Positions 1-64,000 of a stretch of DNA of 64,000 bases are shown here, piece after piece (within the stretch, counting starts at the first letter, position 1; each line of letters begins with the position of its first letter). The position numbers were made by a program, and so were the translations under genes. The stretch is taken from assembly GCA_966433195.1 (NCBI GenBank), contig CBJMVH010000021.1:1259-65258 (forward strand), read 5' to 3'. The DNA comes from an uncultured Ralstonia sp. (lineage in GTDB: Bacteria; Pseudomonadota; Gammaproteobacteria; Burkholderiales; Burkholderiaceae). Under the pieces are notes generated by a model. That model did not search any database. It saw nothing but the letters and a program-made list of their open reading frames with translations, and was not told the origin of the DNA.

Positions 1-605
1 ATGTTGCAGAAGAGGGCGCCTTGCTCCTTCGCATCATCCAGCGCGATATGCGTGTGGGGTAGCGGGTCATGCCAGTGCGCCGGGAAGGCGGCCTTGACGT
101 TGCGTCGATACGGCAGCCCCGTCAGTGCGAAGGCCAGCGTCTTGATGTCGAGCGCCGCCCAGCCAAACGGCGAGCGCCCTGCAAAACGCATCATGTACCA
201 GAACATGAACGTGAAATCGAAGCCCGCCGGAAACGCCACGAACACCGGCTTGCCCGGCAGGCTCTCGACCCACTCCACGTAGCGCGGCAATGCCACGTCG
301 GGCGCTTCGAGGTTGCTGCGACACGCCGCCCAGGCCTCGGGCTGGGTTTGCCACCATTGCATCTGGATCGGGTGGCCTTCTGCACCGGGCAAGGTTTCCA
401 GGTTCGCTTCAAAGGTGCCGACGAGGGTCTTGTCCGCCAGATACGCCGCACTCGCGAAGCTCAGCATCGAATGCGGGCCGGGGATGGGGCCATCGGCTTC
501 GACGTCGGTGCTGACATAGATTTCGGGCCGCGTGTCGGGCGGCTGGTTGCCGCGCTTGCGGCGGGGCTTGTCTGCCGATGCGGTGGGCGCAGTGTCGTTG
601 CTCAT
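1..605 (-). CDS. DEDD-family 3'-5' exonuclease (Rv2179c-like), 3' end outside window
   Basis: Not in the ORF track; hand translation from ATG at 605 gives MSNDTAP...[12 protein letters not shown]...GFDFTF...[13 protein letters not shown] (DEDDh-type motifs). Start overlaps the upstream gene's stop (ATGA). Confidence 0.8.
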
Positions 606-1258
606 GCGCCGCCTTCGTTGGCAAACAGGCGATCAGCAACGTATGGATTGGTCGCACGCTCATCGCCGAAGGTGGACACCGGCCCATGCCCCGGCACAAA
701 CGTCACATCGTCCCCGAGCGGCCACAGCTTGGTGCGGATCGCGTGGATCAGGTCTGCATGGTTGCCACGCGGGAAATCCGTGCGGCCAATGGAGCCGGCA
801 AACAGCACGTCGCCGACGATGGCCATACGGTCTTCCGGGCTGAAGAAGACGACGTGGCCCGGCGTGTGGCCGGGGCAATGGAAGACCTGCAGCGTGCGGC
901 CCGCAGCTTGCACGGTATCGCCGTCTTCCAGCCAGCGGTCGGGCACGAACGCCTTGGCCGGCGGAAAGCCAAAGCGCTGGCTTTGCGTGGGCAGTTGATC
1001 GATCCAGAACGCTTCGTCCTTCTGCGGCCCTTCGATCGGCACGCCGAGCTGGGTGCGCAGTGCATCAGCGGCGGCGCAGTGGTCGACATGGCCGTGCGTG
1101 AGCAGGATCTTTTCGATGCGCGCGCCGTGTTGCTGGGCGGCCGCCAGGATGCGATCGATATCGCCACCCGGATCAGTGACGGCAGCCGCGCCATCGTCGC
1201 CGATCAGCAGCGTGCAGTTTTGTTCAAACGGCGTAACAGGAACGACGACGACTTTCAT
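602..1258 (-). CDS. MBL-fold metallo-hydrolase (YcbL/glyoxalase II-like)
   Basis: THGHVDH, HTPGH, GDVLF and PGHG metallo-beta-lactamase motifs. Confidence 0.92.
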
Positions 1259-1459
1259 GTGATGTTTTGCGCATATGTTGCGGAAAGAAGGACACGGCAA
1301 TTGTATCGGCCGGAGCCCGCGCCAGCATTGGGCTGGCGGCCTTTGCTGTTACATCGGAAAGAAAATATTACAAAATTGCCGCCAGATGACTGCATGATGC
1401 GGCTGTTTTAATAGGAAATGTAAATAGTCGGCGGAATCTTGCGTGGTAGACTCGCGCCC

Positions 1460-2188
1460 ATGCCAAAGTTGACCCACCCGTTCTCCCGCCTGCCGGCTGG
1501 CCGCTCCCTGCGTGCCTGGCTGACGCACGGCACCGCGCTGCTGGTGCTGGCGGGCTGTGCCGCCGTCCCCGGCGAGCCGCCCACGACGGGGCAAACCGGC
1601 CCGCAGGCCAACAAGCCCGCCGCACCCACCGCCAAACTCGCCGACCCGCGCGACAACCCCGATGCCTGGGGCACGCTGTCGTTCCGCGGCGTGCCGGAAT
1701 CCAGCGGCCTGAAGCTCGAAGACGCGAATACCGAGCCCGGCCTGCGCGCCGATCTGGGCACGTTCGAGCAGCGCGGCATGGCCTCGTGGTACGGCCGCGG
1801 CTTCCACGGCCGCCGCACCGCTAGCGGCGAGCGCTTCGATATGAACGCCTTCACGGTGGCGCACCCGTCGCTGCCGCTGCAGAGCTGGGTGCTGGTGCGT
1901 AATCTGTCCAACGACCGCGTGGTGGTTGCCAAGGTGACGGATCGCGGTCCGTACCACGGCAAGCGCATCCTCGATATGTCGTACGCCGCCGCCAAGCGGT
2001 TGGACTTCGTCAAGCGCGGTGCCACGCAGGTGGAGATCCGCCGACTGTCGCGCGCGGAAGTCGAAGCCCTGCGCCCCGAACTCACGCAAACGGATCTCGC
2101 CAGCAATGATGGCGACGCTGATGTGGGTGCCGATGAACCGGCACCGGTCAAGAAAGCCGTCAAGCATCGCGCGAAACGCCGCCGCTAA
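1460..2188 (+). CDS. rlpA: Septal ring lytic transglycosylase RlpA family lipoprotein
   Basis: Lipobox VLAGC; GMASWYG...TASGERFDMNAFTVAHPSLPL...VTDRGPY DPBB motif. Confidence 0.9.
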   Translation: MPKLTHPFSRLPAGRSLRAWLTHGTALLVLAGCAAVPGEPPTTGQTGPQANKPAAPTAKLADPRDNPDAWGTLSFRGVPESSGLKLEDANTEPGLRADLGTFEQRGMASWYGRGFHGRRTASGERFDMNAFTVAHPSLPLQSWVLVRNLSNDRVVVAKVTDRGPYHGKRILDMSYAAAKRLDFVKRGATQVEIRRLSRAEVEALRPELTQTDLASNDGDADVGADEPAPVKKAVKHRAKRRR

Positions 2189-2209
2189 ACGTGCGGCGGC
2201 TCACGCGCG

Positions 2210-3112
2210 TCAGTCCTTCCCTTCGTTTTTGAGCGCCAGCGCGCTCTGGTATAGCGCGTCAACGGGCGCGCCCGTAATCGCCCCGGCCAGTTTCGCCGCT
2301 CGCTTGGCAGGCAACTCGGCCAACAGCAGGCGCAGCACTTGGTCCGCCGCCATGGCTGTTGGTGCCGCATCGTGCGTGCCTGCGCCTTCCACCACCAGCA
2401 CGAATTCACCTTTGGCGTGGGTTGCATCAGCCGCCAACCAGGCCGGCGCATCGGCGGCGAGCAACACGACAATCTGCTCGAACAGCTTGGTCAACTCGCG
2501 GCCGATCAGGATGCGCCGCATCGGCAGGTGCTCGGCCAGCGCGGCGAGCGTGGCATCAATGCGGTGCGGCGCTTCGTACAACACCCATGCCGGCCCATGC
2601 GCTGCCCACTGGCGGATGGCCGTATCGCGCGCACCCGCTTTGGTGGGCAGAAAGCCGACGAAGGTGAATTGCCCATCCGACGTATCAAGCAGCTCGCCGG
2701 CAGCGCTGAGCGCCGTCACCACCGCGCTCGCACCCGGTAGCGGGATCACACGATGGCCGGCCGCACGCACCGCCTCGACGATGCGCGCCCCCGGGTCCGA
2801 CACCCCCGGCGTGCCGGCATCCGACGCATAAGCGATGCGCGCGCCCTGCGCCAGGCGCGCGACGATGCGCGCGGCGGCTTCGCGTTCGTTGTGTTCGTGC
2901 GCTGCCAGCATCGGCTTGTGCAGGCCCAGGCGGCCCAGCAACTGCCCGGTGTTGCGCGTGTCCTCGCAAGCCACCGCGTCCACCAGGCCGAGCACGTGGC
3001 GCGCGCGCAGGGACACGTCGGCGGCGTTCCCGATGGGGGTGGCCACCACATATAATGCGCCGGCGGGATAGTGCTGGTCGTGCGCCAGCAGGGTCCAGTC
3101 AGGATCACTCAC
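2210..3112 (-). CDS. rsmI: 16S rRNA (C1402-2'-O)-methyltransferase
   Basis: LYVVATPIGN, ACEDTR, SDAGTPGVSDPG, YEAPHR, RELTKLFE motifs; divergent from yraN. Confidence 0.95.
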   Translation of the reverse strand: MSDPDWTLLAHDQHYPAGALYVVATPIGNAADVSLRARHVLGLVDAVACEDTRNTGQLLGRLGLHKPMLAAHEHNEREAAARIVARLAQGARIAYASDAGTPGVSDPGARIVEAVRAAGHRVIPLPGASAVVTALSAAGELLDTSDGQFTFVGFLPTKAGARDTAIRQWAAHGPAWVLYEAPHRIDATLAALAEHLPMRRILIGRELTKLFEQIVVLLAADAPAWLAADATHAKGEFVLVVEGAGTHDAAPTAMAADQVLRLLLAELPAKRAAKLAGAITGAPVDALYQSALALKNEGKD

Positions 3113-3147
3113 GAGAACTTCTCTTAGTCAGTCGGTTCAAACCGCCA

Positions 3148-3540
3148 ATGCACGCGCCGCAGCCCGTACCTTCACAGCCCACCACCGCCATCACCGGAGA
3201 CGCCGGTGAAGACCGCGCGCTGCGTTATCTGCAAGCACGTGGGTTAGGCTTGGTCACCCGCAATTATCGCTGCAAGGGCGGCGAGATCGATCTGGTGATG
3301 CGCGATGCGGCCGGCGCGCTGGTATTCGTGGAAGTGCGCGCACGCGTGGCACGCTCCTCGCAACGCTTTGGCGGTGCCGCTGCCAGCGTCACGCCCGCCA
3401 AGCAGCGCCGCCTGATTGCCGCGGCCGAAGATTTTCTCGCACGGCAGGCCGACGATGTGCCCGCCTGCCGTTTTGACGTCATCGCCATTGACGGCAACCG
3501 CATCGAATGGATGCGCGATGCCTTTGGCGCGGATGCATGA
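3148..3540 (+). CDS. yraN: YraN/UPF0102 family protein
   Basis: NYRCKGGEIDLVM...VFVEVRAR...CRFDVIAI. Confidence 0.92.
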   Translation: MHAPQPVPSQPTTAITGDAGEDRALRYLQARGLGLVTRNYRCKGGEIDLVMRDAAGALVFVEVRARVARSSQRFGGAAASVTPAKQRRLIAAAEDFLARQADDVPACRFDVIAIDGNRIEWMRDAFGADA

Positions 3541-3580
3541 ACCTCGCTCTTCTCTCTTCCGGACTTCATTCAAGGACAGC

Positions 3581-4399
3581 ATGAAACTCTCGTCGCCACC
3601 GTCTGCCCGCCTCCACCACACGATCAAGCGTACCGTTGTGCTGGCCGCCCTGGCTGGCATCACCGCCACGCAGTTGACCGCGTGCTTCCCGCTGTTTGCC
3701 GGCGCCGTGGCCGGTGGCGTAGCACTGGCCACCGACCGCCGCCCGACCGCCACGCAGACCATCGACCGCGGCTTGCAGATGGAAGCCGAAAACACGCTGA
3801 TCTCGCGCTACGACGGTCGCGCGCACGTCAACGTGACGGTCTACAACCGCAAGGTGCTACTCACCGGCGAGGCCGGCACCGAGCAGACCAAGCAGGAGAT
3901 CGGCCAGTACGCGCAAAAGCTGCAGAACGCGCGTGAGGTCGTCAACGAGATCGTGGTGACGCCGATGTCGAGCACGTTCGGCTCGCGCACCAACGACACC
4001 TACATCACCACCAAGGTGAAGAGCGTGCTGGCCGGCACGGAAGGCGTGCCCTGGAACTCCATCAAGGTGACGACCGAAGCGCAGACCGTCTTCCTGATGG
4101 GCGTGGTGACCGAAGCCGAAGGCAACAAGGCCACCGAAGCGGTGCGCACCGTGGGCGGCGTGAACAAGGTGGTGAAGGTGTTCGACTACGTGAGCGAAGA
4201 CGAGCGCAAGCGCCTGGACACCAATGCCACGTCGACCAACCCTTCGACGACGCCCGATGCATCGCAAGGCACGCCGGCACCGGTACAAGGTACGCCGACG
4301 GCCACCCAGGCACCGGCACCCGTGACGTCGGCATCGCCGGGGGTGACAGTGTCGCCGACTACCTCGCCGGCGCTGCCGCCGGGCAAGCAGTTGCCGTAA
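3581..4399 (+). CDS. BON-domain lipoprotein (YraP/DolP-like) with Pro/Thr/Ala-rich C-terminal tail
   Basis: Lipobox-like QLTAC; two BON-like repeats (VLLTGEA; DTYITTKVKS...VFLMGVV). Confidence 0.88.
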   Translation: MKLSSPPSARLHHTIKRTVVLAALAGITATQLTACFPLFAGAVAGGVALATDRRPTATQTIDRGLQMEAENTLISRYDGRAHVNVTVYNRKVLLTGEAGTEQTKQEIGQYAQKLQNAREVVNEIVVTPMSSTFGSRTNDTYITTKVKSVLAGTEGVPWNSIKVTTEAQTVFLMGVVTEAEGNKATEAVRTVGGVNKVVKVFDYVSEDERKRLDTNATSTNPSTTPDASQGTPAPVQGTPTATQAPAPVTSASPGVTVSPTTSPALPPGKQLP

Positions 4400-4427
4400 A
4401 GCACGTCGGCTCTTTCGCCGCACAAAG

Positions 4428-4453
4428 AACGCAGCCACCGCGCTGCGTTTTTT
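4428..4453 (+). terminator. Rho-independent terminator after BON gene
   Basis: aacgcagc-caccgc-gctgcgtt followed by T run. Confidence 0.7.
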
Positions 4454-4508
4454 GTTGCCCGCGCGGGCGTGGTAGCGTATGCCGCTCTCACGACTTCGCA
4501 GCCCCCCA

Positions 4509-4853
4509 ATGCCCGTCGTTCATCGTTGCCTTGCCGCAGCCTGGCCTGCGGTGTTCCTGCTCGGCGTCGCCCATGCGGCCGAGGCGCCGCCCTCCAATGC
4601 ACAAGCCCGCACCTGGGCCGCATCCTGCGCGAGCTGCCATCACGCAGATACGGCGCCCGGGGCCAAGCTGGCCGCGCAGACCTTGCCATCGCTCGCCGGC
4701 CGCTCGCAGGCCGAGCTGATCGACGCGCTGCAGGCGTTTCGCAACGGCACGCGTCCCTCCACGGTGATGGGCCAGATCGCACGCGGTTACGACGATGCGC
4801 AGATCGCGGCCATTGCCGGCTGGTTGTCGCGCCAACAGCAGGTGGCCCCATGA
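4509..4853 (+). CDS. Monoheme c-type cytochrome (FccA-like subunit of flavocytochrome c)
   Basis: Signal peptide, CASCH heme motif, TVMGQIARG axial Met; overlaps next gene (ATGA). Start codon choice uncertain. Confidence 0.85.
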   Translation: MPVVHRCLAAAWPAVFLLGVAHAAEAPPSNAQARTWAASCASCHHADTAPGAKLAAQTLPSLAGRSQAELIDALQAFRNGTRPSTVMGQIARGYDDAQIAAIAGWLSRQQQVAP

Positions 4854-6145
4854 GCGAATCGCAACTGCACACGAATCGGCGCGCCATGCTGCGCGCGCTG
4901 GGCGCCACCGCACTGGTGGGCCCGCTGGCTGCCTGCGCATCGCTGTCGGGCATGCGCAATGCGCGTGTGGTGGTGGTCGGCGGCGGTTATGGCGGCGCCA
5001 CCGCGGCGAAGTACGTGCGGGTGTTTTCCGGCGGCCGTGTCGACGTGACGCTGGTGGAGCCGAATGCCGCGTTCGTCTCGTGCCCGCTGTCGAATCTCGT
5101 GCTGTCGGGCGATCGGGACATGGCGTCGATCACGGTGCCGTACGACGCGCTGGTGGAGCGCCACGGCGTGCGCTGGGTGCGCGATCGTGCCTCGGCCATC
5201 GACATCGACGCAAAACAGGTGCGGCTGGCCGGCGGTGGTGTGCTCGATTACGACCGGCTCATCCTCTCGCCCGGCATCGACTTTGTGCCGGGCGCCATCC
5301 CGGGTCTGGCCAATGCGGCTACCGCTGCGCAGGCGCCGCACGCGTGGAAGGCTGGCACGCAGACGCTCGCGCTGCGCCATCGGCTCGAAGCCATGCCCAA
5401 TGGCGGCACGGTGGCGATCAGCATTCCCCTGGCGCCGTACCGCTGCCCGCCCGCGCCGTACGAGCGCGCCTGCCTGATCGCCCACTGGCTGCAGCGCGCC
5501 AAGCCGGATTCACGCGTGCTCATCCTTGATGCCAATGACGACGTGACCTCCAAGGGCGCACTGTTCAAGCGCGTGTGGGCGCAACGTTATCCACAGCACA
5601 TCGAATATCGGCCGCAATACAACGCCGTCGATATCGATGCCACCGGCCGCGTGCTCAAGTTCGATGTGCAGGACGACGTGCAGGCGGATGTGGTCAACCT
5701 CATCCCCCCGCAGCGCGCCGGGGCCATTGCCGTGCAGGCTGGGCTGGCGACGGCCAACGGGCGCTGGTGCGAGGTGGATTTCCTCTCATTCGAATCGAAG
5801 GTGGCACCGGGCGTGCATGTGATTGGCGATGCCATCCAGACCGCGCCGCTGATGCCCAAGTCGGGCCACATGGCCAATCAGCACGGCAAGGTGGCCGCTG
5901 CCGCCGTGGTGACGATGCTCGCTGGCCACGCGCCCGATGCGCACCCGCTGTACGCCAACACTTGCTACAGCTTCACCGCGCCAGACGAGGCGATGCATGT
6001 GGCCACCGTCCACCGCTACGACGCGGCCGAGCACACCATGGTGACCGTGCCGGGGGCCGGGGGGCTCTCCGATGCGCCGTCCGCCGCCGAGGGCAAGCTG
6101 GCACAGGGCTGGAGTCGCGCGATCTGGTCCGACATGCTCGGCTAG
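4850..6145 (+). CDS. fccB: Flavocytochrome c sulfide dehydrogenase flavoprotein (FccB/SoxF-like)
   Basis: Tat signal RRAMLRALG, VVVGGGYGG FAD motif, YRCPPAPYER, C-terminal NTCYS. Confidence 0.88.
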   Translation: MSESQLHTNRRAMLRALGATALVGPLAACASLSGMRNARVVVVGGGYGGATAAKYVRVFSGGRVDVTLVEPNAAFVSCPLSNLVLSGDRDMASITVPYDALVERHGVRWVRDRASAIDIDAKQVRLAGGGVLDYDRLILSPGIDFVPGAIPGLANAATAAQAPHAWKAGTQTLALRHRLEAMPNGGTVAISIPLAPYRCPPAPYERACLIAHWLQRAKPDSRVLILDANDDVTSKGALFKRVWAQRYPQHIEYRPQYNAVDIDATGRVLKFDVQDDVQADVVNLIPPQRAGAIAVQAGLATANGRWCEVDFLSFESKVAPGVHVIGDAIQTAPLMPKSGHMANQHGKVAAAAVVTMLAGHAPDAHPLYANTCYSFTAPDEAMHVATVHRYDAAEHTMVTVPGAGGLSDAPSAAEGKLAQGWSRAIWSDMLG

Positions 6146-6263
6146 GCACGCCGGTTCCTGGGCGGCACGAACAATGCGCAAGATTGTGCAAGTCGCCCCG
6201 CCCGCACGCGCCTAGAGTGCGTCAGAAGGCCGCGCGGGCGGCCGTCTGACTTTGCCAATCATC

Positions 6264-7151
6264 ATGTCTCCCAAGGATCTGCTGCTGGCCCTGCTCGTCG
6301 TGCTGGTGTGGGGCGTCAACTTCGTCGTCATCAAGGTGGGCCTGCACGGTGTGCCGCCCATGCTGCTGGGTGCGCTGCGCTTTGCGCTGGTCGCGTTTCC
6401 GGCCGTGCTGTTTGTGCCGCGCCCGAAGATTCCGCTCAAGTGGCTGCTGGCGTACGGCGCCACCATCAGCTTCGGCCAGTTCGCGTTCCTGTTCTCGGCC
6501 ATGTATGTGGGCATGCCGGCGGGGCTGGCCTCGCTGGTGCTGCAGTCGCAAGCGTTCTTTACGCTGACGATTGCCGCCATCGTGCTGCGCGAGCCGATCC
6601 GCTGGTTCCACCTGGCGGGCATGGCGGTGGCGGCGTGCGGGCTGGGCATCATCGGCATGGCCGGCAATGCTTCGGCGACGGGCATGACCACGGCCGGTTT
6701 CCTGCTGACGCTGTGCGCGGCGCTCTCGTGGGCCAGCGGCAACATCGTCACCAAGCGCGTGGGGCCGGTGAACGTGGTCAGCCTGGTGGTGTGGGGTGCG
6801 GTCATCCCGCCGATTCCGTTTGCGTTGCTGTCGCTCTGGCTGGAGGGGCCGGAGCAGATCGCGCACAGCCTGGCGGACATCAGCGCGTCGAGCATTGGCG
6901 CGATCGTCTACCTGTCGTTTGGCGCCACCATCTTCGGCTACAGCCTGTGGAGCAAGTTGCTGGCGCGCTATGCGGCCAGCCGCGTGGCGCCGCTGTCATT
7001 GCTGGTGCCGGTGGTGGGGCTGGTGTCGGCGGCCGTGCTGCTGGGCGAGCGACTGGCGCCCGCGCAATGGCTGGGCGGCGCCGTGGTGATGGGCGGCTTG
7101 CTGTTGAACGTATTCGGCGGCCGGCTGGCAGCGCGCCGGGCGATGGCCTGA
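6264..7151 (+). CDS. EamA/DMT family transporter (O-acetylserine/cysteine exporter-like)
   Basis: LVWGVNFVVIKVGL start, about 10 hydrophobic helices, two EamA repeats. Confidence 0.9.
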   Translation: MSPKDLLLALLVVLVWGVNFVVIKVGLHGVPPMLLGALRFALVAFPAVLFVPRPKIPLKWLLAYGATISFGQFAFLFSAMYVGMPAGLASLVLQSQAFFTLTIAAIVLREPIRWFHLAGMAVAACGLGIIGMAGNASATGMTTAGFLLTLCAALSWASGNIVTKRVGPVNVVSLVVWGAVIPPIPFALLSLWLEGPEQIAHSLADISASSIGAIVYLSFGATIFGYSLWSKLLARYAASRVAPLSLLVPVVGLVSAAVLLGERLAPAQWLGGAVVMGGLLLNVFGGRLAARRAMA

Positions 7152-7228
7152 ATCCAAGCGCCGGCGTTGGACCTCAAACACGCAACGTTGACCCTCGCAG
7201 GGTTCACGCATGCCCCAAATAGGGGCAT

Positions 7229-7390
7229 CGCTGCTGAAAAAAGCATCAACGCCGGAGCAAAAAGACCCACCGATGCACCTCCCGAGCCGCAACGCTGCTG
7301 CTTTTTTATGCAGCGGTGCCGCTTTTTTATGCAGCGACGACTGTCCAAGCCTCGACGTTGAAGCTTTTAGCCTCAACGCCGAGGCTTTTT
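7229..7390. repeat. Cluster of 21-bp-period repeats and an inverted copy upstream of the sox operon
   Basis: gcttttttatgcagcg at 7300-7315 and 7321-7336; inverted 14/16 copy at 7229-7244; second 21-bp tandem pair at 7349-7369 and 7370-7390 (16/21 identical). Confidence 0.8.
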
Positions 7391-7506
7391 GCTACACGCG
7401 TGGCTGTCTGACCCGCGCCAGCGAGCCTCGTCGAAGCGCTTGGGGCACAATATCGGCGCAAGCGGCCCGCAACGACACGCGGGCCGCCCCATTTTCCGGA
7501 GACCCC

Positions 7507-7854
7507 ATGAAGTTCGCCCCCACGCTCGCCGCAGGCGCCGTGCTGGCCGGCCTGGCACTGTCCGCCACGCCCGCGCTGGCCGCCGTTGATGCTGCCCGCG
7601 CGCAGTCCCTCGCCAACCAGAACGCCTGCATGGGCTGCCACGCTGTCGACCGCAAGCTCGTCGGCCCGGCTTACAAGGATGTCGCCGCCAAATACAACGG
7701 CGATGCCGGCGCCGAAGCCAAGCTGATCAAGAAAGTGCGCGAGGGCGGCATGGGCAACTGGGGCCAGATTCCGATGCCGGCCAACCCCAAGATCTCCGAT
7801 GCCGACTTGAAAACCGTGATCGACTGGGTGCTCGCAGGCGCCCCGGCCAAGTGA
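7507..7854 (+). CDS. Cytochrome c551/c552-type c-type cytochrome
   Basis: Signal peptide, CMGCH, KLVGPAY, WGQIPMP. Confidence 0.92.
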   Translation: MKFAPTLAAGAVLAGLALSATPALAAVDAARAQSLANQNACMGCHAVDRKLVGPAYKDVAAKYNGDAGAEAKLIKKVREGGMGNWGQIPMPANPKISDADLKTVIDWVLAGAPAK

Positions 7855-7864
7855 GGGCAGGGCG

Positions 7865-8335
7865 ATGAGCGATTCGATCAACGTGACGCGCCGTGATGTG
7901 CTGCGCGCGGGCGCCATGATGGCGCTGCTGGTGTCTGCCGGCATTGCCACGCCCGCGCAGGCGGCCGAGTGGAACAAGACCGCCTTCAGCATCAAGGGCG
8001 TGAATGACGTGCTCAAGCAACTGGGCGGCGGCGCGGTCGACAAGGGTGGCGCAGGCGTGCACCTGACCGCTCCGGACATTGCCGAAAATGGCGCCGTGGT
8101 GCCGCTGGTGGTGACCAGCACGCTGCCGGGCACCGACATGATCGCCATCCTGGTGGAAAAGAACCCGAATACGCTGGCCGCCACGTTTGGCATTCCCGCC
8201 GGCACCGAGCCGTTCGTGAGCACGCGCGTGAAGATGGGCGAGACGTCCGTCGTCTACGCCGCCGTGCGCGCCAACGGCAAGTGGGTGCTGGCAAGCAAGG
8301 AAGTGAAAGTTACGCTCGGCGGCTGCGGCGGCTGA
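7865..8335 (+). CDS. soxY: Sulfur carrier SoxY
   Basis: Tat signal, APDIAENGAVVP, C-terminal VTLGGCGG swinging arm. Confidence 0.97.
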   Translation: MSDSINVTRRDVLRAGAMMALLVSAGIATPAQAAEWNKTAFSIKGVNDVLKQLGGGAVDKGGAGVHLTAPDIAENGAVVPLVVTSTLPGTDMIAILVEKNPNTLAATFGIPAGTEPFVSTRVKMGETSVVYAAVRANGKWVLASKEVKVTLGGCGG

Positions 8336-8356
8336 ACATCAGGAAAGGAGCACACC

Positions 8357-8668
8357 ATGGCAGACCCAATGCGCATTCGCGCAATGGAAAACGGCGGCAC
8401 GACCGACGTGAAGATCCTGATGAAGCACGACATGGAAACCGGCCAGCGCAAGGACGCCGCCGGCAAGCTCGTGCCCGCCTGGCACATCACTAACGTGACG
8501 GTGCAGCACAACGGCAAGACGGTGCTGGACGCGCAGTTCGGCACGGCTGTGTCGAAAGATCCGTTCCTCAATATCAAGTTCAAGGGCGGCGCCAAGGGCG
8601 ACAAGGTGAAGGTCACCTGGGTCGACAACCACGGCGACACGCGCACCGACGAAACCGCAATCCAGTAA
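8357..8668 (+). CDS. soxZ: Sulfur carrier partner SoxZ
   Basis: HDMETGQRKD...AVSKDPF...WVDNHG; follows soxY. Confidence 0.96.
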   Translation: MADPMRIRAMENGGTTDVKILMKHDMETGQRKDAAGKLVPAWHITNVTVQHNGKTVLDAQFGTAVSKDPFLNIKFKGGAKGDKVKVTWVDNHGDTRTDETAIQ

Positions 8669-8683
8669 GCCCAGGAGGCCGAG

Positions 8684-9139
8684 ATGCGGCGCAGCTTCTT
8701 TCGTGTGACCGCCGCGCTGGCGGCACTGGGCGTGGCGGGCAAGGCTGCTGCGCAGAATGCCCCGCGCGCGGGTGGTGCGGGTGCCCGCTACAAGGTGGTC
8801 TACCAACTGAGCGAAGGCATCGACCAGGCGGTGCGCGCGATCGGCAACCTGCGCAATCATCTCAACGGCGCACCCGGCACGAAGATCGTGGTGGTGGCGT
8901 TTGGGCACGGCATCGACTTCCTCGTCGAAGGGGCCAAGGACGCGCAGGGCCGCACGTTTGATGCGCCCGTCGCCGCGCTGGCCAGCATGGGCGTGGAGTT
9001 TCGCGTGTGCCACAACTCGCTGATGGCCTTCAAGGTGCCGGAAGACAAGCTGCTGCTCGAAGCCAAGGTGGTGCCCGCCGGCGTGGTGGAAGTCACCCGC
9101 CTGCAGCAGGAAGAAGGTTTCGCCTACCTCAAACCGTAG
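8684..9139 (+). CDS. DsrE/DsrF-like family protein (exported)
   Basis: KVVYQLSEG...NLRNHL...FRVCHNS...QEEGFAYLKP; N-terminal RR signal-like sequence. Confidence 0.82.
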   Translation: MRRSFFRVTAALAALGVAGKAAAQNAPRAGGAGARYKVVYQLSEGIDQAVRAIGNLRNHLNGAPGTKIVVVAFGHGIDFLVEGAKDAQGRTFDAPVAALASMGVEFRVCHNSLMAFKVPEDKLLLEAKVVPAGVVEVTRLQQEEGFAYLKP

Positions 9140-9155
9140 GCGACCCACGGAGGGG

Positions 9156-9989
9156 ATGGTGAAACGCACCAAACGAATCGTCGCGCTGGCTGCGGCGCTG
9201 GCGGCCGGCATTGCCCTGGTGGCAAATGCGCAGGACGCCAAAGACCAGAAAGACAGCACCGCCGCAGGCATCGCGCAGTACCGCGAGATGCTGGCCGACG
9301 GCAACCCGGCCGAGCTCTGGGAAGCCGCCGGGGAAGAACTCTGGAAAAAGCCCGCCGGCCCGAAACAAGCGTCGCTCGAAGCATGCGACCTGGGCCTCGG
9401 CCCCGGCGTGGTGAAGGGCGCGTACGCCAAGCTGCCGCGCTTCTTCAAGGACACCAGCCGCGTGATGGACGCTGAACAGCGCCTCATGTACTGCCGCATG
9501 ACGCTGCAGGGGCTGACGAAGGAGCAGGCGTCGGCCAACCCGTTCTCGTCGCCGGGCAAGCCATCGGAGATTGAACGGCTGATGGCGTACATCACCTCGG
9601 AATCGCGCGGCGCGGCCATCGACATTCCGCTCGCGCACCCCGAAGAAAAGCGCACGTACGAACTCGGCCGCCGCATGTTCTTCTACCGTGGCGGCGCGTA
9701 CGACTTTGCCTGCGCCACGTGCCATGCCCAGCCGGGTTTGCGCATCCGCTTGCAGGAACTGCCTGATCTGCTGACGGCAGAGGGCGCGCGGTTTGCGTAT
9801 TCCACGTGGCCGGGCTATCGCGTCTCGCAAGGCGAGGTGCGCACGATGCAGCACCGCCTGTACGACTGCCTGCGCCAGCAGCGCTTTCCGGAGCCGCTCT
9901 ACGGCAGCGAGGTGATTACCGCGCTGGAGCTGTTCCTCGCCCGCAATGCCAACGGCGGCAAGATGGACGCGCCGTCGATTAAACGATGA
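9156..9989 (+). CDS. soxA: SoxAX cytochrome complex subunit A (single CxxCH)
   Basis: CATCH heme motif, WPGYRVSQGEVRTMQHRLYDCLRQQR. Confidence 0.95.
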   Translation: MVKRTKRIVALAAALAAGIALVANAQDAKDQKDSTAAGIAQYREMLADGNPAELWEAAGEELWKKPAGPKQASLEACDLGLGPGVVKGAYAKLPRFFKDTSRVMDAEQRLMYCRMTLQGLTKEQASANPFSSPGKPSEIERLMAYITSESRGAAIDIPLAHPEEKRTYELGRRMFFYRGGAYDFACATCHAQPGLRIRLQELPDLLTAEGARFAYSTWPGYRVSQGEVRTMQHRLYDCLRQQRFPEPLYGSEVITALELFLARNANGGKMDAPSIKR

Positions 9990-10642
9990 GGCCACGCATG
10001 TTCCGACTGACTCTCATCGCTGTGGCCCTGATTGCCGGTGCCGCGCATGCTGCGGACACCGCCAAGGGCGTCACCCCGCCCAAGCCCGATGCGAAGGCGG
10101 ATGCCGCGCTCGCCAAAGTCATCCACGAGAGCTTCGTCTCCAAGGGCCCGGCCACCGTGGAAGGCGTGACCGAGCGCGACGACGTGCAGAAGACCTGCAG
10201 CCAGTACGCGGATCGCAACGCCGTGCCCGCCGCCGTCGCCAAGACGCTGGAAGATGCGCAGATGAAGACCATCCGCTACCCCGCCGATGGCAAGTGGCTG
10301 GGCGACTGGAAGGAAGGCGAGAAGACTGCGCAGAGCGGCCGCGGCATGCAGTTCTCCGACCCGGCCGGCGGCACCAACGGTGCCAACTGCTATGCGTGCC
10401 ACCGGCTGTCGAAAGACGAAGTGTCGTACGGCACCATCGGCCCATCGCTGTACCAGTACGGCAAGCTGCGCGGTGATTCCGAGGCGATCCTGCGCTACAC
10501 GTGGGGCAAGATCTACAACTCCAACGCGTACTCGGCGTGCTCGAACATGCCGCGCTTTGGGCACAAGGGCATCCTGACCGAACAACAGATCCGCGATGTG
10601 ATGGCGCTGTTGTTGGACCCGGCATCTCCGGTGAATCAATAA
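9986..10642 (+). CDS. soxX: SoxAX cytochrome complex subunit X
   Basis: ANCYACH, GTIGPSL, SNMPRFG. Confidence 0.95.
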   Translation: MRPRMFRLTLIAVALIAGAAHAADTAKGVTPPKPDAKADAALAKVIHESFVSKGPATVEGVTERDDVQKTCSQYADRNAVPAAVAKTLEDAQMKTIRYPADGKWLGDWKEGEKTAQSGRGMQFSDPAGGTNGANCYACHRLSKDEVSYGTIGPSLYQYGKLRGDSEAILRYTWGKIYNSNAYSACSNMPRFGHKGILTEQQIRDVMALLLDPASPVNQ

Positions 10643-10646
10643 CGCC

Positions 10647-11159
10647 ATGCAAGCCATTCGACGGTTCTTGATGTGGACAGCAGCGGCGACGGCGCTTGCT
10701 GCTGGCACCGCGCAGGCCGTCGAAGTCGGCGATGTGGTGACGATGCCCGACGTGCAACTGCTCGACGGCACGCGTGTGCCGGGCAGTGCATGGCGTGGGC
10801 ATCCGGTCATCATCGCCACCTGGGCATCGTGGTGCCCGTTCTGCGCATTGCAGAACCCGCGCTTGCAAAAGCTCTACGACGCCACGCGCGGCACTGATCT
10901 GCGTATCCTCACCATCAGCATCGACGCCAACCCGCAGCTCGCCAAGGATTACGTCGCCAAGCGTGGCTTCACCTTTCCGGTGACGATGGAATCCGACGCG
11001 CTGTGCGCCGCCACCGGCCCGCGCAAGGGCTTGCCTGAGTTGCTCTTGCTCGACGCCAACGGCCGCGTGGTCCGCAAGGAAGTCGGCGAGATGCTCGAAG
11101 ACGACGTGGCCGACCTCGCGCCTCATTACGCCCACCCGGCCCACAGCCCCAAACAATGA
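10647..11159 (+). CDS. TlpA-like periplasmic thioredoxin
   Basis: Signal peptide; WASWCPFC redox motif. Confidence 0.85.
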   Translation: MQAIRRFLMWTAAATALAAGTAQAVEVGDVVTMPDVQLLDGTRVPGSAWRGHPVIIATWASWCPFCALQNPRLQKLYDATRGTDLRILTISIDANPQLAKDYVAKRGFTFPVTMESDALCAATGPRKGLPELLLLDANGRVVRKEVGEMLEDDVADLAPHYAHPAHSPKQ

Positions 11160-12868
11160 ACCGCCGCGAATTCGTTCAAGCCCTGGCGATTGCCGCAGCC
11201 GCCGGCCTGCGCCTGACCGACGCCCACGCTGACACGGTGGCCTACGACGTGCCGCGCTTCGGCAACGTCCACCTGCTGCACTTCACCGACTGTCACGCGC
11301 AACTGCTGCCCATCGAATACCGCGAGCCCAGCGTCAACCTGGGCGTGGCGCAGTGGGCGGGGCAGCCGCCGCATCTGGTGGGGCATGCGTTGCTCGAGCG
11401 CTATGGCATCGCGCCCGGTTCGCGCTCCGCGCACGCTTTCACCTCGCTCGATTTCACCGAAGCCGCGCGCCGCTACGGCCGCATGGGCGGCTTCGCGCAT
11501 CTGGCTACGCTCATCAAGCGCCTGCGCGCCACGCGCCCGAATGCGTTGCTGCTCGACGGCGGCGATACGTGGCAGGGCTCAGCGACATCCCTGTGGACAA
11601 ATGGGCAGGACATGGTCGACGCAGCCCTCGCGCTCGGCGTCGACGTCATGACCCCGCACTGGGAGATGACCTACGGCGCAGACCGCGTGCGCCACGTGGT
11701 CGATCACGACTTCAAGAACAAAGTCGCCTTCGTCGCGCAGAACATCCAGACCGCCGACTTTGGCGATCCGGTGTTTGACCCCTACGTGCTGCGCGAGCTG
11801 AATGGCGTGCCGGTCGCCATCATCGGTCAGGCGTTTCCGTACACGCCCGTCGCGCACCCGGCAGACTTCACGCCCGACTGGACGTTCGGCATCCAGGAAG
11901 AGCGGCTGCAGAAGATGATCGACGAGGCGCGCGGCAAGGGCGCCAAGGTGGTCGTGCTGCTGTCGCATAACGGCATGGATGTGGACCTGAAGCTCGCCTC
12001 GCGCGTGCGTGGGTTGGATGTGGTCCTCGGCGGCCATACGCACGATGCGGTGCCGGCGCCAGTGAAGGTCAGCAACTCGGGCGGCGTAACGCTCGTCACC
12101 AACGCGGGCGCCAACGGCAAGTTCGTCGGCGTGCTTGATCTGGACGTGCGCGGCGGTGCCGTGCGCGACATCCGCTACACGCTGTTGCCCGTGTTTGCTG
12201 ATCTGCTGCCGCCTGATCCGGCCATGTCGGCGCTCATCGAGCGCGTGCGGGCGCCGTACAAGGACAAGCTCGGCGAGACGCTCGCCACCAACCGCGGCCT
12301 GCTGTACCGGCGCGGCAACTTCAACGGCACGTTCGATCAGCTCATCGTCGATGGCCTGATGCAGGCGCAGAGCGCGGAGATCGCCTTCTCGCCCGGCTTC
12401 CGCTGGGGCACCACGCTGCTGCCCGGCGAGGCCGTCACGATGGAAGCGCTGATGGCCCAGACTGCCATCACGTACCCCGCCACCACGCTCACCGAGATGA
12501 CCGGCTCCACCATCAAAACCGTGCTCGAAGACGTGGCCGACAACCTGTTCAATCCCGACCCGTACTACCAGCAGGGTGGCGACATGGTGCGCACCGGCGG
12601 TCTGCGCTACACCATCGACCCGCTGAAACCGATGGGCCAGCGCATCACCGACATGCGCCTTGGAGACAAGCCGATCGACGCCGATCGACGCTACAAGGTG
12701 GCCGGCTGGGCGGCCGTATCGCCCGACGTGCGCAAGGCCGGCGGACGTCCCGTGTGGGACGTGCTGGCCGACTGGCTGCGCGACCAGCGCGAAGTGACGG
12801 CCCGTCCGCTGAATACGCCGCGCATCGTCGGCATGGACGGCAATCCGGGCATGGAGAACGCGGGTTGA
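11156..12868 (+). CDS. soxB: Thiosulfohydrolase SoxB
   Basis: Tat signal; HFTDCHAQL, DGGDTWQG, LSHNG, GGHTHD metallophosphoesterase motifs; YYQQGGDMVR. Confidence 0.97.
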   Translation: MNRREFVQALAIAAAAGLRLTDAHADTVAYDVPRFGNVHLLHFTDCHAQLLPIEYREPSVNLGVAQWAGQPPHLVGHALLERYGIAPGSRSAHAFTSLDFTEAARRYGRMGGFAHLATLIKRLRATRPNALLLDGGDTWQGSATSLWTNGQDMVDAALALGVDVMTPHWEMTYGADRVRHVVDHDFKNKVAFVAQNIQTADFGDPVFDPYVLRELNGVPVAIIGQAFPYTPVAHPADFTPDWTFGIQEERLQKMIDEARGKGAKVVVLLSHNGMDVDLKLASRVRGLDVVLGGHTHDAVPAPVKVSNSGGVTLVTNAGANGKFVGVLDLDVRGGAVRDIRYTLLPVFADLLPPDPAMSALIERVRAPYKDKLGETLATNRGLLYRRGNFNGTFDQLIVDGLMQAQSAEIAFSPGFRWGTTLLPGEAVTMEALMAQTAITYPATTLTEMTGSTIKTVLEDVADNLFNPDPYYQQGGDMVRTGGLRYTIDPLKPMGQRITDMRLGDKPIDADRRYKVAGWAAVSPDVRKAGGRPVWDVLADWLRDQREVTARPLNTPRIVGMDGNPGMENAG

Positions 12869-12875
12869 CCCGCGA

Positions 12876-12905
12876 TTGAAGGCGCGCCGGGAATTCGGGT
12901 AGACT
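12876..12905 (+). promoter_or_regulatory. Putative sigma70 promoter of tRNA-Ala
   Basis: TTGAAG-N18-TAGACT ending 10 bp before the tRNA. Confidence 0.55.
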
Positions 12906-12915
12906 TATTTTTCAC

Positions 12916-12991
<76 letters not shown>

Positions 12992-12999
12992 TTTCCCAG

Positions 13000-13029
13000 A
13001 AGCCCAACGGTTCTCCGTTGGGCTTTTTT
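13000..13029 (+). terminator. Rho-independent terminator after tRNA
   Basis: Perfect 11-bp stem aagcccaacgg-ttct-ccgttgggctt plus T run. Confidence 0.88.
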
Positions 13030-13408
13030 GTGCCTGGAACGCCAGTGTTGGCGCCATTCCGGGGTTTGCTGTCTTGAGCGCGCACCCTCTTGAACGGACC
13101 CAGCAGGCCCCGCAAGGCCTGAAATTTCTTCTCCATTCTCTGTTTGTCCCTTGAGCGGACAAGACTCAACTCCCTGTGTTTATGCGGGTGTTCGGGCATC
13201 CCGTTGCATTTATCAAACGGTGAGTTGGGGCGACCCAGAGAGGAAAGAACGGGCCCAACGAAGAAATGCTCTTCGCCGGACCGCGCAATCGCTCTCAAGA
13301 AAGGGCTTCCTATACTTGACAGCGACCACGTCGGCATCGGCGTGCGCCTGCTCAAAAGTGGAGTTTCCATGGGGCATAATATGGCATCTCAGCCATATAA
13401 CAGACCCG

Positions 13409-13813
13409 ATGAATCGCGTCGAAGCGCCTGCGAGCTCTGGAGCCGTATCTGTCTTGGTGACAGTGCCACGCAATCTCGCCATAAAAATTCTAAGAGGCGA
13501 GAAGCGAGTTGAATTTCGCAAAGTATGGCCGAGCCGGCGAGTACAGACCTTATGGTTCTGCGAAAAGGCCTCTGGGGGTCTTGTCGTTGCGCGGGCTGAC
13601 GTGACCAGTCTTGATGTGTTGGCACCGGCTGCGGCGTGGGAGAAATACGGTGAGGTGTCGGGAGTTGCCGAACAAGAACTTTTTGCTTATGCCGGTGAGC
13701 GGACCGCACTACATTGCGTAGTCCTGGGTACAGTACAGGCAACGCCGGGCATGCGTCTCTGTGATGTTGGCGTAGATCGCGCCCCGCAAAACTATACGTT
13801 CTTGAGCCGATGA
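13409..13813 (+). CDS. ASCH/PUA-superfamily domain protein
   Basis: VPRNLAIKILRGEKRVEFRKVWP matches the ASCH I..G.K..E.R motif; ends PQNYTFL. Start codon inferred within the longer track ORF. Confidence 0.78.
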   Translation: MNRVEAPASSGAVSVLVTVPRNLAIKILRGEKRVEFRKVWPSRRVQTLWFCEKASGGLVVARADVTSLDVLAPAAAWEKYGEVSGVAEQELFAYAGERTALHCVVLGTVQATPGMRLCDVGVDRAPQNYTFLSR

Positions 13814-15012
13814 ACTATCCATTTTCCGGGATCATCGTCAGATACCTTCGACGTCAATCGTTGAACGTGGCCGTTGCGGAGGCCGATGAGCCACCTGAAG
13901 ACCAGCTTCACGTGAATCTATGGGACATTAAGGACAAGGCTTATCTTGATATTGGGCTAATGATTTGCGAGCCGGAATCTATACGGCAGATCTGGATCGA
14001 CATTCCGTGGCACGTCAAACCAGAGCATGTTGTTGACCTTGGCCCTGGCCTGGATGGTGCGAAGATATTGACGTCAATCTTCAATGACGTCGCGCTATAT
14101 GCCGGGGTGTCAAATCAGCAATATGCGGTTGTCACGTTAGGCTCACACCCGAACCAGGGTAGTCCCTTTTTGCTTGTTCACCTGGATCCGCGGCGACTTC
14201 TTTTTTCGGAAATTGCCATCGATGCTGAAAACAAAGTTACGCGACTGCGGATTCGTTGGCCCGCATTAAGCTATTCCAACGCGAACCACAAGGATCTCAG
14301 GCGGTACATTCGCTTGCGAATAACACGGGTTCCAATGGACGCTTTTTTCTCGACATTTCGTGCCAAGGACCGGAATCTTCTGAGCTCAAGCCCCATAACG
14401 CGTTTACTTGATTTCCGAGTCAATGTGCGAAGAGGTGTCCCGGATCAAGTGCTTTTAGCGAATCCATCGCTCGAATTTCCTTCCCTGAAGAAGGTGCATG
14501 TCTTTGCAATCGTCCCCCGTGAAACTGAACTTCCATTTCAGGGGGAGGGGTACAAAGGTTGCCGTTCGTTGGAAGATGAAGAAATCTGGAACGGCTATAT
14601 CAATCTTCCTCACCGCAGTCATGCTGCGCATGGGGAATCTGTAAGAGGCTACTTAGGTTATCAGTGGACGGCGTCAAGCAAAGACAATGTTCCCGCAAAG
14701 GACTTAGTCGCGCTAGGTCGATTTGTTCATGTAACAGCATCACGTTGGACAACCACCCGATTCGTGATCGTAGTGATGCTCTTGGGCACGCTAGGGAGCG
14801 CGATTTGGGATGCCTTAAAAGTCGTTATTGGCCCAAGTGGAACGGATGCCCCCACTTTGCGGCATCTTTTGTACTGGGCGGCTGCGCCGACTGTGGCCTT
14901 AATTCTGTTGCTTATCGCTGATCGCGCAAGGGCCAGGGACTGGGCCAAGCGCGGGAAACGAGCTTGGCTTGCTAGAGTCGATGCAATTTCGTCCTGGTGG
15001 CGCAGAATCTGA
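13810..15012 (+). CDS. Hypothetical 400-aa protein with two C-terminal transmembrane helices
   Basis: Long ORF of visibly lower GC, coupled to the ASCH gene by ATGA overlap; hydrophobic segments FVIVVMLLGTLGSAIW and LLYWAAAPTVALILLLIA. Confidence 0.8.
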   Translation: MNYPFSGIIVRYLRRQSLNVAVAEADEPPEDQLHVNLWDIKDKAYLDIGLMICEPESIRQIWIDIPWHVKPEHVVDLGPGLDGAKILTSIFNDVALYAGVSNQQYAVVTLGSHPNQGSPFLLVHLDPRRLLFSEIAIDAENKVTRLRIRWPALSYSNANHKDLRRYIRLRITRVPMDAFFSTFRAKDRNLLSSSPITRLLDFRVNVRRGVPDQVLLANPSLEFPSLKKVHVFAIVPRETELPFQGEGYKGCRSLEDEEIWNGYINLPHRSHAAHGESVRGYLGYQWTASSKDNVPAKDLVALGRFVHVTASRWTTTRFVIVVMLLGTLGSAIWDALKVVIGPSGTDAPTLRHLLYWAAAPTVALILLLIADRARARDWAKRGKRAWLARVDAISSWWRRI

Positions 15013-15017
15013 GGTGG

Positions 15018-15566
15018 TTACGCTAGAGTGCCATCGCGAAACTTGGAGCGCGAAAGGTGAGAGCGCGCCGACAAATCTCCAGGGACAATCAAAGTGCCGT
15101 TGAATGCATATTCCGTGCGTTCAGTGCGATAAAGCCCGTGATGAACGGCGCCAAGCTCGAATCCGAAGTAATTAAATAGCCGCACAAATGCCGGCAAGCG
15201 TTCTTCCGCGACGCTCAACAAGGGGCGTTTCGTTTCAAGCTTTTCCAGCGACTTCTCGAACAGTCGAACACCCAATCCATAGCGGCCTTCGAAACCAGGC
15301 AAAACTCGCAGGCAGCACAACTTCTTTTCGATGCCGTCGTCCTTCAGGATGGCGAGGCCAGCAAGGAGCCCTTGCCGATACTCAACTAGGATCGATCGAT
15401 CACCAGACTGCAGTCCAGGCAACACGCGCTGAGACAGCCAAGCATCGAACCCAGGATAGAAGTCCTTTAGATCTTGCACGCGAGTCAAGACCTCAGCCAA
15501 CATACCCGAGGCCGACTCCTGATCACGAGCCAAGCTCACAACGTCTATGGTCTTGCTCATGGTCAT
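15018..15566 (-). CDS. GNAT-family N-acetyltransferase
   Basis: KKLCCLRVLPGFEGRYGLGVRLF (acetyl-CoA motif A-like), FNYFGF; RBS GAGGGG upstream. Confidence 0.8.
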   Translation of the reverse strand: MTMSKTIDVVSLARDQESASGMLAEVLTRVQDLKDFYPGFDAWLSQRVLPGLQSGDRSILVEYRQGLLAGLAILKDDGIEKKLCCLRVLPGFEGRYGLGVRLFEKSLEKLETKRPLLSVAEERLPAFVRLFNYFGFELGAVHHGLYRTERTEYAFNGTLIVPGDLSARSHLSRSKFRDGTLA

Positions 15567-15625
15567 AGTTATCCCCTCATCAGCACCGCACTTGCGTCAA
15601 ACGGCCTTTCAGACCGGTGTAACGA

Positions 15626-16081
15626 CTAGCAGTTCGTCACTATGCGCGCGCGTTTCAATTCTCTCTGTACCGCTTCGCGCACAACGTCCATGTCGAGCAC
15701 AAAGGCGAAAAGTCGTTGGCCGGAGGCGAGGTCTTCAAGGCGGCCATCATCCTGCAGAAAAACATTATAGCCATCTGTGACGAAGTACCTGCAGGCATCC
15801 AGGTCTAGGGAGCCCTTCCGCTTACGGTATGCGGCCAAGCTCTTGCGCAGGCCAAGCACTGACACACCTTGCTTCAGCAACTGCGCCATCACCCGAAGCA
15901 TCAGAACATCGGCATACAGGTAACGCCTTGCTCGCCCACGTCCCCTGGATGTGTTGCCACGGGCGATCACGATCTCATGCCGACTGAGATAGTTCACCAT
16001 ATCCAAAGACAAACCTGCTAGCCGAGCTGCTTGTTCGGCGGAGAAAGCTTCTATCGCGCCCGTGGATGATATGGTGACCAT
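15626..16081 (-). CDS. MerR-like winged HTH DNA-binding protein
   Basis: FSAEQAARLAGLS...RRYLYADVLMLRVMAQLLKQGVS...FVTDG. Start at 16081 preferred over 16120 because of the promoter position. Confidence 0.78.
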   Translation of the reverse strand: MVTISSTGAIEAFSAEQAARLAGLSLDMVNYLSRHEIVIARGNTSRGRGRARRYLYADVLMLRVMAQLLKQGVSVLGLRKSLAAYRKRKGSLDLDACRYFVTDGYNVFLQDDGRLEDLASGQRLFAFVLDMDVVREAVQRELKRARIVTNC

Positions 16082-16088
16082 TTGGATA

Positions 16089-16121
16089 CAGAGTTTAGCT
16101 CTAAACACTGAATTTGCCAAA
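16089..16121 (-). promoter_or_regulatory. Putative sigma70 promoter with overlapping palindromic operator
   Basis: Minus strand TTGGCA-N17-TAAACT; 22-bp palindrome cagagtttagctctaaacactg (16089-16110) covers the -10 box. Confidence 0.6.
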
Positions 16122-16240
16122 AAAATAGTCAGAATCCGGCAAAATTGAAGCCGCCAGGTGGCAGGAAGGAGACGAGTTAGATGTCGCGAGAGGTAAGCGT
16201 CTATGACACGTCAGGCGCCGATCATGTCACTGCAGGCTCA

Positions 16241-16765
16241 CTAGACGCGCGCGCCGAATGTGCTATCAGGTGATGTAATTCTCGATGACTTCCGGCTGGC
16301 CAGCCGGTGGCCCTGCATCTGCCAGTCCAGCGGTAATCTCCCCATCCGCACTACGTGCTCCAGGGCAATGTCGCTGTCGTCAGTGAGGCAGGCGTCAATG
16401 ACCGCAGGCGAGAGGTATGCCAGCCTAGCTATCTTGCTGACTTGCCCAAGGTCCATCCCTTCGGCAGCGGCGATCTGCGTCAGCGAATCGAACTGCTGCC
16501 CGTCAAGCAATCGCAGCCAATAGTGCGCCAAGCCGAGCGCACGCAGCAGCGGCGGATCCTGGGTTGCACCCCGGAGTCGCTTCTCGCGCTGGGATTCCAG
16601 CATGAATTGTTCGGGCGCCTCCAGCGGCGTGATGACCTGTTTTTTTGACCCACGCTTGACCAGCGTCCACGGCACGAACGTCTCTAATTGAACGCCGCCC
16701 GCAGGCGCCGGCAGCGATCGGGTGACGGGGTTCCCCAGGACCCGGCCGCGATGGTTCCCACTCAT
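16241..16765 (-). CDS. Hypothetical protein of the recombinase module (HTH-containing)
   Basis: ETFVPWTLVKRG...LGLAHYW...IAAAEGMD; paralogous motifs to the adjacent gene. Confidence 0.7.
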   Translation of the reverse strand: MSGNHRGRVLGNPVTRSLPAPAGGVQLETFVPWTLVKRGSKKQVITPLEAPEQFMLESQREKRLRGATQDPPLLRALGLAHYWLRLLDGQQFDSLTQIAAAEGMDLGQVSKIARLAYLSPAVIDACLTDDSDIALEHVVRMGRLPLDWQMQGHRLASRKSSRITSPDSTFGARV

Positions 16766-16773
16766 ACAGCCTC

Positions 16774-17136
16774 CTAGAAGCGCGCCACGATCTGGCGCTG
16801 CGCCTGCCAATCCACCGGCAGCGGATTGTGCTGGAACCACCACAGAGTCATGCTCCGCGGCTGCCGACCAGCCAGCAGTTGCGCAATGATGTCCGGTGCA
16901 AGCAAGGTCAACCGCATCAGTTCATTGACCGCCGTCGGGTGCAGCCCTTCCGCCCGCGCGATGACCGCGCCGCTTTTCATCACGCCGGTGTCCACCAGAC
17001 GCTGCCAGTAAAAGCCTCGCGCCAGCGCCTGCAGCAGCGTCGTGTCGTGTGTTGCGCGGTCATCCGCAACGACCCGCCGCGCACCCCGGCGCCGGAATGC
17101 CACTGGCACAAAGGTCTCCAGTGTGCCGCCCGTCAT
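16774..17136 (-). CDS. Hypothetical protein of the recombinase module (HTH-containing)
   Basis: ETFVPVAFRRRG...LARGFYW...IARAEGLH; ATGA overlap with recombinase. Confidence 0.72.
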   Translation of the reverse strand: MTGGTLETFVPVAFRRRGARRVVADDRATHDTTLLQALARGFYWQRLVDTGVMKSGAVIARAEGLHPTAVNELMRLTLLAPDIIAQLLAGRQPRSMTLWWFQHNPLPVDWQAQRQIVARF

Positions 17137-18521
17137 GCCTCCATCTCCACCATCTCCGCGCCGATCTCACCGGGCACGAACTCTCGGATCAGCGCGTCCC
17201 ACCCAACTTCCCGCCACTTCACCTTGAGTCCCTGCTGCTCGCCGTCGTCCACGAGGTCGACGCGTTCGATCATCAGGTTAGCGATGCGATGCCGTTCGGC
17301 GGGGAACAGCCGATCCCACACGTCATCGAGCCGCCCCATCGCCATCACCGTCGTCGCCTCGTCGACCTGGGCGCCGTTGCACCGGATGTGCTGGACTACC
17401 GCTGCCACCGCCTCCGGGCTGGTCAACACCGAGCGGATCTGCGCGACGACAGCGCCCTCGATTTCCAGTGCCGGCAGCCGCTCGTAGCGCTTGCCCGGCG
17501 CCCCGAAGCGGCTCTCGGATTTGGAGACGTAGTAGCGGTATTGGCGCCCGTTCTTGCGAGAGTAGGTCGGGTACATCCGCTCGCCGGATGGGGTATACAG
17601 CAGTCCGCGCAGCAGCGCGTCGGTACGCGACAGAATCTTTGTCTCGACAGACCGAGCGTGGCTGTCCTTCGACAGCACACCGTGCACCCGCTTCCACAGG
17701 TCCGCGTCGATGATGGCCGGATGGTTGCCCGGATACCAGCTTCCCTTGTGCGACAGTTCCCCGAGGTAGATGCGGTTACGCAGCAGCTTGGACAGGTACT
17801 TCTTGTCGATGCTGGCTCCGCAGCGCACGCGCCCATCCTGCGTGGTCCACGCCTTGGTCGTGATGCCATCCGCGGTCAGCCGCGCGGCGATTTGCGTGGG
17901 TGAGCCGATGGTCAGCATCTCTTCAAAGATGCGCCGTACCACCGCCGCTTCGGCCTCATTGATGACCAATTGGCGGTCGCGCACGTCGTAGCCCAACGGT
18001 GGCACGCCACCCATCCACAGCCCTTTGCGCTTGGCCGCCGCGATCTTGTCGCGGATGCGCTCGCCGGTGACCTCACGCTCGAACTGCGCGAACGACAGCA
18101 GCACGTTGAGCATCAGCCGGCCCATCGAGGTGGTGGTGTTGAACTGCTGGGTGACGGATACGAAGGACACGTTGTGGCGCTCGAACACCTCGACCATCTT
18201 GGAGAAGTCCGCCAGGCTGCGGGTCAGGCGATCGATCTTGTAGACCACGACGATGTCGACATGGCCGCGCTCGATGTCCGCCATCAGCCGCTTGAGCCCC
18301 GGGCGATCCGTGTTGCCACCGGAGAAGCCTGGATCGTCGTAGTCGTCGGCCACCGGAATCCACCCCTCCGTGCGCTGACTGGCGACATAGGCGTGCCCTG
18401 CCTCCTTCTGCGCGTCGATGGAGTTGAATTCCTGATCCAGCCGCTCATCGGTGGAGACGCGGCAGTACACCGCGCAGCGCTTGCGTGGCTTGGCGGAGGC
18501 GATCTGTGCGGCGCCGTTCAT
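17133..18521 (-). CDS. Large serine recombinase (resolvase + recombinase domains)
   Basis: AVYCRVST catalytic Ser, SGGNTDRPGL, YKIDRLTRS, LSFAQFERE. Confidence 0.95.
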   Translation of the reverse strand: MNGAAQIASAKPRKRCAVYCRVSTDERLDQEFNSIDAQKEAGHAYVASQRTEGWIPVADDYDDPGFSGGNTDRPGLKRLMADIERGHVDIVVVYKIDRLTRSLADFSKMVEVFERHNVSFVSVTQQFNTTTSMGRLMLNVLLSFAQFEREVTGERIRDKIAAAKRKGLWMGGVPPLGYDVRDRQLVINEAEAAVVRRIFEEMLTIGSPTQIAARLTADGITTKAWTTQDGRVRCGASIDKKYLSKLLRNRIYLGELSHKGSWYPGNHPAIIDADLWKRVHGVLSKDSHARSVETKILSRTDALLRGLLYTPSGERMYPTYSRKNGRQYRYYVSKSESRFGAPGKRYERLPALEIEGAVVAQIRSVLTSPEAVAAVVQHIRCNGAQVDEATTVMAMGRLDDVWDRLFPAERHRIANLMIERVDLVDDGEQQGLKVKWREVGWDALIREFVPGEIGAEMVEMEA

Positions 18522-18967
18522 CGGGCACCTCCCTTGGTCAGACCGAAGAAGAGTGGGCCGGACCAGTGCGTGCCGGTGATGTGCCGCGCCACGGCGGTCA
18601 GGCTCTTGAAGGTCTTGCCCTCGTATTCGAAGCCACCTTCTGCGGTGACCATCACCTTGTGCTCACGCTCGCCCCACTCGCGCAGCAGCACCGTGCCGGG
18701 CACGAAATGAAACTCGCGCGTCGGGGCGCGTTTCTGGATCTTCGAGTGCGAGGCGCCGATGCGTTCCAGGCGCTCGCGCGTGGCGGGAGCCAGCCCGCCG
18801 AAGGCTTCTTCCTGCAGTTTGTAAGCAATGCGCGATTCGACGAAATCCCGGTTCGGCTTGGCCGGGCGGTAGTTGAAGTACCGATCCCACAGCTTCCACA
18901 GTTCGGGCATGGGTGCGTGGCTCAACTCGGCGATGCGGGCGGCGACGGAGGCTTGTTTGCTGTTCAT
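18518..18967 (-). CDS. DUF2924-like protein
   Basis: IAYKLQEEAFGGL...PGTVLLREWG...KSLTAVARHITGTHWSGPLFFGL; typical recombinase partner. Confidence 0.85.
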   Translation of the reverse strand: MNSKQASVAARIAELSHAPMPELWKLWDRYFNYRPAKPNRDFVESRIAYKLQEEAFGGLAPATRERLERIGASHSKIQKRAPTREFHFVPGTVLLREWGEREHKVMVTAEGGFEYEGKTFKSLTAVARHITGTHWSGPLFFGLTKGGAR

Positions 18968-19158
18968 CACAACGTGTCCTGTTGAGAGGGGGTTGTATGA
19001 ACGCGCTGGTCGGGCACAAAGCCAAGTCCAACCGCACTCTCTGCGCTGGCAGGGGCGGCAAGCGTGCGCACGATGGCGGAGGCCAGGATTGCGGTGATCC
19101 CGGCGGCGCGCTCGCCGGCAGGCATTGCGGAGGGGCAGGGTAGTTCGAAGGACTTCAT
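18967..19158 (-). CDS. Small hypothetical protein
   Basis: MKSFELPCPSAM...; stop overlaps the DUF2924 start. Confidence 0.55.
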   Translation of the reverse strand: MKSFELPCPSAMPAGERAAGITAILASAIVRTLAAPASAESAVGLGFVPDQRVHTTPSQQDTL

Positions 19159-19336
19159 GGCAGCATCGGGGAATGAAACTGCCATGGATGGTGGTGCCAA
19201 TCGTCCGAAGCGGATAGCAACGGAGGGTAATGGGCCGCACGGTGGCTCTCGCCAAAAACAACGAGGACGAATGTCCTATCAAGGACAACGGCGGGGCGAT
19301 TCGTCATCGCCCGGACTACCCGTCAAATCAAAGCCT

Positions 19337-20515
19337 CTAGCACAGTTGGAATCCATCCAGCCAACGCAAGAGCTCCTGACCCGTTCGCTTTCGCGGGTCC
19401 TGGGCGTCAGCTTCGGAGAGGGCCCATGACTTCCAGGCGATGAACCGCTCGTCGGCTTGCTCTTCGGCATTCAGGCGAGCCTCTATCTCCGCGACCAGTG
19501 TCCTGAGCCGATCTGATCGATCCCTTCCATCCAACGCAACGTCCAGCAGATCCTGCCTCTGCTTTCTCAGCGTGGCCTGCGCCGCTGCAACTTCTTGTCG
19601 CTTTCGCTCCTCTGCCGCTTTTGCTTTTTGAACTGCATCCTCTCGGCGCCGGACCAGATCGCTGTATCTCCAGTCGACCCACTCACGAACTCGTCGCTCT
19701 TGCTTGCTCAGAAGCATCAACACCACCGATTTGAAGAGCGGCATATCAAAGTCTGCGAAGGTGTAGACGCCTTCGTTTGCATTGCTATTGCGGCTATCCG
19801 ATTCAAACCGAAGCTGAAAAGGTTCGTTGGTCCCTGTGCTGTCTTTGCGTGATGACCGCTCGTTGTGGCGCGTGAGTCCCACTTCAAAAAATACGGTGTA
19901 TTGCCCGCAGGCTACCCCCAGTCGGATGTCCCGCGTACCGCTGGAACTCGGCTTGAATCCCAGATCGGTCCACCACCAAAGCAACCGGCTCAAGCCCGAT
20001 AGCAGACGGCGCCCCTGTGGGCAGGCGAACTGTGGTTTCCGTTCCCAACTGTAGGTTGGCACAAGCCGTGCGCGCCGTTCGTCCTCGGCAATTAACTTTT
20101 CGACGATAGGATGTGTGCCTCGAGTCGCCTTCGGCAAAGCTACGCGATCAATCAATACCTCATATCGACGCAACGTCTGCTCGGTGCTCTCCCTGAAAGT
20201 AGGCATCGGTGGGATGGGGATGTCCAGCGCATCCGCGTCTACTTTAGGGAGCAGATCGATTATCCCTTCGTGATCTTCCCCGATCCGTTCGGCCACGGTG
20301 TAGGGCAGATCAGGTTTCACATAGCGGCGCTTGGCGTTTGCCCCAGCCGCGAGACTGGCCCAATAGCCCGGCATTGGCGCTGGTACATTGAGCTGTCGGC
20401 ACATCTTGCCGATCATGACGTCGGATACCCCGAGCTCCTTGGCAAGCTGCGTCCGGGGCTTGCTCCAAACGAGATCGTAGAGTTGCTTTCGTCCAATCGT
20501 CAGCGCGTCGCTCAT
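19337..20515 (-). CDS. Hypothetical protein with N-terminal HTH and C-terminal coiled coil
   Basis: RKQLYDLVWSKPRTQLAKELGVSDVMIGKMCRQLNVPAPMPGYW; lower GC than flanks. Confidence 0.75.
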   Translation of the reverse strand: MSDALTIGRKQLYDLVWSKPRTQLAKELGVSDVMIGKMCRQLNVPAPMPGYWASLAAGANAKRRYVKPDLPYTVAERIGEDHEGIIDLLPKVDADALDIPIPPMPTFRESTEQTLRRYEVLIDRVALPKATRGTHPIVEKLIAEDERRARLVPTYSWERKPQFACPQGRRLLSGLSRLLWWWTDLGFKPSSSGTRDIRLGVACGQYTVFFEVGLTRHNERSSRKDSTGTNEPFQLRFESDSRNSNANEGVYTFADFDMPLFKSVVLMLLSKQERRVREWVDWRYSDLVRRREDAVQKAKAAEERKRQEVAAAQATLRKQRQDLLDVALDGRDRSDRLRTLVAEIEARLNAEEQADERFIAWKSWALSEADAQDPRKRTGQELLRWLDGFQLC

Positions 20516-20590
20516 TTGGCCCCATCCTGTATGTCGAGTGTCAACGATAGCAACAGAAGGTGATGCCAGCCAGGACAAACGAAGGGGTAC

Positions 20591-21457
20591 TCAGCCCGGA
20601 GACGCCTCCGGTTCTGTGGCTTCGTCCTCCAACGCAGCATCAAGGATCGGCAGGTTCAACTGCCACGCATGCGCGCCCTCAACCTTCACCAAATAGTCAC
20701 GCCAGGGCGAGGTCTTGGAGAACAGGTTGGCCGGCGATGTGCAACCCGTTCCCTCCATCAATCGTTTGGTGTTCACATGAGGCGTACCGGCAGTCAGTGC
20801 ATCGACAAGTCGCTTAAGCACCGCGATCTTGGCTTTGCCTGTCACGCGCCAAGGCGTCTTGCCGGGAACGCACAACAAAGCAGCGTACCCATCGGACGAA
20901 ATGTTCAGACGAACAGCCGGGCTGTCCAGATCGGCACGTTGGCTCTGACGACGATAAGCAGCTTGGGTCCGTGCGAGGTCTACTGCGGCTTCGGCCCGCT
21001 CGAATGCGACGACGAAGGCGTCATACAGCCGCTTGTTGCCGCGAACATCGGCGGTGTTGAGAATCGACTCCGCAACCTCGAATAAGCGCGTCGTATCGTC
21101 CGAATGCGTACGCATCCAGATAGCACGTCCGAGTTCACTGCCGTCTTGGTTGAGGAAGGCGCGGGTGAGATCCACGTCGTCGACCTGCTCGACCACGCAA
21201 CGCAGGATTTTGGCACCGCGCGGCGACGCGAGGCGCAGCACACGCAGAGCTTCGCGTTCTGCTGCCTCTCGCTCATCGCGGCCCAGGCGAGCGATGCGCT
21301 CTTGCAATGCTGACGCGCCTGGATTGTGTGGCAGCGCCCAGTCGCTGCCTAACACCCGACATTCAGGCAATTCGCAAAATGCAATCAGTGCTGAAATCGG
21401 AGCGCGCTCGATCACCTCAAGCAGGCTCCGCGTATTGATTAGGGCCTTCTTGCCCAT
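20591..21457 (-). CDS. Hypothetical prophage protein, possibly internally deleted
   Basis: 288-aa ORF; possible junction near RLYDAF/VVAFER. Confidence 0.65.
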   Translation of the reverse strand: MGKKALINTRSLLEVIERAPISALIAFCELPECRVLGSDWALPHNPGASALQERIARLGRDEREAAEREALRVLRLASPRGAKILRCVVEQVDDVDLTRAFLNQDGSELGRAIWMRTHSDDTTRLFEVAESILNTADVRGNKRLYDAFVVAFERAEAAVDLARTQAAYRRQSQRADLDSPAVRLNISSDGYAALLCVPGKTPWRVTGKAKIAVLKRLVDALTAGTPHVNTKRLMEGTGCTSPANLFSKTSPWRDYLVKVEGAHAWQLNLPILDAALEDEATEPEASPG

Positions 21458-21792
21458 CGATACAACCCCCTGTTTCTTGTGACGAAATTGCCCTGTTGGG
21501 CATCAACTCGCATTTCGAACGCGAACTGTCCGCTCACTGCGCAAATCCAGGGTCTGGTGCCTTGTCGTTCGGCGCGTGATGAGCAGGCGACGGCGTTCAG
21601 GGGGCGCGATTGTAGGGGATATTTTGTGCAGAATGAAGCGCCCGCAAGGGTTTTGTGGGTAATCGCTGCGACATTAACTTGCCTGGTATTCAATGGCGGG
21701 CGTCGGATTATCGCGGCCTAAAATCCGCTCATGCAGACCCAAAGGCTGTGGCCATGAAATAGCGCCTCTTTTCAACAAGAGGAGTCTCTTCG

Positions 21793-22056
21793 ATGGCCAA
21801 CCTTGCCGCTTCTGTTCAATCGGGCCGCATGGCTCGCCGGCCCGCGCAGCCTGACGCTCCGCGCCTAGCCCTGGACGAATCCGAACTCGCCACCCGCTGG
21901 GGCCTATCGGTCAAAACTCTGCGTCGCTGGCGCCAGGAACAGCTAGGCCCCGTCTTTTGCAAGCTGGGGGCCCGCGTCACCTACCTGATCTCAGAAATCG
22001 AAGCCTTCGAGCGGCGCGTCTCGCGCTACTCGACGTCGGTTCGTGTGTGCCACTGA
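21793..22056 (+). CDS. AlpA/excisionase-like HTH protein
   Basis: ELATRWGLSVKTLRRWRQEQLGPVFCKLGARVTY; RBS GAGGAG. Confidence 0.85.
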   Translation: MANLAASVQSGRMARRPAQPDAPRLALDESELATRWGLSVKTLRRWRQEQLGPVFCKLGARVTYLISEIEAFERRVSRYSTSVRVCH

Positions 22057-22067
22057 GGAGGATGAGC

Positions 22068-22550
22068 ATGACCCATCCGACTCTGCTGCCGGCCGACATC
22101 GCCGGCATGTCCGTGAGCGACCTAGCCAAGCTGTCGCCCGAGCGCAAGCTCGAACTCCACGCCACACTCGACGCGGCTATCGCGTGGCTCAAGAGCGCCC
22201 GCGCCAAGCTCGATGCCGCACTCGACCAGTGCTATGGCGAACAGGCCCGTGCAGCACTGCGCGCGTCCGGCCGCGACTTCGGCACCACTCACATCGTCGA
22301 CGGCACGTTGCGCGTCAAGTTCGAGTGCCCCAAGAAGGTCACGTGGAACCAGAAGCTGCTGACCGAGATCGCCGAGCGTATCGTCGCCGCCGGCGAGCGG
22401 CCCGATGCCTATCTCGACGTGAAGCTGTCGGTGCCCGAGTCGCGCTACAACAACTGGCCGCCCGCGCTGCAGCAACAGTTCGCTGATGCCCGCACGGTAG
22501 AGCCCGCGAAGCCTTCGTTCACCCTGACCCGTGACGAGGTTGTGGCATGA
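22068..22550 (+). CDS. Hypothetical phage protein
   Basis: ORF in the early operon with RBS GAGGAG; KKVTWNQ...KLSVPESRYNNWP. Confidence 0.75.
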   Translation: MTHPTLLPADIAGMSVSDLAKLSPERKLELHATLDAAIAWLKSARAKLDAALDQCYGEQARAALRASGRDFGTTHIVDGTLRVKFECPKKVTWNQKLLTEIAERIVAAGERPDAYLDVKLSVPESRYNNWPPALQQQFADARTVEPAKPSFTLTRDEVVA

Positions 22551-23392
22551 GTGGGCTTCCGATTGTCTCCGCGCAGCAGCGCATGGCCGAGCGCCGTGGC
22601 GTGAAACTGCTGCTGCTTGGCAAGTCCGGCATCGGCAAGACCACGCGCCTGAAGGATCTCGATCCCGCCACCACGCTGTTCATCGACGTCGAGGCGGGCG
22701 ATCTGTCCGTGACCGACTGGCCGGGCGACACCATTCGCCCCGCGTCATGGCCGGAGACTCGCGACTTCTTTGCTTTCCTTGCCGGTCCCGATCAGTCGCT
22801 GCCGCCGCAGAGCGCGTTCTCGCAGGCGCACTACGACCACGTGGTCGAGAAGTACGGCGATCCCGCGCAGCTTGAGCGCTACCAGACCTTCTTCGTCGAT
22901 TCGATCACGCAGCTCTCGCGCCAGTGCTTTGCATGGTGCAAGACGCAGCCAGCGGCCACCAGCGACCGCTCGGGCAAGCCAGACGTGCGCGCCGCCTACG
23001 GGTTGCTCGGCCAGGAGATGGTCGGTGCACTCACGCATCTGCAGCACGCCCGAGGCAAGAACGTGGTCTTCGTGGCGATCCTCGACGAGCGTCTGGACGA
23101 CTACAACCGCAAGGTGTTCGTGCCGCAGATCGAGGGCAGCAAGACTGGCCTGGAACTGCCGGGCATCGTCGACGAGGTCGTGACGCTGGCCGAGATCAAG
23201 GCCGAGGACGGCAGCAGCTACCGCGCCTTCGTCACCCACACCGTTAATCCCTTCGGTTTCCCCGCCAAGGACCGCAGCGGCCGGCTCGACATGCAGGAGC
23301 CGCCGCACCTGGGCGCACTGATCGCCAAGTGCGCGGGCACCGCACTCACCGCGCCGCAACACACCACCGAATTCATGGAGCAGCCGCAATGA
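22547..23392 (+). CDS. Phage AAA-family ATPase (AAA_24/Sak4-like)
   Basis: Walker A GKSGIGKT; Walker B FFVDSIT; AKDRSGRL. Confidence 0.85.
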   Translation: MSGLPIVSAQQRMAERRGVKLLLLGKSGIGKTTRLKDLDPATTLFIDVEAGDLSVTDWPGDTIRPASWPETRDFFAFLAGPDQSLPPQSAFSQAHYDHVVEKYGDPAQLERYQTFFVDSITQLSRQCFAWCKTQPAATSDRSGKPDVRAAYGLLGQEMVGALTHLQHARGKNVVFVAILDERLDDYNRKVFVPQIEGSKTGLELPGIVDEVVTLAEIKAEDGSSYRAFVTHTVNPFGFPAKDRSGRLDMQEPPHLGALIAKCAGTALTAPQHTTEFMEQPQ

Positions 23393-24018
23393 CCACCCAC
23401 GCATGGCAAGACTTCAACGACGCCGAGCAGCAGCAAGGCTTCGACCTGATCCCCAAGGGCACGCTGGTGCCGGTACGCATGACAATCAAGCCGGGCGGCT
23501 ATGACGATCCGTCGCAGGGCTGGGTGGGTGGGTATGCGAGCGAGTCGTTCGAGACCGGCTCCGTCTATCTAGCTGCCGAGTTCGTCGTGACCGGTGGCGA
23601 GCACGCCAAGCGCAAGTTGTGGAGCAACGTCGGCCTGCACTCGCCCAAGGGGCCGACTTGGGGGCAGATGGGGCGCAGCTTCATCCGGGCGGCGCTGAAC
23701 AGCGCGCGCAACATCCACCCACAGGACACCTCGCCGCAGGCGGCCGCCGCACGCCGCATCGAGGGCTTCCACGAACTCGATGGGCTGGAGTTCATTGCCC
23801 GCGTCGATATCGAGCGCGACGCCAAGGGCGAAGAGCGCAACGTGATCCGGCTCGCCATCGAGCCCGACCACCCGGAATATGCCCGGCTCAAGGGTGTACC
23901 GCCCATGGGCAATCCGAGCGGCGGCACGTCCAACGCACGCGCACAAGCGGTGCCGTCCCGGCCCGCACCCGCCGCGCAACGCCCGGCCGTGACGGCCAAG
24001 CCCGTCTGGGCCCAGTGA
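23389..24018 (+). CDS. Phage ssDNA-binding/DUF669-like protein
   Basis: DFNDAEQQQGFDLIPKG start after the AAA ATPase; low-complexity C-terminus. Confidence 0.65.
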   Translation: MTTHAWQDFNDAEQQQGFDLIPKGTLVPVRMTIKPGGYDDPSQGWVGGYASESFETGSVYLAAEFVVTGGEHAKRKLWSNVGLHSPKGPTWGQMGRSFIRAALNSARNIHPQDTSPQAAAARRIEGFHELDGLEFIARVDIERDAKGEERNVIRLAIEPDHPEYARLKGVPPMGNPSGGTSNARAQAVPSRPAPAAQRPAVTAKPVWAQ

Positions 24019-24025
24019 GGGAGGA

Positions 24026-24517
24026 ATGAAATGCTGGGTCTGCAAGCGACAGGCCCGGGGATTCATGCACGCCGACACCCGTCACGGGGTCGGCGACCCC
24101 CGGCGCTTTGTTTCGGATTGGGTGTTCTGCTCGCGCCGCTGCCAGGACGCGTTTCACGCGCTGTACGGCAACTGGTGCCGGGCGAAGGAGGGAATGGTCA
24201 CGCACAGGGAGGGCAGCATGCTTGACGCATCCGACATGGAGCGGGCGGCCATGCGTTCGTGCCTGCGGGCGTTCGGCCAGGTGGCGGACGAGATCGGCTT
24301 TACCAAGCCGCTGGCGGCCTACACCGAAGCCGAGGCGCTGCGCGTGATCGATGCCATCGTCACGCGCTACACCGAGGCGATGGTCGAGCACCACGAGAAC
24401 ACCCGCATGCCGCCGGTGCGCGGAGGATCGGCGGCCAATGCACCGGCCACCGACCCATTCGCCGAACTGGAAGCGTTGCCGTGGGAAATCGAGGACCACG
24501 CAGAAGGACGGCACTGA
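24026..24517 (+). CDS. Cys-containing phage protein (DUF6511-like)
   Basis: CWVC...FCSRRC zinc-like motif. Confidence 0.65.
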
Positions 24518-25065
24518 TGCAGAGGGATGCAATCGATCAACCGGAGTTGCACCGGGTGATACGGCGTCGCACTCGCGTGCCCTTGTCCGTCCGGCTGTGG
24601 AGCCGGGTCGATATGAGCGCGGGTCCGGATGGCTGCTGGCGATGGTTGGGTGGCGTCAATGCCAAAGGCTATGGGCAAATTCGGCTCGAGCCCGTCGGGA
24701 ATGCGACGCGTGGCGAGAAAGCCTTGACCCATCGTGTGGCCTGGGAACTCACGAGTGGCCCCATCCCGCACGGTCTGCATGTTTGCCATCGGTGCGACAA
24801 CCCGTACTGCGTGAATCCTTCGCATTTATGGCTCGGCACCCACGCCGAGAACTTGGCCGATATGAGGGTCAAGGGGCGCGCCGCGCGCGGAAACCGTAGC
24901 GGCACCGCTCGCCTGGAAAGTAGGCAGGTGCAAATCATCAAGCGGCTCCTCTATCTCGGCTACTGCAGCGCGCTAGAGGTCTCCATCTTGTTGGGCGTGA
25001 GCCCCGCCACGATTAACGCCATCAGGAATCAGAAAACATGGGAGCACGTTGATGCTCGACTTTAA
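24517..25065 (+). CDS. Free-standing HNH homing endonuclease
   Basis: CWRWLG...GYG...HRVAWEL...[24 protein letters not shown] plus C-terminal HTH-like segment. Confidence 0.9.
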
Positions 25066-25810
25066 CCATAGACCGCAATTTCACGAGCAGGTGACCCACT
25101 GCATCGATTTGGCTCTGGATGCGGAACGCCGACAACAGACCCCGCGCGACTACCTCGGTGCCTCGCGCCTGGGCGTGGTCTGTGAGCGTGCACTGCAATA
25201 CGAGTATGCCGGCGCACCGACGGACCTCGGCAGAGGGTTTTCAGGTCGAGTTCTGCGCGTATTCGAGGTAGGGCATGTGCTTGAGGATCTGGCCATCCGC
25301 TGGCTTCGCTTGGCGGGATTCGAGTTGCACACGCGCACAGCGAGTGGTGCGCAGTTTGGTTTCTCGGCCGCCGGTGGGCGCATTCGTGGACATGTCGATG
25401 GAGTCTTTACCGGCGGGCCCGCTGCGCTGGCGCTCACCTATCCCATGCTCTTCGAGTGCAAGACGATGGCCGATAAACATTGGAGGGCTTGCGTCAAGTC
25501 TGGCGTGGCCGTAGCCAAGCCTGTCTATGCCGCGCAGATGGCGGTCTACCAGGCCTACATGGAAGCCACCATTGATGGCATCAGTTCGAATCCGGCGCTG
25601 TTTGTGGCCATCAACAAGGACTCGCAGGAGCTGTGGTTTGAACTGGTGCCGTTCGATGCGGCCCTGGCCCAGCGCATGTCCGACCGTGCGGTGAAGGTGA
25701 TCTGCGCGACTGATGCGGGCGAGTTGCTGCCGCGCTCGTTCAACGATCCCACCCACTTCGAGTGCCGGATGTGCGCCTGGCAGGACCGCTGCTGGAGGGC
25801 GCAGGCATGA
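25049..25810 (+). CDS. PD-(D/E)XK exonuclease (Cas4/RecB-like)
   Basis: [21 protein letters not shown]-terminal CRMC. Confidence 0.82.
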
Positions 25811-26067
25811 ACCACCCAAATCAGACACGCCTCGCTGATGCGTGCGAGCCGATGATCGACGCCAAGCAGGCGGCGGCGGCGCTGCGGCTGCCGTACTACT
25901 GGTTCGCCGATCACAACATGCGGGCGCGCTACCGGATCCCGCACTACCTGTTGGGTGGACTCGTGCGCTATCGCCTGTCCGAACTGGCGGCCTGGGTGTC
26001 GACCGCAGCGGTGCGTCGGCGCGAAGCGGATGCCGGCACTGGTGTGCCGGGGGAGGGCACCGCATGA
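25807..26067 (+). CDS. Small HTH DNA-binding protein
   Basis: IDAKQAAAAL...IPHY...VRYRLSEL excisionase-like motif. Confidence 0.7.
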   Translation: MNHPNQTRLADACEPMIDAKQAAAALRLPYYWFADHNMRARYRIPHYLLGGLVRYRLSELAAWVSTAAVRRREADAGTGVPGEGTA

Positions 26068-28352
26068 TCGACTTCAACGAGATCCCACTTGTCACCGGCC
26101 AATTGGATACCCAACGTGACGAGGTTCGCGCGGCCTTGCTCGCCCGGCTGGAGTCCGTACTGGAAGCGCTGTTCCCAGCCGGCAAGAAGCGTCGTGGCAA
26201 GTTCGTGATCGGCGACATCCTCGGCAGTCCAGGCGACAGCCTGGAGGTGGTGCTCGATGGTGACAAGGCGGGCTTGTGGACCGATCGTGCCACCGGCGAC
26301 GGCGGTGACGTCTTCGATCTCATCGCCGCCCAGGCGGGCTTGCGCGTGTCGATGGACTTTGCGCGGGTGCTCGAACGTGCCTCGGCGTTGCTCGGGCAAA
26401 CCAGTGCACGCCCGGTGCGCCGCACACGGAAGGAACCGCCGACGGACGATCTCGGCCCCGCCACGGCCAAGTGGGACTACCTGGATGCGACCGGCAAACT
26501 GATCGGGGTGGTCTACCGCTACGACCCGCCCGGGCGCGGCAAGGAGTTCCGGCCGTGGGACGCGAAACGTCGCAAGATGGCGCCGCCCGAACCGCGCCCC
26601 CTGTACAACCAGCCGGGGCTGCTCACCGCCACGCAGGTCGTGCTGGTCGAGGGCGAGAAATGCGCCCAAGCCCTGATCGAGGCCGGCATTGTCGCCACCA
26701 CAGCGATGCACGGCGCGAACGCACCGGTCGACAAGACCGACTGGTCGCCACTCGCGGGCAAGGCCGTGCTGATCTGGCCCGACCGTGACAAACCGGGCTG
26801 GGAGTACGCGGACCGGGCATCGCAGGCCATCCTGCAGGCGGGCGCCGTGTCGGTGGCCATTCTCGTGCCGCCCGAAGACCGGCCGCAGGGTTGGGACGCG
26901 GCCGACGCCATCGATGAGGACTTCGACGTGCGCGGCTACCTGGCGGCCGGCGCACGCGTGCCTGTGGCACTGGTGGCAGACGCCTCCCTGCCGGCGGATG
27001 TGCTGGACGACGTGGACTGGGAGACCGAGGACGGCCTGGCCACCGCCTTCACGCGCCGCTATGGCGAGGACTGGCGTTACTGTGCCCTGTGGGGCAAGTG
27101 GCTGGTCTGGACCGGCGTGCGGTGGAATCCCGATCAGTTGCTGTACGTCTCGCACTTGGCGCGCGGCATCTGCCGGGTGGCCTCCGAAAAAGCAGAGACG
27201 GCACGTCAGAAGGCGAAGCTGGCGAGTTCGGCCACCATCGCGTCGGTCGAGAAGATCGCCCGTTCAGACCCCAAGCACGCGGCCACCGCCGATGAGTGGG
27301 ATGCCGACGTGTGGGCGCTCAACACGCCGGGCGGGGTGGTCGACCTGCGCACCGGACACCTGCGCGCCCATCGGCGCGAGGACCGGATGACGAAGGTGAC
27401 GACCGCAACCCCGGTCGGCCGCGCGGGCGTCGGCTGCCCGGCGTGGCTGGCGTTCGTCTCCGACATCACTGGCGGCAGCACGGACCTGGCGGCCTACCTG
27501 CAGCGGGTGGTCGGCTATTGCCTCACGGGCGTGACCAGCGAGCACGCGCTGTTCTTCCTGTACGGCACGGGCGCCAACGGCAAGTCGGTCTTCGTTAACG
27601 TGCTCGCCACGATCCTCGGCGACTACGCGGCCAACGCGCCGATGGACACCTTCATGGAGGCACGCGGCGATCGCCACCCGACCGAACTCGCGGGCCTGCG
27701 CGGCGCTCGCCTGGTGTCGTCCATCGAGACCGAGCAGGGCCGGCGCTGGAACGAATCGAAGGTCAAGGCCATCACCGGTGGCGACAAGGTGTCCGCGCGC
27801 TTCATGCGCCAGGATTTCTTCGACTACGTGCCGCAGTTCAAGCTGCTCATCGCCGGCAATCACAAGCCGGCGATCCGCAACGTGGACGAGGCGATGAAGC
27901 GACGCCTGCACCTGATCCCGTTCACGGTGACCGTGCCGCCCGAGCGCCGTGACGGCCGGCTCACCGAGAAGCTGCTCAGGGAGCGCGACGGCATCCTGGC
28001 CTGGGCCATCGAGGGGTGTCTCGCCTGGCAGCGCCAGCGCCTGGACCCGCCCGACTGCGTGCGTTCGGCCACGGAGGAGTATTTCGACGAGGAGGACGCA
28101 ATCGGCGACTTCCTCGACGAGGAGGCGCAGTGCCATCCACAGGCGCGCGTGGCCGTGGCCGACGTGTTCCTGCGCTGGCAGGAGTGGGCCGGCCGGCGCG
28201 GCGAGTACGTGGGCACCAGCCGCTGGCTCGCGCAGCAGCTCGCCAACCGCGGATTCGAGCGTACGCGGCTCAACTACGGCGTCAAGGGACTCGCTGGCCT
28301 CTCGCTCAAGGCAAAGGACTACGGCGGCCGCCTGCCGTATCGGGACGACTGA
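26064..28352 (+). CDS. Phage primase-helicase (Toprim + D5/P4-type SF3 helicase)
   Basis: VLVEGEK...IWPDRD Toprim motifs; Walker A GTGANGKS; AGNHKP. Confidence 0.92.
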   Translation: MIDFNEIPLVTGQLDTQRDEVRAALLARLESVLEALFPAGKKRRGKFVIGDILGSPGDSLEVVLDGDKAGLWTDRATGDGGDVFDLIAAQAGLRVSMDFARVLERASALLGQTSARPVRRTRKEPPTDDLGPATAKWDYLDATGKLIGVVYRYDPPGRGKEFRPWDAKRRKMAPPEPRPLYNQPGLLTATQVVLVEGEKCAQALIEAGIVATTAMHGANAPVDKTDWSPLAGKAVLIWPDRDKPGWEYADRASQAILQAGAVSVAILVPPEDRPQGWDAADAIDEDFDVRGYLAAGARVPVALVADASLPADVLDDVDWETEDGLATAFTRRYGEDWRYCALWGKWLVWTGVRWNPDQLLYVSHLARGICRVASEKAETARQKAKLASSATIASVEKIARSDPKHAATADEWDADVWALNTPGGVVDLRTGHLRAHRREDRMTKVTTATPVGRAGVGCPAWLAFVSDITGGSTDLAAYLQRVVGYCLTGVTSEHALFFLYGTGANGKSVFVNVLATILGDYAANAPMDTFMEARGDRHPTELAGLRGARLVSSIETEQGRRWNESKVKAITGGDKVSARFMRQDFFDYVPQFKLLIAGNHKPAIRNVDEAMKRRLHLIPFTVTVPPERRDGRLTEKLLRERDGILAWAIEGCLAWQRQRLDPPDCVRSATEEYFDEEDAIGDFLDEEAQCHPQARVAVADVFLRWQEWAGRRGEYVGTSRWLAQQLANRGFERTRLNYGVKGLAGLSLKAKDYGGRLPYRDD

Positions 28353-28361
28353 ACACACCGG

Positions 28362-28455
28362 TGTGACCGAACGTGACCGTCATGAGGATTGTTCTCTTTA
28401 CGTGCGTGCGCGCACGCGTAGAAGTTAATCCGGACGTGGGTCACGTTCGGTCACA
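28362..28455. repeat. Perfect 17-bp inverted repeat after the primase (putative replication origin)
   Basis: tgtgaccgaacgtgacc (28362-28378) and ggtcacgttcggtcaca (28439-28455), 60-bp spacer. Confidence 0.8.
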
Positions 28456-28482
28456 ACGACCGGACATGACGATTTCCAACAG

Positions 28483-28947
28483 ATGAACACGACGATTCTG
28501 GCCCTCGACCTGGGCACCAAGACCGGCTGGGCATTGCAATACCTGGACGGCAGCATTACCAGCGGCACGCAGGATTTCAAGCCACAACGCTTCGAAGGCG
28601 GCGGCATGCGCTACCTGCGCTTCAACCGTTGGCTCACCGAACTGTGGCAGTCCACCATCCACATCAACGTGGTGTATTTCGAGGAGGTGCGCCGGCATGC
28701 GGGCGTGGACGCCGCGCACGTGTACGGCGGCCTGCTCGGACACCTCACCGCCTGGTGCGAGCACCACAACATCCCGTACATCGGGGTGCCGGTCGGCACG
28801 ATCAAGAAGCACGCCACCGGCCGTGGCAACGCCAGCAAGGATGACATCATCGCGTCCGTCAGCAGGCGTGGCCATGCACCCTCCGACGACAACGAAGCCG
28901 ATGCCCTGGCGATCCTGTACTGGGCGGCCGAGACGCAAGGAGTGTGA
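28483..28947 (+). CDS. RuvC-like Holliday junction resolvase (phage type)
   Basis: ILALDLGTKTGWA, FEEV, DDNEADALA. Confidence 0.85.
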   Translation: MNTTILALDLGTKTGWALQYLDGSITSGTQDFKPQRFEGGGMRYLRFNRWLTELWQSTIHINVVYFEEVRRHAGVDAAHVYGGLLGHLTAWCEHHNIPYIGVPVGTIKKHATGRGNASKDDIIASVSRRGHAPSDDNEADALAILYWAAETQGV

Positions 28948-28948
28948 G

Positions 28949-29158
28949 ATGAAGATTCCCACACCGACCTACCGTTCCGCACTGGCCCGCACGCAGCCCG
29001 AGGTCACCGACCTCGAAACGTTCAAGCAGCAGGGCTGGCGCGAGCAGCGCATCCTCGTGGTCGCCGAATCGGACGTGCGCCTGGACTTCCTCGAACGCGA
29101 ATTCGTGCGCCGCATTGGCGAGCGGCTGTATGGCGCAGGAGGCAAGCACCGTGGCTGA
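28949..29158 (+). CDS. Small hypothetical phage protein
   Basis: ORF coupled to neighbours; KQQGWREQRILVV. Confidence 0.65.
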   Translation: MKIPTPTYRSALARTQPEVTDLETFKQQGWREQRILVVAESDVRLDFLEREFVRRIGERLYGAGGKHRG

Positions 29159-29567
29159 GTGGACCAAGGAGGACGTGGCGGCCCGTTTCGAGGATGCGGC
29201 CAACACGGGACGGCGCCTGCCGCCGATCCGCGTGCAGGGCTACATCAACACGTGGCCGACCATCGTGCGCCGTGAGTGGGAGGCGTTCGCGGCGGATGAG
29301 AAGGTGTATCGACCGTTCCCGCCCAGCCCTCAGGCCATCGACAGGATGCTGGAGACGATGCGCTGGGTGCAGTGGCTAGAGGCCGAGCAACGCCACCTCG
29401 TGTGGATGCGGGCCAAGGGCTACGGCTGGCGCGAGATCACGCTGCGCTTTGCCTGCGACCGGACGACGGCGTGGCGGCGCTGGCAACGGGCACTGGCGAC
29501 GGTGGCAGGCAAGCTCAACGAGGGTGCTGTGTCTACCTCGCCCAAAATCCTGGGCAACGTAGGGTAA
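29151..29567 (+). CDS. DUF6362-like protein, probable late-gene regulator
   Basis: GTG start; C-terminal sigma-region-4-like HTH (GWREI...CDRTTAWRRW); position where Q/RinA-type regulators sit. Confidence 0.65.
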   Translation: MAEWTKEDVAARFEDAANTGRRLPPIRVQGYINTWPTIVRREWEAFAADEKVYRPFPPSPQAIDRMLETMRWVQWLEAEQRHLVWMRAKGYGWREITLRFACDRTTAWRRWQRALATVAGKLNEGAVSTSPKILGNVG

Positions 29568-29709
29568 TGCGTCCAGCAAGAGTCCCGGAATTTGGGATTT
29601 GTCCCTTTTGCGATGGCGGGGCGGTGCAACAAATCGGGCGATCTGGAGGTAGTATTCGATCTACCCTCCGGATAGCAGCGCACATCGCCGGTGCGGCCCC
29701 GAGCGAAAG

Positions 29710-29807
29710 GGGTCCTTCCTGCCCAAAGCGCAATACGGGAGGCGCGAGCGCAACGCTTCTTTAGCGACAGGGTGCGAACCGAGGTTCGCACGGTTCGCGG
29801 TTCGCAC
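29710..29807 (+). other. Putative cos packaging region (cosQ/cosN/cosB-like)
   Basis: GGGTCCT (lambda cosQ sequence) at 29710, TACG|GGAGGCGCG 28 nt later, then repeated GGTTCGC/GCGAACC motifs. Confidence 0.5.
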
Positions 29808-29836
29808 TCCCGGTCCGTTTCGCATTACCCCCATTC

Positions 29837-29872
29837 CACGCCCGCCCACGGCTTGACCGTCGGCGGGCGTTT
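29837..29872 (+). terminator. Terminator-like hairpin before the methyltransferases
   Basis: acgcccgcc...ggcgggcgt stem followed by T run. Confidence 0.55.
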
Positions 29873-29943
29873 TCATTTCCATGTGGCTCGCGCCGGGACA
29901 CGTTCCCCGCGAGCCGTTTCCATTTGGGAACCCGAAACAGAAC

Positions 29944-31347
29944 ATGCTCAACGTCGAGTACCGCAAGGTCACGGCGCTGATTCCCTACGCCCGCAATCCC
30001 CGGACCCACAGCGAGGAGCAGGTGGCCCGGATCGCCGCCAGCATCGTCGAGTACGGCTGGACCAACCCAATCCTGGTCGACGGCGAGAATGGCGTGATTG
30101 CGGGCCACGGGCGCTTGGCCGCCGCGCGCAAGCTTGGCATGGAGGTTGTGCCGGTGATCGAACTGGCCCACCTGTCGCCAACACAAAAGCGCGCGTTGAT
30201 CCTGGCAGACAACCGCATCGCACTTGATGCGGGCTGGGATGAGGAACTGCTGGCGCTGGAGTTTGCGGAACTGGTCGATGCCGGCTACGACCTGGCGCTG
30301 ACCGGGTTCGATGAGGCAGAGATCGACGCCCTGCTGGCTGAAGACGTGAGCGACGACGAGGATGCCGCCTGCTCAGAAGAAAGCGAGCCCGATGCAGCGG
30401 ACGACGTGCCTGCCGCATCGGCAGTGCCGGTGTCCCGTCCTGGCGACGTATGGGCGCTCGGTGGGCACCGCCTCATTTGCGGCGATGCCACCGATGCCAG
30501 CGTCATTGACGCCTTAATGGCTGGTCAGCAAGCCGACCTGTGCTTCACGTCGCCGCCCTACGCCAACCAGCGCAACTACACCACAGGCGGCATCGCCGAT
30601 TGGGACGTATTGATGCGCGGCGTGTTCGGCAATGTGCCGATGGCGGCCGACGGCCAGATTCTCGTCAATCTCGGGTTGGTCCACCGCGACAGCGAGGTCG
30701 TGCCGTATTGGGATGCATGGCTTGGCTGGATGCGCACGCAAGGTTGGCGGCGCTTCGGCTGGTACGTCTGGGACCAGGGGCCGGGCATGCCGGGCGACTG
30801 GCAAGGCCGTTTAGCGCCTTCCTTCGAATTCGTCTTCCACTTCAACCGGGAGGCCCGCCGACCGAACAAAACCGTGCCGTGCAAGTACGCCGGCCAGGAC
30901 GAACACTTGCGCGCTGACGGCACGTCGACCTCGATGCGCGGCAAGGACGGCGCCGTCGGGGGCTGGACGCACAAGGGGCGGGTGACGCAGGACACCCGGA
31001 TTCCTGACTCGGTGATCCGCGTGATGCGGCACAAGGGCAAGATCGGCCGCGACATCGACCACCCGGCTGTGTTCCCCGTTGCGCTGCCGGCATTCCTGAT
31101 CGAGGCGTACTCGGATGCCGGCGACATCGTGTTCGAGCCCTTCGGCGGCAGCGGCACCACCATGCTGGCCGCCCAGCGCACCGGTCGCCTGTGCCGCAGC
31201 GTCGAGATCGCGCCTGAATACGTCGACGTCGCCATCAAGCGTTTCGAGCAGAACTTCCCCGAGGTGCCGGTGACGCTGTGCTCGACCGGACAGACCTTCG
31301 CGGCTGTTGCGGCCGAACGCCTGGCGGGCGTGGAGGTGACGCAATGA
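29944..31347 (+). CDS. ParB-N domain + N4/N6 DNA methyltransferase (beta class)
   Basis: PYARNPRTHS...IAGHGR; TSPPY motif IV before EPFGGSGTT motif I; HPAVFP. Confidence 0.92.
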   Translation: MLNVEYRKVTALIPYARNPRTHSEEQVARIAASIVEYGWTNPILVDGENGVIAGHGRLAAARKLGMEVVPVIELAHLSPTQKRALILADNRIALDAGWDEELLALEFAELVDAGYDLALTGFDEAEIDALLAEDVSDDEDAACSEESEPDAADDVPAASAVPVSRPGDVWALGGHRLICGDATDASVIDALMAGQQADLCFTSPPYANQRNYTTGGIADWDVLMRGVFGNVPMAADGQILVNLGLVHRDSEVVPYWDAWLGWMRTQGWRRFGWYVWDQGPGMPGDWQGRLAPSFEFVFHFNREARRPNKTVPCKYAGQDEHLRADGTSTSMRGKDGAVGGWTHKGRVTQDTRIPDSVIRVMRHKGKIGRDIDHPAVFPVALPAFLIEAYSDAGDIVFEPFGGSGTTMLAAQRTGRLCRSVEIAPEYVDVAIKRFEQNFPEVPVTLCSTGQTFAAVAAERLAGVEVTQ

Positions 31348-32591
31348 CGGCGTCGTGGCTTGCGGGCAGGATCGAGCACTGGCCGATTCAGCGGCTGGTG
31401 CCCTACGCGGCAAACGCCCGGACGCATTCCGACGAACAGGTCGCGCAGATTGCCGCCAGCATGGTGGAGTTTGGATTCACGAACCCCATCCTGGCGGGCG
31501 CCGACGGCATCATTGTCGCCGGCCACGGGCGGCTCGCTGCTGCCACGAAGTTGGGGCTGGCGACGGTGCCGGTGGTCGTGCTCGACCACCTGAGCCCCAC
31601 GCAACGGCGCGCCCTGGTGATCGCGGACAATCGCATCGCCGAGAACGCCGGCTGGGACGAAGCGGTGCTGCGCGCCGAACTGGCAGCGCTCGATGCGGCG
31701 GACTTCGATCTGGCGCTGACAGGCTTCGATGCCGATGCACTGGCCGATCTGATGGCTGGTGACGAAGCCGATGGGGACGATCAGGGAAAGGATGACACGG
31801 AGCTGCCGGCGCCCGAGGTGCCGGTGTCCCGGCCGGGTGACGTATGGGTGTTGGGCGAGCACCGGCTGCTCTGCGGCGATGCCACCGTGGCCGAGAGCTA
31901 CGAGCGGCTGCTGCAGGGTGAGCTAGCGGACATGGTCTTCACGGACCCGCCGTACAACGTGAACTACGCCAACACGGCCAAGGACCGGCAGCGCGGTAGG
32001 AGCCGCGCCATCCTGAACGACAACCTGGGGGGCGGCTTCTACGATTTCCTGCTGGCGGCGCTCACGCCGATGGTTGCCAACTGCCGAGGGGCCCTCTACG
32101 TGGCGATGTCCTCCAGCGAACTGGACGTGCTGCAGGCAGCGTTCCGCGAGGCCGGCGGCCACTGGTCCACGTTCATCATCTGGGCCAAGAACACCTTCAC
32201 GCTGGGACGCGCGGACTACCAGCGGCAATACGAGCCGATCCTGTACGGCTGGCCCGAGGGTGCGCAGCGTCACTGGTGCGGTGCTCGCGACCAGGGGGAC
32301 GTTTGGCAGATCAAGAAGCCGGCCCGGAACGACCTGCACCCGACAATGAAGCCGGTGGAATTGGTCGAGCGTGCCATTCGCAATTCGAGCCGTCCTGGTG
32401 ACGTGGTGCTCGATGCGTTCGGTGGTTCGGGGACGACACTGATTGCGGCGCAGAAGACGGGACGTGTGGCGCGGCTGATCGAACTCGATCCCAAGTATGT
32501 CGACGTCATCGTGCGTCGCTGGCAGGAATGGACGGGCGAGCGGGCTACGCGTGAGAGTGACGGTGCCGGTTTCGTTTCAACCGCAACGTGA
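31344..32591 (+). CDS. Second ParB-N domain + DNA methyltransferase (beta class)
   Basis: PYAANARTHS...AGHGR; TDPPY; HPTMKP; DAFGGSGTT. Confidence 0.92.
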   Translation: MTASWLAGRIEHWPIQRLVPYAANARTHSDEQVAQIAASMVEFGFTNPILAGADGIIVAGHGRLAAATKLGLATVPVVVLDHLSPTQRRALVIADNRIAENAGWDEAVLRAELAALDAADFDLALTGFDADALADLMAGDEADGDDQGKDDTELPAPEVPVSRPGDVWVLGEHRLLCGDATVAESYERLLQGELADMVFTDPPYNVNYANTAKDRQRGRSRAILNDNLGGGFYDFLLAALTPMVANCRGALYVAMSSSELDVLQAAFREAGGHWSTFIIWAKNTFTLGRADYQRQYEPILYGWPEGAQRHWCGARDQGDVWQIKKPARNDLHPTMKPVELVERAIRNSSRPGDVVLDAFGGSGTTLIAAQKTGRVARLIELDPKYVDVIVRRWQEWTGERATRESDGAGFVSTAT

Positions 32592-32670
32592 CAGCCAATG
32601 AGGGGGACATATTGGCCGCATAATGAGCGGTCGCGTTCGACCCGAGTCCTGCCTTTCTTGGAGCCACGAT

Positions 32671-33363
32671 ATGTCGGCACGCATCTTTCGCTACGTTGTC
32701 CGGGTGGATTGCGGCTCTGCTCCACGCCCATATGGGGGCTTCTGCACGCTCGCTATCTGTAAGCCGAAGATTCGAAAAGCAGCGGCCATCGGAGACTGGA
32801 TCGTCGGTTTTCGCAGCCACGCATCGGATCAGGTCGTGTATGCAATGCAAGTGGCTGAGAAGCTGTCCTTTCAGCAGTACTGGACCGATGCACGGTTTCA
32901 GGATCGTCGGCCCCTCGCTTCTCCTGTACCAGACAACATTTACTGTCAGCGGGAGAGTGGCGAATTTCAGCAAGTGCCCAATCCCGTTCACGACGAGGGG
33001 AATATCGCCGGTGATTTGAGCGGGTACAACGTTCTGATAGGAACACGCTTCTGGTATTTCGGCGCCGCAAGCGTAGCGTTACCCACGGAACTGATTCATC
33101 TAGTGCCTTACCCGAGAGGGCACACGGTTTATAAGAATCGGCGAGCCGATGACATCGTACAAATGCAGCGCTGGCTTGCCGCATGGCCATGCGGCGTTTA
33201 TGGCGAACCACGGGACGCGTGGCCGGAGACATTGACTTGGCTCGCGGGTGGGATGCCTGATCGATCAGCGCCGGTGTCGAAAACAGCTTCAGGACGTTGC
33301 AGCCGTAGCAGCGAGCGCTCGTTTAACGGCTGCGGGACGCAAGGGCCAAGCCGGGCTTGCTAG
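32671..33363 (+). CDS. Nmad2-like (nucleotide modification associated domain 2) protein
   Basis: YVVRVDCGSAPRPYGGFCTLAICKPKIRKAAAIGDWIVG...DNIY...FWYFG matches the Nmad2 pattern as I recall it; lower GC. Confidence 0.75.
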   Translation: MSARIFRYVVRVDCGSAPRPYGGFCTLAICKPKIRKAAAIGDWIVGFRSHASDQVVYAMQVAEKLSFQQYWTDARFQDRRPLASPVPDNIYCQRESGEFQQVPNPVHDEGNIAGDLSGYNVLIGTRFWYFGAASVALPTELIHLVPYPRGHTVYKNRRADDIVQMQRWLAAWPCGVYGEPRDAWPETLTWLAGGMPDRSAPVSKTASGRCSRSSERSFNGCGTQGPSRAC

Positions 33364-33415
33364 CTTAGCGGGAGATGGAATCCCATCTCCCGCATGGCTT
33401 TCCGTGCCGTTGCAG

Positions 33416-33784
33416 TCAAGCAGTCAGGCACGCCTCTTCAATCTCGCAGGCCGCTACGAACCCGGTCAGGTGAGGCAGGCCGCGTGGAATGCCGTAGGTA
33501 TGACTGGTCCGGCTTCCGATCCTGCGCGCCATCCACCGGCTGGTGATGGCATCGATGGCGGCGCTAAGCGTCTGGTTGACGAGCAGGGCGTCCAGCACCT
33601 CGTCGGCAAAGTGGCGTCCGAACGCGCTGTCCAGAAAAAGCCGCACCGATTCGAGCGACGCGCCGGTAGCGTTCGACACCGCAGTCATCGCCAACGGCCA
33701 GGCTTCGGCGGCGTGCTCGCGCATGGTGTCGTGGAAGCCCCACCTCTCGTTTCGGGTGGCGGGAATCGGGTGCGTGGTGTTCAT
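33416..33784 (-). CDS. Small hypothetical phage protein
   Basis: WGFHDTM...FLDSAFGRHFADEV...GLPHLTGFV; RBS GGAG. Confidence 0.75.
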   Translation of the reverse strand: MNTTHPIPATRNERWGFHDTMREHAAEAWPLAMTAVSNATGASLESVRLFLDSAFGRHFADEVLDALLVNQTLSAAIDAITSRWMARRIGSRTSHTYGIPRGLPHLTGFVAACEIEEACLTA

Positions 33785-33823
33785 GGTGTGCTCCGCATCA
33801 AGCGTCGTTGTGATGGCACCAGT

Positions 33824-33851
33824 AACGCGCTGTTCAAGCGGGAAGCCAAGC
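33824..33851 (-). promoter_or_regulatory. Repeated upstream motif copy 1 (AACGCGCTGTTC-N7-AAGCCAAGC on + strand)
   Basis: 40 bp upstream of the 33784 start. Confidence 0.75.
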
Positions 33852-33882
33852 TATGACGGGCTTCCCTGCCTGGCCGTCGGGA

Positions 33883-34233
33883 TCAGTCGGCGCGCGCCAC
33901 GTACCGGGCGTAATCGCCGCCCTCCGGATTGACATACAGGGTGGGGCGACCGGGTGCCATGACCTCGATGCAGAGGTAGCCGTTGCGCGTACCGCCGCCC
34001 TTGCCGCGCAGCCAGTCGCGGGACATCAGCAGGCTGCGTGTAAAGGCATCGAATTCTGCAGCGGTGAGTGGCTTGGTCTCGGTAACGTAGACCGTGGCGT
34101 ATTCCTTGCCGTGCACCTCGCTCAGATCGGCAGGCTTGCGGGCAAAGGGCAGGCGGCGGGCGAGTTCTTCGACCTGGATCGCGGTGTTGCCGATCAGCAG
34201 GGTGCGGGACGTGCGGTCGAGGGTGGTGCTCAT
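33883..34233 (-). CDS. Small hypothetical phage protein
   Basis: MSTTLDRT...LPFARKP...LYVNPEGGDYARYVAR; RBS GGAG. Confidence 0.75.
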   Translation of the reverse strand: MSTTLDRTSRTLLIGNTAIQVEELARRLPFARKPADLSEVHGKEYATVYVTETKPLTAAEFDAFTRSLLMSRDWLRGKGGGTRNGYLCIEVMAPGRPTLYVNPEGGDYARYVARAD

Positions 34234-34278
34234 GGCGTTCTCCTTGGGATTGGCGTCGTCAATCATGACGAGGACATG

Positions 34279-34306
34279 AACGCGCTGTTCCGGGTACAAG
34301 CCAAGC
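34279..34306 (-). promoter_or_regulatory. Repeated upstream motif copy 2
   Basis: Same 12+9 conserved bases, 46 bp upstream of the 34233 start. Confidence 0.75.
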
Positions 34307-34361
34307 GGTGTTTCCATCTTCATGTGGGGCCGCCGCCATCGGAGTCGGCCCCGTGCGCGCG

Positions 34362-34877
34362 TCATGCGATCCGGTAGACACGCTCGCCGTCGGCTGTCTT
34401 CTCGGACGTGATGGTCAATCCGAGTTTCTTCTTCAGCGCCCCGGCAAACATGCCGCGCACCGTGTGAGCCTGCCAGTCGGTCTCCTGGCAGATCTGGTTC
34501 ACCGTTGCCCCCTCGGGACGGCGCAGCATCTCGATCACCTTGGCTTGCTTGCTGTTCTCGCGGGTGCGAGGGCGCTTGTCGCCGCTTTGCTGCACCCATG
34601 TCGGTTCCGCGGCGGTCACGGCGGCTTCGACGGCGGGGTCTTCTGCTAGCGGGACGGGCACCGGGCGCGGGCGCCCCAAGGCTTCGTAGCCTTCGCCGGA
34701 TACAAACGAGTCGTCTCCCCGCAAGGTGATCAGCGCGCGTTTTGCGAGGCCGTCGAGCACCTTCTTGCGCGCGCCGCCTTTGATGTTGTCGGGGAACCAG
34801 TCGATCTTCCCGCCGGTGCGCTCGATGGCGTGGGCGAGGATCGCGTGTTGTGCCGGGGTCAGTTGCTGCTTGGTCAT
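34362..34877 (-). CDS. DUF3489-like protein
   Basis: SKQAKVIEMLRRPEGAT...WQAHTVRG...LKKKLGL..TSEK...RVYRI; RBS GGAG. Confidence 0.85.
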   Translation of the reverse strand: MTKQQLTPAQHAILAHAIERTGGKIDWFPDNIKGGARKKVLDGLAKRALITLRGDDSFVSGEGYEALGRPRPVPVPLAEDPAVEAAVTAAEPTWVQQSGDKRPRTRENSKQAKVIEMLRRPEGATVNQICQETDWQAHTVRGMFAGALKKKLGLTITSEKTADGERVYRIA

Positions 34878-34915
34878 GGGTTGCTCCTTCGAGGTGGTTT
34901 GAACGTGGCGTGATG

Positions 34916-34943
34916 AACGCGCTGTTCCGCATGGAAGCCAAGC
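34916..34943 (-). promoter_or_regulatory. Repeated upstream motif copy 3
   Basis: Same motif, 39 bp upstream of the 34877 start. Confidence 0.75.
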
Positions 34944-34994
34944 CGATTCCGACGGCACGGCAACCAAGGGTGGAAAGGGACCAACAGCTTCCAA

Positions 34995-35531
34995 ATGGGA
35001 ATTTCGATTCGCGCCTATGCGCGCCACCGGGGCGTGTCCGACGCCGCCGTGCGCAAGGCGATTGCCGCCGGACGCATCACACCGGAGTCGGACGGCACGC
35101 TTGATCCGGATCGCGTTGATAGTGAATGGGCGCGCAACACCGAAGCGCCGCGCAACGGTACGCGCACCAAACCAGTCAGGGTGGCAGTGCCACAGGAAAG
35201 CGGCCAGTCCCCGGATGGCCCGGCACCGTTGCCCGCGGGCGGCACGTCGTTGCTGCAGGCCCGCACCGTCAACGAGGTCGTCAAGGCACAGACCAACAAG
35301 GTGCGCCTGGCCCGGCTCAAGGGCGAACTGGTGGACCGCTCGCAAGCCATCGCGCACGTCTTCAAGCTGGCACGTGCCGAGCGCGACGCTTGGCTGAACT
35401 GGCCGGCGCGGGTGTCCGCGCAGATGGCCGCGTCTCTGGGCGTCGACCCTCACGCCGTCCATGTCGCACTGGAGTCGGCCGTGCGTGAACACCTACAGGA
35501 GTTGGGCGAACTGCGCCCACGCGTGGATTGA
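34995..35531 (+). CDS. Terminase small subunit (Nu1-like)
   Basis: N-terminal HTH SIRAYARHRGVSDAAVRKAI; directly precedes the large subunit. Confidence 0.75.
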   Translation: MGISIRAYARHRGVSDAAVRKAIAAGRITPESDGTLDPDRVDSEWARNTEAPRNGTRTKPVRVAVPQESGQSPDGPAPLPAGGTSLLQARTVNEVVKAQTNKVRLARLKGELVDRSQAIAHVFKLARAERDAWLNWPARVSAQMAASLGVDPHAVHVALESAVREHLQELGELRPRVD

Positions 35532-37501
35532 TGCGGGTCGCGGATTACGAGGGCGCCGCCGAGATCGAGCGCGCCTGGGGTGAGGGACTCACGCCCGATC
35601 CGCTCTTGACCGTCTCCGAATGGTCGGACCGCCACCGCGTGCTCTCCAGCAAGGCGTCGGCCGAGCCGGGGCGTTGGCGCACCAGCCGCACGCCGTACCT
35701 CAAGGCGATCATGGATTGCCTGTCGCCGACCTCGCCCATCGAGCGGGTGGTCTTCATGAAGGCCGCGCAGCTGGGCGCGACCGAGATGGGCTCGAACTGG
35801 ATCGGCTACGTGATCCACCACGCCCCGGGCCCCATGATGGCCGTGTGGCCAACCGTGGAGATGGCCAAGCGTAACTCCAAACAGCGGATCGATCCGCTGA
35901 TCGAGGAGTCACCGGTGCTGGCCGAGCGGATCGCCCCGGCGCGCTCGCGCGATTCGGGCAACACCATCCTCGCCAAGGAGTTCCGGGGCGGCGTGCTGGT
36001 CATGACCGGTGCCAACAGCGCCGTGGGCCTGCGCTCGATGCCGGTGCGATACCTGTTTCTCGACGAGGTGGACGGCTACCCGCTCGACGTGGAGGGGGAG
36101 GGCGACGCAATCTCGCTCGCTGAAGCGCGCACGCGCACCTTTGCGCGCCGCAAGATTTTCATTGTGTCGACGCCGACCATCTCCGGTGCCAGCAGCATTG
36201 AACGCGAATATGACGCTTCCGACCAGCGCCGCTACTTCGTGCCGTGCCCGCACTGCGCGCATCACCAGTGGCTGCGCTTCGAGCAATTGCGGTGGGAGAA
36301 AGGTCAGCCGGAGACGGCGGCCTACATCTGCGAAGCCTGCGACGAGCCGATCCTGGAGCACCACAAGACGTGGATGCTGGAGCACGGCGAATGGCGGGCG
36401 ATGACGCAAGCTGGTGGCCGCACGGCCGGCTTTCATCTGTCGTCACTGTACAGCCCTGTGGGCTGGCGTAGCTGGCGCGACATCGCCGCTGCCTGGGAGA
36501 ACGCGGTGAGCAAGGAGTCCGGTTCGGCGGCGGCAATCAAGACCTTCCGCAACACCGAACTTGGCGAAACCTGGGTCGAGGAGGGCGAGGCGCCCGACTG
36601 GCAACGCCTGCTGGAGCGCCGCGAGGACTATCCCATCGGCACCGTGCCGGCTGGCGGGCTGCTGCTGACGGCCGGAGCCGATGTGCAGAAGGATCGCATC
36701 GAGGTCTCGGTCTGGGCGTTTGGGCGCGGCAAGGAGGCGTGGCTGGTGGAGCACCGCGTGCTGATGGGGGATACCGCTCGTGACGCTGTGTGGAAACGCC
36801 TGGCCGAACTGGTCGACGAGCAGTGGACGCATGCCGGCGGCGCGTCGATGCCGCTGGCGCGCCTCGCGCTCGATACCGGCTTCGCCACCCAGGAAGCCTA
36901 CGCTTTCGTGCGCGCCTGCGGCGACGCGCGCGTGATGGCGGTCAAGGGCGTCGCACGCGGCGCCGCCCTGATCGGCACGCCGACGGCGGTGGACGTCTCG
37001 CGCAACGGCCGCAAATTGCGCCGGGGCATCAAGGTGTACTCGGTGGCGGTCGGCATCGCCAAGCTGGAGTTCTACAACAACCTGCGTAAGTCGGCAGACG
37101 TGACCGAAGACGGCCTGACCGTCGTGTTCCCTTCGGGCTTCGTACACCTGCCCAGGATCGATGCGGAGTTCCTACAGCAGCTGTGTGCGGAGCAACTAAT
37201 CACCCGCCGCGACCGCAACGGCTTTCCAATCCGCGAGTGGCAAAAGATGCGCGAGCGCAATGAGGCGCTCGACTGCTACGTGTACGCCCGGGCCGCCGCC
37301 AGCGCGGCCGGCCTGGACCGCTTCGAGGAGCGCCACTGGCGCGAACTGGAGCGACAACTCGGGCTGGCGCCGCCACCGGATACGCCACCCGCAACTGAAT
37401 CGCTGTCCCTCACAGATGCCACCGCTCGCGGTGGCATCGCCGTTTCTGCGGGCCGTAAAACCAGCCGGCGCGTGATCAAGAGCCGCTGGCTGTCGTCGTG
37501 A
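35531..37501 (+). CDS. Terminase large subunit (lambda GpA family)
   Basis: RTPYL, KAAQLGATE, LFLDEVD, STPT, DVQKDRIE, NEALDC. Confidence 0.95.
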   Translation: MRVADYEGAAEIERAWGEGLTPDPLLTVSEWSDRHRVLSSKASAEPGRWRTSRTPYLKAIMDCLSPTSPIERVVFMKAAQLGATEMGSNWIGYVIHHAPGPMMAVWPTVEMAKRNSKQRIDPLIEESPVLAERIAPARSRDSGNTILAKEFRGGVLVMTGANSAVGLRSMPVRYLFLDEVDGYPLDVEGEGDAISLAEARTRTFARRKIFIVSTPTISGASSIEREYDASDQRRYFVPCPHCAHHQWLRFEQLRWEKGQPETAAYICEACDEPILEHHKTWMLEHGEWRAMTQAGGRTAGFHLSSLYSPVGWRSWRDIAAAWENAVSKESGSAAAIKTFRNTELGETWVEEGEAPDWQRLLERREDYPIGTVPAGGLLLTAGADVQKDRIEVSVWAFGRGKEAWLVEHRVLMGDTARDAVWKRLAELVDEQWTHAGGASMPLARLALDTGFATQEAYAFVRACGDARVMAVKGVARGAALIGTPTAVDVSRNGRKLRRGIKVYSVAVGIAKLEFYNNLRKSADVTEDGLTVVFPSGFVHLPRIDAEFLQQLCAEQLITRRDRNGFPIREWQKMRERNEALDCYVYARAAASAAGLDRFEERHWRELERQLGLAPPPDTPPATESLSLTDATARGGIAVSAGRKTSRRVIKSRWLSS

Positions 37502-37533
37502 GCGCCCTGGTGCTCTTCTCTTTGATTCCACTG

Positions 37534-37755
37534 ATGGCATACACCGAAGCGCAATTGCTGGCGCTGGAGAACGCACTCGCCAAGGGCGAGCACCGCGTCA
37601 CCTTCCAGGACAAGACCGTCGAGTACCGTTCGGTCGATGAGATCAAGGCCGCAATCCGCGAGATCAAGCGCGGCCTATCAGCGCAGTCTGCTGCCACGGG
37701 CCAGGGGCCGGGCGCACCACGCCAGATCCGCGTGACGACCTCCAAAGGGTTCTGA
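37534..37755 (+). CDS. gpW-like head-tail joining protein
   Basis: AYTEAQL..LENALAKGEHRV...VEYRS between terminase and portal. Confidence 0.8.
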   Translation: MAYTEAQLLALENALAKGEHRVTFQDKTVEYRSVDEIKAAIREIKRGLSAQSAATGQGPGAPRQIRVTTSKGF

Positions 37756-39278
37756 TGGCTCGCGCTGTCCCCCGACAACCTAGCGGGTGGTTCGGCCGCA
37801 TTCGCAGCCTGTTCGGTCAGGCGCCGGTCCACGAGGCTGCCGGTCGAGGCCGGCGCTCGCTCGCCTGGATGCCGGGCAATCCGGGTGCGGTGGCGGCACT
37901 GCTCGCCAGCGGCACGGACCTGCGCATCAAGAGCCGCGACCTCGTCCGGCGCAACGCCTGGGCGCAGGCCGGCATCGAGGCGTTCGTCGCCAACGCGGTT
38001 GGCACCGGCATCAAGCCACAGAGTCTGGCCGCTGACGACGCCTTCAAGGCCGACGTGCAGGCGCTGTGGCGGGACTGGACCGAAGAAGCGGACGCGGCCG
38101 GTCAGACCGACTTCTATGGCCTGCAGGCGCTGGCCTGCCGGGCGATGCTCGAAGGCGGCGAATGCCTGATCCGATTGCGAGCGCGCCGCCCCGAGGATGG
38201 CCTGGTCGTGCCTCTGCAGCTTCAATTGCTGGAGGCCGAGCACCTGCCGATGAACCTGAACACCGATCTGCCGTCGGGCAACGTGGTGCGTGCGGGGATC
38301 GAGTTCGATGGCCTGGGCAGGCGCGTCGCTTACCACCTGTACCGCTCGCATCCGGACGACGGGTTGCTGGCGCCGATGTCGGGGCAGGGTGGCATGGACA
38401 CCGTACGCGTTGACGCCAGCGAGGTCATCCACCTGTACCGCGTGCTGCGGCCGGGCCAGATCCGGGGCGAGCCCTGGCTCTCGCGCGCACTGGTCAAGCT
38501 CAACGAACTCGACCAGTACGACGACGCGGAACTGGTGCGCAAAAAGACGGCCGCCATGTTCGCCGGCTTCGTCACGCGCCAGAACCCCGAAGACAACCTG
38601 ATGGGCGAAGGGTTGCCGGACGAAGCCAGCATCTCGCTGGTCGGGCTGGAACCGGGGACGCTGCAAATTCTGGAGCCCGGCGAGGACATCAAGTTCTCCG
38701 ATCCGGCCGATGTCGGTGGCTCGTACGGTGAGTTCCTGCGCACGCAGTTCCGCGCGGTGGCGGCGGCGCTCGGCATCACCTACGAGCAATTGACCGGGGA
38801 TCTCGCCGGCGTCAACTACTCGTCCATCCGCGCGGGACTGCTGGAGTTCCGCCGCCGCTGCGAGATGGTGCAGCACAGCGTGCTGGTGCATCAAATGTGC
38901 CGCCCGGTGTGGGCCGCGTGGATGAAACAGGCGGTGCTCGCAGGCAGCCTTGCAGCCCCGGGCTTCGCACGCGGCGGAGTCGCTCGCCGCCGCCAGTACC
39001 TGCAGGTGAAGTGGATTCCGCAAGGCTGGCAGTGGGTGGACCCCGAGAAGGAGTTCAAGGCGATGCTGCTGGCCATCCGCGCCGGCCTCATGAGCCGCTC
39101 GGAAGCCATCTCGACCTTCGGCTATGACGCCGAGGACATCGACCGGGAAATCGCCGCCGACAACGCCCGCGCTGACGCGCTCGGGTTGGTCTTCGATTCC
39201 GACCCACGCCATACCGCCAAGGATGGTGCCCCCGCAGCGTCGCGTGCAAACACCGGCGAATCCGTCGCCGCTGCCTGA
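37755..39278 (+). CDS. Portal protein (lambda family)
   Basis: SRDLVRRNAWA, GQIRGEPWL, VNYSSIRAG, WQWVDPEKE. Confidence 0.95.
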   Translation: MARAVPRQPSGWFGRIRSLFGQAPVHEAAGRGRRSLAWMPGNPGAVAALLASGTDLRIKSRDLVRRNAWAQAGIEAFVANAVGTGIKPQSLAADDAFKADVQALWRDWTEEADAAGQTDFYGLQALACRAMLEGGECLIRLRARRPEDGLVVPLQLQLLEAEHLPMNLNTDLPSGNVVRAGIEFDGLGRRVAYHLYRSHPDDGLLAPMSGQGGMDTVRVDASEVIHLYRVLRPGQIRGEPWLSRALVKLNELDQYDDAELVRKKTAAMFAGFVTRQNPEDNLMGEGLPDEASISLVGLEPGTLQILEPGEDIKFSDPADVGGSYGEFLRTQFRAVAAALGITYEQLTGDLAGVNYSSIRAGLLEFRRRCEMVQHSVLVHQMCRPVWAAWMKQAVLAGSLAAPGFARGGVARRRQYLQVKWIPQGWQWVDPEKEFKAMLLAIRAGLMSRSEAISTFGYDAEDIDREIAADNARADALGLVFDSDPRHTAKDGAPAASRANTGESVAAA

Positions 39279-39287
39279 AGGACTTTC

Positions 39288-40535
39288 ATGACCCTGTTGC
39301 CTCATCTGGCGACACGCCTCTTCGGCGTGCCGCTGGCGATCTATCGCCCCAAACTCGCCGTGATCCTGTCGGTGCTGGGCCCGCGCGTGGGCCTGGCCGA
39401 CCGGGCACCGCCGGCCGACTACACGCCTGTCGAGCACGCCCCCGTATGCGACCCATTGGGCGGCGATGCCCGCATCGCCGTGATCCCGATCCACGGCACG
39501 CTGGTGCGGCGCACCGTGGGACTGGAAGCCGAGTCGGGGCTGGCGAGCTACACCGCCATCGGCGACAAACTGGACGCGGCGCTGGCCGATCCGAACGTCG
39601 CCGCCATCCTGCTCGATGTCGACAGCCCCGGCGGCGAGTCGGGCGGTGTCTTCGATCTGGCCGACCGTATCCGCGCTGCCACCGCCGTGAAGCCGGTGTG
39701 GGCGGTGGCCAACGACATGGCGTTCTCGGCGGCCTACGCGCTGGCCTGTGCTGCGTCGCGGGTGTTTGTGTCGCGCACGGGCGGCGTCGGCTCGATCGGC
39801 GTGATCGCCATGCACGTCGACCAGTCCGCCAAGGACGCCCGTGACGGCATCCGCTACACAGCGGTGTTCGCCGGTGCCCGCAAGAACGACCTCAACCCGC
39901 ACGAGCCGATCACTGACGAAGCGCAGGCGCAGCTGCAAGCGGAGGTGAGCCGCATCTACGGGCTCTTCGTAGCGACCGTGGCCACGTGTCGCGGCATCAC
40001 GCCCGAGGCTGTGGCGGCCACCGAGGCAGGCCTCTTCTTCGGCCAGGACGCGGTTGCCGCAGGACTGGCTGACGCTGTCGGCACGTTCGACGACGCACTC
40101 GTCCAGCTCACCCAATCCCTTGCTGTGCCCGCGCCGGCCACAAGCGTGCGCAACCCTTCTCTCAACCTCCAAATGGACGTTTCCATGAACGCTCAACCAG
40201 ATCCCGCCGCGCTTGGCGCCACCGTGCAATCACCGGCCGACACCTCGCCATCAGCGCCGCCGGCACCTGCCGCCGCCAGCCACGCCGACGCCGTGGAGAT
40301 CGCCCAGCTGTGTTCGCTGGCCGGTCGCACGGACCTGATCGCGGGCTTCCTCGAAACCCGTGCCACGCCCGAGCGTGTGCGCAGCCAATTGCTTGCTGCA
40401 CGGGCCGAGGCCTCGCCCGAGATCGCCAGCCGCGTCGATCCGCAACTGCCGACCTTGTCCGCTGACGCCGGTCATCCGGCGTCTCCCCGCAACCCCTTGG
40501 TCCAGGCCGTCAAGCGCCGCCTGGGCATCCAGTAA
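39288..40535 (+). CDS. S49 family capsid maturation protease/scaffold
   Basis: LDVDSPGGE, AFSAAYALA, GSIGVI; Ala/Pro-rich scaffold-like tail. Confidence 0.9.
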   Translation: MTLLPHLATRLFGVPLAIYRPKLAVILSVLGPRVGLADRAPPADYTPVEHAPVCDPLGGDARIAVIPIHGTLVRRTVGLEAESGLASYTAIGDKLDAALADPNVAAILLDVDSPGGESGGVFDLADRIRAATAVKPVWAVANDMAFSAAYALACAASRVFVSRTGGVGSIGVIAMHVDQSAKDARDGIRYTAVFAGARKNDLNPHEPITDEAQAQLQAEVSRIYGLFVATVATCRGITPEAVAATEAGLFFGQDAVAAGLADAVGTFDDALVQLTQSLAVPAPATSVRNPSLNLQMDVSMNAQPDPAALGATVQSPADTSPSAPPAPAAASHADAVEIAQLCSLAGRTDLIAGFLETRATPERVRSQLLAARAEASPEIASRVDPQLPTLSADAGHPASPRNPLVQAVKRRLGIQ

Positions 40536-40544
40536 CCGAGACCC

Positions 40545-40922
40545 ATGGCTGTTCTACAAGAACCCCTCAATCTTGGCGACCTCCTCAAGTACGAGGCGCC
40601 CAACCTGTACTCGCGCGAGCGCGTCACCGTGGCCGCCGGCCAGAGCCTGCCGCTGGGTGCCGTGGTCGGCATGGTGACGGCCACGGGCAAGGTCAAGCAG
40701 ATCGACCCGTCCGCGACCGACGGCAGCCAGTACGCCGCTGGCGTGCTGATGCAGGCGTGCGACGCCCACCTGGCTGATCGTGATGACGGCCTGATGGTGG
40801 CGCGCCACGCCATCGTTGCTTCTCACGCGCTGCATTGGCCGGCCGGCATCGCCGCCGTCGAGCAGCAGGCCGCGATGGCGCAACTCAAGGCACTGGGTGT
40901 CCTGGTCCGCGTCGGTGCGTAA
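40545..40922 (+). CDS. Head decoration protein
   Basis: LGDLLKYE...YSRERVTV...LGAVVG; position between protease and capsid. Confidence 0.85.
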   Translation: MAVLQEPLNLGDLLKYEAPNLYSRERVTVAAGQSLPLGAVVGMVTATGKVKQIDPSATDGSQYAAGVLMQACDAHLADRDDGLMVARHAIVASHALHWPAGIAAVEQQAAMAQLKALGVLVRVGA

Positions 40923-40942
40923 CCATTGGGGCCTGATCGATC

Positions 40943-41947
40943 ATGCAGAATCCCTTCACCAATCCTGCCTTCTCGATGGCGTCGATGACGGCGGCCATCA
41001 ACCTGATCCCGAACCGGTACGGGAAGCTTGAGGCGATGAACCTCTTTGCGCCCAAGCCGGTGCGCATGCGCCAGATCATTGTGGAGCAGCGCGAGGGCGT
41101 GCTCACCCTGTTGCCCACGTTGCCTCCGGGCTCGCCCGGCACGGTCGGCACCCGAGGCCGGCGCAACGTACGCTCGTTCGTCATCCCTCACATCCCACAC
41201 GATGACGTGGTGCTGCCCGAAGCCGTGCAGGGCTTGCGCGCGTTCGGCTCGGAGACTGAACTGGAATCCGTGTCCAACGTAATGGCCGAACGCCTGGAGA
41301 CGATGCGCAACAAGCATGCCATCACCCTGGAGCACTTGCGCATGGGGGCGCTCAAGGGCGAGATCCTCGATGCGGATGGCTCCACCCTCTACAACCTGTT
41401 CGAAGAGTTCGGCATGGAGCCGAAGGTGGTGAATTTCGAGTTGGGCGCCGACAAGACCGAAGTCCGCAACAAATGCACGGACGTGCTCGGCATGATCGAG
41501 GATTCCCTGCTCGGCGAGGTCATGACCGGCGCACACTGCCTGTGCTCTACCGACTTCTTCAAGGCACTGGTCAGCCACAAGACGGTCAAGGAAGCCTATT
41601 CGCGCTGGAAAGAAGGCGTGGTGCTGATCAACGACATGCGTCGTGGTTTCGAGTTCGGCGGCGTCACTTTCGAGGAGTACCGGGGCAAGGCGTCTGATGC
41701 GGCTGGCCGCGTGCGCAGCTTCATTGCGCCGGGCGAGGCGCATGTGTTCCCCCTGGGCACCCTCGACACCTTCGCCACCTACTTCGCGCCGGCCGACTTC
41801 AACGAGACGGTCAACACCCTAGGCCAGCCGCTGTACGCCAAGCAGGAGCCGCGCAAGTTCGAGCGGGGCACCGACGTGCACACCCAGTCCAACCCGCTGC
41901 CGATGTGCTTGCGCCCCGGCGTGCTGGTCAAGCTGACGATGGGGTGA
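40943..41947 (+). CDS. Major capsid protein (lambda gpE family)
   Basis: TLEHLRMGALKG, FAPADF, TQSNPLPMC.RP. Confidence 0.92.
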   Translation: MQNPFTNPAFSMASMTAAINLIPNRYGKLEAMNLFAPKPVRMRQIIVEQREGVLTLLPTLPPGSPGTVGTRGRRNVRSFVIPHIPHDDVVLPEAVQGLRAFGSETELESVSNVMAERLETMRNKHAITLEHLRMGALKGEILDADGSTLYNLFEEFGMEPKVVNFELGADKTEVRNKCTDVLGMIEDSLLGEVMTGAHCLCSTDFFKALVSHKTVKEAYSRWKEGVVLINDMRRGFEFGGVTFEEYRGKASDAAGRVRSFIAPGEAHVFPLGTLDTFATYFAPADFNETVNTLGQPLYAKQEPRKFERGTDVHTQSNPLPMCLRPGVLVKLTMG

Positions 41948-41949
41948 CC

Positions 41950-42252
41950 ATGGACATCGTGACCACCCTCTATGAAGCCGCCGCCAACGCAGGGCTGTTG
42001 AAGGCGTGCGTCTGGCGGCCGTCCGACGGCAGCCCGGCGCGCACCAACATGGTGGGCTTCGCCGCACCCGACGAGACGCTGCTCGATGGCCTGACGGTCA
42101 GCACCGAGTATGTAATGTCCTATCCCGCCACGATTCTTACGGGGCTTGGTCCCCGCGAGACGGTCGAGATCGCTGGTGCGCTCTTCCAGGTGCGGGATCT
42201 GCGGGCTGTGGGCGACGGCTCCGAGATCCGTGCCAGGCTCACCCGCCTGTAA
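41950..42252 (+). CDS. Head-tail connector/closure protein
   Basis: Position after the capsid; GDGSE.RA.L C-terminus. Confidence 0.65.
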   Translation: MDIVTTLYEAAANAGLLKACVWRPSDGSPARTNMVGFAAPDETLLDGLTVSTEYVMSYPATILTGLGPRETVEIAGALFQVRDLRAVGDGSEIRARLTRL

Positions 42253-42704
42253 TGCCGCTGGCAGTCACCTCGGTCCGCGAGCGGATTTTGCTCGCGGTGT
42301 TGTCGGCCGTCCGCGCCCCGGCGCAGGCGCTTGGCGCCACGCTGCACCGTACGCCTGCCATCGCCATCGCGCGGGAGCAGTGTCCGGCGCTGGTGGTGCA
42401 CCCCGAGAGCGATGGGATCGCCAGCCGGGCCAATGACCGGGTCACGCGCGAGCTGACCATCCGCATGACGGCGCTGGCCCGTGCGGTGCCACCCGCCTCG
42501 CCGGAAACGGCGGCGGATGCACTGCTGACCGCCGCCCACGCTGCGCTGATGACCGACGTGAATCTCGGCGGCTTGGCGCTCGGCATTCACGAACTGGACT
42601 GCGAGTGGGACGTGGAGGACGCCGACGCCGTGGCGGCGGCCATGCCGGCGCGCTACCGCATCACCTACCGGACCTTGGTCGCCGATCTGGCGACCGTTGC
42701 CTGA
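42252..42704 (+). CDS. Tail completion-like protein
   Basis: SVRERIL...PALVV.PE...YRITYRT; position. Confidence 0.6.
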   Translation: MPLAVTSVRERILLAVLSAVRAPAQALGATLHRTPAIAIAREQCPALVVHPESDGIASRANDRVTRELTIRMTALARAVPPASPETAADALLTAAHAALMTDVNLGGLALGIHELDCEWDVEDADAVAAAMPARYRITYRTLVADLATVA

Positions 42705-42826
42705 AGCGTTTCCGGCCCCGGATGTATCCGCCAACCCTGGCGCTGCAGCAGCACTTCGAGCACCCCGTTCGGGCCGCGCTCACCCCCGTACCCAATTCTG
42801 CGTAACGCAAAAAAATCCCCTCAATC

Positions 42827-43600
42827 ATGAGTACCTATGCCTCCTTCCAAGGGCGCGTTTTTCTCGGCAAGCGAGATGCCGCGGGCGTCCCCTACGAGGT
42901 GCGCTCACCTGGCAACGTGGCCGAGCTGAAGCTGTCCCTCAAGACCGACGTGCTGGAGCACTATGAAAGTCAGACCGGCCAGCGCACGCTGGATCACCGA
43001 ATGGTCAAGCAGAAGTCGGCCACGCTCAATCTGACCATCGAGGAGTTCACCAAGGACAACCTCGCGCTGGCGCTGTACGGCAATCACGTCACCGGCACGG
43101 GCGGCGCCGTCAATGACGAGCCGGTCGGCGGCGCGACGCCGCAGGTGGGCGATCGCTACTTCCTTGCCCACCCCAAGGTGTCGAATCTGATCGTCAAGGA
43201 CAGCAGCGCCCAGCCCGTGGTGCTGGTGGCCGGCGTCGACTACACCGCCGATCTGGACTTCGGCTCGATCCAGTTCTTGCGTCTGGATGATGGCGAATCG
43301 CCGCCGCAGCCATATGTGAAGCCGTTCAAGGCGAGCTATGCCTACGGTGTGACCACCGAGATCGGCATCTTTACGCAGCCGTTGCCCGAGCGCTATCTGC
43401 GCCTGGAAGGGCTCAACACCGCCCAGGGCAACGCCCGCGTGCTGGTCGAACTGTATCGGGTGGCGTTCGATCCGCTCAAGGAGCTTTCCCTCATCTCGGA
43501 CGAATACAACAAGTTCGAGATGGAGGGCTCGCTGCTGGCCGACGCGACCAAGCCGTTTGACGCGGTGCTTGGTCAGTTCGGCCGCATCGTGCAGCTGTGA
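42827..43600 (+). CDS. Major tail tube protein
   Basis: YASFQGRVFLG...GNVAELKLSLKT...LELYRVAFDP-like pattern; precedes chaperones. Confidence 0.72.
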   Translation: MSTYASFQGRVFLGKRDAAGVPYEVRSPGNVAELKLSLKTDVLEHYESQTGQRTLDHRMVKQKSATLNLTIEEFTKDNLALALYGNHVTGTGGAVNDEPVGGATPQVGDRYFLAHPKVSNLIVKDSSAQPVVLVAGVDYTADLDFGSIQFLRLDDGESPPQPYVKPFKASYAYGVTTEIGIFTQPLPERYLRLEGLNTAQGNARVLVELYRVAFDPLKELSLISDEYNKFEMEGSLLADATKPFDAVLGQFGRIVQL

Positions 43601-43998
43601 GGCCGGCCGTGGAGGATCTGGACAAGTTGATCCCGCAGCCGGCCGACCTCGCCGTGGGCGGGGAGACACTCGCCATCCGGCCGCTCAGGGTGGGGCAACT
43701 GCCCGCCTTCCTGCGCGCGGTCTTGCCGACGCTGCAACAATTGAAGGCCCCGCAGATCGACTGGCTCTCGCTCTTCATCGAGCGTGGCGACGACCTGTTG
43801 CAGGCCGTCGCCATTGCGGTGGACAAGCCGCGTGCGTGGGTCGACACGCTCGCGGCCGACGAGGCGATCCTGTTGGCCGCCAAGGTGATCGAGGTGAACG
43901 CGGATTTTTTTACCCGGACGGTGCTGCCGAGGCTCGAAGGACTGTTCGCGCAGGTCACGCAGGCGACGGCGTCTGGTTCGACGCCATCCAGCGTTTGA
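43597..43998 (+). CDS. Tail assembly chaperone (gpG-like)
   Basis: GTG start overlapping the tail tube stop; contains the slippery heptamer at ADFF. Confidence 0.72.
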   Translation: MRPAVEDLDKLIPQPADLAVGGETLAIRPLRVGQLPAFLRAVLPTLQQLKAPQIDWLSLFIERGDDLLQAVAIAVDKPRAWVDTLAADEAILLAAKVIEVNADFFTRTVLPRLEGLFAQVTQATASGSTPSSV

Positions 43999-44216
43999 TC
44001 GATCACGGTCACCGTCTGCCTGACATCCTCGACTACACGCTGGCACAGATGCGCGACTTCGTTGCGGCTACCGTGCGATCTGATGCGACGCGCGATGCGC
44101 GACTGCTGTCGCTGATTGCCATCGGCTCTCGCGGAGATGCCCGCAATCTGGACCAGACGCTTGATCGCCTCACCAGCCAAGCCACAGACCATGCGCATGT
44201 CCGTTCGAGTCGATAG
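43905..44216 (+). CDS. -1 frameshift extension of the tail chaperone (gpGT-like)
   Basis: T TTT TTT at 43905-43911; -1 frame open to 44216 (DAIQRLIDHGHRLPDILDYTLAQ). Confidence 0.65.
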   Translation, partial: FFYPDGAAEARRTVRAGHAGDGVWFDAIQRLIDHGHRLPDILDYTLAQMRDFVAATVRSDATRDARLLSLIAIGSRGDARNLDQTLDRLTSQATDHAHVRSSR

Positions 44217-44835
44217 CGCCGCAGCGCAGGCGCAGCTGCGCCGCTGGGGCGGGGACTTCCGAGCCAAGGCCCGGAAGGCGGCGGCGCGTGCCATGGCTGG
44301 CGAGGCGGCCGAACTCAAGCAGGCGGTGCGCGACCATGTCGCTGGTCAGATGCGGGTGGTCAAGCGCTCGTTTCTCAAGGGCTTCACCGCCAAGGTACTA
44401 GATCGCGACCCGAAGCGTTTGCCGGCGCTCTATGTGGGTTCACGCATCCCGTGGTCGGGCGTGCACGAGCGAGGCGGTGTGATTGCGGGCCGGCTGCTGA
44501 TTCCGCTGTACGGGCGGATGGGCCGAAAGCGCTTCAAGGCGCAGATCGCCGAGCTGATGCGCGGAGGCAATGCGTACTTCATCAAGAACGACAAGGGGAA
44601 CGTCGTGCTAATGGCCGAGAACATCCGGGAGCACGATCGACCGCTGGCCGGTTTCAAGCGTCGCTATCGCAAGGCCGAAGGTGTCCAGCGCATCAAGCGC
44701 GGCGCGGATATTCCGATTGCGGTACTGGTGCCGCGCGTCGTACTGAGGAAGCGGTTGGACATTGAACAACTGGTGGCGCGACGCATTCCGCGTCTGGCCG
44801 CCGCCGTGGAGGCGCAGATCCGGCAGGTGAACTGA
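44191..44835 (+). CDS. Phage tail-region protein (DUF6441-like)
   Basis: Basic 214-aa ORF; IPIAVLVPRV.LRKRLD. Confidence 0.65.
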   Translation: MRMSVRVDSAAAQAQLRRWGGDFRAKARKAAARAMAGEAAELKQAVRDHVAGQMRVVKRSFLKGFTAKVLDRDPKRLPALYVGSRIPWSGVHERGGVIAGRLLIPLYGRMGRKRFKAQIAELMRGGNAYFIKNDKGNVVLMAENIREHDRPLAGFKRRYRKAEGVQRIKRGADIPIAVLVPRVVLRKRLDIEQLVARRIPRLAAAVEAQIRQVN

Positions 44836-44868
44836 CCGGTGTGCGCCTCCCGGTGGGTAATAGGGCAA

Positions 44869-45156
44869 TCAGGCGATCAGGAATTTGTCGCGGTTCTTGC
44901 CGATCCAGGCGGGTGCGCGGCCACGGCCAGTCCACGTGGCGCCGGTCTTGGGGTCGCGGTATTTGGGGGCGACCGGAGCCTTGGTGGCACGCTTGCCGCG
45001 CTTCGAGGCAAAGCCGATGTCTTCGGCGGTGAGGCCGTATTCCAGGACGATCTGGCGCACTTGCGCCGTGACCTCGGCCAGTTCCTTCTGGCGGGCGGCT
45101 TCAAGTTGTTCTTCGAGTTTTGCTTTCTGGGCGAGAAGATCTTTGTAAGTTGCCAT
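44869..45156 (-). CDS. hns: H-NS family nucleoid protein (prophage moron)
   Basis: N-terminal coiled coil; KYRDPKTGATWTGRGRAPAW DNA-binding signature. Confidence 0.93.
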   Translation of the reverse strand: MATYKDLLAQKAKLEEQLEAARQKELAEVTAQVRQIVLEYGLTAEDIGFASKRGKRATKAPVAPKYRDPKTGATWTGRGRAPAWIGKNRDKFLIA

Positions 45157-45367
45157 GAGATTTCCCCGAGAGGGTTGTTGTAGTCAGAAATAGCTAGGCT
45201 TCTGATTATTGCTGTCGCCTGCAATCAAGCAGCGACAGCGACTCGCACATTCTAAATTCGAAGCGTGGCATTTGTGCAGTTTCAGAAGTGTTTAATGTCC
45301 GATTCGTAAGGTGCGATACTTCGGCCCGTGCTGCCGTAAGTGGACGGCCGGGACGTACGCTCGCAGG

Positions 45368-46441
45368 CTACTTGGGCAAGCCGACGAACTTGAAGCCATC
45401 GCCGTTCGGTTCGAACGTAACGAGCTTGAAGCCAAGTTCCTTGCAGCGCTCCTGGCGAGCCTGATACTTCGTCGAACTAGGCAAAACAAGGAACTTACGA
45501 ACGGAGTATGACTGGAACTCCCCTTCCAGCGATCTTCCATTGAATACAAGCTGCCCGATTGCGGTGTAAATGCTTTGGCTTCCGGACGCCGGCTTTACCT
45601 CAAAGAGATCAATGGTGCGACGGCGGCGGACTATGAGGTCGGCTGCCTGACATTTCAACGCTTCCCCGCAACCGTCTAGCGCCTTGCGTAGAGCCTTCAC
45701 GACACGCCCATGCGTCCAATCCATAACGATCTCTCCTTTTCGCTTAACGACGCGAGTGCCAGCAAATTCGTCTCGATATTCAGACAAGGCCAAGTCCAAA
45801 CGCGTCTTGGCATGCGCTCCGCTTTTTCGTTTCGCATTGGGTTTGTCATCGGGGCGACGGGCAGGCATTTCCTGGTCCGCGGCAAGCGTTGCGGCGTCGC
45901 GCATTGCCCCCGCGAATCGATGAATCTTCGCAACCAGTCGATCGTCGTCCAGTGCTGCGACTACCTGCAAATCCACCTTGTACGGCTTGACGGCAGAATC
46001 GGCGGACACTGTCTTGCGCCAATTCAGGTGCCTCAACACCTCGCTCTTTTGAACTCGAGACGTTCCCCTGGTGACAATGCCCCGGTGCGCTAGGAATGCT
46101 CGCCCATTGCGATCTTTGACGAATGCTCCGCCTTTCCGACGGCTGAATCGACCATTAGGGAAATTAAACTGAAGATCGATCAAAAGCGGATCGCGACGGT
46201 CTGGAACGTGACGCCCAACGAGCGTTATGAAGTCCCCTGTCTTCTTGTTTTTTCCACTATAAACCCAAAGCTCCTCGCGAACTGTCGCGGGTGCGAGGCG
46301 CACCTTGGCTTCAAAGTGACCAGCGGGGGTTCCAATGCGAAATAGCCCTCCTTCACGTGTACTTTCTTGCAGTCTTTTTTTGAGCTGCTGGTTAAAACGT
46401 GCAATTTCTGCCGGCTCTGTCACCTCACTCCAGTTCCCCAT
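45368..46441 (-). CDS. Hypothetical protein with C-terminal PD-(D/E)XK-like nuclease domain (moron)
   Basis: ADLIV...LFEVK...IYTAIGQL; lower GC; start 46441 chosen for RBS GGAG (track ORF extends to 46606). Confidence 0.7.
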   Translation of the reverse strand: MGNWSEVTEPAEIARFNQQLKKRLQESTREGGLFRIGTPAGHFEAKVRLAPATVREELWVYSGKNKKTGDFITLVGRHVPDRRDPLLIDLQFNFPNGRFSRRKGGAFVKDRNGRAFLAHRGIVTRGTSRVQKSEVLRHLNWRKTVSADSAVKPYKVDLQVVAALDDDRLVAKIHRFAGAMRDAATLAADQEMPARRPDDKPNAKRKSGAHAKTRLDLALSEYRDEFAGTRVVKRKGEIVMDWTHGRVVKALRKALDGCGEALKCQAADLIVRRRRTIDLFEVKPASGSQSIYTAIGQLVFNGRSLEGEFQSYSVRKFLVLPSSTKYQARQERCKELGFKLVTFEPNGDGFKFVGLPK

Positions 46442-46758
46442 GGTCTTCTCTCCTAACGTTTTCGCGACATTGTAATTGTCCATAGTGACTTCGTTCCGGT
46501 TCCTGCCTCCTGTGAATGCGATAGCTGCCGAGGCCTTCTGTTTATAGATTTCATGGGGTTGCTTCCGGAGTAGTGAAAGGAAACTATGTCGCGTGTATCT
46601 CATCACAATGCTGAACGTGCTCTCGTCCCAGTAGGCCGCCCTTTGATTTCAGGGCTAGCGCTTGGAGATTTGTTTGGCACGGGCAATCAGTGCCGCCATT
46701 TCTTCTAGATCCAGCGCGCTCTGGTCGGACATAAAACCTCCGGAACAGATCTTCACCA

Positions 46759-49700
46759 TTGGCAAACAATCGTATCAGTATCCTTGTCGCGCTCGACGGC
46801 GCCGACGAGGGGCTCAAACGCGCCATTACGTCGGCCGAGCGCAGCCTCGGCGAACTTGCCGCCACCGCCAAGACTGCAGGCGACAAAGCCACCACAGGTC
46901 TCGCTCAGATCAAGGCCGGCGTCGCCGCCTTCAGCGAGCAGGTCGCCACGGCCAGGACGCAGGTGCTGGCCTTCCTGTCGATCAACTGGGTCGTCGGCAA
47001 AGCCCAGGAGATCATTCAGGTCGCCGACGCCTGGAACATGATGACCGCGCGCCTGAAGCTGGCCACCGCCGGCCAGCGCGAGTTCACCGCCGCGCAGACG
47101 GCACTGTTCGACACCGCCCAGCGCGTTGGCGTACCGCTTCAGGAGACCGCCACGCTGTACGGCAAGCTGCAGCAGGCGGTGCGCATGCTGGGTGGCGAGC
47201 AGAAGGAGGCGCTCACCCTTACTGAGAGCATCTCGCAGGCGCTGCGCATCTCCGGCGCCTCGGCCAACGAGACGCAATCGGCGCTGCTGCAATTCGGTCA
47301 AGCCCTGTCGGCGGGGGTGTTGCGCGGCGAGGAGTTCAACTCGGTCGTCGACAACAGCCCGAGGCTGGCGCAGGCCCTTGCCGATGGACTCAACGTACCC
47401 ATCGGGCGCCTGCGCAAGATGGCGGAAGAGGGCAGGCTGACCGCCGATGTCGTCGTCAATGCGCTGCTGTCCCAGAAGGACAAGCTTGCCGCCGAGTACG
47501 CGCAGATGCCGGCCACCGTCAGCCAGTCCTTCGAGCGGCTGCGCAACGCCTTCGGGCAGACCATCAACCGGATCGATCAGGCCACCGGCTTGACGGCCAA
47601 GCTGACCACAGCGTTGACTTGGCTCGCGCAGAACCTCGACGTGGTGATGCAGTGGCTCAAGCGCATCGCCGAAGTCGGCCTAGCCGTGCTCGTCTACCGG
47701 CTGATCCCAGCGTTGATTACCGCATGGCAGACCGCAGGCGCTGCCGCCGTCACGGCCGCCAGTACCACTTCGGCGGCCTGGGCCACGGCCAACCTGTCGG
47801 TGTCGGCCGCCATCGCGAACGTCGGGCTGCTGCGGACCAGCTTCGCCACGCTGGGGGCCTTCTTGGTCGGCTGGGAGATCGGCACGTGGCTGTCGGAGCA
47901 GTTCGAGATCGTGCGCCGCGCCGGTATTTTCATGGTTCAGGTGCTGATCCGCTCCGTCGAGGAACTGCGTTTTCGCTGGGAGGCGTTCGCCGCCATCTTC
48001 ACCTCTGACACCATTGCTGAGGCGACCAGGCGGCACCAGGCGCGGCTCTCCGAGATGAACGCGATCTTCACGCAGATGTACGCCGACGCCAGCCGGGGCG
48101 CCGATGCGGCCAAGGGCGCCATGGATACCGCTGCCGGCGCCGCCGAGGAGATTGCCCGCCGCCTGGAGGCGGTTCGCCAGGGCACACAGGAAGCGGTCGG
48201 GCGTGGCGTTGAGGCGGTCCACACGGCGCTGGAGAAACTCAAATCCCGGCTCGGCGAGGTCGAGTCGGCGGTTTCCAAGGCCAGCCAGACCGTGAGCGAC
48301 TCGACTGCCAAGATGGCTGAGGCGTACAAGGGACTCACTTCCATCGCGGAGGGTCACCTGCAGCGTCAGATCGAGGCGGTCAAGGCGCGCTATCAGCAGG
48401 AACAGGCGGCGCTCGACGTCTCGGCCCAAGCGCAGGCCGCGCAGATTGCCAAGTCGACGCAGTTGCTGACCGATGCCTTGACCCGGCAGACCGCGCTACG
48501 TCGGCAGGCCACGACTGATACGCTGAAGCTGGTCGACGACGAGTCCCGCGCCCGCGTCGACGCCGCAGCGCGCGACGGCAAGACCGATGCCGAACGCGCG
48601 GCCAACGTCCAGCGCGTCGAGAACGAGATCCTGGCCACCCGGCGCCAGACGCTGACGCAGGCAGCATCCGAATATCGCCAGCATATCGACGCACTCAACG
48701 CCGAAGCCAACCGGCACTTGGTCGAGATCCGGCGCATCGAGGACGAGAAGCGTCAGTTGTCGATGACGACGGAAGAGCGCATCCGCGACATCCGCCGTCA
48801 GGGAATGACGGACTTCGAGGCGCTGGAGGACCGCAAGCGCCAGATCGCTGAATACCAATCGAGTGCCCGCGCTGCGCTGGCCGATGGTGAATTCGATCAG
48901 GCCCGTCAACGTGCCACCAAGGCGATGGACCTGGCCGCACAGGTGGCGAGTGCGCAATCCAGCGAAGCCAAGCGCGTGGAGGATGCACGCCGGCAGTCAG
49001 AGCAAGCGGCGTCTCAGGTTGCCGAGATCGAGGCGCAGGCGCGTGAGGCCAGGGGCCGGCAGGAATATGCGCAGGCCGAGGCGCTCACGCGCCAGGCGGA
49101 CGAACTGCGCGCGCAATCGGCACAAAGGTCGGCGGACGCCGACGCGCAGGCCCTGCAGGGCAAGGCCGCCGTCAATGAGGCCATCGGCCGCATCCGCGAG
49201 TCGGAGGCAATTCTCAACCAGACGCTGGATGCACAAGCTCAGGCGCACCAGCGTGCCGCGCAGTCGGCGGTATCGGCCCGGCAGGGTATCCAGCAGACGC
49301 TGGCCCAGACCGACAACCAGATCGACCAGATCACGGCCAAACTGCAGGAGGGCCTGAAGGTCACCATCGATGCCGACACCCAGCGTTTCGACAAGGCCAT
49401 CGCCGATCTGGACAAGGCCTTGGCCGAGCGGGAACGGCTGGTGGTCATCAAGGCCGATCTGGAGCAGGCCGAGAAGACGCTGCAGGACTATGAGCAGCGG
49501 TTGAAGGACGGCAGGACCCTGCCGGTCGATGCCGACGTGTCGAAGGCCACTGCTGCCCTGGATAGGCTCAACGCCTATGCCATGGAAACCTCGCAGCTTG
49601 AACTGAAGGTGGCCACCGAGAAGGCTCAGGCCGCGATTTCCAACGTCAGCAACCAGATCGCGGCCCTGGATCGCGTCCAGACCGAGTCGCGGCACCTGGT

Positions 49701-50859
49701 CGCCAGCAACGTCGACGCCGTGCGTGCCGAAGTGCAGAGCTTGAACGGCATGAATACCTCAAGCACACACACCATTGCTGTACGCAGGGTGGAGGCGAAT
49801 GCTACGGGCGGGCTGGTCGGTGGAGGCGTGCGGCAGTTCGCCGATGGCGGACCGGTCTCGCCTGCCTTCCCGCGTATGCGTGGCGGCTCGGTGCCGGGTA
49901 CGGGCGATCAGGACACGGTGCCGCGCACGCTCGATGCCGGCGCCTTCGTGATCCGCAAGGCCGCCGTGCGCAAGTACGGCGCAGGCACACTCGCACAGAT
50001 CGCCAACGAGGTCGCCCGCTTCGCCACGGGCGGGACGGTGCAGTTCGGTGGACGTGGTAGCAGCCAGTCGAGTGGATCGAAACGCAACCGCGATGTGGTC
50101 GAGGCTCGCAAGATGATCGAACTCGGCTTGCAAGGCATGAGCGACTACACCTCGTGGGCGCAGCACAACGGCGGTGCCTGGGTCAGTTCGGACATGCGCT
50201 CGCGCACGATGACGAACTATGGCCGGCAGGCCGAACGCGACCGGCAGGCGCTCGATGCTCTGGCTGAGCGCAAGCAGCTGACCGCCGCCGAGCGGCAGAC
50301 CATCGAGCGCGTCAAGCAGAACTGGCGCCAAGCGATGGCGCAGCCCATGCTGTGGGGCAAGGATCTGGAACGCGACCTGCTCGACTACATGGAGCAGCAC
50401 CAGGGCGAGTTCTACCGCGATGGTGGTGTGGCGCCGTCCGACACGGTGCCCGCCATGCTGACGCCCGGCGAGTACGTAGTGAACCGGCAGGCGGTCGCAC
50501 GCCACGGCGTGGCGTTCTTCGATGCCATCAACAACCTCGCATTGCCGGCCCGCGCGCTGGCAAGCAAGGTCCGGGGCTACGCCACGGGCGGGCTCGTGCA
50601 GCCGCTGGCGGGCATGGCGGCAAGGGCGTCGCAAGCCGCTCAGCGCTGGCCGACCGCCGACTTGGGCGCGGCGGTCACACAAGCCCTAGCCACCGCGATG
50701 CGTGTGCCGGCACCGGCCTACGCGGCGGATGTTGCGCCTGCCCGCACGATCCGCGTGGAGCTTGCCTCCGGCGGTCGGACGGTCGCCGCCACCATCGACG
50801 CCCGCGACGAAGCGCGCCTGCTCGAACTCCTGAAGGACGCCCAATCCCGGGCGCTGTGA
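46759..50859 (+). CDS. Tape measure protein
   Basis: 1366 aa, Ala/Gln-rich; QFGQALSAGVLRGEEFNSV tape-measure N motif; C-terminal FA.GG repeats and DTVPAMLTPGEYV. Confidence 0.93.
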   Translation: MANNRISILVALDGADEGLKRAITSAERSLGELAATAKTAGDKATTGLAQIKAGVAAFSEQVATARTQVLAFLSINWVVGKAQEIIQVADAWNMMTARLKLATAGQREFTAAQTALFDTAQRVGVPLQETATLYGKLQQAVRMLGGEQKEALTLTESISQALRISGASANETQSALLQFGQALSAGVLRGEEFNSVVDNSPRLAQALADGLNVPIGRLRKMAEEGRLTADVVVNALLSQKDKLAAEYAQMPATVSQSFERLRNAFGQTINRIDQATGLTAKLTTALTWLAQNLDVVMQWLKRIAEVGLAVLVYRLIPALITAWQTAGAAAVTAASTTSAAWATANLSVSAAIANVGLLRTSFATLGAFLVGWEIGTWLSEQFEIVRRAGIFMVQVLIRSVEELRFRWEAFAAIFTSDTIAEATRRHQARLSEMNAIFTQMYADASRGADAAKGAMDTAAGAAEEIARRLEAVRQGTQEAVGRGVEAVHTALEKLKSRLGEVESAVSKASQTVSDSTAKMAEAYKGLTSIAEGHLQRQIEAVKARYQQEQAALDVSAQAQAAQIAKSTQLLTDALTRQTALRRQATTDTLKLVDDESRARVDAAARDGKTDAERAANVQRVENEILATRRQTLTQAASEYRQHIDALNAEANRHLVEIRRIEDEKRQLSMTTEERIRDIRRQGMTDFEALEDRKRQIAEYQSSARAALADGEFDQARQRATKAMDLAAQVASAQSSEAKRVEDARRQSEQAASQVAEIEAQAREARGRQEYAQAEALTRQADELRAQSAQRSADADAQALQGKAAVNEAIGRIRESEAILNQTLDAQAQAHQRAAQSAVSARQGIQQTLAQTDNQIDQITAKLQEGLKVTIDADTQRFDKAIADLDKALAERERLVVIKADLEQAEKTLQDYEQRLKDGRTLPVDADVSKATAALDRLNAYAMETSQLELKVATEKAQAAISNVSNQIAALDRVQTESRHLVASNVDAVRAEVQSLNGMNTSSTHTIAVRRVEANATGGLVGGGVRQFADGGPVSPAFPRMRGGSVPGTGDQDTVPRTLDAGAFVIRKAAVRKYGAGTLAQIANEVARFATGGTVQFGGRGSSQSSGSKRNRDVVEARKMIELGLQGMSDYTSWAQHNGGAWVSSDMRSRTMTNYGRQAERDRQALDALAERKQLTAAERQTIERVKQNWRQAMAQPMLWGKDLERDLLDYMEQHQGEFYRDGGVAPSDTVPAMLTPGEYVVNRQAVARHGVAFFDAINNLALPARALASKVRGYATGGLVQPLAGMAARASQAAQRWPTADLGAAVTQALATAMRVPAPAYAADVAPARTIRVELASGGRTVAATIDARDEARLLELLKDAQSRAL

Positions 50860-50864
50860 TCCCG

Positions 50865-51260
50865 ATGCAATTGAAGAACCTGGCGGACAACGCGGTCCTC
50901 GCGCTGCCCGACGACCTGCTTTGGTCTGACGAACACGCCTGGACACCTGCCGTGGCGGCGGTGTCGTACCTGCTGACCGGCGCGCTGCTCGTCGAGTCTG
51001 CCTCCCGCCAAAAAGGGCGCCCGATCACCCTGGTGGGCGCCGCCGACATGGCCTGGGTGACTCGGGCGACAGTGAACACGCTGTACGCCTGGGCGGCGAC
51101 GCCCGGCCGCCGGTTCGACCTGACGCACACCGATGGCCGCGTCTTCACCGTCGCCTTCCGGCATCACGAGACCGCCATTGAGGCCGAGCCGGTGGCGGGC
51201 TTTCCGGCACGGCGCGAGGGCGACTTCTATCGGTTGACCGTTCGCTTCATGGAAGTGTGA
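50865..51260 (+). CDS. Distal tail-region protein
   Basis: LPDDLLWSDEHAW...GRPITL; directly after the tape measure. Confidence 0.7.
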   Translation: MQLKNLADNAVLALPDDLLWSDEHAWTPAVAAVSYLLTGALLVESASRQKGRPITLVGAADMAWVTRATVNTLYAWAATPGRRFDLTHTDGRVFTVAFRHHETAIEAEPVAGFPARREGDFYRLTVRFMEV

Positions 51261-51819
51261 AGGTGATTGCCTTCTTTGGGTCGTCCGTCCAGCAACTGCT
51301 GATGTTTTTGGCTTTGCAGCGCTCATAGGCTTTCTGGCCAAGCAGCTCGCGCGTCTTGAGCAGATTCTTCTCGGTCACGTTGTCGCCGCGCACAGTGTTG
51401 TCGCGCCAGCCGCAGAAGTACACCTTGGACGCTTCCTCCACATCGCGCCGGAACCGCACGACATCCTGCGGACGCACCGAATGGTTGGCGGGAACCGAAG
51501 CCGGGATGTGTCCGGAGAACGTTTCGAAGAACGCCTTGGGCGAGAACGGATGCTCGGGGTCGTACTCGAGACCGAGGGCGGCGCACAGCGCCTTGTAGTC
51601 GTCGCCGCTCATGCGTGGGTTGATCTCGAAGCCTCGTTCGACCGTCACCTCGAACGCCACGTTGTAGCCCCGCGCGCCGAACAGCAGCAGATACGGCGAC
51701 CCGTCGACGAAGAAATACACATCAAAGCTGACGCGCCCGTGCCGGTAGTCGAACCGGATGCGCTCCAACTGTTTTGCCCGCATGTCTTTGTACAGCGGCA
51801 CCAGCCCGTCCAACTTCAT
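51247..51819 (-). CDS. DUF6037-like protein (moron)
   Basis: MKLDGLVPLYKDMR...FFVDGSPYLLLFG...NISSCWTDD; antisense to tail genes; RBS GGAG(G). Confidence 0.68.
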   Translation of the reverse strand: MKLDGLVPLYKDMRAKQLERIRFDYRHGRVSFDVYFFVDGSPYLLLFGARGYNVAFEVTVERGFEINPRMSGDDYKALCAALGLEYDPEHPFSPKAFFETFSGHIPASVPANHSVRPQDVVRFRRDVEEASKVYFCGWRDNTVRGDNVTEKNLLKTRELLGQKAYERCKAKNISSCWTDDPKKAITFTLP

Positions 51820-51848
51820 TGTTACCTCCAGAGGGAAATGCAACCAGA

Positions 51849-54800
51849 ATGGCAATTCTGAAAGGGGATATCAAACTTCTCGCTGCCGAACGCCTGCTCG
51901 ACACGCCCGATGGCGGCGGCCGGATGACGGGCCATGTCGTGGTGGACGGCCAGTCGAACAATTTGTTCCCCGACATCTCGGAACTCGACCGTACTTACGG
52001 CCGCGTGTTGCTGCGCAAGTCCTTTGTCGGTGTCCTGACCGATTCGACCGACGCCTACTACGGGGCACACGCCATCCTCGCCGATACACCTGCCGACCCC
52101 CGTGTGTCGGTCACGCTGTTCACCACCAAGTCGTGGACCGACCGGCGCGATGCCGCGAAGGACCGCATCGAGCGATACCTGGCGCGCGGCGTCAAATGGC
52201 CCGGCCAGTTGCTGGAGCGACAACTCACCGGCCAGCGCGCTGTGACCTTGATGCTCAAGCCCGCCGATCCGCTGCCGCGTGTGGGTCAGGCGCTCGTGCT
52301 GGTCCAGGACGAGGCCAAGCCCACCGAGATCGAGCAGTACGTGCGCATCACCCGGATCACCACAACAGAGCGTGAATTCACGGTGAGCGAGGGCGGTGGC
52401 ACCGTCAAGTTTGTCGGCGTGGTGGCGACCTGCGAGATCTCCGATCCGCTGCGCCATGACTTCGAAGGGCCGGCGCCTTCCAACCGCGACGATGTCTCAG
52501 CCAGAGCCGTCGTGCGGGACACCGTGGTCGCCAACGCGGCCGTCTACTATGGCATCGCCCCGACCGTGGCCGAGGCCCGGGTGGGCGACGTGCGTGTGCA
52601 GGTGCCGGGCCTCTTCGGGCAGCTTGTGCCCTCGGCGCAATCGGAGACGCCCCTGGTGGACCTGAACGCCGCAGGCCAGTCGGTGCCATTGCTGGAAAGC
52701 GGCAACGGTGTGCTGACCACCACCGTCAACGGCCAGGTCGCCAGCGGCCGGAACCTGTACCTGGGCAATCCACTGATGCCCGGCAGCCTGCGCATCAACG
52801 GCGCCGGCTACGAATTCACCGACACTGCGGGGCAGCTTAAATCCGGCGCCACCGTGATCGGCACGGTCGACTACGCACGAGGGGTGGTGGCCTTCACGGA
52901 CGGCACGCCGGGGTATGGAGGCACCTTCCAGGTCAGCTTTCGGCCGGCGGGCGCACCTCTGCGCGTGGCCGACACCGCCGCCATCGCCGTCGCCCAGGAG
53001 AACCGGGGCTACGCCTACACCATCACCCTGTCGCCGCCACCCAAACCGGGGGCGCTCGTCGTCTCCTACATGGCACAGGGTAAGTGGTACGACCTGCGCG
53101 ACCAGGGCGACGGTGCGATCCGGGGAACCGATTCCTCCTTCGGAGCGGGCACGCTCGACTATGTGAGCGGCTCGGTGATCCTCACGACCGGAGCGCTACC
53201 GGATGCCAACACGGCGATCCTGTTCTCCTGGGGCAGCGGGGCGAGCTACTTCAATCGTGTCGCGGCACCGGTGGAACCCCCAACCGTGCGGCACACGGTA
53301 CAACATCCCGGCATCGCGCCAGGCTCGCTGTGCATCACGTGGACAGACGGCGATCGCAAGCGCCAGGCCATCGACGACGGACACGGCAGGATTACGGGGG
53401 ATGGGTCGGGAACCGTGCGCTATGCGCGCGGCGAACTGGTGTTCCGTCCCGGCACACTGCCCGCCGGTGGCGCGGAACTGATCATCGACTACGAATGGGG
53501 GCCGCCGCAGGAGGCCAGCTTTGCGCATCCGCTGCGCAACGCCGATGGCACCGTCACGGTCAGGCTGCCACAGACTGACATCCACCCGAACACGGTCGAA
53601 CTCGAATTCAACCTGCTGATCGAGAACTACGCGGCGATCTCGGGCACGCCCGCCGAGATGCAGGTGGTGCAGCGCGTCGATCCGATTAAGATCGCCCGCG
53701 ATACCGGCGCCGGGGCGTTCGACAGCGCGGTGGCCGGGCAGATCGACTATGCCACGGGCGCCATTACCTTCCGGCCCGATACCACGGTCAGCATTCCTTT
53801 CGCACGATACAGGGTGCAGCAGCTTGGCTGGACCGTGGAGGGCAACGAGCGCCGTCCGGTCTACCGCAATACCTTCAGCCATTGGGAGTACAAGCCGGCC
53901 GGAGCATCGATGCCCATCGACGAGTCGGGGCGCGTCTTGGTGCGCTACCGCGCCGCCGACACGGCGAACGCGGCTACCGAGACGGTGACGCTCGCCCAAT
54001 TGGAGGTGGATCTCACCGACCGCTACGCCGAGAACATTGTGCCCGGCAGCGTGCGCTTCGCGCTGGGCGGCAAGCTCTACGTGGACCGGCTCGGAACGCT
54101 GGTCACCGACATCAATGCCAACACCGGGGCGGGCACGCTGGCGGGCACCATCGACTACGCCTCGGGCCGGGCGCTGATCTCCGTCTGGCAGCCGGGCGCA
54201 GGTAACGTGGTGTCGGTGCAGTCGCTGCTGACCGAACTGGGTGGCCAGCCGGTCGACGAGGTGACCTTTCGCGTGCCGGCAGCGCCGGTCCGGCCCGGCA
54301 GCCTGCAGATCCGTGCCGTGCCGCTCACGGGCGGCCAGGTCACGGCGACGGCCAACGCGGATGGCACCATCGCCGCCGCCGGCGTACTCGGCACGGTGGA
54401 CTTTCAGACCGGCGTGGTGCGCGTGCGGTTCGGACGCCTTGTGCCCGCAGCCGGGCGGGAGAACGAGATCTGGTACAGCGCCGACGCCGTGCGCAACGGC
54501 CAGATCTTCCAGCCGCTGCCGGTGCTGGCCGACACGCTGCGCTTCAATGCGGTGGCCTATACGTACCTACCGCTGTCGGCGGACGTGCTCGGGCTCGATC
54601 CCGTGCGCTTGCCGCTCGACGGGCGGGTGCCGATTTTTCGGCCGGGGGACGTGGCCGTGGTGCACCACACCGCGACCACACCGTTTCCCGACAATGCCCG
54701 CGCGGGCGACACGCTGGACGTCGGCCGTGTACGCCTGTCCGCGCTTCGCGTACTCGATGCCGATGGCAAGACGGTGCCCGCCGATATGTACGTCACGGAC

Positions 54801-55439
54801 CTCGACGCAGGCACGGTGGCGCTTAAGCGAATGCCGGACGGCCTCGCGCTGCCGCTGGTGGCCGAGCACCGCATCGAGGACATGGGCCTGGTCTCGGACA
54901 CGCAGATCAACGGCGTGCTGACGCTCACACGGCCGCTCACACACGACTATCCCGCGCGCACCTCGCGGGTGTCGTCGGCGCTGATCATCGGCGATCTGCA
55001 GGCGCGCGCCCACACGCTGTTCGCGCAGCAGACCTGGACGGGCGAGTGGCGCGACACCCGGATCGGCGCCAACACCATCGCGCAGTACAACGAGACGGTG
55101 TACCCGGTCGAGGTCACCAATCGCGGTGCGATCGAGGAGCGCTGGGCGCTGATTTTTACCAACACCAACGAGTTCCGCGTGATCGGCGAGTCGGTCGGCC
55201 AGATCGCCATCGGCAACACCGCCGCTGACCTGGCGCCCGTCAATCCCGATACGCACGCTCCGTATTTCACCTTGCGCGCGGGTGGCTGGGGCTCGGGCTG
55301 GGCTGCCGGCAACGTGCTTCGTTTTGCCACGGCGGCGGCCAATTTCCCCGTCTGGATTGCGCGCACCGTGCTGCAGGGGCCGGCAACCCAGGCGAGCGAT
55401 TCCTTCCAGATTCAGATTCGCGGCGATATCGACAGATAG
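51849..55439 (+). CDS. Large tail/baseplate structural protein with internal repeats
   Basis: DIKLLAAERLLDTPDGGGRM...NNLFPDISELDR; repeated G(T/Q)(I/V/L)D(Y/F)..G modules. Confidence 0.75.
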   Translation: MAILKGDIKLLAAERLLDTPDGGGRMTGHVVVDGQSNNLFPDISELDRTYGRVLLRKSFVGVLTDSTDAYYGAHAILADTPADPRVSVTLFTTKSWTDRRDAAKDRIERYLARGVKWPGQLLERQLTGQRAVTLMLKPADPLPRVGQALVLVQDEAKPTEIEQYVRITRITTTEREFTVSEGGGTVKFVGVVATCEISDPLRHDFEGPAPSNRDDVSARAVVRDTVVANAAVYYGIAPTVAEARVGDVRVQVPGLFGQLVPSAQSETPLVDLNAAGQSVPLLESGNGVLTTTVNGQVASGRNLYLGNPLMPGSLRINGAGYEFTDTAGQLKSGATVIGTVDYARGVVAFTDGTPGYGGTFQVSFRPAGAPLRVADTAAIAVAQENRGYAYTITLSPPPKPGALVVSYMAQGKWYDLRDQGDGAIRGTDSSFGAGTLDYVSGSVILTTGALPDANTAILFSWGSGASYFNRVAAPVEPPTVRHTVQHPGIAPGSLCITWTDGDRKRQAIDDGHGRITGDGSGTVRYARGELVFRPGTLPAGGAELIIDYEWGPPQEASFAHPLRNADGTVTVRLPQTDIHPNTVELEFNLLIENYAAISGTPAEMQVVQRVDPIKIARDTGAGAFDSAVAGQIDYATGAITFRPDTTVSIPFARYRVQQLGWTVEGNERRPVYRNTFSHWEYKPAGASMPIDESGRVLVRYRAADTANAATETVTLAQLEVDLTDRYAENIVPGSVRFALGGKLYVDRLGTLVTDINANTGAGTLAGTIDYASGRALISVWQPGAGNVVSVQSLLTELGGQPVDEVTFRVPAAPVRPGSLQIRAVPLTGGQVTATANADGTIAAAGVLGTVDFQTGVVRVRFGRLVPAAGRENEIWYSADAVRNGQIFQPLPVLADTLRFNAVAYTYLPLSADVLGLDPVRLPLDGRVPIFRPGDVAVVHHTATTPFPDNARAGDTLDVGRVRLSALRVLDADGKTVPADMYVTDLDAGTVALKRMPDGLALPLVAEHRIEDMGLVSDTQINGVLTLTRPLTHDYPARTSRVSSALIIGDLQARAHTLFAQQTWTGEWRDTRIGANTIAQYNETVYPVEVTNRGAIEERWALIFTNTNEFRVIGESVGQIAIGNTAADLAPVNPDTHAPYFTLRAGGWGSGWAAGNVLRFATAAANFPVWIARTVLQGPATQASDSFQIQIRGDIDR

Positions 55440-56612
55440 ATGACCATCAAGTTGTTCCAATCCAATCAGACAGGCGCGCCGCAATTGAGCGGCCAGCCCG
55501 GCACCAGCCCCCTGATCGCCGTGCTCAACGCGTGCCTTGTCAATGGCTTCAACCTGCGCACACTCACCTCGATCACGCGCGAGGGGACGGTCGCCACCGC
55601 CACGGCGGACGCCGGCCACGGCCTGCGCGAGTACGACATCGTGCTGATCGCCGGAGCGAACGAGGCCGCCTACAACGGCGAGCATCGCATTCGCAACGTC
55701 ACGACCAATACGTTCCAGTTTGACGTGACCGGTGAGCCGGCCACGCCCGCGACAGGGACCATCACGGCCAAGGTCGCCCCGCTTGGCTGGGAGTCGCCCT
55801 TCACGGGCGAGAACAAGGCTGCCTATCGGTCTCGCGATGTGACCGGCAACCGCCTGTTCCTGCGCATCGACGAGACGCCGCTGGCCGGCGACGGCAACTA
55901 CGGGCGCGGTTCGCGTACGGTCTTGGCGCAGATGTGGGAAGTGCTCAACGACATCGACAACGGGACAGGCAAGTCCGAGACGTGGTGGCGCAAGGCGCAG
56001 AACGACAACGCGACGACGCGGCCCTGGGTATTGGTGGGTGACAGCAAACGCTTCTGGCTGGCGGTGAACTGGAGTGAGAGTTACCCGAACCGCTACGTGC
56101 CATATTTCTTTGGAGACTTCCCGTCGTTCAAGGCGGGAGACGCCTATGGTGCGTTGATCGCCGGCTACTACGATCTTGGCTACAACTGGAACGAGCCTGC
56201 CTACAACGAGGTGACCGACAACGTGTACTCCGTTGGCTCCGGTGTGGGCTATACAGGCATCTGGTTGGCGCGTGGCTACTCGCAACTGGGTGGGCGCATT
56301 AACGCGCAATGGGTCAGTGCGCCAGCGCCCGCTGGGAGCACGGGCCTTGGGGCGACTGCGGTTCCCTATCCGAACCCCGCCGACAACGGCATCTATGTGA
56401 TGCCGCTGATGATCCAGGAACAAACCGGCCCATCGTTACGTGGACGCCTGCCGGGATTGCTGTGTCCTCTGCAGACAATTCCGGCGCCAGAGCCGTGGCG
56501 TTTTCCAGGTTTTGTCATCGATGGGACGCAGCGGGAACTGCTCGTTGTTGGAGGCTGTGCCAGTGGCGGCAACGCGCGCCTGGCCTTCGACCTGACCGGT
56601 CCGTGGGACTGA
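55440..56612 (+). CDS. Putative tail fibre/receptor-binding protein
   Basis: GAPQLSG...LNACLVNGF...GWE..F N-terminal pattern; aromatic-rich C-terminal part. Confidence 0.65.
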   Translation: MTIKLFQSNQTGAPQLSGQPGTSPLIAVLNACLVNGFNLRTLTSITREGTVATATADAGHGLREYDIVLIAGANEAAYNGEHRIRNVTTNTFQFDVTGEPATPATGTITAKVAPLGWESPFTGENKAAYRSRDVTGNRLFLRIDETPLAGDGNYGRGSRTVLAQMWEVLNDIDNGTGKSETWWRKAQNDNATTRPWVLVGDSKRFWLAVNWSESYPNRYVPYFFGDFPSFKAGDAYGALIAGYYDLGYNWNEPAYNEVTDNVYSVGSGVGYTGIWLARGYSQLGGRINAQWVSAPAPAGSTGLGATAVPYPNPADNGIYVMPLMIQEQTGPSLRGRLPGLLCPLQTIPAPEPWRFPGFVIDGTQRELLVVGGCASGGNARLAFDLTGPWD

Positions 56613-56615
56613 TCC

Positions 56616-57098
56616 ATGGCCGGCGAAATCCCGAAGGTGGTCGGCGCCCCCAGTCGGGTTGCCCCGGGCGCTGTCGCGGGCGTGCCGTCCCGGTACGTTC
56701 TCTATAACGCGGTGCTCTATCAGGCCGGGACCGACGCAGGGCCGTTGAGTCCGCAAGTGCGGGAAGGCCCGGCTTCCAGCGTGTCTGCCCCGCATGAGGG
56801 CGTCTCGCCGACCCGCCACGGCGAACTGCCGTCCTCGCGTCCCCGCGACTTCTGGGGCAATGGTCGTGTCCAGGGCAAGGTCAGCATCGAAGGTACGCCC
56901 GCCGCGCGCAAGGTGCGCCTGTTCGACGTGCTGACCGGGCTGCTGATCGCCGAGGCCTGGTCGCGCAAGGATGGCTTCTATCGGTTCGATTTCCTCGACA
57001 CCGACCGCGACTACTTCGTGCTGGCACACGACCACGTGCGGCAATTCAACGCCGTCATCGCCGACTGGGTGCGGGCCGAACCCACCGTCTACCCATGA
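56616..57098 (+). CDS. Tail-associated protein
   Basis: C-terminal KVRLFD..TG.LIAEAWS..DG.YRF beta-sandwich-like segment. Confidence 0.6.
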   Translation: MAGEIPKVVGAPSRVAPGAVAGVPSRYVLYNAVLYQAGTDAGPLSPQVREGPASSVSAPHEGVSPTRHGELPSSRPRDFWGNGRVQGKVSIEGTPAARKVRLFDVLTGLLIAEAWSRKDGFYRFDFLDTDRDYFVLAHDHVRQFNAVIADWVRAEPTVYP

Positions 57099-57493
57099 TC
57101 ACGTTGTCCATTCCGGTCCGCAACCGCCGGCTGGCGGTGATCGGCAATGCGCTAGATGCGGGCACGGTCGGCGGCATGCTGCGGGTCTATTCTGGCCCGC
57201 GCCCGGTGATCGGGCAGGCACTGAGCGAGCAGATCGTGCTGGTCGAACTGCGTCTGCCCAAGCCGTGCGTACTGAGCTTGGATAGTGGGCGACTGGTCTT
57301 TGCGCCGATCGGCGAGGCGTTGTGCCGGCGCTCAGGGATTGCCGTGTGGTCGCGGCTCGCCGATAGCGATGGGCGCTGGGTAGCGGATCTGGACGTGGGG
57401 CTTGCCGGCAGCGGTGCGGAGGTCGAGTTGTCAGCGCTGCAGCTGTTTGCTGGGGGCTCTGTGAACGTGAATCTGGCGGAAATCATCGAGTAG
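57095..57493 (+). CDS. Hypothetical tail protein
   Basis: ATGA-coupled; LRVYSGPRP...W.RLADSDG.WV.DLDVG. Confidence 0.65.
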   Translation: MITLSIPVRNRRLAVIGNALDAGTVGGMLRVYSGPRPVIGQALSEQIVLVELRLPKPCVLSLDSGRLVFAPIGEALCRRSGIAVWSRLADSDGRWVADLDVGLAGSGAEVELSALQLFAGGSVNVNLAEIIE

Positions 57494-57497
57494 CGCG

Positions 57498-59342
57498 GTG
57501 ACGGTCGATCTCGATTTCGAGGGGACGTGGACGGCCCCGATCGGCAACGCCACCGATCTCGACTTCGGCCTGCAGCAGGAGGCGGCTCCCGAGGCCATCA
57601 GCGCCGCGCTACGTATCCGGCTCGGGGCGCCCACCGTGCGCATCCGCGCCGGATACACCAACCAAGTGAGCCGCAAGCTCGAAGGCGGTGGCAAGGTGCC
57701 CTGGCAACGGCCGCGCTGGCAGACCAGTGTGCTGCAGGACGGCTGGAGCGAGACGGGGCGTGACCGGGCGGCGGTGGCTTCCTTGTGGAAGCCGACGGTC
57801 CCGTCTGCCGAGACCACCCGCTCGGCCAGTGGCGACAACGCCCGCAGCCGCGACGCCAGCCGGATTCCGTGGCAGGACGCCGAGAAGGTAGCGGGGGCCG
57901 CGACCGAGCGTTTCGATCCGTTGTCGCCCCGGCACGAACGGCTCGGTCTGCCCTGGGGCGAGAGCAGCGGCTTCCCAGCAGATGTTGCCAGCGGCTTCGT
58001 CTGGCTGGTGCAGCACCCACGTCGCCTGTCACAGGACTGGCAACTGGGGGTACCCCAGGCGCGGCGCTGGTGGTTCGGCTTTGCCCCCGGTGTCTGGCGA
58101 TCCGGGCGCTGGACGCTGCCGTGGCAGGTTGCGCGCCAGCCGCGCTTCGGCGAGTCACATCTGCCGGACGAGCCACCCGTGGTGCCGCCTGTCCCCAAGC
58201 ACAACCCAGATCTCGATTTCCTCTGCCGCGCACGCATGCAGGGCTTGGCGTGGCGGCCGTCACTGCTGCTCGACTTCGGCACGCACCCGTGCCCGCAACC
58301 CGGTGAGGGCGGTTTCAGTGTTCCGATTCTCAAGGTCTATTTTGTGAGCAACGCCGTTGACGTTGTGCGGCTGCCGGGGCGTGAGCCGATTCCTGTCCGG
58401 AGCCTTCAACTCTCCATCGATACCGATTCCTGGGCATGGGGGTTCTCAGCCAGCCTGCCATACCCGGCGCTGGAGCTAGTCGAGCCGACCGCGTCCGGGC
58501 CGGTGGAGATCGAGATCACCATCAACGGCGTGACCTGGGTGATGGTGGTCGAGGGCTTCGATGTACGACGCGAGTTTGGGCAGGCCAGCCTCAACATCCG
58601 GGGCCGTTCGTCGGCCGCCTATCTGGCCGAACCCTATGCGTCTAAGCGCTCCTTCATGCCGGGAGCGCCCTTTACCGCGCGGCAACTGGCCGAGCAGGAA
58701 CTCTCACGCGCGGGGCTGGTGACCGGCTTCCATCTCGATTGGCAACTGCCCGACTGGCTGGTGCCGGCGGGGAGCTGGGGCTATCAATCCCTGAGCCCAA
58801 TCGGGGTGATCGGCCGTATCACCGAAGCCGTAGGTGGTTACGTCAACGCCCATCCGCGCCTGCGCACGCTGGTGGCCAAGTCCCGCTATCCGGTGCTGCC
58901 GTGGAATTGGGCGAAGGAGGCGCCTGACCGGACTCTGCCCATCGATGTGGTCAAGACCCTGAACCTGCGTTGGCAAGAAAAGCCGACTTTCAACGCGGTG
59001 TACGTCTGCGGCGAGCGCGAAGGCGTCACCGGGCACGTCGTCCGGACCGGCACGGCGGGTGACGCCCTTGCAACGACCGTTGTCGACGGGCTGATCACCC
59101 ACGCCGATGCCGCCCGTGAGCGCGGGCGGGCGATCCTGGCCGACGTCAGCCGGCAAGCGGTGGTCACGCTGGAATTACCCATGCTGGAGACGCTCGGGTT
59201 GCTGCATCCGGGGTTGCTGATCGCCGTCGGCGAAGGTGCTTCGAACTGGCGGGGCCTCGTGCGTGGTACCCGCATCGCCGCCGAGTGGAACGAATCCCTG
59301 ACCGTGCGCCAGACCATCGAGGTCGAGCGCCACTACCTGTAG
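57498..59342 (+). CDS. Tail protein (hub/baseplate-like)
   Basis: 614 aa; Trp-rich spaced N-terminal region; IDTDSWAWGFSA...RGRS.AAYL. Confidence 0.68.
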   Translation: MTVDLDFEGTWTAPIGNATDLDFGLQQEAAPEAISAALRIRLGAPTVRIRAGYTNQVSRKLEGGGKVPWQRPRWQTSVLQDGWSETGRDRAAVASLWKPTVPSAETTRSASGDNARSRDASRIPWQDAEKVAGAATERFDPLSPRHERLGLPWGESSGFPADVASGFVWLVQHPRRLSQDWQLGVPQARRWWFGFAPGVWRSGRWTLPWQVARQPRFGESHLPDEPPVVPPVPKHNPDLDFLCRARMQGLAWRPSLLLDFGTHPCPQPGEGGFSVPILKVYFVSNAVDVVRLPGREPIPVRSLQLSIDTDSWAWGFSASLPYPALELVEPTASGPVEIEITINGVTWVMVVEGFDVRREFGQASLNIRGRSSAAYLAEPYASKRSFMPGAPFTARQLAEQELSRAGLVTGFHLDWQLPDWLVPAGSWGYQSLSPIGVIGRITEAVGGYVNAHPRLRTLVAKSRYPVLPWNWAKEAPDRTLPIDVVKTLNLRWQEKPTFNAVYVCGEREGVTGHVVRTGTAGDALATTVVDGLITHADAARERGRAILADVSRQAVVTLELPMLETLGLLHPGLLIAVGEGASNWRGLVRGTRIAAEWNESLTVRQTIEVERHYL

Positions 59343-59351
59343 GAGAACCCG

Positions 59352-59576
59352 ATGCCCAACCTGTGGCGGCAGTTCCAGGACTTGCTGCCGGATGCCCCCT
59401 TGCTGGTCGGCACGGTGGTGACCCGTCACGGTGATGGCACCGTCACGGTCGAACTGCTCGGCGGCGGATTGCTTCGCGTGATCGGGGAGGGCGCCCAAGG
59501 CGACCGGCTGTTCGTGCGCGGGACCGAGGTCATCGGTCCTGCTCCCACGCTCCCGACCGTCGAGATCGAAATCTAA
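59352..59576 (+). CDS. Small hypothetical tail protein
   Basis: RBS GGAG; NLWRQF..LLP..PL.VGTV. Confidence 0.65.
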   Translation: MPNLWRQFQDLLPDAPLLVGTVVTRHGDGTVTVELLGGGLLRVIGEGAQGDRLFVRGTEVIGPAPTLPTVEIEI

Positions 59577-59595
59577 ACCCGAATGCTTTGCAACC

Positions 59596-59622
59596 TGAAA
59601 CCCGCCCTCGTGGCGGGTTTCA
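59596..59622. terminator. Hairpin between tail and lysis genes
   Basis: Perfect 11-bp stem tgaaacccgcc-ctcgt-ggcgggtttca. Confidence 0.6.
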
Positions 59623-59640
59623 TCATTTTGGAGAACGTCA

Positions 59641-59931
59641 ATGAATGCACCGATGGTGGCCGATGGCATGGTGACCATGCCGCGCGCCGAATTCGAGGAA
59701 CTGCTGGAGCGCGTTGCCGAGCGCGGCGCGCGTGCTGCACTGGCCGAGGTCGGCCTTGACGGTGATGACGCCGCTACCGACGTCCGCGAGCTGCGCAGCT
59801 TGCTGGAAGCCTTCAATGCAGCCAAGCGCACCGCTTGGCAGACCACGGTGCGGATGATCACCACCGGCCTCGTGTTGGCGCTGGTCGCGGGGGCGGTAAT
59901 CAAGCTCGAAGTATTCGGGGGTGCCCGATGA
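59641..59931 (+). CDS. Membrane protein (DUF6127-like), possible holin/antiholin
   Basis: One C-terminal TM helix; first gene of the lysis cassette. Confidence 0.65.
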   Translation: MNAPMVADGMVTMPRAEFEELLERVAERGARAALAEVGLDGDDAATDVRELRSLLEAFNAAKRTAWQTTVRMITTGLVLALVAGAVIKLEVFGGAR

Positions 59932-60404
59932 TCGAGACCCTTCTGGGCGGCCTACTGGGCGGTGCGTTCCGCCTAGCCCCGGAAATCCTGAAGTGGCTCG
60001 ATCGCAAGGGCGAGCGCGGTCATGAGCTGGCGATGCAGGACAAGGCGCTGGAGTTCGAGAAGCTGCGCGGTGCGCAGCGGATGACCGAGATTGGCGCGAG
60101 TGCCGATGCAGCGTGGAACACCGGCGCCATCGAAGCGTTGCGCGATTCCATCACCGCGCAAGGGCAGACCTCCGGGGTGCCGTGGGTCGATGCGTTGGCG
60201 ATCACTGTGCGGCCTGTGATCACCTACTGGTTCATGGCCTTGTACTGCGCGGCCAAGACCGCAGCGTTCGCAGGCGCGGTCACCGCCGGGGCAGGGTGGG
60301 GCGCGGCCACGGTTCACGCCTGGACCGAGGCAGATCAAGCGCTATGGGCCGGTGTGCTGAATTTCTGGTTCCTGGGGCGTGTGTTCGACCGGGTGCGGCC
60401 GTGA
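59928..60404 (+). CDS. Putative holin-like membrane protein
   Basis: Hydrophobic segments; VRPVITYWF...FWFLGRVF; upstream of the lysozyme. Confidence 0.6.
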   Translation: MIETLLGGLLGGAFRLAPEILKWLDRKGERGHELAMQDKALEFEKLRGAQRMTEIGASADAAWNTGAIEALRDSITAQGQTSGVPWVDALAITVRPVITYWFMALYCAAKTAAFAGAVTAGAGWGAATVHAWTEADQALWAGVLNFWFLGRVFDRVRP

Positions 60405-60856
60405 CCACCGTACCGCTGGCGGCCATCGAACTGGCTAAGCACTTCGAGGGATTCCACCGTGTCCCGAAGGCCGATCCTGGCCGGGCCTACCCGTATGTGT
60501 GCCCAGCAGGGTACTGGACGATCGGGTACGGCCATCTCTGCGATCAAGCCCATCCGCCCATCACGCTGGCGCAGGCGGAAGCCTATCTGGCTGCGGACCT
60601 CGTGACGGCGCTCAATGCCACGCTGCGTTGCTGCCCCGTGCTTGCCACCGAGCCGGAGGGACGGCTCGCAGCCATCGTGGATTTCACCTTCAACCTTGGG
60701 GCAGGGAGGCTGCAGACCTCGACGCTGCGGCGGCGGATCAATCAGCGGGATTGGCCTGCAGTTGCCAATGAACTGAGGCGCTGGGTCCATGGTGGCGGAA
60801 AGGTGCTGCCCGGGCTGGTCGCGCGGCGCGAGGCCGAAGCGGCGCTCTTGATATAG
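60401..60856 (+). CDS. Phage lysozyme (GH24 endolysin)
   Basis: HFEGF...YVCPAGYWTIGYGH...FTFNLG...RWVHGGGKVLPGLVARREAE. Confidence 0.93.
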   Translation: MTTVPLAAIELAKHFEGFHRVPKADPGRAYPYVCPAGYWTIGYGHLCDQAHPPITLAQAEAYLAADLVTALNATLRCCPVLATEPEGRLAAIVDFTFNLGAGRLQTSTLRRRINQRDWPAVANELRRWVHGGGKVLPGLVARREAEAALLI

Positions 60857-60898
60857 ACAGCGTGACGTTTCGCGTTGGAGTGCCCCCCAATGCCACAG

Positions 60899-61201
60899 CT
60901 ACCCGCTGAGCGATTCCACCAGTGCGATGACCTTGGTGCGGTCGCTTTTTGGCAGGCGATGGAATTTGAGCAGCAGCGCCGCTTCCTCGTCGTGGATTGC
61001 GTAGAAGTATGCCGCCGGCACCTTGAGCACCGCCGCGATGCGTTCGACAAGGTCCGGATCCGGCACACGCTTGCCGAGTTCGTAGCGGTTCATACGGGTG
61101 CTGGCCGACATCGGATCGAGGCCAGCCTCGATGCCAAGTTTTTCTTGCGAGAGTCCGGCGCGCTGTCGCGCCTCCTTGAGCCGTCGGGCAAGTACGGACA
61201 T
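60899..61201 (-). CDS. XRE-family HTH transcriptional regulator
   Basis: RLKEARQRAGLSQEKLG...ASTRMNRYELGKRVP...YFY. Confidence 0.9.
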   Translation of the reverse strand: MSVLARRLKEARQRAGLSQEKLGIEAGLDPMSASTRMNRYELGKRVPDPDLVERIAAVLKVPAAYFYAIHDEEAALLLKFHRLPKSDRTKVIALVESLSG

Positions 61202-61301
61202 CTTCGTAGGCCAGAGGAATAAAGACGAAGATGGTCCGGGTCCGGACTCCACAACGTACTACCATTTTGGTAGGATAGGCGCAGTGATCCATTTGGCAAT
61301 C

Positions 61302-61583
61302 ATGAACGACACGAAACGGCACGATGCGCCTCTCGCCAGCGACACTTCATCTGGAACGTCAATCGACGATCTGTCAACGCAAAGCCGTGCCGCCGGCATC
61401 CTGCTGGTCATCTTCGCGGGAATCATGGCGCTTGCCATGGTGCTCAAACGGGATGCCGGCGCGCTTTGCGGTTTGACCAAGGGGGTGGTGTCGGTGATCG
61501 TGGACTGGCGAACCTGGGTGGTTGTAGCGCTTCTTGCGCTGATCGCCGGCTTGGCAGCGGTGTTGCTCGCGCGGCGCAGTTGA
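61302..61583 (+). CDS. Small two-TM membrane protein
   Basis: Two hydrophobic helices; divergent from the XRE gene. Confidence 0.55.
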   Translation: MNDTKRHDAPLASDTSSGTSIDDLSTQSRAAGILLVIFAGIMALAMVLKRDAGALCGLTKGVVSVIVDWRTWVVVALLALIAGLAAVLLARRS

Positions 61584-62006
61584 TCTGTCGCGCAATCGTT
61601 TTGCTGAGAAAGCAAGGAGATACGCATCAGAATGCGCGCCTCCAACTGCGAGAATGCCAGGCGATTGTGTCAGGCACTGGTACACCGTCGCAAGCCGCTA
61701 TCCGTGGCCGTTTGATGGCCGTTGCATCCTGCTGCAGTGCCATTTTCGTCGAACCTTACGCAGTCCCCCTTGGACACAACTCGACGCCGCCGCGTTATCG
61801 AACGTTAATAACCAGATAATTAAAGAATGATAATAATTGGCGGGCAATCCTAGCATTGGGCTACTGCAGTTCGTTTATCGATACGCTTGGCGGCGCGTGC
61901 ATTTGATGGAATATCTGATTTAAATAAATTTCATTCCGAAAGCGGTCAGAATTGCACGGGTTTCCCGCTAGCATCCCGCACCGCAGCCCACCCCCACCTT
62001 GCAAGG

Positions 62007-62588
62007 ATGACCTCGAACCGCCAGCCCCGACAGCCGCAGCCGGATTGGTCCGCTCTCTGGCAGCGCGGCAAGTGGATCACGGCCGACCTACCGCTGGGCG
62101 GCTGGAGTCGCGTACCCGCGCCACACCAGGAAGGCAGCGGAGGTTTTTGCCAGCGGTGCTGCGCCAGCATTCGCGGAGCCGCACAGTTGCTGCGCCACCC
62201 GAGCTACGACGGCGTTTTGCGTGTTGATGCGTTGTGTGCGAAGCAATTGCTCCAGGCCTCGCCCACATCGTCCTCCTACCAGCGACTGCCGCCGCGCAGC
62301 CGTGCGGCGAAACGGCTGTCTTGGATGGAGCGCCCCTGGAGGCGGGATAAGGCCGGCTATGCTTGCCTGCAGGCCGATGGTTATCTGGTGTTGAGCTACG
62401 CCCACGAAGACGCTTGGCGGTTCGAGGTCCGCAGGATCGGGGCGCAGCGGGCTGCTGCCCGCAAGGGCGATGGGTATCCCACCGACGAGGCGGCACGCTT
62501 CGCCGCCTTTGATGCGATCACCGAGTTGCTGCTGGCGGAAGCTAGGCGATCTGCACGCACGCGGTACATTTCGCGGGAGGCCGCCTGA
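62007..62588 (+). CDS. Hypothetical protein with Cys/His motif
   Basis: CQRC...LRHPSY...L.VD..CA; RBS AAGG; AT-rich upstream region. Confidence 0.6.
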   Translation: MTSNRQPRQPQPDWSALWQRGKWITADLPLGGWSRVPAPHQEGSGGFCQRCCASIRGAAQLLRHPSYDGVLRVDALCAKQLLQASPTSSSYQRLPPRSRAAKRLSWMERPWRRDKAGYACLQADGYLVLSYAHEDAWRFEVRRIGAQRAAARKGDGYPTDEAARFAAFDAITELLLAEARRSARTRYISREAA

Positions 62589-62590
62589 TC

Positions 62591-63475
62591 ATGAGCGGCA
62601 TCTTCAAGCAGACCGACGCCAACGGGCGAGTTACCTATTCCGATCTCCCGCCGAGCGCGTCCGGCAAGGTCGATGTCCTGTCGTCTTCCGGCAATCGCAA
62701 TGCCGATGAAGAAGCGCGTAAAGCGCACAAGGACGCCGTCACGTACATTAAGGAGGCACAGAAACGCGGGCCCAAGATCAAGGACTACCTGGACTATCTG
62801 GAGTTCCTACGTAACTACCGCCCCCTGCAGTTCGAGCAGGTGATGCGTGACTTGCAGCGCGAAGACCTGCAGACATGGATGAAGCTGCAGAAGTACCCCC
62901 AATTCCGTCCCCTGCGCGACACCGCGATCGGGCTCAAGGCCGCTGAGAAAAGCATCACGGCCGGCATTGGCCTGCTGACCGGCAAAGCGACGGGCAGCAT
63001 CGAGAAATGGCTTGAAACCACAGTCAAGGACATGATGAAGCGAGACCGCTGGGGGCCTTACGCCGACGTTCTCGGTGCCAAATCCAGCACCTTGCTAGAA
63101 CCGGTGCCGACCACCTATTCCAATTCCCGGTGGGGACAGTACGCCAAGGTCGAAGACCCGAAGGCGCTGCAGGCGGCCAAGGATGCAGCCAAGGCGATGG
63201 AAACGTCGCGGGCGGCGGTGCGGGCGTCAAGAGCGGCCGCTGTGACGCGCACACTTAGCCCTCTGCTGGACCTCGGGATTGGTGCGCTCGATACCGATTT
63301 CTTCAAAGGTATTTCCGCCATTGAAGGCATGCGACTAGGAAAAAAACTTGTCGAGAAAGGCATCTTGACGCCCGAAGAAGCGTTGGAGTTACGCGGCATG
63401 ATGGCCCGCTCGGAATTCGACCAGGCACGTGCGTTGATTGAGTCGGGTGCGGAACGCGCCTCGGGAGGTCGGTGA
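62591..63475 (+). CDS. DUF4124-like N-terminal domain protein with uncharacterised helical C-terminus
   Basis: IFKQTDANGRVTYSDLPP motif at the N-terminus; no signal peptide. Confidence 0.7.
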   Translation: MSGIFKQTDANGRVTYSDLPPSASGKVDVLSSSGNRNADEEARKAHKDAVTYIKEAQKRGPKIKDYLDYLEFLRNYRPLQFEQVMRDLQREDLQTWMKLQKYPQFRPLRDTAIGLKAAEKSITAGIGLLTGKATGSIEKWLETTVKDMMKRDRWGPYADVLGAKSSTLLEPVPTTYSNSRWGQYAKVEDPKALQAAKDAAKAMETSRAAVRASRAAAVTRTLSPLLDLGIGALDTDFFKGISAIEGMRLGKKLVEKGILTPEEALELRGMMARSEFDQARALIESGAERASGGR

Positions 63476-64000
63476 TGCGTAAAACAATCATCCTTCTCGG
63501 TCTGCTTGCGGCGACGATCGGTACGGAGTCTGTCATGGCGGGTCAGACAGCGCCCGTCCGAGCGTCCTGCCAACTGATGCCGGTCAAAGCCTTCGTGCCG
63601 TCGCGCGCGCCCAGGATGCCCGACGATGAGTTCATGCGTCTGGTGCTCACGACCGACGACGGAAATACCCTTCGGCAAATGCTGCCGGGAAGCCACATCG
63701 ATGAGTTGCGGGGGAAGACCAGGACGACCCTGCTGGCGCTGGCAGCATCGGTGGGCAATGTCAATGCGATACAGGTTCTACTGGAGAAAGGGGCTCAGCG
63801 TGACAAGCCGGCCGGCAACGGTGAAACACCTCTTGAGGCTTCCGTTCTGAACGGACAAGCAACGGCAGCCTGCTTCTTGATGCAACGCGGTGCCAAACTG
63901 CCTCGCCCTGCACAGAAGCCCTATCTCGTGCCTGCCGCCGCGCTCACGGAAGATTTCGCGTCTGCGGTCACACTCGTCACCCTGCTAAGTGACCACGATT
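63475..64000 (+). CDS. Ankyrin-repeat protein with signal peptide, 3' end outside window
   Basis: Not in the ORF track; hand translation MRKTIILLGLLAATIG...TTLLALAASVGNVNAIQVLLEKGA...GETPLEASVLNGQATAACFLMQRGA. Start overlaps the upstream stop (TGATG). Confidence 0.8.
   Translation, partial: MRKTIILLGLLAATIGTESVMAGQTAPVRASCQLMPVKAFVPSRAPRMPDDEFMRLVLTTDDGNTLRQMLPGSHIDELRGKTRTTLLALAASVGNVNAIQVLLEKGAQRDKPAGNGETPLEASVLNGQATAACFLMQRGAKLPRPAQKPYLVPAAALTEDFASAVTLVTLLSDHD

Follow-up and report, generated by a model that had tools for sequence, protein, structure and literature searches.

The window, a 64,000-nucleotide stretch of one contig, was examined between its tRNA-Ala gene and a serine recombinase gene. 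Open reading frames, GC content and ARAGORN all agreed with an initial annotation that had placed four intact, low-GC genes here, and the coordinates bore out its arrangement of two convergent units. On the forward strand, an ASCH gene is coupled by an ATGA overlap (13810-13813, from ORF analysis) with a gene for a 400-aa protein, here called P400. On the reverse strand, a MerR-like gene precedes a small GNAT gene, and the P400 and GNAT stops lie 5 bp apart (15013-15017 in between). The features are as follows.

12916..12991, + strand, tRNA-Ala(cgc), called by ARAGORN
13313..16140, no strand, mobile four-gene cassette of 2.83 kb, its limits being where DNA homology starts and stops
13313..13408, + strand, 5' region of the ASCH-P400 operon, likely promoter region
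13409-13813, + strand, ASCH gene, 134 aa
13810-15012, + strand, P400 gene, 400 aa
15018-15566, - strand, GNAT gene, 182 aa
15626-16081 (ATG) or 15626-16120 (TTG), - strand, MerR-like gene, 151 aa from the ATG at 16081
16092..16120, - strand, promoter-like site of the MerR-like/GNAT operon, TTGGCA-17-TAAACT, from a consensus scan
16093..16106, no strand, perfect palindrome GTTTAGAGCTAAAC, candidate operator of the MerR-like protein
17133-18521, serine recombinase

The ATG at 16081 is the more likely start of the MerR-like gene than the TTG at 16120, because the homologues found at the same cassette position are 150-152 aa long and because the promoter-like site occupies 16120-16092.

The cassette aligned at 86% nucleotide identity with positions 142-2969 of a related locus, L028, the flanks being unrelated on both sides. 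Its GC content of 0.52-0.55 falls below the roughly 0.65-0.68 of the flanks, and its GC3 is 0.52-0.60 against about 0.8 in the surroundings and in the neighbouring prophage. Measured against the 86%-identical copy, dN/dS was 0.04-0.15 across all four genes (P400 0.04, ASCH 0.15), values that indicate purifying selection on each of them. The treatment of the four genes as a unit was upheld, as the four-gene form recurs in Ralstonia and Burkholderia at no fewer than three different chromosomal sites. Directly 3' of the tRNA-Ala gene a variable region opens: homology ends at window position 12991 in 29 further species of the genus, and the DNA that follows tRNA-Ala in relatives maps to a different contig of this genome. 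A search of the window found no tRNA-derived direct repeat marking an island end, and repeats flanking the cassette were limited to short, chance-like matches. By these comparisons the cassette moves as a 2.8-kb unit; in this genome its place is the variable region after tRNA-Ala, next to a prophage that looks complete. That it is prophage cargo could not be demonstrated, given a GC3 unlike that of the prophage and a 94%-identical P400 copy, in L028, that adjoins a different mobile element.

Proteins encoded by the cassette

P400 was modelled with AF2 at a pLDDT of 90.5. The predicted architecture is a beta-rich cytoplasmic region (residues 1-310), a two-helix transmembrane hairpin and a basic C-terminal helix; the two hydrophobic helices (about 314-340 and 350-372) correspond to the 2TM prediction made initially. 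The window protein carries all motifs of its family (HxNxW, DFRxNVRRGxP, CRSLEDExxW and LGYQW), together with the conserved GxxGxxxW transmembrane helix. This family comprises at least 1,086 cluster representatives, and a diverse alignment proved too divergent to serve locus searches. No match to P400 was obtained in Pfam, PADLOC, NCBIfam or PHROGs, with its profile against PDB sequences, by hhalign against GNAT-EVE or by tblastn against 50,697 phage records. No fold was matched by Foldseek (TM-scores of at most 0.29 overall): against the PDB the scores were 0.28 or lower, to beta-sandwich domains of M1 aminopeptidases and OST1, taken as no match, and against BFVD nothing fell below an E of 1e-3. 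No description of P400 was found in the literature searched, and sequence and model together mark it as a putative membrane protein of a new, unannotated family. Because it has no recognisable fold or domain, a role as effector or sensor is a guess.

The GNAT protein fell under the Pfam threshold but matched phrog_13728 at 3.5e-23, and its AF2 model (pLDDT 90.6) consists of a single GNAT domain with a disordered tail. The motif LPGFEGRYGLG is conserved, its segment EGRYGLG, in the acetyl-CoA-binding beta4-alpha3 motif (superfamily pattern Q/R-x-x-G-x-G/A), being kept in 47 homologues; the modelled fold allows confident assignment to the GNAT superfamily. By hhalign it aligned to GNAT-EVE (97.4% probability, E 1.3e-11) in the GNAT part alone, and it matched one PDC-M11A model only (1.9e-4), again over the GNAT part. 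These matches indicate a paralogous relation between the small GNAT and the acetyltransferase domain of GNAT-EVE (PDC-M11A). Its nearest PDB structures by Foldseek were 8osp, PaiA, SpeG and RimI (E about 1e-7), and a sequence search of the PDB returned RimI only, at an E of 0.33. Polyamine, protein and antibiotic acetyltransferases being the nearest structures, no support for an RNA substrate comes from this comparison. Neither AtaT nor TacT was among the 50 best PDB structural neighbours in Foldseek, and the upstream gene is of MerR type and absent from 24 of the 33 loci in the census given below; an identity as an AtaT/TacT-type tRNA-acetylating toxin, with its cognate RHH antitoxin gene upstream, is therefore not supported.

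The ASCH protein likewise scored under the Pfam cut-off (18.7 against 21.2 bits). Nearly full-length matches were found to the PADLOC PDC-M11B models PDLC04424 (1.4e-13) and PDLC04425 (1.2e-12), and phrog_3136 was matched at 8e-12. A profile of 27 family members found PDB entry 5GUS (ZmASCH) at an E of 1.2e-21 over positions 5-126 of 127; hhalign against the C-terminal half of GNAT-EVE gave no significant match. The protein is thus best classed, from its profile matches, as a divergent PDC-M11B or ZmASCH-type PUA-like protein. ZmASCH (ZMO0922; 5GUS/5GUQ; ASCH family 2) is a full-length sequence relative of the family, with the GxKxxExR and PPQS motifs in common. It is a nucleic-acid binder that shows weak ssRNA cleavage in vitro when Mg2+ is present, activities in which Tyr47, Lys53 and Ser128 matter (Kim et al. 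2017, Sci Rep 7:12303); that study drew no link to a GNAT or a membrane protein. Most PDC-M11B-type members retain all three (IYAT..GK..PPQS), but Cys, Leu and Asn replace them in the window protein and its closest relatives (FCEK..GL/GR..PQN in the window, L028, L012, L009, L031 and L039), a point against the working proposed below.

An acetyl writer and eraser had been proposed from the first reading of the locus, in which an N-acetyl mark, either ac4C-like or carried by aminoacyl-tRNA, is placed by the GNAT and removed by a YqfB-type ASCH protein, P400 being the effector. GNAT and ASCH genes do co-occur throughout the census, and other ASCH proteins have been reported as tRNA ac4C erasers in a preprint abstract. 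YqfB itself, an ASCH-domain protein of E. coli, is an N4-acylcytidine amidohydrolase with a Lys21, Thr24 and Glu74 triad and Arg26 in the oxyanion hole (PMC6972931). The fold is common to both, and the Lys and Arg of its K-x-x-T-x-R motif are kept in the window protein, but the nucleophile Thr24 is replaced by Glu in every member of the window's ASCH family. The invariant residues of the family are K32, E35 and R37, and the Glu is placed at the Thr position because the spacing K32-x-x-E35-x-R37 is identical, a placement by motif comparison. In addition, the profile search of the PDB found ZmASCH and listed no YqfB structure even at an E of 10. The invariant Glu speaks against a YqfB-type eraser, the nearest solved relative being the RNA-binding ZmASCH, and, with AtaT and TacT outside the 50 best neighbours of the GNAT, the writer and eraser model as a whole is decidedly unlikely.

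The MerR-like gene and candidate promoters

The MerR-like protein was matched by Pfam MerR_1 at 2.3e-6 and 28.1 bits, over the cut-off of 21.6; MerR_1 genes also lead GNAT-EVE-type operons. The palindrome GTTTAGAGCTAAAC is unique in the window and lies between the -35-like and -10-like hexamers of the promoter-like site. When five Ralstonia and Burkholderia loci were compared, the block GTTTAGAGCTA was invariant within diverged flanking DNA, and the palindrome showed a single-base difference in both Burkholderia copies. An N-terminal HTH and a predicted operator dyad in the promoter spacer are both consistent with a MerR-type regulator, and with this conserved palindrome the autoregulation suggested initially is plausible. 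The further suggestion that this protein is a dedicated antitoxin of the GNAT was not sustained, since the gene is absent from 24 of the 33 loci; it is better described as an optional, system-specific regulator. For the opposite operon, region 13313..13408 is conserved with L028 and partly with L012 (the GGCATAATATG..CATATAAC block), whereas the Burkholderia copies do not share it. The scan for consensus promoters called none within it, and the operator palindrome is absent upstream of ASCH.

Gene neighbourhoods and relation to PDC-M11

Gene neighbourhoods were compared across a census of 33 non-redundant P400 loci, each flanked by 1.5 kb or more of sequence. In every one of them the P400 homologue adjoins a small GNAT gene and an ASCH gene, in at least five gene orders and orientations, so that the co-occurrence check on the initial annotation was answered clearly, in favour of a functional link between the genes. 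Two remote family members hold the same pairing. The trio was found in Methylophilus, Pseudomonas, Caballeronia, Paraburkholderia, Pseudorhodoferax, Neisseria, Burkholderia, Ralstonia and metagenomes. Gene junctions overlap or nearly touch in every arrangement, and GNAT and P400 are often translationally overlapping within one operon. The conserved core is accordingly read from these sequences as a ZmASCH-type ASCH protein, a putative nucleic-acid binder, with a membrane-anchored P400 and a stand-alone GNAT.

This result bears on the alternative that chance has brought together two unrelated modules, namely a MerR-antitoxin/GNAT-toxin type II pair and a separate ASCH-P400 pair. The two transcription units do converge, and the regulator-then-GNAT order resembles that of the GNAT/RHH type II toxin-antitoxin pairs TacAT, AtaRT, KacAT and ItaRT, in which a DNA-binding protein also precedes a small GNAT, with a likely autoregulatory operator. 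The window regulator differs in being of MerR type and optional (9/33 loci), and the GNAT is tied to ASCH and P400. With GNAT and P400 adjoining throughout the census, and the MerR-like gene lying three genes from the GNAT where it occurs in GNAT-EVE-type operons, the census brings this alternative close to refutation.

It was also found that 29 of the 33 loci place the trio within a larger (PIN)-GNAT-EVE + ASCH operon, with or without AAA_17 (present in 13 of the 33); PDC-M11A was detected in the same number, with matches at about 1e-130. Such operons, in which AAA_17 is optional, were described computationally by Bell, Wolf & Koonin (2020, BMC Biol 18:159; PMC7641849), who credit Iyer et al. 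2013 (NAR 41:7635). GNAT-EVE/ASCH modules occur widely in prophages and defence islands and date, as a prediction, from 2013. PADLOC catalogues GNAT-EVE + ASCH as phage-defence candidate PDC-M11 (A + B). PDC-M11A combines a GNAT domain with a weak EVE domain (Pfam EVE 3.3e-4 and 0.1, long forms only), and its match to PDB sequences is limited to the GNAT part. The window cassette shares with PDC-M11 an ASCH protein of the same family, a GNAT homologous to the GNAT domain of GNAT-EVE and an occurrence in prophages and defence islands. It differs in having no GNAT-EVE and no AAA_17, and in having a GNAT without EVE, P400 and the MerR-like gene. Measured by the published operon description, the ASCH partner is present and a GNAT fused to a C-terminal EVE is absent; in PADLOC terms PDC-M11B is present and PDC-M11A is not, so that the two-gene PDC-M11 definition does not apply. 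By tblastn and HMM searches, PDC-M11A in this genome was confined to a different contig, C19, which holds a separate PIN-GNAT-EVE + ASCH + AAA_17 locus.

In the literature searched, "GNAT-EVE" was found in Bell et al. 2020 only and PDC-M11 just as annotation in two preprints, and neither literature nor records yielded an experimental test of a family member, with or without P400. The stand-alone GNAT, P400 and the MerR-like gene are not mentioned in the excerpts of Bell et al. (PMC7641849). The claim of an undescribed system thus stands for P400 and for the form lacking GNAT-EVE, and gives way otherwise to membership of a branch of the PDC-M11 family.

Neighbours of family loci include type IIG RM, Drt4/Drt6, AbiK, TIR effectors, several PDC-S candidates, RES, HipA, integrases and phage genes, which supports a conflict or defence island as the setting, in line with the initial annotation. 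The viral and phage occurrences and the patchy distribution given below point the same way. That the cassette instead serves a mobile element, through superinfection exclusion, counter-defence or addiction on behalf of the adjoining prophage or island, is unlikely. A role of this type was suggested for prophage-borne GNAT-EVE in the excerpts of Bell et al. 2020 (PMC7641849), the system occurs on three IMG/VR contigs, GNAT-EVE/ASCH lies directly 3' of cI in lambdoid phages, and mobile elements adjoin the cassette both here and in L028. The GC3 of the cassette is nevertheless not that of the prophage, homology to L028 stops at the cassette borders with unrelated elements beyond them, and at several chromosomal loci of the family no phage genes occur within 4-6 kb.

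In Neisseria, the copy is flanked by the core genes hrpA and parA/gidB with no obvious island, which could suit a role outside conflict, for example membrane-associated acetylation of a small molecule or an envelope component, or the salvage of nucleosides. The polyamine, antibiotic and protein acetyltransferases nearest to the GNAT would fit as well. Such physiology is nonetheless very unlikely: P400 has a sparse and very patchy distribution (1/401 genomes in the order, 1/30 in the genus), the composition is foreign in GC and GC3, no transporter or biosynthetic partner is conserved alongside, and the system occurs within GNAT-EVE/ASCH operons and in the company of defence and mobile genes.

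A proposed working of the system

With the genes, their conservation, their relationships and their place in the genome taken as observed, we consider it rather probable that the cassette is one system, a minimal GNAT-EVE-less branch of the (PIN)-GNAT-EVE/ASCH conflict family, with the working that follows; the anti-phage role and every biochemical step are what we infer. The MerR-like protein would act at the palindrome between the promoter hexamers to repress the GNAT operon to which it belongs, and the translationally coupled ASCH and P400 would form a membrane-tethered complex. Under stress from a phage or other invader, the GNAT, drawing on acetyl-CoA, would modify a substrate bound by ASCH, either RNA-linked or a nucleotide, upon which P400 would cause growth arrest or membrane damage, as in abortive infection or toxin-antitoxin systems. 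The Arg-rich cytoplasmic beta domain of P400 may be its sensing or partner-binding part, and the conserved GxxGxxxW helix its membrane part.

A more tentative reading, possible though less than even in our estimation, is that ASCH, P400 and GNAT form a self-sufficient, acetyl-CoA-dependent immune or toxin core with P400 as executioner or sensor of a new membrane-tethered class, PDC-M11 operons being elaborations of it. If so, no natural form smaller than the window cassette would be on hand for working out how the family as a whole functions. As obligate partners, P400 and the second GNAT each go with the other and both with an ASCH protein, and the trio can occur on its own in the absence of GNAT-EVE, the hallmark of the family. 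As a mobile unit it measures just 2.8 kb, regulator and candidate operator included, and hence offers a small, clonable entry point to an unexplained family.

For annotation, these findings argue that current tools, with their two-gene definition, leave out part of the system and overlook cassettes such as that of the window entirely. A two-gene pair without P400 or a second GNAT is also carried as mobile-element cargo by Escherichia phage PhiR47_2 (PV340567.1), whose record annotates "GevT toxin / GevA antitoxin"; no relevant paper was found for these names, which are record annotation. GevT matches the GNAT-EVE profile and GevA the ASCH profile.

Gene content and borders of the cassette

ORF calling in the window recovered the four intact genes described by the initial annotation. 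These encode an ASCH protein, a 400-aa membrane protein of an unannotated family (P400), a small stand-alone GNAT and a MerR-like protein, together referred to as the cassette.

Features of the cassette and its surroundings (window coordinates)
12991: 3' end of tRNA-Ala(cgc)
13409-13813, + strand: ASCH, 134 aa
13810-15012, + strand: P400, 400 aa; its start ATG overlaps the ASCH stop as ATGA
15018-15566, - strand: GNAT, 182 aa; stop codon 5 bp from the P400 stop
15626-16120, - strand: MerR-like, full ORF extent
16093-16106: perfect palindrome GTTTAGAGCTAAAC, between a -35-like TTGGCA and a -10-like TAAACT
17133-19288: serine recombinase, then a DUF2924 gene

For domain assignment, the MerR-like protein scored over the Pfam cut-off for MerR_1, this HTH being followed by ~65 C-terminal residues of unassigned type. 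ASCH was slightly under its Pfam cut-off and clearly matched phrog_3136 and PDC-M11B (1.4e-13), the ASCH component of the PADLOC phage-defence candidate PDC-M11. GNAT gave a weak Pfam match and was clearly recognized by phrog_13728 (3.5e-23) and by predicted fold, and P400 had no match in four domain libraries. Upstream of its start, the ASCH frame has no stop as far as a TTG at 13151 (220 aa); coding use of 13151-13408 was ruled out by the homologues and by the cassette border at 13313.

The MerR-like gene probably starts at the ATG at 16081, given homologues of 150-152 aa and the promoter-like site at 16120-16092. Within this site, five Ralstonia and Burkholderia loci with diverged flanks share an unchanged block GTTTAGAGCTA; the palindrome itself has a single-base change in the two copies from Burkholderia. 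The palindrome fits a candidate autoregulatory operator of the MerR-like protein; no second copy was found upstream of ASCH.

The four-gene region has a GC content of 0.52-0.55 against ~0.65-0.68 outside, and GC3 of the cassette genes is 0.52-0.60 against ~0.8 in chromosome and prophage alike. A metagenomic Logan contig encodes a 94%-identical P400 in a cassette that adjoins a primase-helicase element, not the window's prophage; its DNA homology to the window (86% identity) runs from 13313 to 16140 and ends at those borders. dN/dS values against this copy were 0.15 for ASCH, 0.04 for P400, 0.12 for GNAT and 0.11 for the MerR-like gene. The four-gene cassette of R. pseudosolanacearum follows soxB, like that of the window, and the same order in B. 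cenocepacia and B. vietnamiensis is flanked by a GGDEF gene on one side and by Mrr/HNH/integrase genes on the other. The initial annotation had noted that prophage ends next to att sites often carry defence cargo; from the differing composition and the homology confined to the cassette, we argue that the genes form a unit of their own and are not prophage cargo.

Genome comparison places cassette and prophage together in a tRNA-Ala variable site, since in 29 other species of the genus the sequence shared with the window extends no further than the last base of tRNA-Ala, and the DNA downstream of it in those species maps onto another contig of the window's genome. Among 401 sampled genomes of the order, and likewise among 30 of the genus, P400 was present in a single one, in both samples the window's own. 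The prophage begins at 16.2 kb, reaches 59 kb or further and looks complete by gene content, with a Sak4-like protein, primase, two ParB-methyltransferases, terminase, major head, tape measure and tail proteins. The ParB-like/DNA methyltransferase fusion genes form a tandem pair at 29881-32591 (+; 488 and 437 aa; phrog_498). The stretch immediately upstream of the serine recombinase, 16241-17136 (-), holds a pair of overlapping paralogues of 200 and 120 aa. Both match phrog_14161 ('recombinase', 1e-26 and 2e-40), and the pair has the look of a small accessory gene that was duplicated within the recombinase module.

Linkage of P400, GNAT and ASCH

A homologue search returned 95 relatives of P400, and an exhaustive profile search extended the family to 1,086 cluster representatives (50% identity), with E-values below 1e-30 for 288. 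Loci were drawn from genomes, assemblies, viral contigs and metagenomes, and every ORF was scored by purpose-built HMMs. This yielded 65 non-redundant loci, of which the 33 with at least 1.5 kb on each side formed the census set. The initial annotation had named co-occurrence in gene neighbourhoods as a check of its proposed circuit, and for the trio this was borne out: both a small GNAT and an ASCH gene stood beside P400 in 33/33 loci. PDC-M11A, the GNAT-EVE protein of PDC-M11, was present in 29/33, an AAA_17 ATPase in 13/33 and a MerR-like gene in 9/33.

Gene orders at P400 loci (M11A, PDC-M11A)
ASCH>P400 <GNAT <MerR: window, Ralstonia, Burkholderia
[MerR>] M11A>ASCH>P400>GNAT: most frequent form
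P400> <GNAT<ASCH<M11A<AAA17: Pseudomonas, Methylophilus, viral contigs
P400>ASCH>GNAT: Neisseria subflava
P400> <GNAT then M11A>ASCH>AAA17

Gene junctions overlap or sit a few bases apart in all arrangements. The same pairing recurred in two remote members of the P400 family that the exhaustive search had turned up, one with P400>GNAT and <AAA17<ASCH, the other with P400>GNAT>ASCH in DNA of 41% GC. Full co-occurrence despite repeated rearrangement is strong evidence that P400, GNAT and ASCH form a single functional unit; that two unrelated modules merely lie side by side is very hard to credit.

In Neisseria subflava, the minimal trio sits between hrpA and parA/gidB and is present on many oral-metagenome contigs; several otherwise conserved motif residues of its P400 are altered (DVRINESRWLP, SRSLTQEDIW, LGYHW). 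Two loci (L013 and L038) continue beyond the P400/GNAT pair with PIN-GNAT-EVE (490-509 aa) > ASCH > AAA_17, and L013 carries a short ASCH-like remnant immediately 5' of P400 (tblastn, 4684-4854), which may be a trace of the window-type ASCH>P400 arrangement.

For the genomic setting, 96 neighbouring ORFs from 27 loci were scanned. Defence or toxin matches were to a type IIG RM enzyme, Drt4, Drt6, AbiK/UG reverse transcriptases, TIR effectors, PDC-S06/S54/S64, PDC-M48A, mad2, RES and HipA. The mobile-element neighbours were integrases, HNH, and phage portal and terminase proteins. Both sets together are the company that defence genes usually keep. Among the alternative readings, service to the mobile element instead of the host is unlikely, and a physiological acetylation pathway is very unlikely.

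Relation to GNAT-EVE/ASCH operons

The ~355-aa protein that accompanies the trio in most loci matched PDC-M11A at ~1e-130, and the ASCH of these loci matched PDC-M11B at 1e-48. PDC-M11A has an N-terminal GNAT domain with PDB profile matches to PaiA and Naa50; long forms carry an extra N-terminal segment resembling a PIN motif, and a weak Pfam EVE match at the C-terminus. Bell, Wolf and Koonin described this protein in 2020 as (PIN)-GNAT-EVE (PMC7641849). The authors, who credit Iyer et al. 2013, report ASCH in almost all such operons and the AAA_17 ATPase in many, an association of PIN-GNAT-EVE with RM and other defence systems, common carriage of GNAT-EVE by beta- and gamma-proteobacterial prophages, and no characterized module (Bell et al. 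2020, PMC7641849). The same kind of MerR-like gene as in the cassette heads many GNAT-EVE-type operons.

PDC-M11 was met in the searchable literature as an annotation label only. In the record of the lambdoid Escherichia phage PhiR47_2 (PV340567.1, 5404-6832), a GNAT-EVE/ASCH pair directly 3' of cI is labelled 'GevT toxin / GevA antitoxin'; no publication behind these names was found in the searchable literature. In phage lambda, rexAB occupies the slot after cI.

The P400 and small-GNAT pair is an add-on to a subset of GNAT-EVE/ASCH operons, because GNAT-EVE and ASCH, with or without AAA_17, also occur without either gene in two other genomes of the order and in the window's own genome. In the latter, a complete and separate PDC-M11-type operon on another contig (C19, ~66.2-68.7 kb; L094 8214-10667) encodes PIN-GNAT-EVE (496 aa), ASCH (155 aa) and AAA_17 (179 aa), with neither P400 nor a small GNAT beside it. 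The cassette and this operon might cooperate in trans. Large unannotated ORFs of 924, 521, 322, 387 and 845 aa flank the operon. Both family forms stand side by side at a further locus (genome G370, C1:3796-3800 kb), where the short pair, GNAT-EVE + ASCH, and the long set, PIN-GNAT-EVE + ASCH + AAA_17, are arranged head to tail.

The trio can also stand without GNAT-EVE, as it does in the window, in Neisseria and at loci L039 and L098. The proposal of an undescribed system holds in part: the kind is known, as a prediction only, as GNAT-EVE/ASCH or PDC-M11. New relative to the literature consulted are the obligate pairing of P400 with a stand-alone GNAT, the free-standing GNAT-EVE-less trio cassette carrying a regulator and candidate operator, and the size of the unannotated P400 family.

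Proposed working and protein features

The set of GNAT, ASCH, membrane-anchored protein and optional MerR-type regulator is conserved, selected and mobile; by relationship it is a member of the GNAT-EVE/ASCH family, and its neighbours are defence and mobile genes. That the cassette is one conflict system of this family is the reading we favour, with some reserve. Much more tentative is the following order of events. The regulator would repress the GNAT operon via the palindrome, while ASCH and P400, produced together, would form a membrane-tethered complex; upon infection or a similar insult, GNAT would acetylate an RNA-linked or nucleotide substrate bound by ASCH, and P400 would convert this into growth arrest or membrane damage.

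A 27-member ASCH profile matched ZmASCH (PDB 5GUS) over its full length (1.2e-21). ZmASCH binds nucleic acid and weakly cleaves ssRNA with Mg2+, for which Tyr47, Lys53 and Ser128 matter (Kim et al. 2017, Sci Rep 7:12303). Most PDC-M11B-type members keep these residues, whereas the window ASCH and its closest relatives have Cys, Leu and Asn. Invariant across the whole set are K32, E35, R37, W77, G85, Y94, P126 and Q127, the first three with the spacing of the YqfB catalytic residues Lys21, Thr24 and Arg26 (PMC6972931). By this spacing, Glu (E35) stands at the nucleophile position of Thr24, which argues against YqfB-type amidohydrolase activity. The circuit first proposed, with GNAT as writer and ASCH as reader or eraser, is an unlikely alternative to the conflict system outlined here.

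The GNAT model was confident (pLDDT 90.6), and its closest solved structures, at TM-scores of ~0.6, were 8osp, 4e2a, 2r7h, PaiA, streptothricin acetyltransferases, SpeG, RimI and NatD. AtaT, TacT and similar toxins, cited as precedents in the initial annotation, were outside its top 50 structural neighbours. The small GNAT aligned with the GNAT domain of GNAT-EVE (hhalign probability 97.4%, E 1.3e-11), the match taking in a distinctive pre-core helix, L-x-x-x-YP-x-F-x-x-W. In 47 homologues, the acetyl-CoA loop (EGRYGLG) is retained along with 19 invariant positions.

P400 was also modelled confidently (pLDDT 90.5, pTM 0.84), with ~22 beta-strands in residues 1-310 and helices at 312-340, 350-369 and 372-399; structure, profile and hhalign comparisons gave no relatives beyond its own family. 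Two TM segments by hydropathy, 10 Lys/Arg among the C-terminal 30 residues and the absence of a signal peptide fit an N-in/C-in hairpin, which would leave the beta domain cytoplasmic. Conservation in the wide family falls on polar and aromatic residues: H34, D47, G49, P66, F91, Y166, R168, R170, N205 and Y284 are invariant, and N36, W38, D76, N92, R208, R252, W260, Y263 and W286 nearly so. Distant homologues have the first TM helix only, and its motif G326-x-x-G329-x-x-x-W333 is kept among closer relatives.

Follow-up and report, generated by a model that had tools for sequence, protein, structure and literature searches.

A predicted stand-alone PD-(D/E)XK-fold nuclease of an unnamed family, carried as single-gene cargo in the tail region of a Ralstonia-type prophage

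The window, that is the whole stretch of 64,000 nucleotides that was analysed, carries a Ralstonia-type siphovirus prophage. PHROG and Pfam scans of the neighbouring genes confirmed a plus-strand late operon around the gene under study (Table 1). An earlier note, made from the sequence alone, had described a 357-aa antisense ORF between the tail chaperones and the tape measure gene. This position was borne out, the gene lying antisense between the tail genes on the chaperone side and the tape measure gene, and the ORF was translated without internal stops. All motifs quoted in the note were recovered: QFNFP (residues 91-95), GGAFVKD (104-110) and LAHRG (117-121) in the N-terminal part and D268, E281-V-K283 and YTAIGQL (292-298) in the C-terminal part. 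The lower GC content was likewise reproduced, with values of 0.51-0.57 over approximately 45000-46800, and of about 0.53-0.57 for the gene itself, against 0.62-0.72 (about 0.67) in the flanks. Two antisense genes were present between the DUF6441 gene and the tape measure gene, namely the nuclease-fold gene and, downstream of it on the same strand, a gene of the H-NS family.

Table 1. Features of the prophage region, with positions counted from the first nucleotide of the window.
Feature	Position	Strand	Remarks
N6_N4 methyltransferase genes, two, overlapping	29881-31347 and 31278-32591	+	prophage backbone
Major head protein	40943-41947	+	PHROG/Pfam scans
Tail terminator	between major head and major tail genes	+	PHROG/Pfam scans
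Major tail protein	42827-43600	+	PHROG/Pfam scans
Tail assembly chaperone	43597-43998	+	PHROG/Pfam scans
DUF6441/phrog_6367 tail-region gene	44116..44835	+	left backbone flank; PHROG/Pfam
Whole insertion relative to the empty site	44836..46758	.	in sister prophage L083 the DUF6441 gene abuts the tape measure gene
H-NS-family gene, 95 aa	44869..45156	-	antisense; PF00816 E 3.7e-14, phrog_10171
Cassette 3' end	45319..45367	-	GC-rich hairpin right after the stop codon, no U-tract
Nuclease-fold gene (P0001)	45368..46441	-	357 aa + stop; two-domain protein, unnamed family
C-terminal PD-(D/E)XK domain, residues 242-357	45371..45718	-	Foldseek, AF2, conservation
Q297 codon	45551-45553	-	
K283 codon	45593-45595	-	
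E281 codon	45599-45601	-	
D268 codon	45638-45640	-	
Linker, residues 191-241	45719..45871	-	low model confidence
N-terminal domain, residues 1-190	45872..46441	-	AF2 pLDDT 94, pTM 0.90
5' non-coding region moving with the gene	46442..46645	-	90% identity in integrase/AlpA island
Tail length tape measure protein, 1366 aa	46759..50859	+	right backbone flank

The start of the nuclease-fold gene was assigned to the ATG at 46441, which is preceded by an AGGAGAG Shine-Dalgarno sequence. An in-frame extension to a GTG at 46606 was without homologue support and was rejected because the aligned homologues begin at the same residue, M1. A 33-codon ORF upstream of the gene that ends in its ribosome-binding site was also discarded, its frame being broken by an indel in a 90%-identical locus. 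Nei-Gojobori comparison with three homologues gave a dN/dS of about 0.19 (0.18-0.19), which corresponds to purifying selection, and the gene is therefore a functional coding gene. It was single-copy in its own genome. A further ORF of 25 codons (MSDQSALDLEEMAALIARAKQISKR; 46657-46731, minus strand) with a strong GGAGG Shine-Dalgarno sequence was observed inside the insertion beside the tape measure start; it falls outside the cassette shared with locus L002.

A word-indexed search returned 51 homologues, all labelled hypothetical. Among 1.84 billion cluster representatives at 50% identity, 631 matches were obtained at E <= 1e-3 and 192 at E <= 1e-10. Because of the 51 close and 631 distant cluster-level homologues, together with the purifying selection, the ORF is beyond chance. 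Neither the protein alone nor the family profile matched any family in Pfam, NCBIfam, PADLOC or the PDB sequences, and PADLOC-DB 2.0.0 contained no family at E <= 1 for the protein. The sole match in PHROGs was marginal (phrog_9843, E 0.043), no homologue was found by tblastn in 50,697 phage records, and a Foldseek search of the viral structure library with the whole model returned only uncharacterised proteins. Public homologues include WP_227460718.1 (Cupriavidus pauculus), CAJ4402126.1 (Burkholderia pseudomallei), WP_408412072.1 (Paraburkholderia aspalathi) and WP_138238264.1 (Mariprofundus erugo). In the host family, 5 of the 200 genomes carried the gene, and none of the other species of the genus that were scored had it. 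Relatives occurred in Proteobacteria, Acidobacteriota, Leptospiraceae, Clostridia and Bacteroidota, as well as in Nitrospina, KSB1, Zixibacteria and one Methanoregula archaeon. This sporadic distribution is typical of accessory genes that move horizontally. Judged from these searches, the protein belongs to a real, unnamed family outside every catalogued defence system.

An AlphaFold2 (AF2) model built on a 38-sequence alignment comprised two confident domains (residues 1-190 and 243-357) and a low-confidence linker. The C-terminal domain showed the order helix-strand-strand-strand-helix-strand, as in PD-(D/E)XK nucleases, with helix 244-254, strands 260-262, 269-272 and 276-282, helix 288-308 and strand 313-321. 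D268 opens strand 269-272, E281-V-K283 is located at the end of strand 276-282 and Q297 lies in the next helix. None of these residues varied among the 38 sequences, and in a wider set of 74, reaching down to 17% identity, each was conserved in at least 90%; the same conservation in both sets was found for H244-G245 and for the linker motif described below. In Foldseek searches of the PDB, the domain matched XisH (2inb, 2okf) and N.BspD6I with a probability of about 1.0, the R.BspD6I small subunit with 0.94 and arenavirus cap-snatching endonucleases with 0.6-0.8. The E-values of these nuclease matches were modest, from 4e-3 upward (4e-3 to 1e-2). Both characteristics of the PD-(D/E)XK superfamily were found, the core fold and a conserved acid on strand 2 combined with (D/E)-x-K on strand 3. 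The PD-(D/E)XK nuclease proposed in the earlier note thus gained support from a fold match of the predicted structure and from the conservation of the catalytic residues. At fold and motif level, the assignment of the modelled domain as a minimal PD-(D/E)XK nuclease fold is well supported; nuclease activity is predicted from the model.

The N-terminal domain was modelled separately from 74 sequences. A helix at its N-terminus is followed by an antiparallel beta-meander of considerable length, and a second, long helix forms its C-terminal end. Residues N93, G105, F107, H119 and G121 were at least 90% conserved in the 74 sequences and R101 and R120 were invariant in the closer set of 38, so that N93, R101, H119 and R120 form the conserved polar residues. 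The domain is basic, with a pI of 10.6 here and a family median of 9.3, and all three segments of the protein (N-terminal domain, linker and C-terminal domain) are basic. Foldseek identified no credible neighbour of the domain in the PDB, the best match having a probability of 0.33 and a TM score of about 0.2. Candidate assignments to lipocalin, START/SRPBCC, Atg10 or LolA-type beta-sheets, all at low probability and TM about 0.2, were dismissed as noise. The description of this part as an unrecognised domain was hence accurate: it has no family match, and no PDB fold match despite the pLDDT of 94. The linker holds a conserved Y-x-D-E-F-x-G motif, in which E225 and G228 were at least 90% conserved. 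In the metagenomic relative P0114, the same N-terminal domain is joined to a visibly different PD-(D/E)XK version (ECD...IEAKS...AVGQLLDY) that sequence search did not align to the C-terminal domain studied here. The N-terminal domain therefore acts as a module ahead of nucleases.

Among the 150 matches listed, four relatives carried N-terminal extensions. The extensions of P0127 and P0085, putatively PUA-like, had no phmmer match in the PDB. In P0185 (600 aa), an EVE domain (PF01878, E 1.1e-9) precedes the complete two-domain core, and a search with this protein identified three more of the same full architecture, P0196-P0198. The same search returned more than 100 proteins whose EVE-plus-linker half was 45-55% identical and which ended in HNH (PF01844), HNH_2 (PF13391) or PF13020. 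Predicted Type IV restriction enzymes have EVE-HNH and EVE-PD-(D/E)XK as their core architectures (PMC7641849), and for several such enzymes cleavage of modified DNA was demonstrated (PMC6765204, PMC7897488). Since the same EVE module stands ahead of either HNH or the family core, the core holds the position of the DNA-cleaving effector. The fusions would thus represent an effector swap, in which the family core takes the place that HNH has in EVE-HNH proteins. No modified-base reader (SRA, EVE, PUA, DUF3427 or winged helix) was detected in the protein of the window by Pfam or by the fold search of its N-terminal domain in the PDB, and the reader domain of Type IV enzymes was present only in the EVE-fused P0185 and P0196-P0198. 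The EVE reader ahead of the same core in this minority of relatives is the sole pointer to modification dependence, and an indirect one. The addition of a separate reader could also mean that the N-terminal domain of the core is not itself the sensor.

A stretch of 1,327 bp (45319-46645) recurred with 90% identity at a locus of an unrelated integrase/AlpA island, whose homologue is 91% identical to the protein. The shared cassette consists of the gene with 204 bp on its 5' side and 49 bp on its 3' side and contains no second gene. Within the 5' region, a 28-nt block at the ribosome-binding site was perfectly conserved. This region presumably contains the gene's own promoter; a consensus scan upstream of the gene found none. 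Independent transcription appears plausible, as the gene is antisense, has brought its 5' region along and is followed by a hairpin after the stop codon. No antitoxin or immunity gene was present in the cassette, and among approximately 185 neighbouring genes from 36 loci no recurrent partner gene of the family was found. The single-gene character claimed earlier was consequently retained, the cassette standing alone and moving as a single gene between unrelated elements.

That no methyltransferase is adjacent was also correct. None was encoded in the 1.3-kb cassette, and the methyltransferases of the prophage belong to its backbone, 13 kb away. Both were also found in Ralstonia phage YO164_3 (84% nucleotide identity) and one in Acidithiobacillus phage AcaML1 (77%), while neither these phages nor the rest of the phage collection contained a nuclease homologue. 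No methyltransferase domain was detected in the called genes of the integrase/AlpA island holding the 90%-identical cassette, and no methyltransferase family recurred among the approximately 185 neighbours at 36 homologue loci. The adjacent cognate methyltransferase of a Type II R-M system was accordingly absent, and the lack of a cognate methyltransferase agrees with Type IV systems. PF00145 and PF02086 methyltransferases were not found in the host genome; this would fit a host that tolerates an enzyme acting on m5C or on m6A of the Dam type. An enzyme targeting the marks of the N6/N4 methyltransferases of the prophage would be incompatible with those methyltransferases.

The insertion site was mapped with the DUF6441 gene and the tape measure N-terminus as anchors. 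A search of the host family with the neighbouring H-NS gene as query was uninformative because chromosomal H-NS paralogues swamped the result, which made DUF6441 the better anchor. Backbone similarity (about 82%) to Ralstonia solanacearum prophage records ended at 45192 and restarted at 46780. The slot was empty in L083, with the DUF6441 and tape measure genes abutting, and in L082 it held only an antisense 0.73-kb VapBC-like pair. H-NS and 4.1 kb with a PIN module, a transposase fragment and unknown genes were present in L008 and L084, H-NS and 3.5 kb with a YopJ-family acetyltransferase and a C5-methyltransferase-like fragment in L085, and H-NS with the nuclease-fold gene in the prophage of the window. 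The slot is a true cargo hotspot. To our knowledge, this slot with its cargo family is not among the described moron hotspots, and no description of either was found in the literature searched.

Four sister Ralstonia prophages (L008, L084, L085 and L086) conserve the H-NS gene at this spot, and L082 and L083 lack it. By this comparison it belongs to an older layer of the insertion, common to sister prophages. A phage-borne H-NS silencer beside AT-richer cargo may regulate that cargo. Several details of the sister prophages were recorded alongside. The pair in L082 (721-1382, minus strand) encodes a 137-aa PIN toxin and an 83-aa Phd/YefM-like antitoxin, and L008 and L084 carry a module 75% identical to it. 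The acetyltransferase gene of L085 (Ralstonia phage YO163_3, ON170274.1; 8769-10232, minus strand) encodes 487 aa with a PF03421 match at E 2.6e-47 and is probably an effector-like moron; the C5-methylase-like fragment in the same slot lies at 10822-11970. In the sister genomes G160 and G161 (contig C1 of each), partial copies of the 3' third of DUF6441 were located 3-5 kb downstream of the full gene; they could be scars that recombination left on either side of hotspot cargo.

The approximately 185 neighbouring genes at the 36 homologue loci were a mix of mobility and defence genes. The homologues were always found on mobile or variable DNA, comprising prophage, an ICE-like region and integrase islands. 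Two Type I R-M operons were located directly upstream of homologues in co-directional orientation and a Type III mod-res-RAMA set directly upstream of another. In one case, the start of the homologue overlapped the stop of a Res-like gene, with a Mod-like gene next and a PLD-helicase-DUF3427 gene ahead. In all, four homologues were placed within R-M operons of Type I or Type III. No integrase was found at the homologues in R-M operons in the positions examined. Another homologue adjoined a SIR2-STAND protein, and further neighbours were Septu, AriA, AbiLi, an OLD-type ATPase, PDC-S49, PD-T4-6 and NERD-UvrD. Judged by inspection and without a background rate, the homologues appear enriched in defence islands. 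A dense co-directional defence operon was observed in a marine MAG (L018, 3167-16147), with PLD-helicase-DUF3427, ResIII+RE_endonuc, the homologue, whose start overlaps the stop before it, and a 930-aa N6_N4 methyltransferase. The PLD-helicase-DUF3427 protein near a homologue has the architecture of SauUSI-type Type IV enzymes. At the ICE-like locus of B. pseudomallei (L001), a PF00145 C5-methyltransferase gene (2261-4632) split by a DUF4096 transposase fragment lies 4-6 kb upstream of the homologue, and an HNH_2-like gene of 300 aa comes after it. The split methyltransferase is suggestive and a single case.

Taken together, the reading that we favour, at slightly better than even probability, is that the gene encodes a stand-alone, methyltransferase-independent, restriction-like DNA endonuclease that serves as a defence (superinfection-exclusion) moron of the prophage. 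As we infer from sequence and model, the C-terminal PD-(D/E)XK module would cut DNA with D268, E281, K283 and Q297, possibly also with E225 and H244. The N-terminal domain, which is basic and rich in beta structure, would be the module peculiar to the family, serving to select or gate the target. The recognised target would most likely be a feature of foreign DNA, for example a base modification that the host does not have. The gene would be transcribed in the lysogen and would protect the host from other phages. Such a protein is not a classical Type IV enzyme, as the reader domain is absent, yet it may well work like one.

A different role of the same architecture would be that of a trigger-activated abortive-infection nuclease, in which the N-terminal domain responds to a protein of the phage or to an intermediate of replication or packaging, and not to a property of the bases, and indiscriminate degradation of DNA or RNA then kills or arrests the cell. 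We consider this unlikely, while giving it real weight. It is consistent with a single gene that combines an unrecognised sensor domain with a minimal nuclease, with the Abi-type neighbours AbiLi, AriA and Septu near homologues and with the toxin-antitoxin cargo in the same slot of sister prophages, and it would account for the tolerance of a nuclease without methyltransferase. However, the EVE fusions and the placement in R-M operons point to direct DNA recognition, the basic nature of all three protein segments suits DNA binding and the cassette is without an antitoxin or immunity gene. The best match among solved structures, XisH, is an excision factor of the fdxN element, and the constant location on mobile or variable DNA would also fit an XisH-like housekeeping nuclease of mobile elements, acting in recombination, excision control or addiction and not in defence. 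This role appears improbable, given that no Pfam model including that of XisH matched, no recombinase or other partner recurred beside the gene, the cassette moves alone between unrelated elements, and the gene occurs in many element types as well as in R-M operons without integrase in the positions examined.

The two methyltransferase genes of the same prophage, and the methyltransferases adjoining some homologues, raise the question of whether the protein supplies the restriction activity of an unconventional R-M pair in which the two N6_N4 methyltransferases 13 kb away protect the DNA of host and prophage. Such pairing is very unlikely because these methyltransferases are backbone genes of YO164_3, and one of them of AcaML1, phages without nuclease homologue, and because the cassette moves without a methyltransferase, its 90%-identical copy residing in an island with no methyltransferase domain among the called genes; moreover, no methyltransferase family recurs among the neighbours. 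Lowest in probability, at the margin of what we would consider, is a catalytically irrelevant or non-nuclease protein, such as a DNA-binding regulator on a PD-(D/E)XK scaffold. The modest E-values of the fold matches would allow for it, as would the little in vitro cleavage seen with some PD-(D/E)XK fusions (DUF3427 group, PMC6765204). Against it, conservation across the whole family is highest at the catalytic D, E, K and Q.

If confirmed, the restriction-like defence nuclease would represent an uncatalogued family of single-gene immune nucleases that is small enough for easy testing and that moves among phages, ICEs and defence islands of many phyla. The family is uncharacterised, one of its domains is structurally unmatched, and its layout follows a familiar sensor-plus-nuclease logic. 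No relative of the N-terminal domain exists among solved structures. The domain could uncover a novel means of distinguishing foreign DNA from self, and a new DNA-cutting reagent specific for modification or structure could be derived from it. A bolder proposal, which we hold tentatively and regard as less likely than not, is that this domain is a sensor of non-self nucleic acid that represents a new class of fold, with a recognition unlike that of SRA, EVE, PUA, DUF3427, winged-helix and iEndoIII readers, and that it founds, together with its PD-(D/E)XK partner, a widespread uncatalogued single-gene defence family of at least 631 clusters at 50% identity. The hotspot between the DUF6441 and tape measure genes, with its defence, toxin-antitoxin, H-NS and effector-like genes, would be useful for cargo mining in Ralstonia-type prophages.

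Among known systems, the VcaM4I and TspA15I group (PMC7641849, PMC6765204, PMC7897488) resembles the protein in being single-polypeptide nucleases without methyltransferase and with separate modules for recognition and cleavage, the activity being predicted for the protein of the window. The resemblance is closer in P0185 and P0196-P0198, in which an EVE module 45-55% identical to that of EVE-HNH proteins is placed on a core of the type studied here. In contrast to this group, neither EVE nor another known reader is present in the protein itself, its N-terminal domain adopts a different, unmatched fold, and its nuclease is of the PD-(D/E)XK type, whereas the characterised examples are HNH enzymes. 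XisH (2inb, 2okf) and the catalytic domain of N.BspD6I were the best matches of the C-terminal domain (probability 1.0, TM 0.49 normalised to the protein studied), and these minimal PD-(D/E)XK nucleases share the placement of D...ExK. In contrast to XisH, there is no sequence match, the XisH family profile (PF08814) included, no XisI or other recurrent partner gene, and an N-terminal domain of 190 residues plus linker is added. The END nucleases (PMC12191111) share the concept of a restriction-like, methyltransferase-less nuclease of defence islands in which a separate sensor domain decides on the substrate. Their sensor is an inactive EndoIII domain; no such domain was found in the protein by Pfam or in the model of its N-terminal domain, which is beta-rich and without Pfam hit, and no homology was detected. 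With regard to the genomic setting, Burkholderia prophage morons (PMC2920897) and the defence hotspots of P2/P4 elements (bioRxiv 10.1101/2021.01.21.427644) are the nearest parallels. As in these, the gene has been inserted between two conserved phage genes that adjoin each other at the empty site of L083, its GC content deviates from that of the flanks, the cargo of the slot differs among related prophages, and the family occurs in more than one element class, here a prophage, an integrase/AlpA island, an ICE-like region and chromosomal R-M operons.
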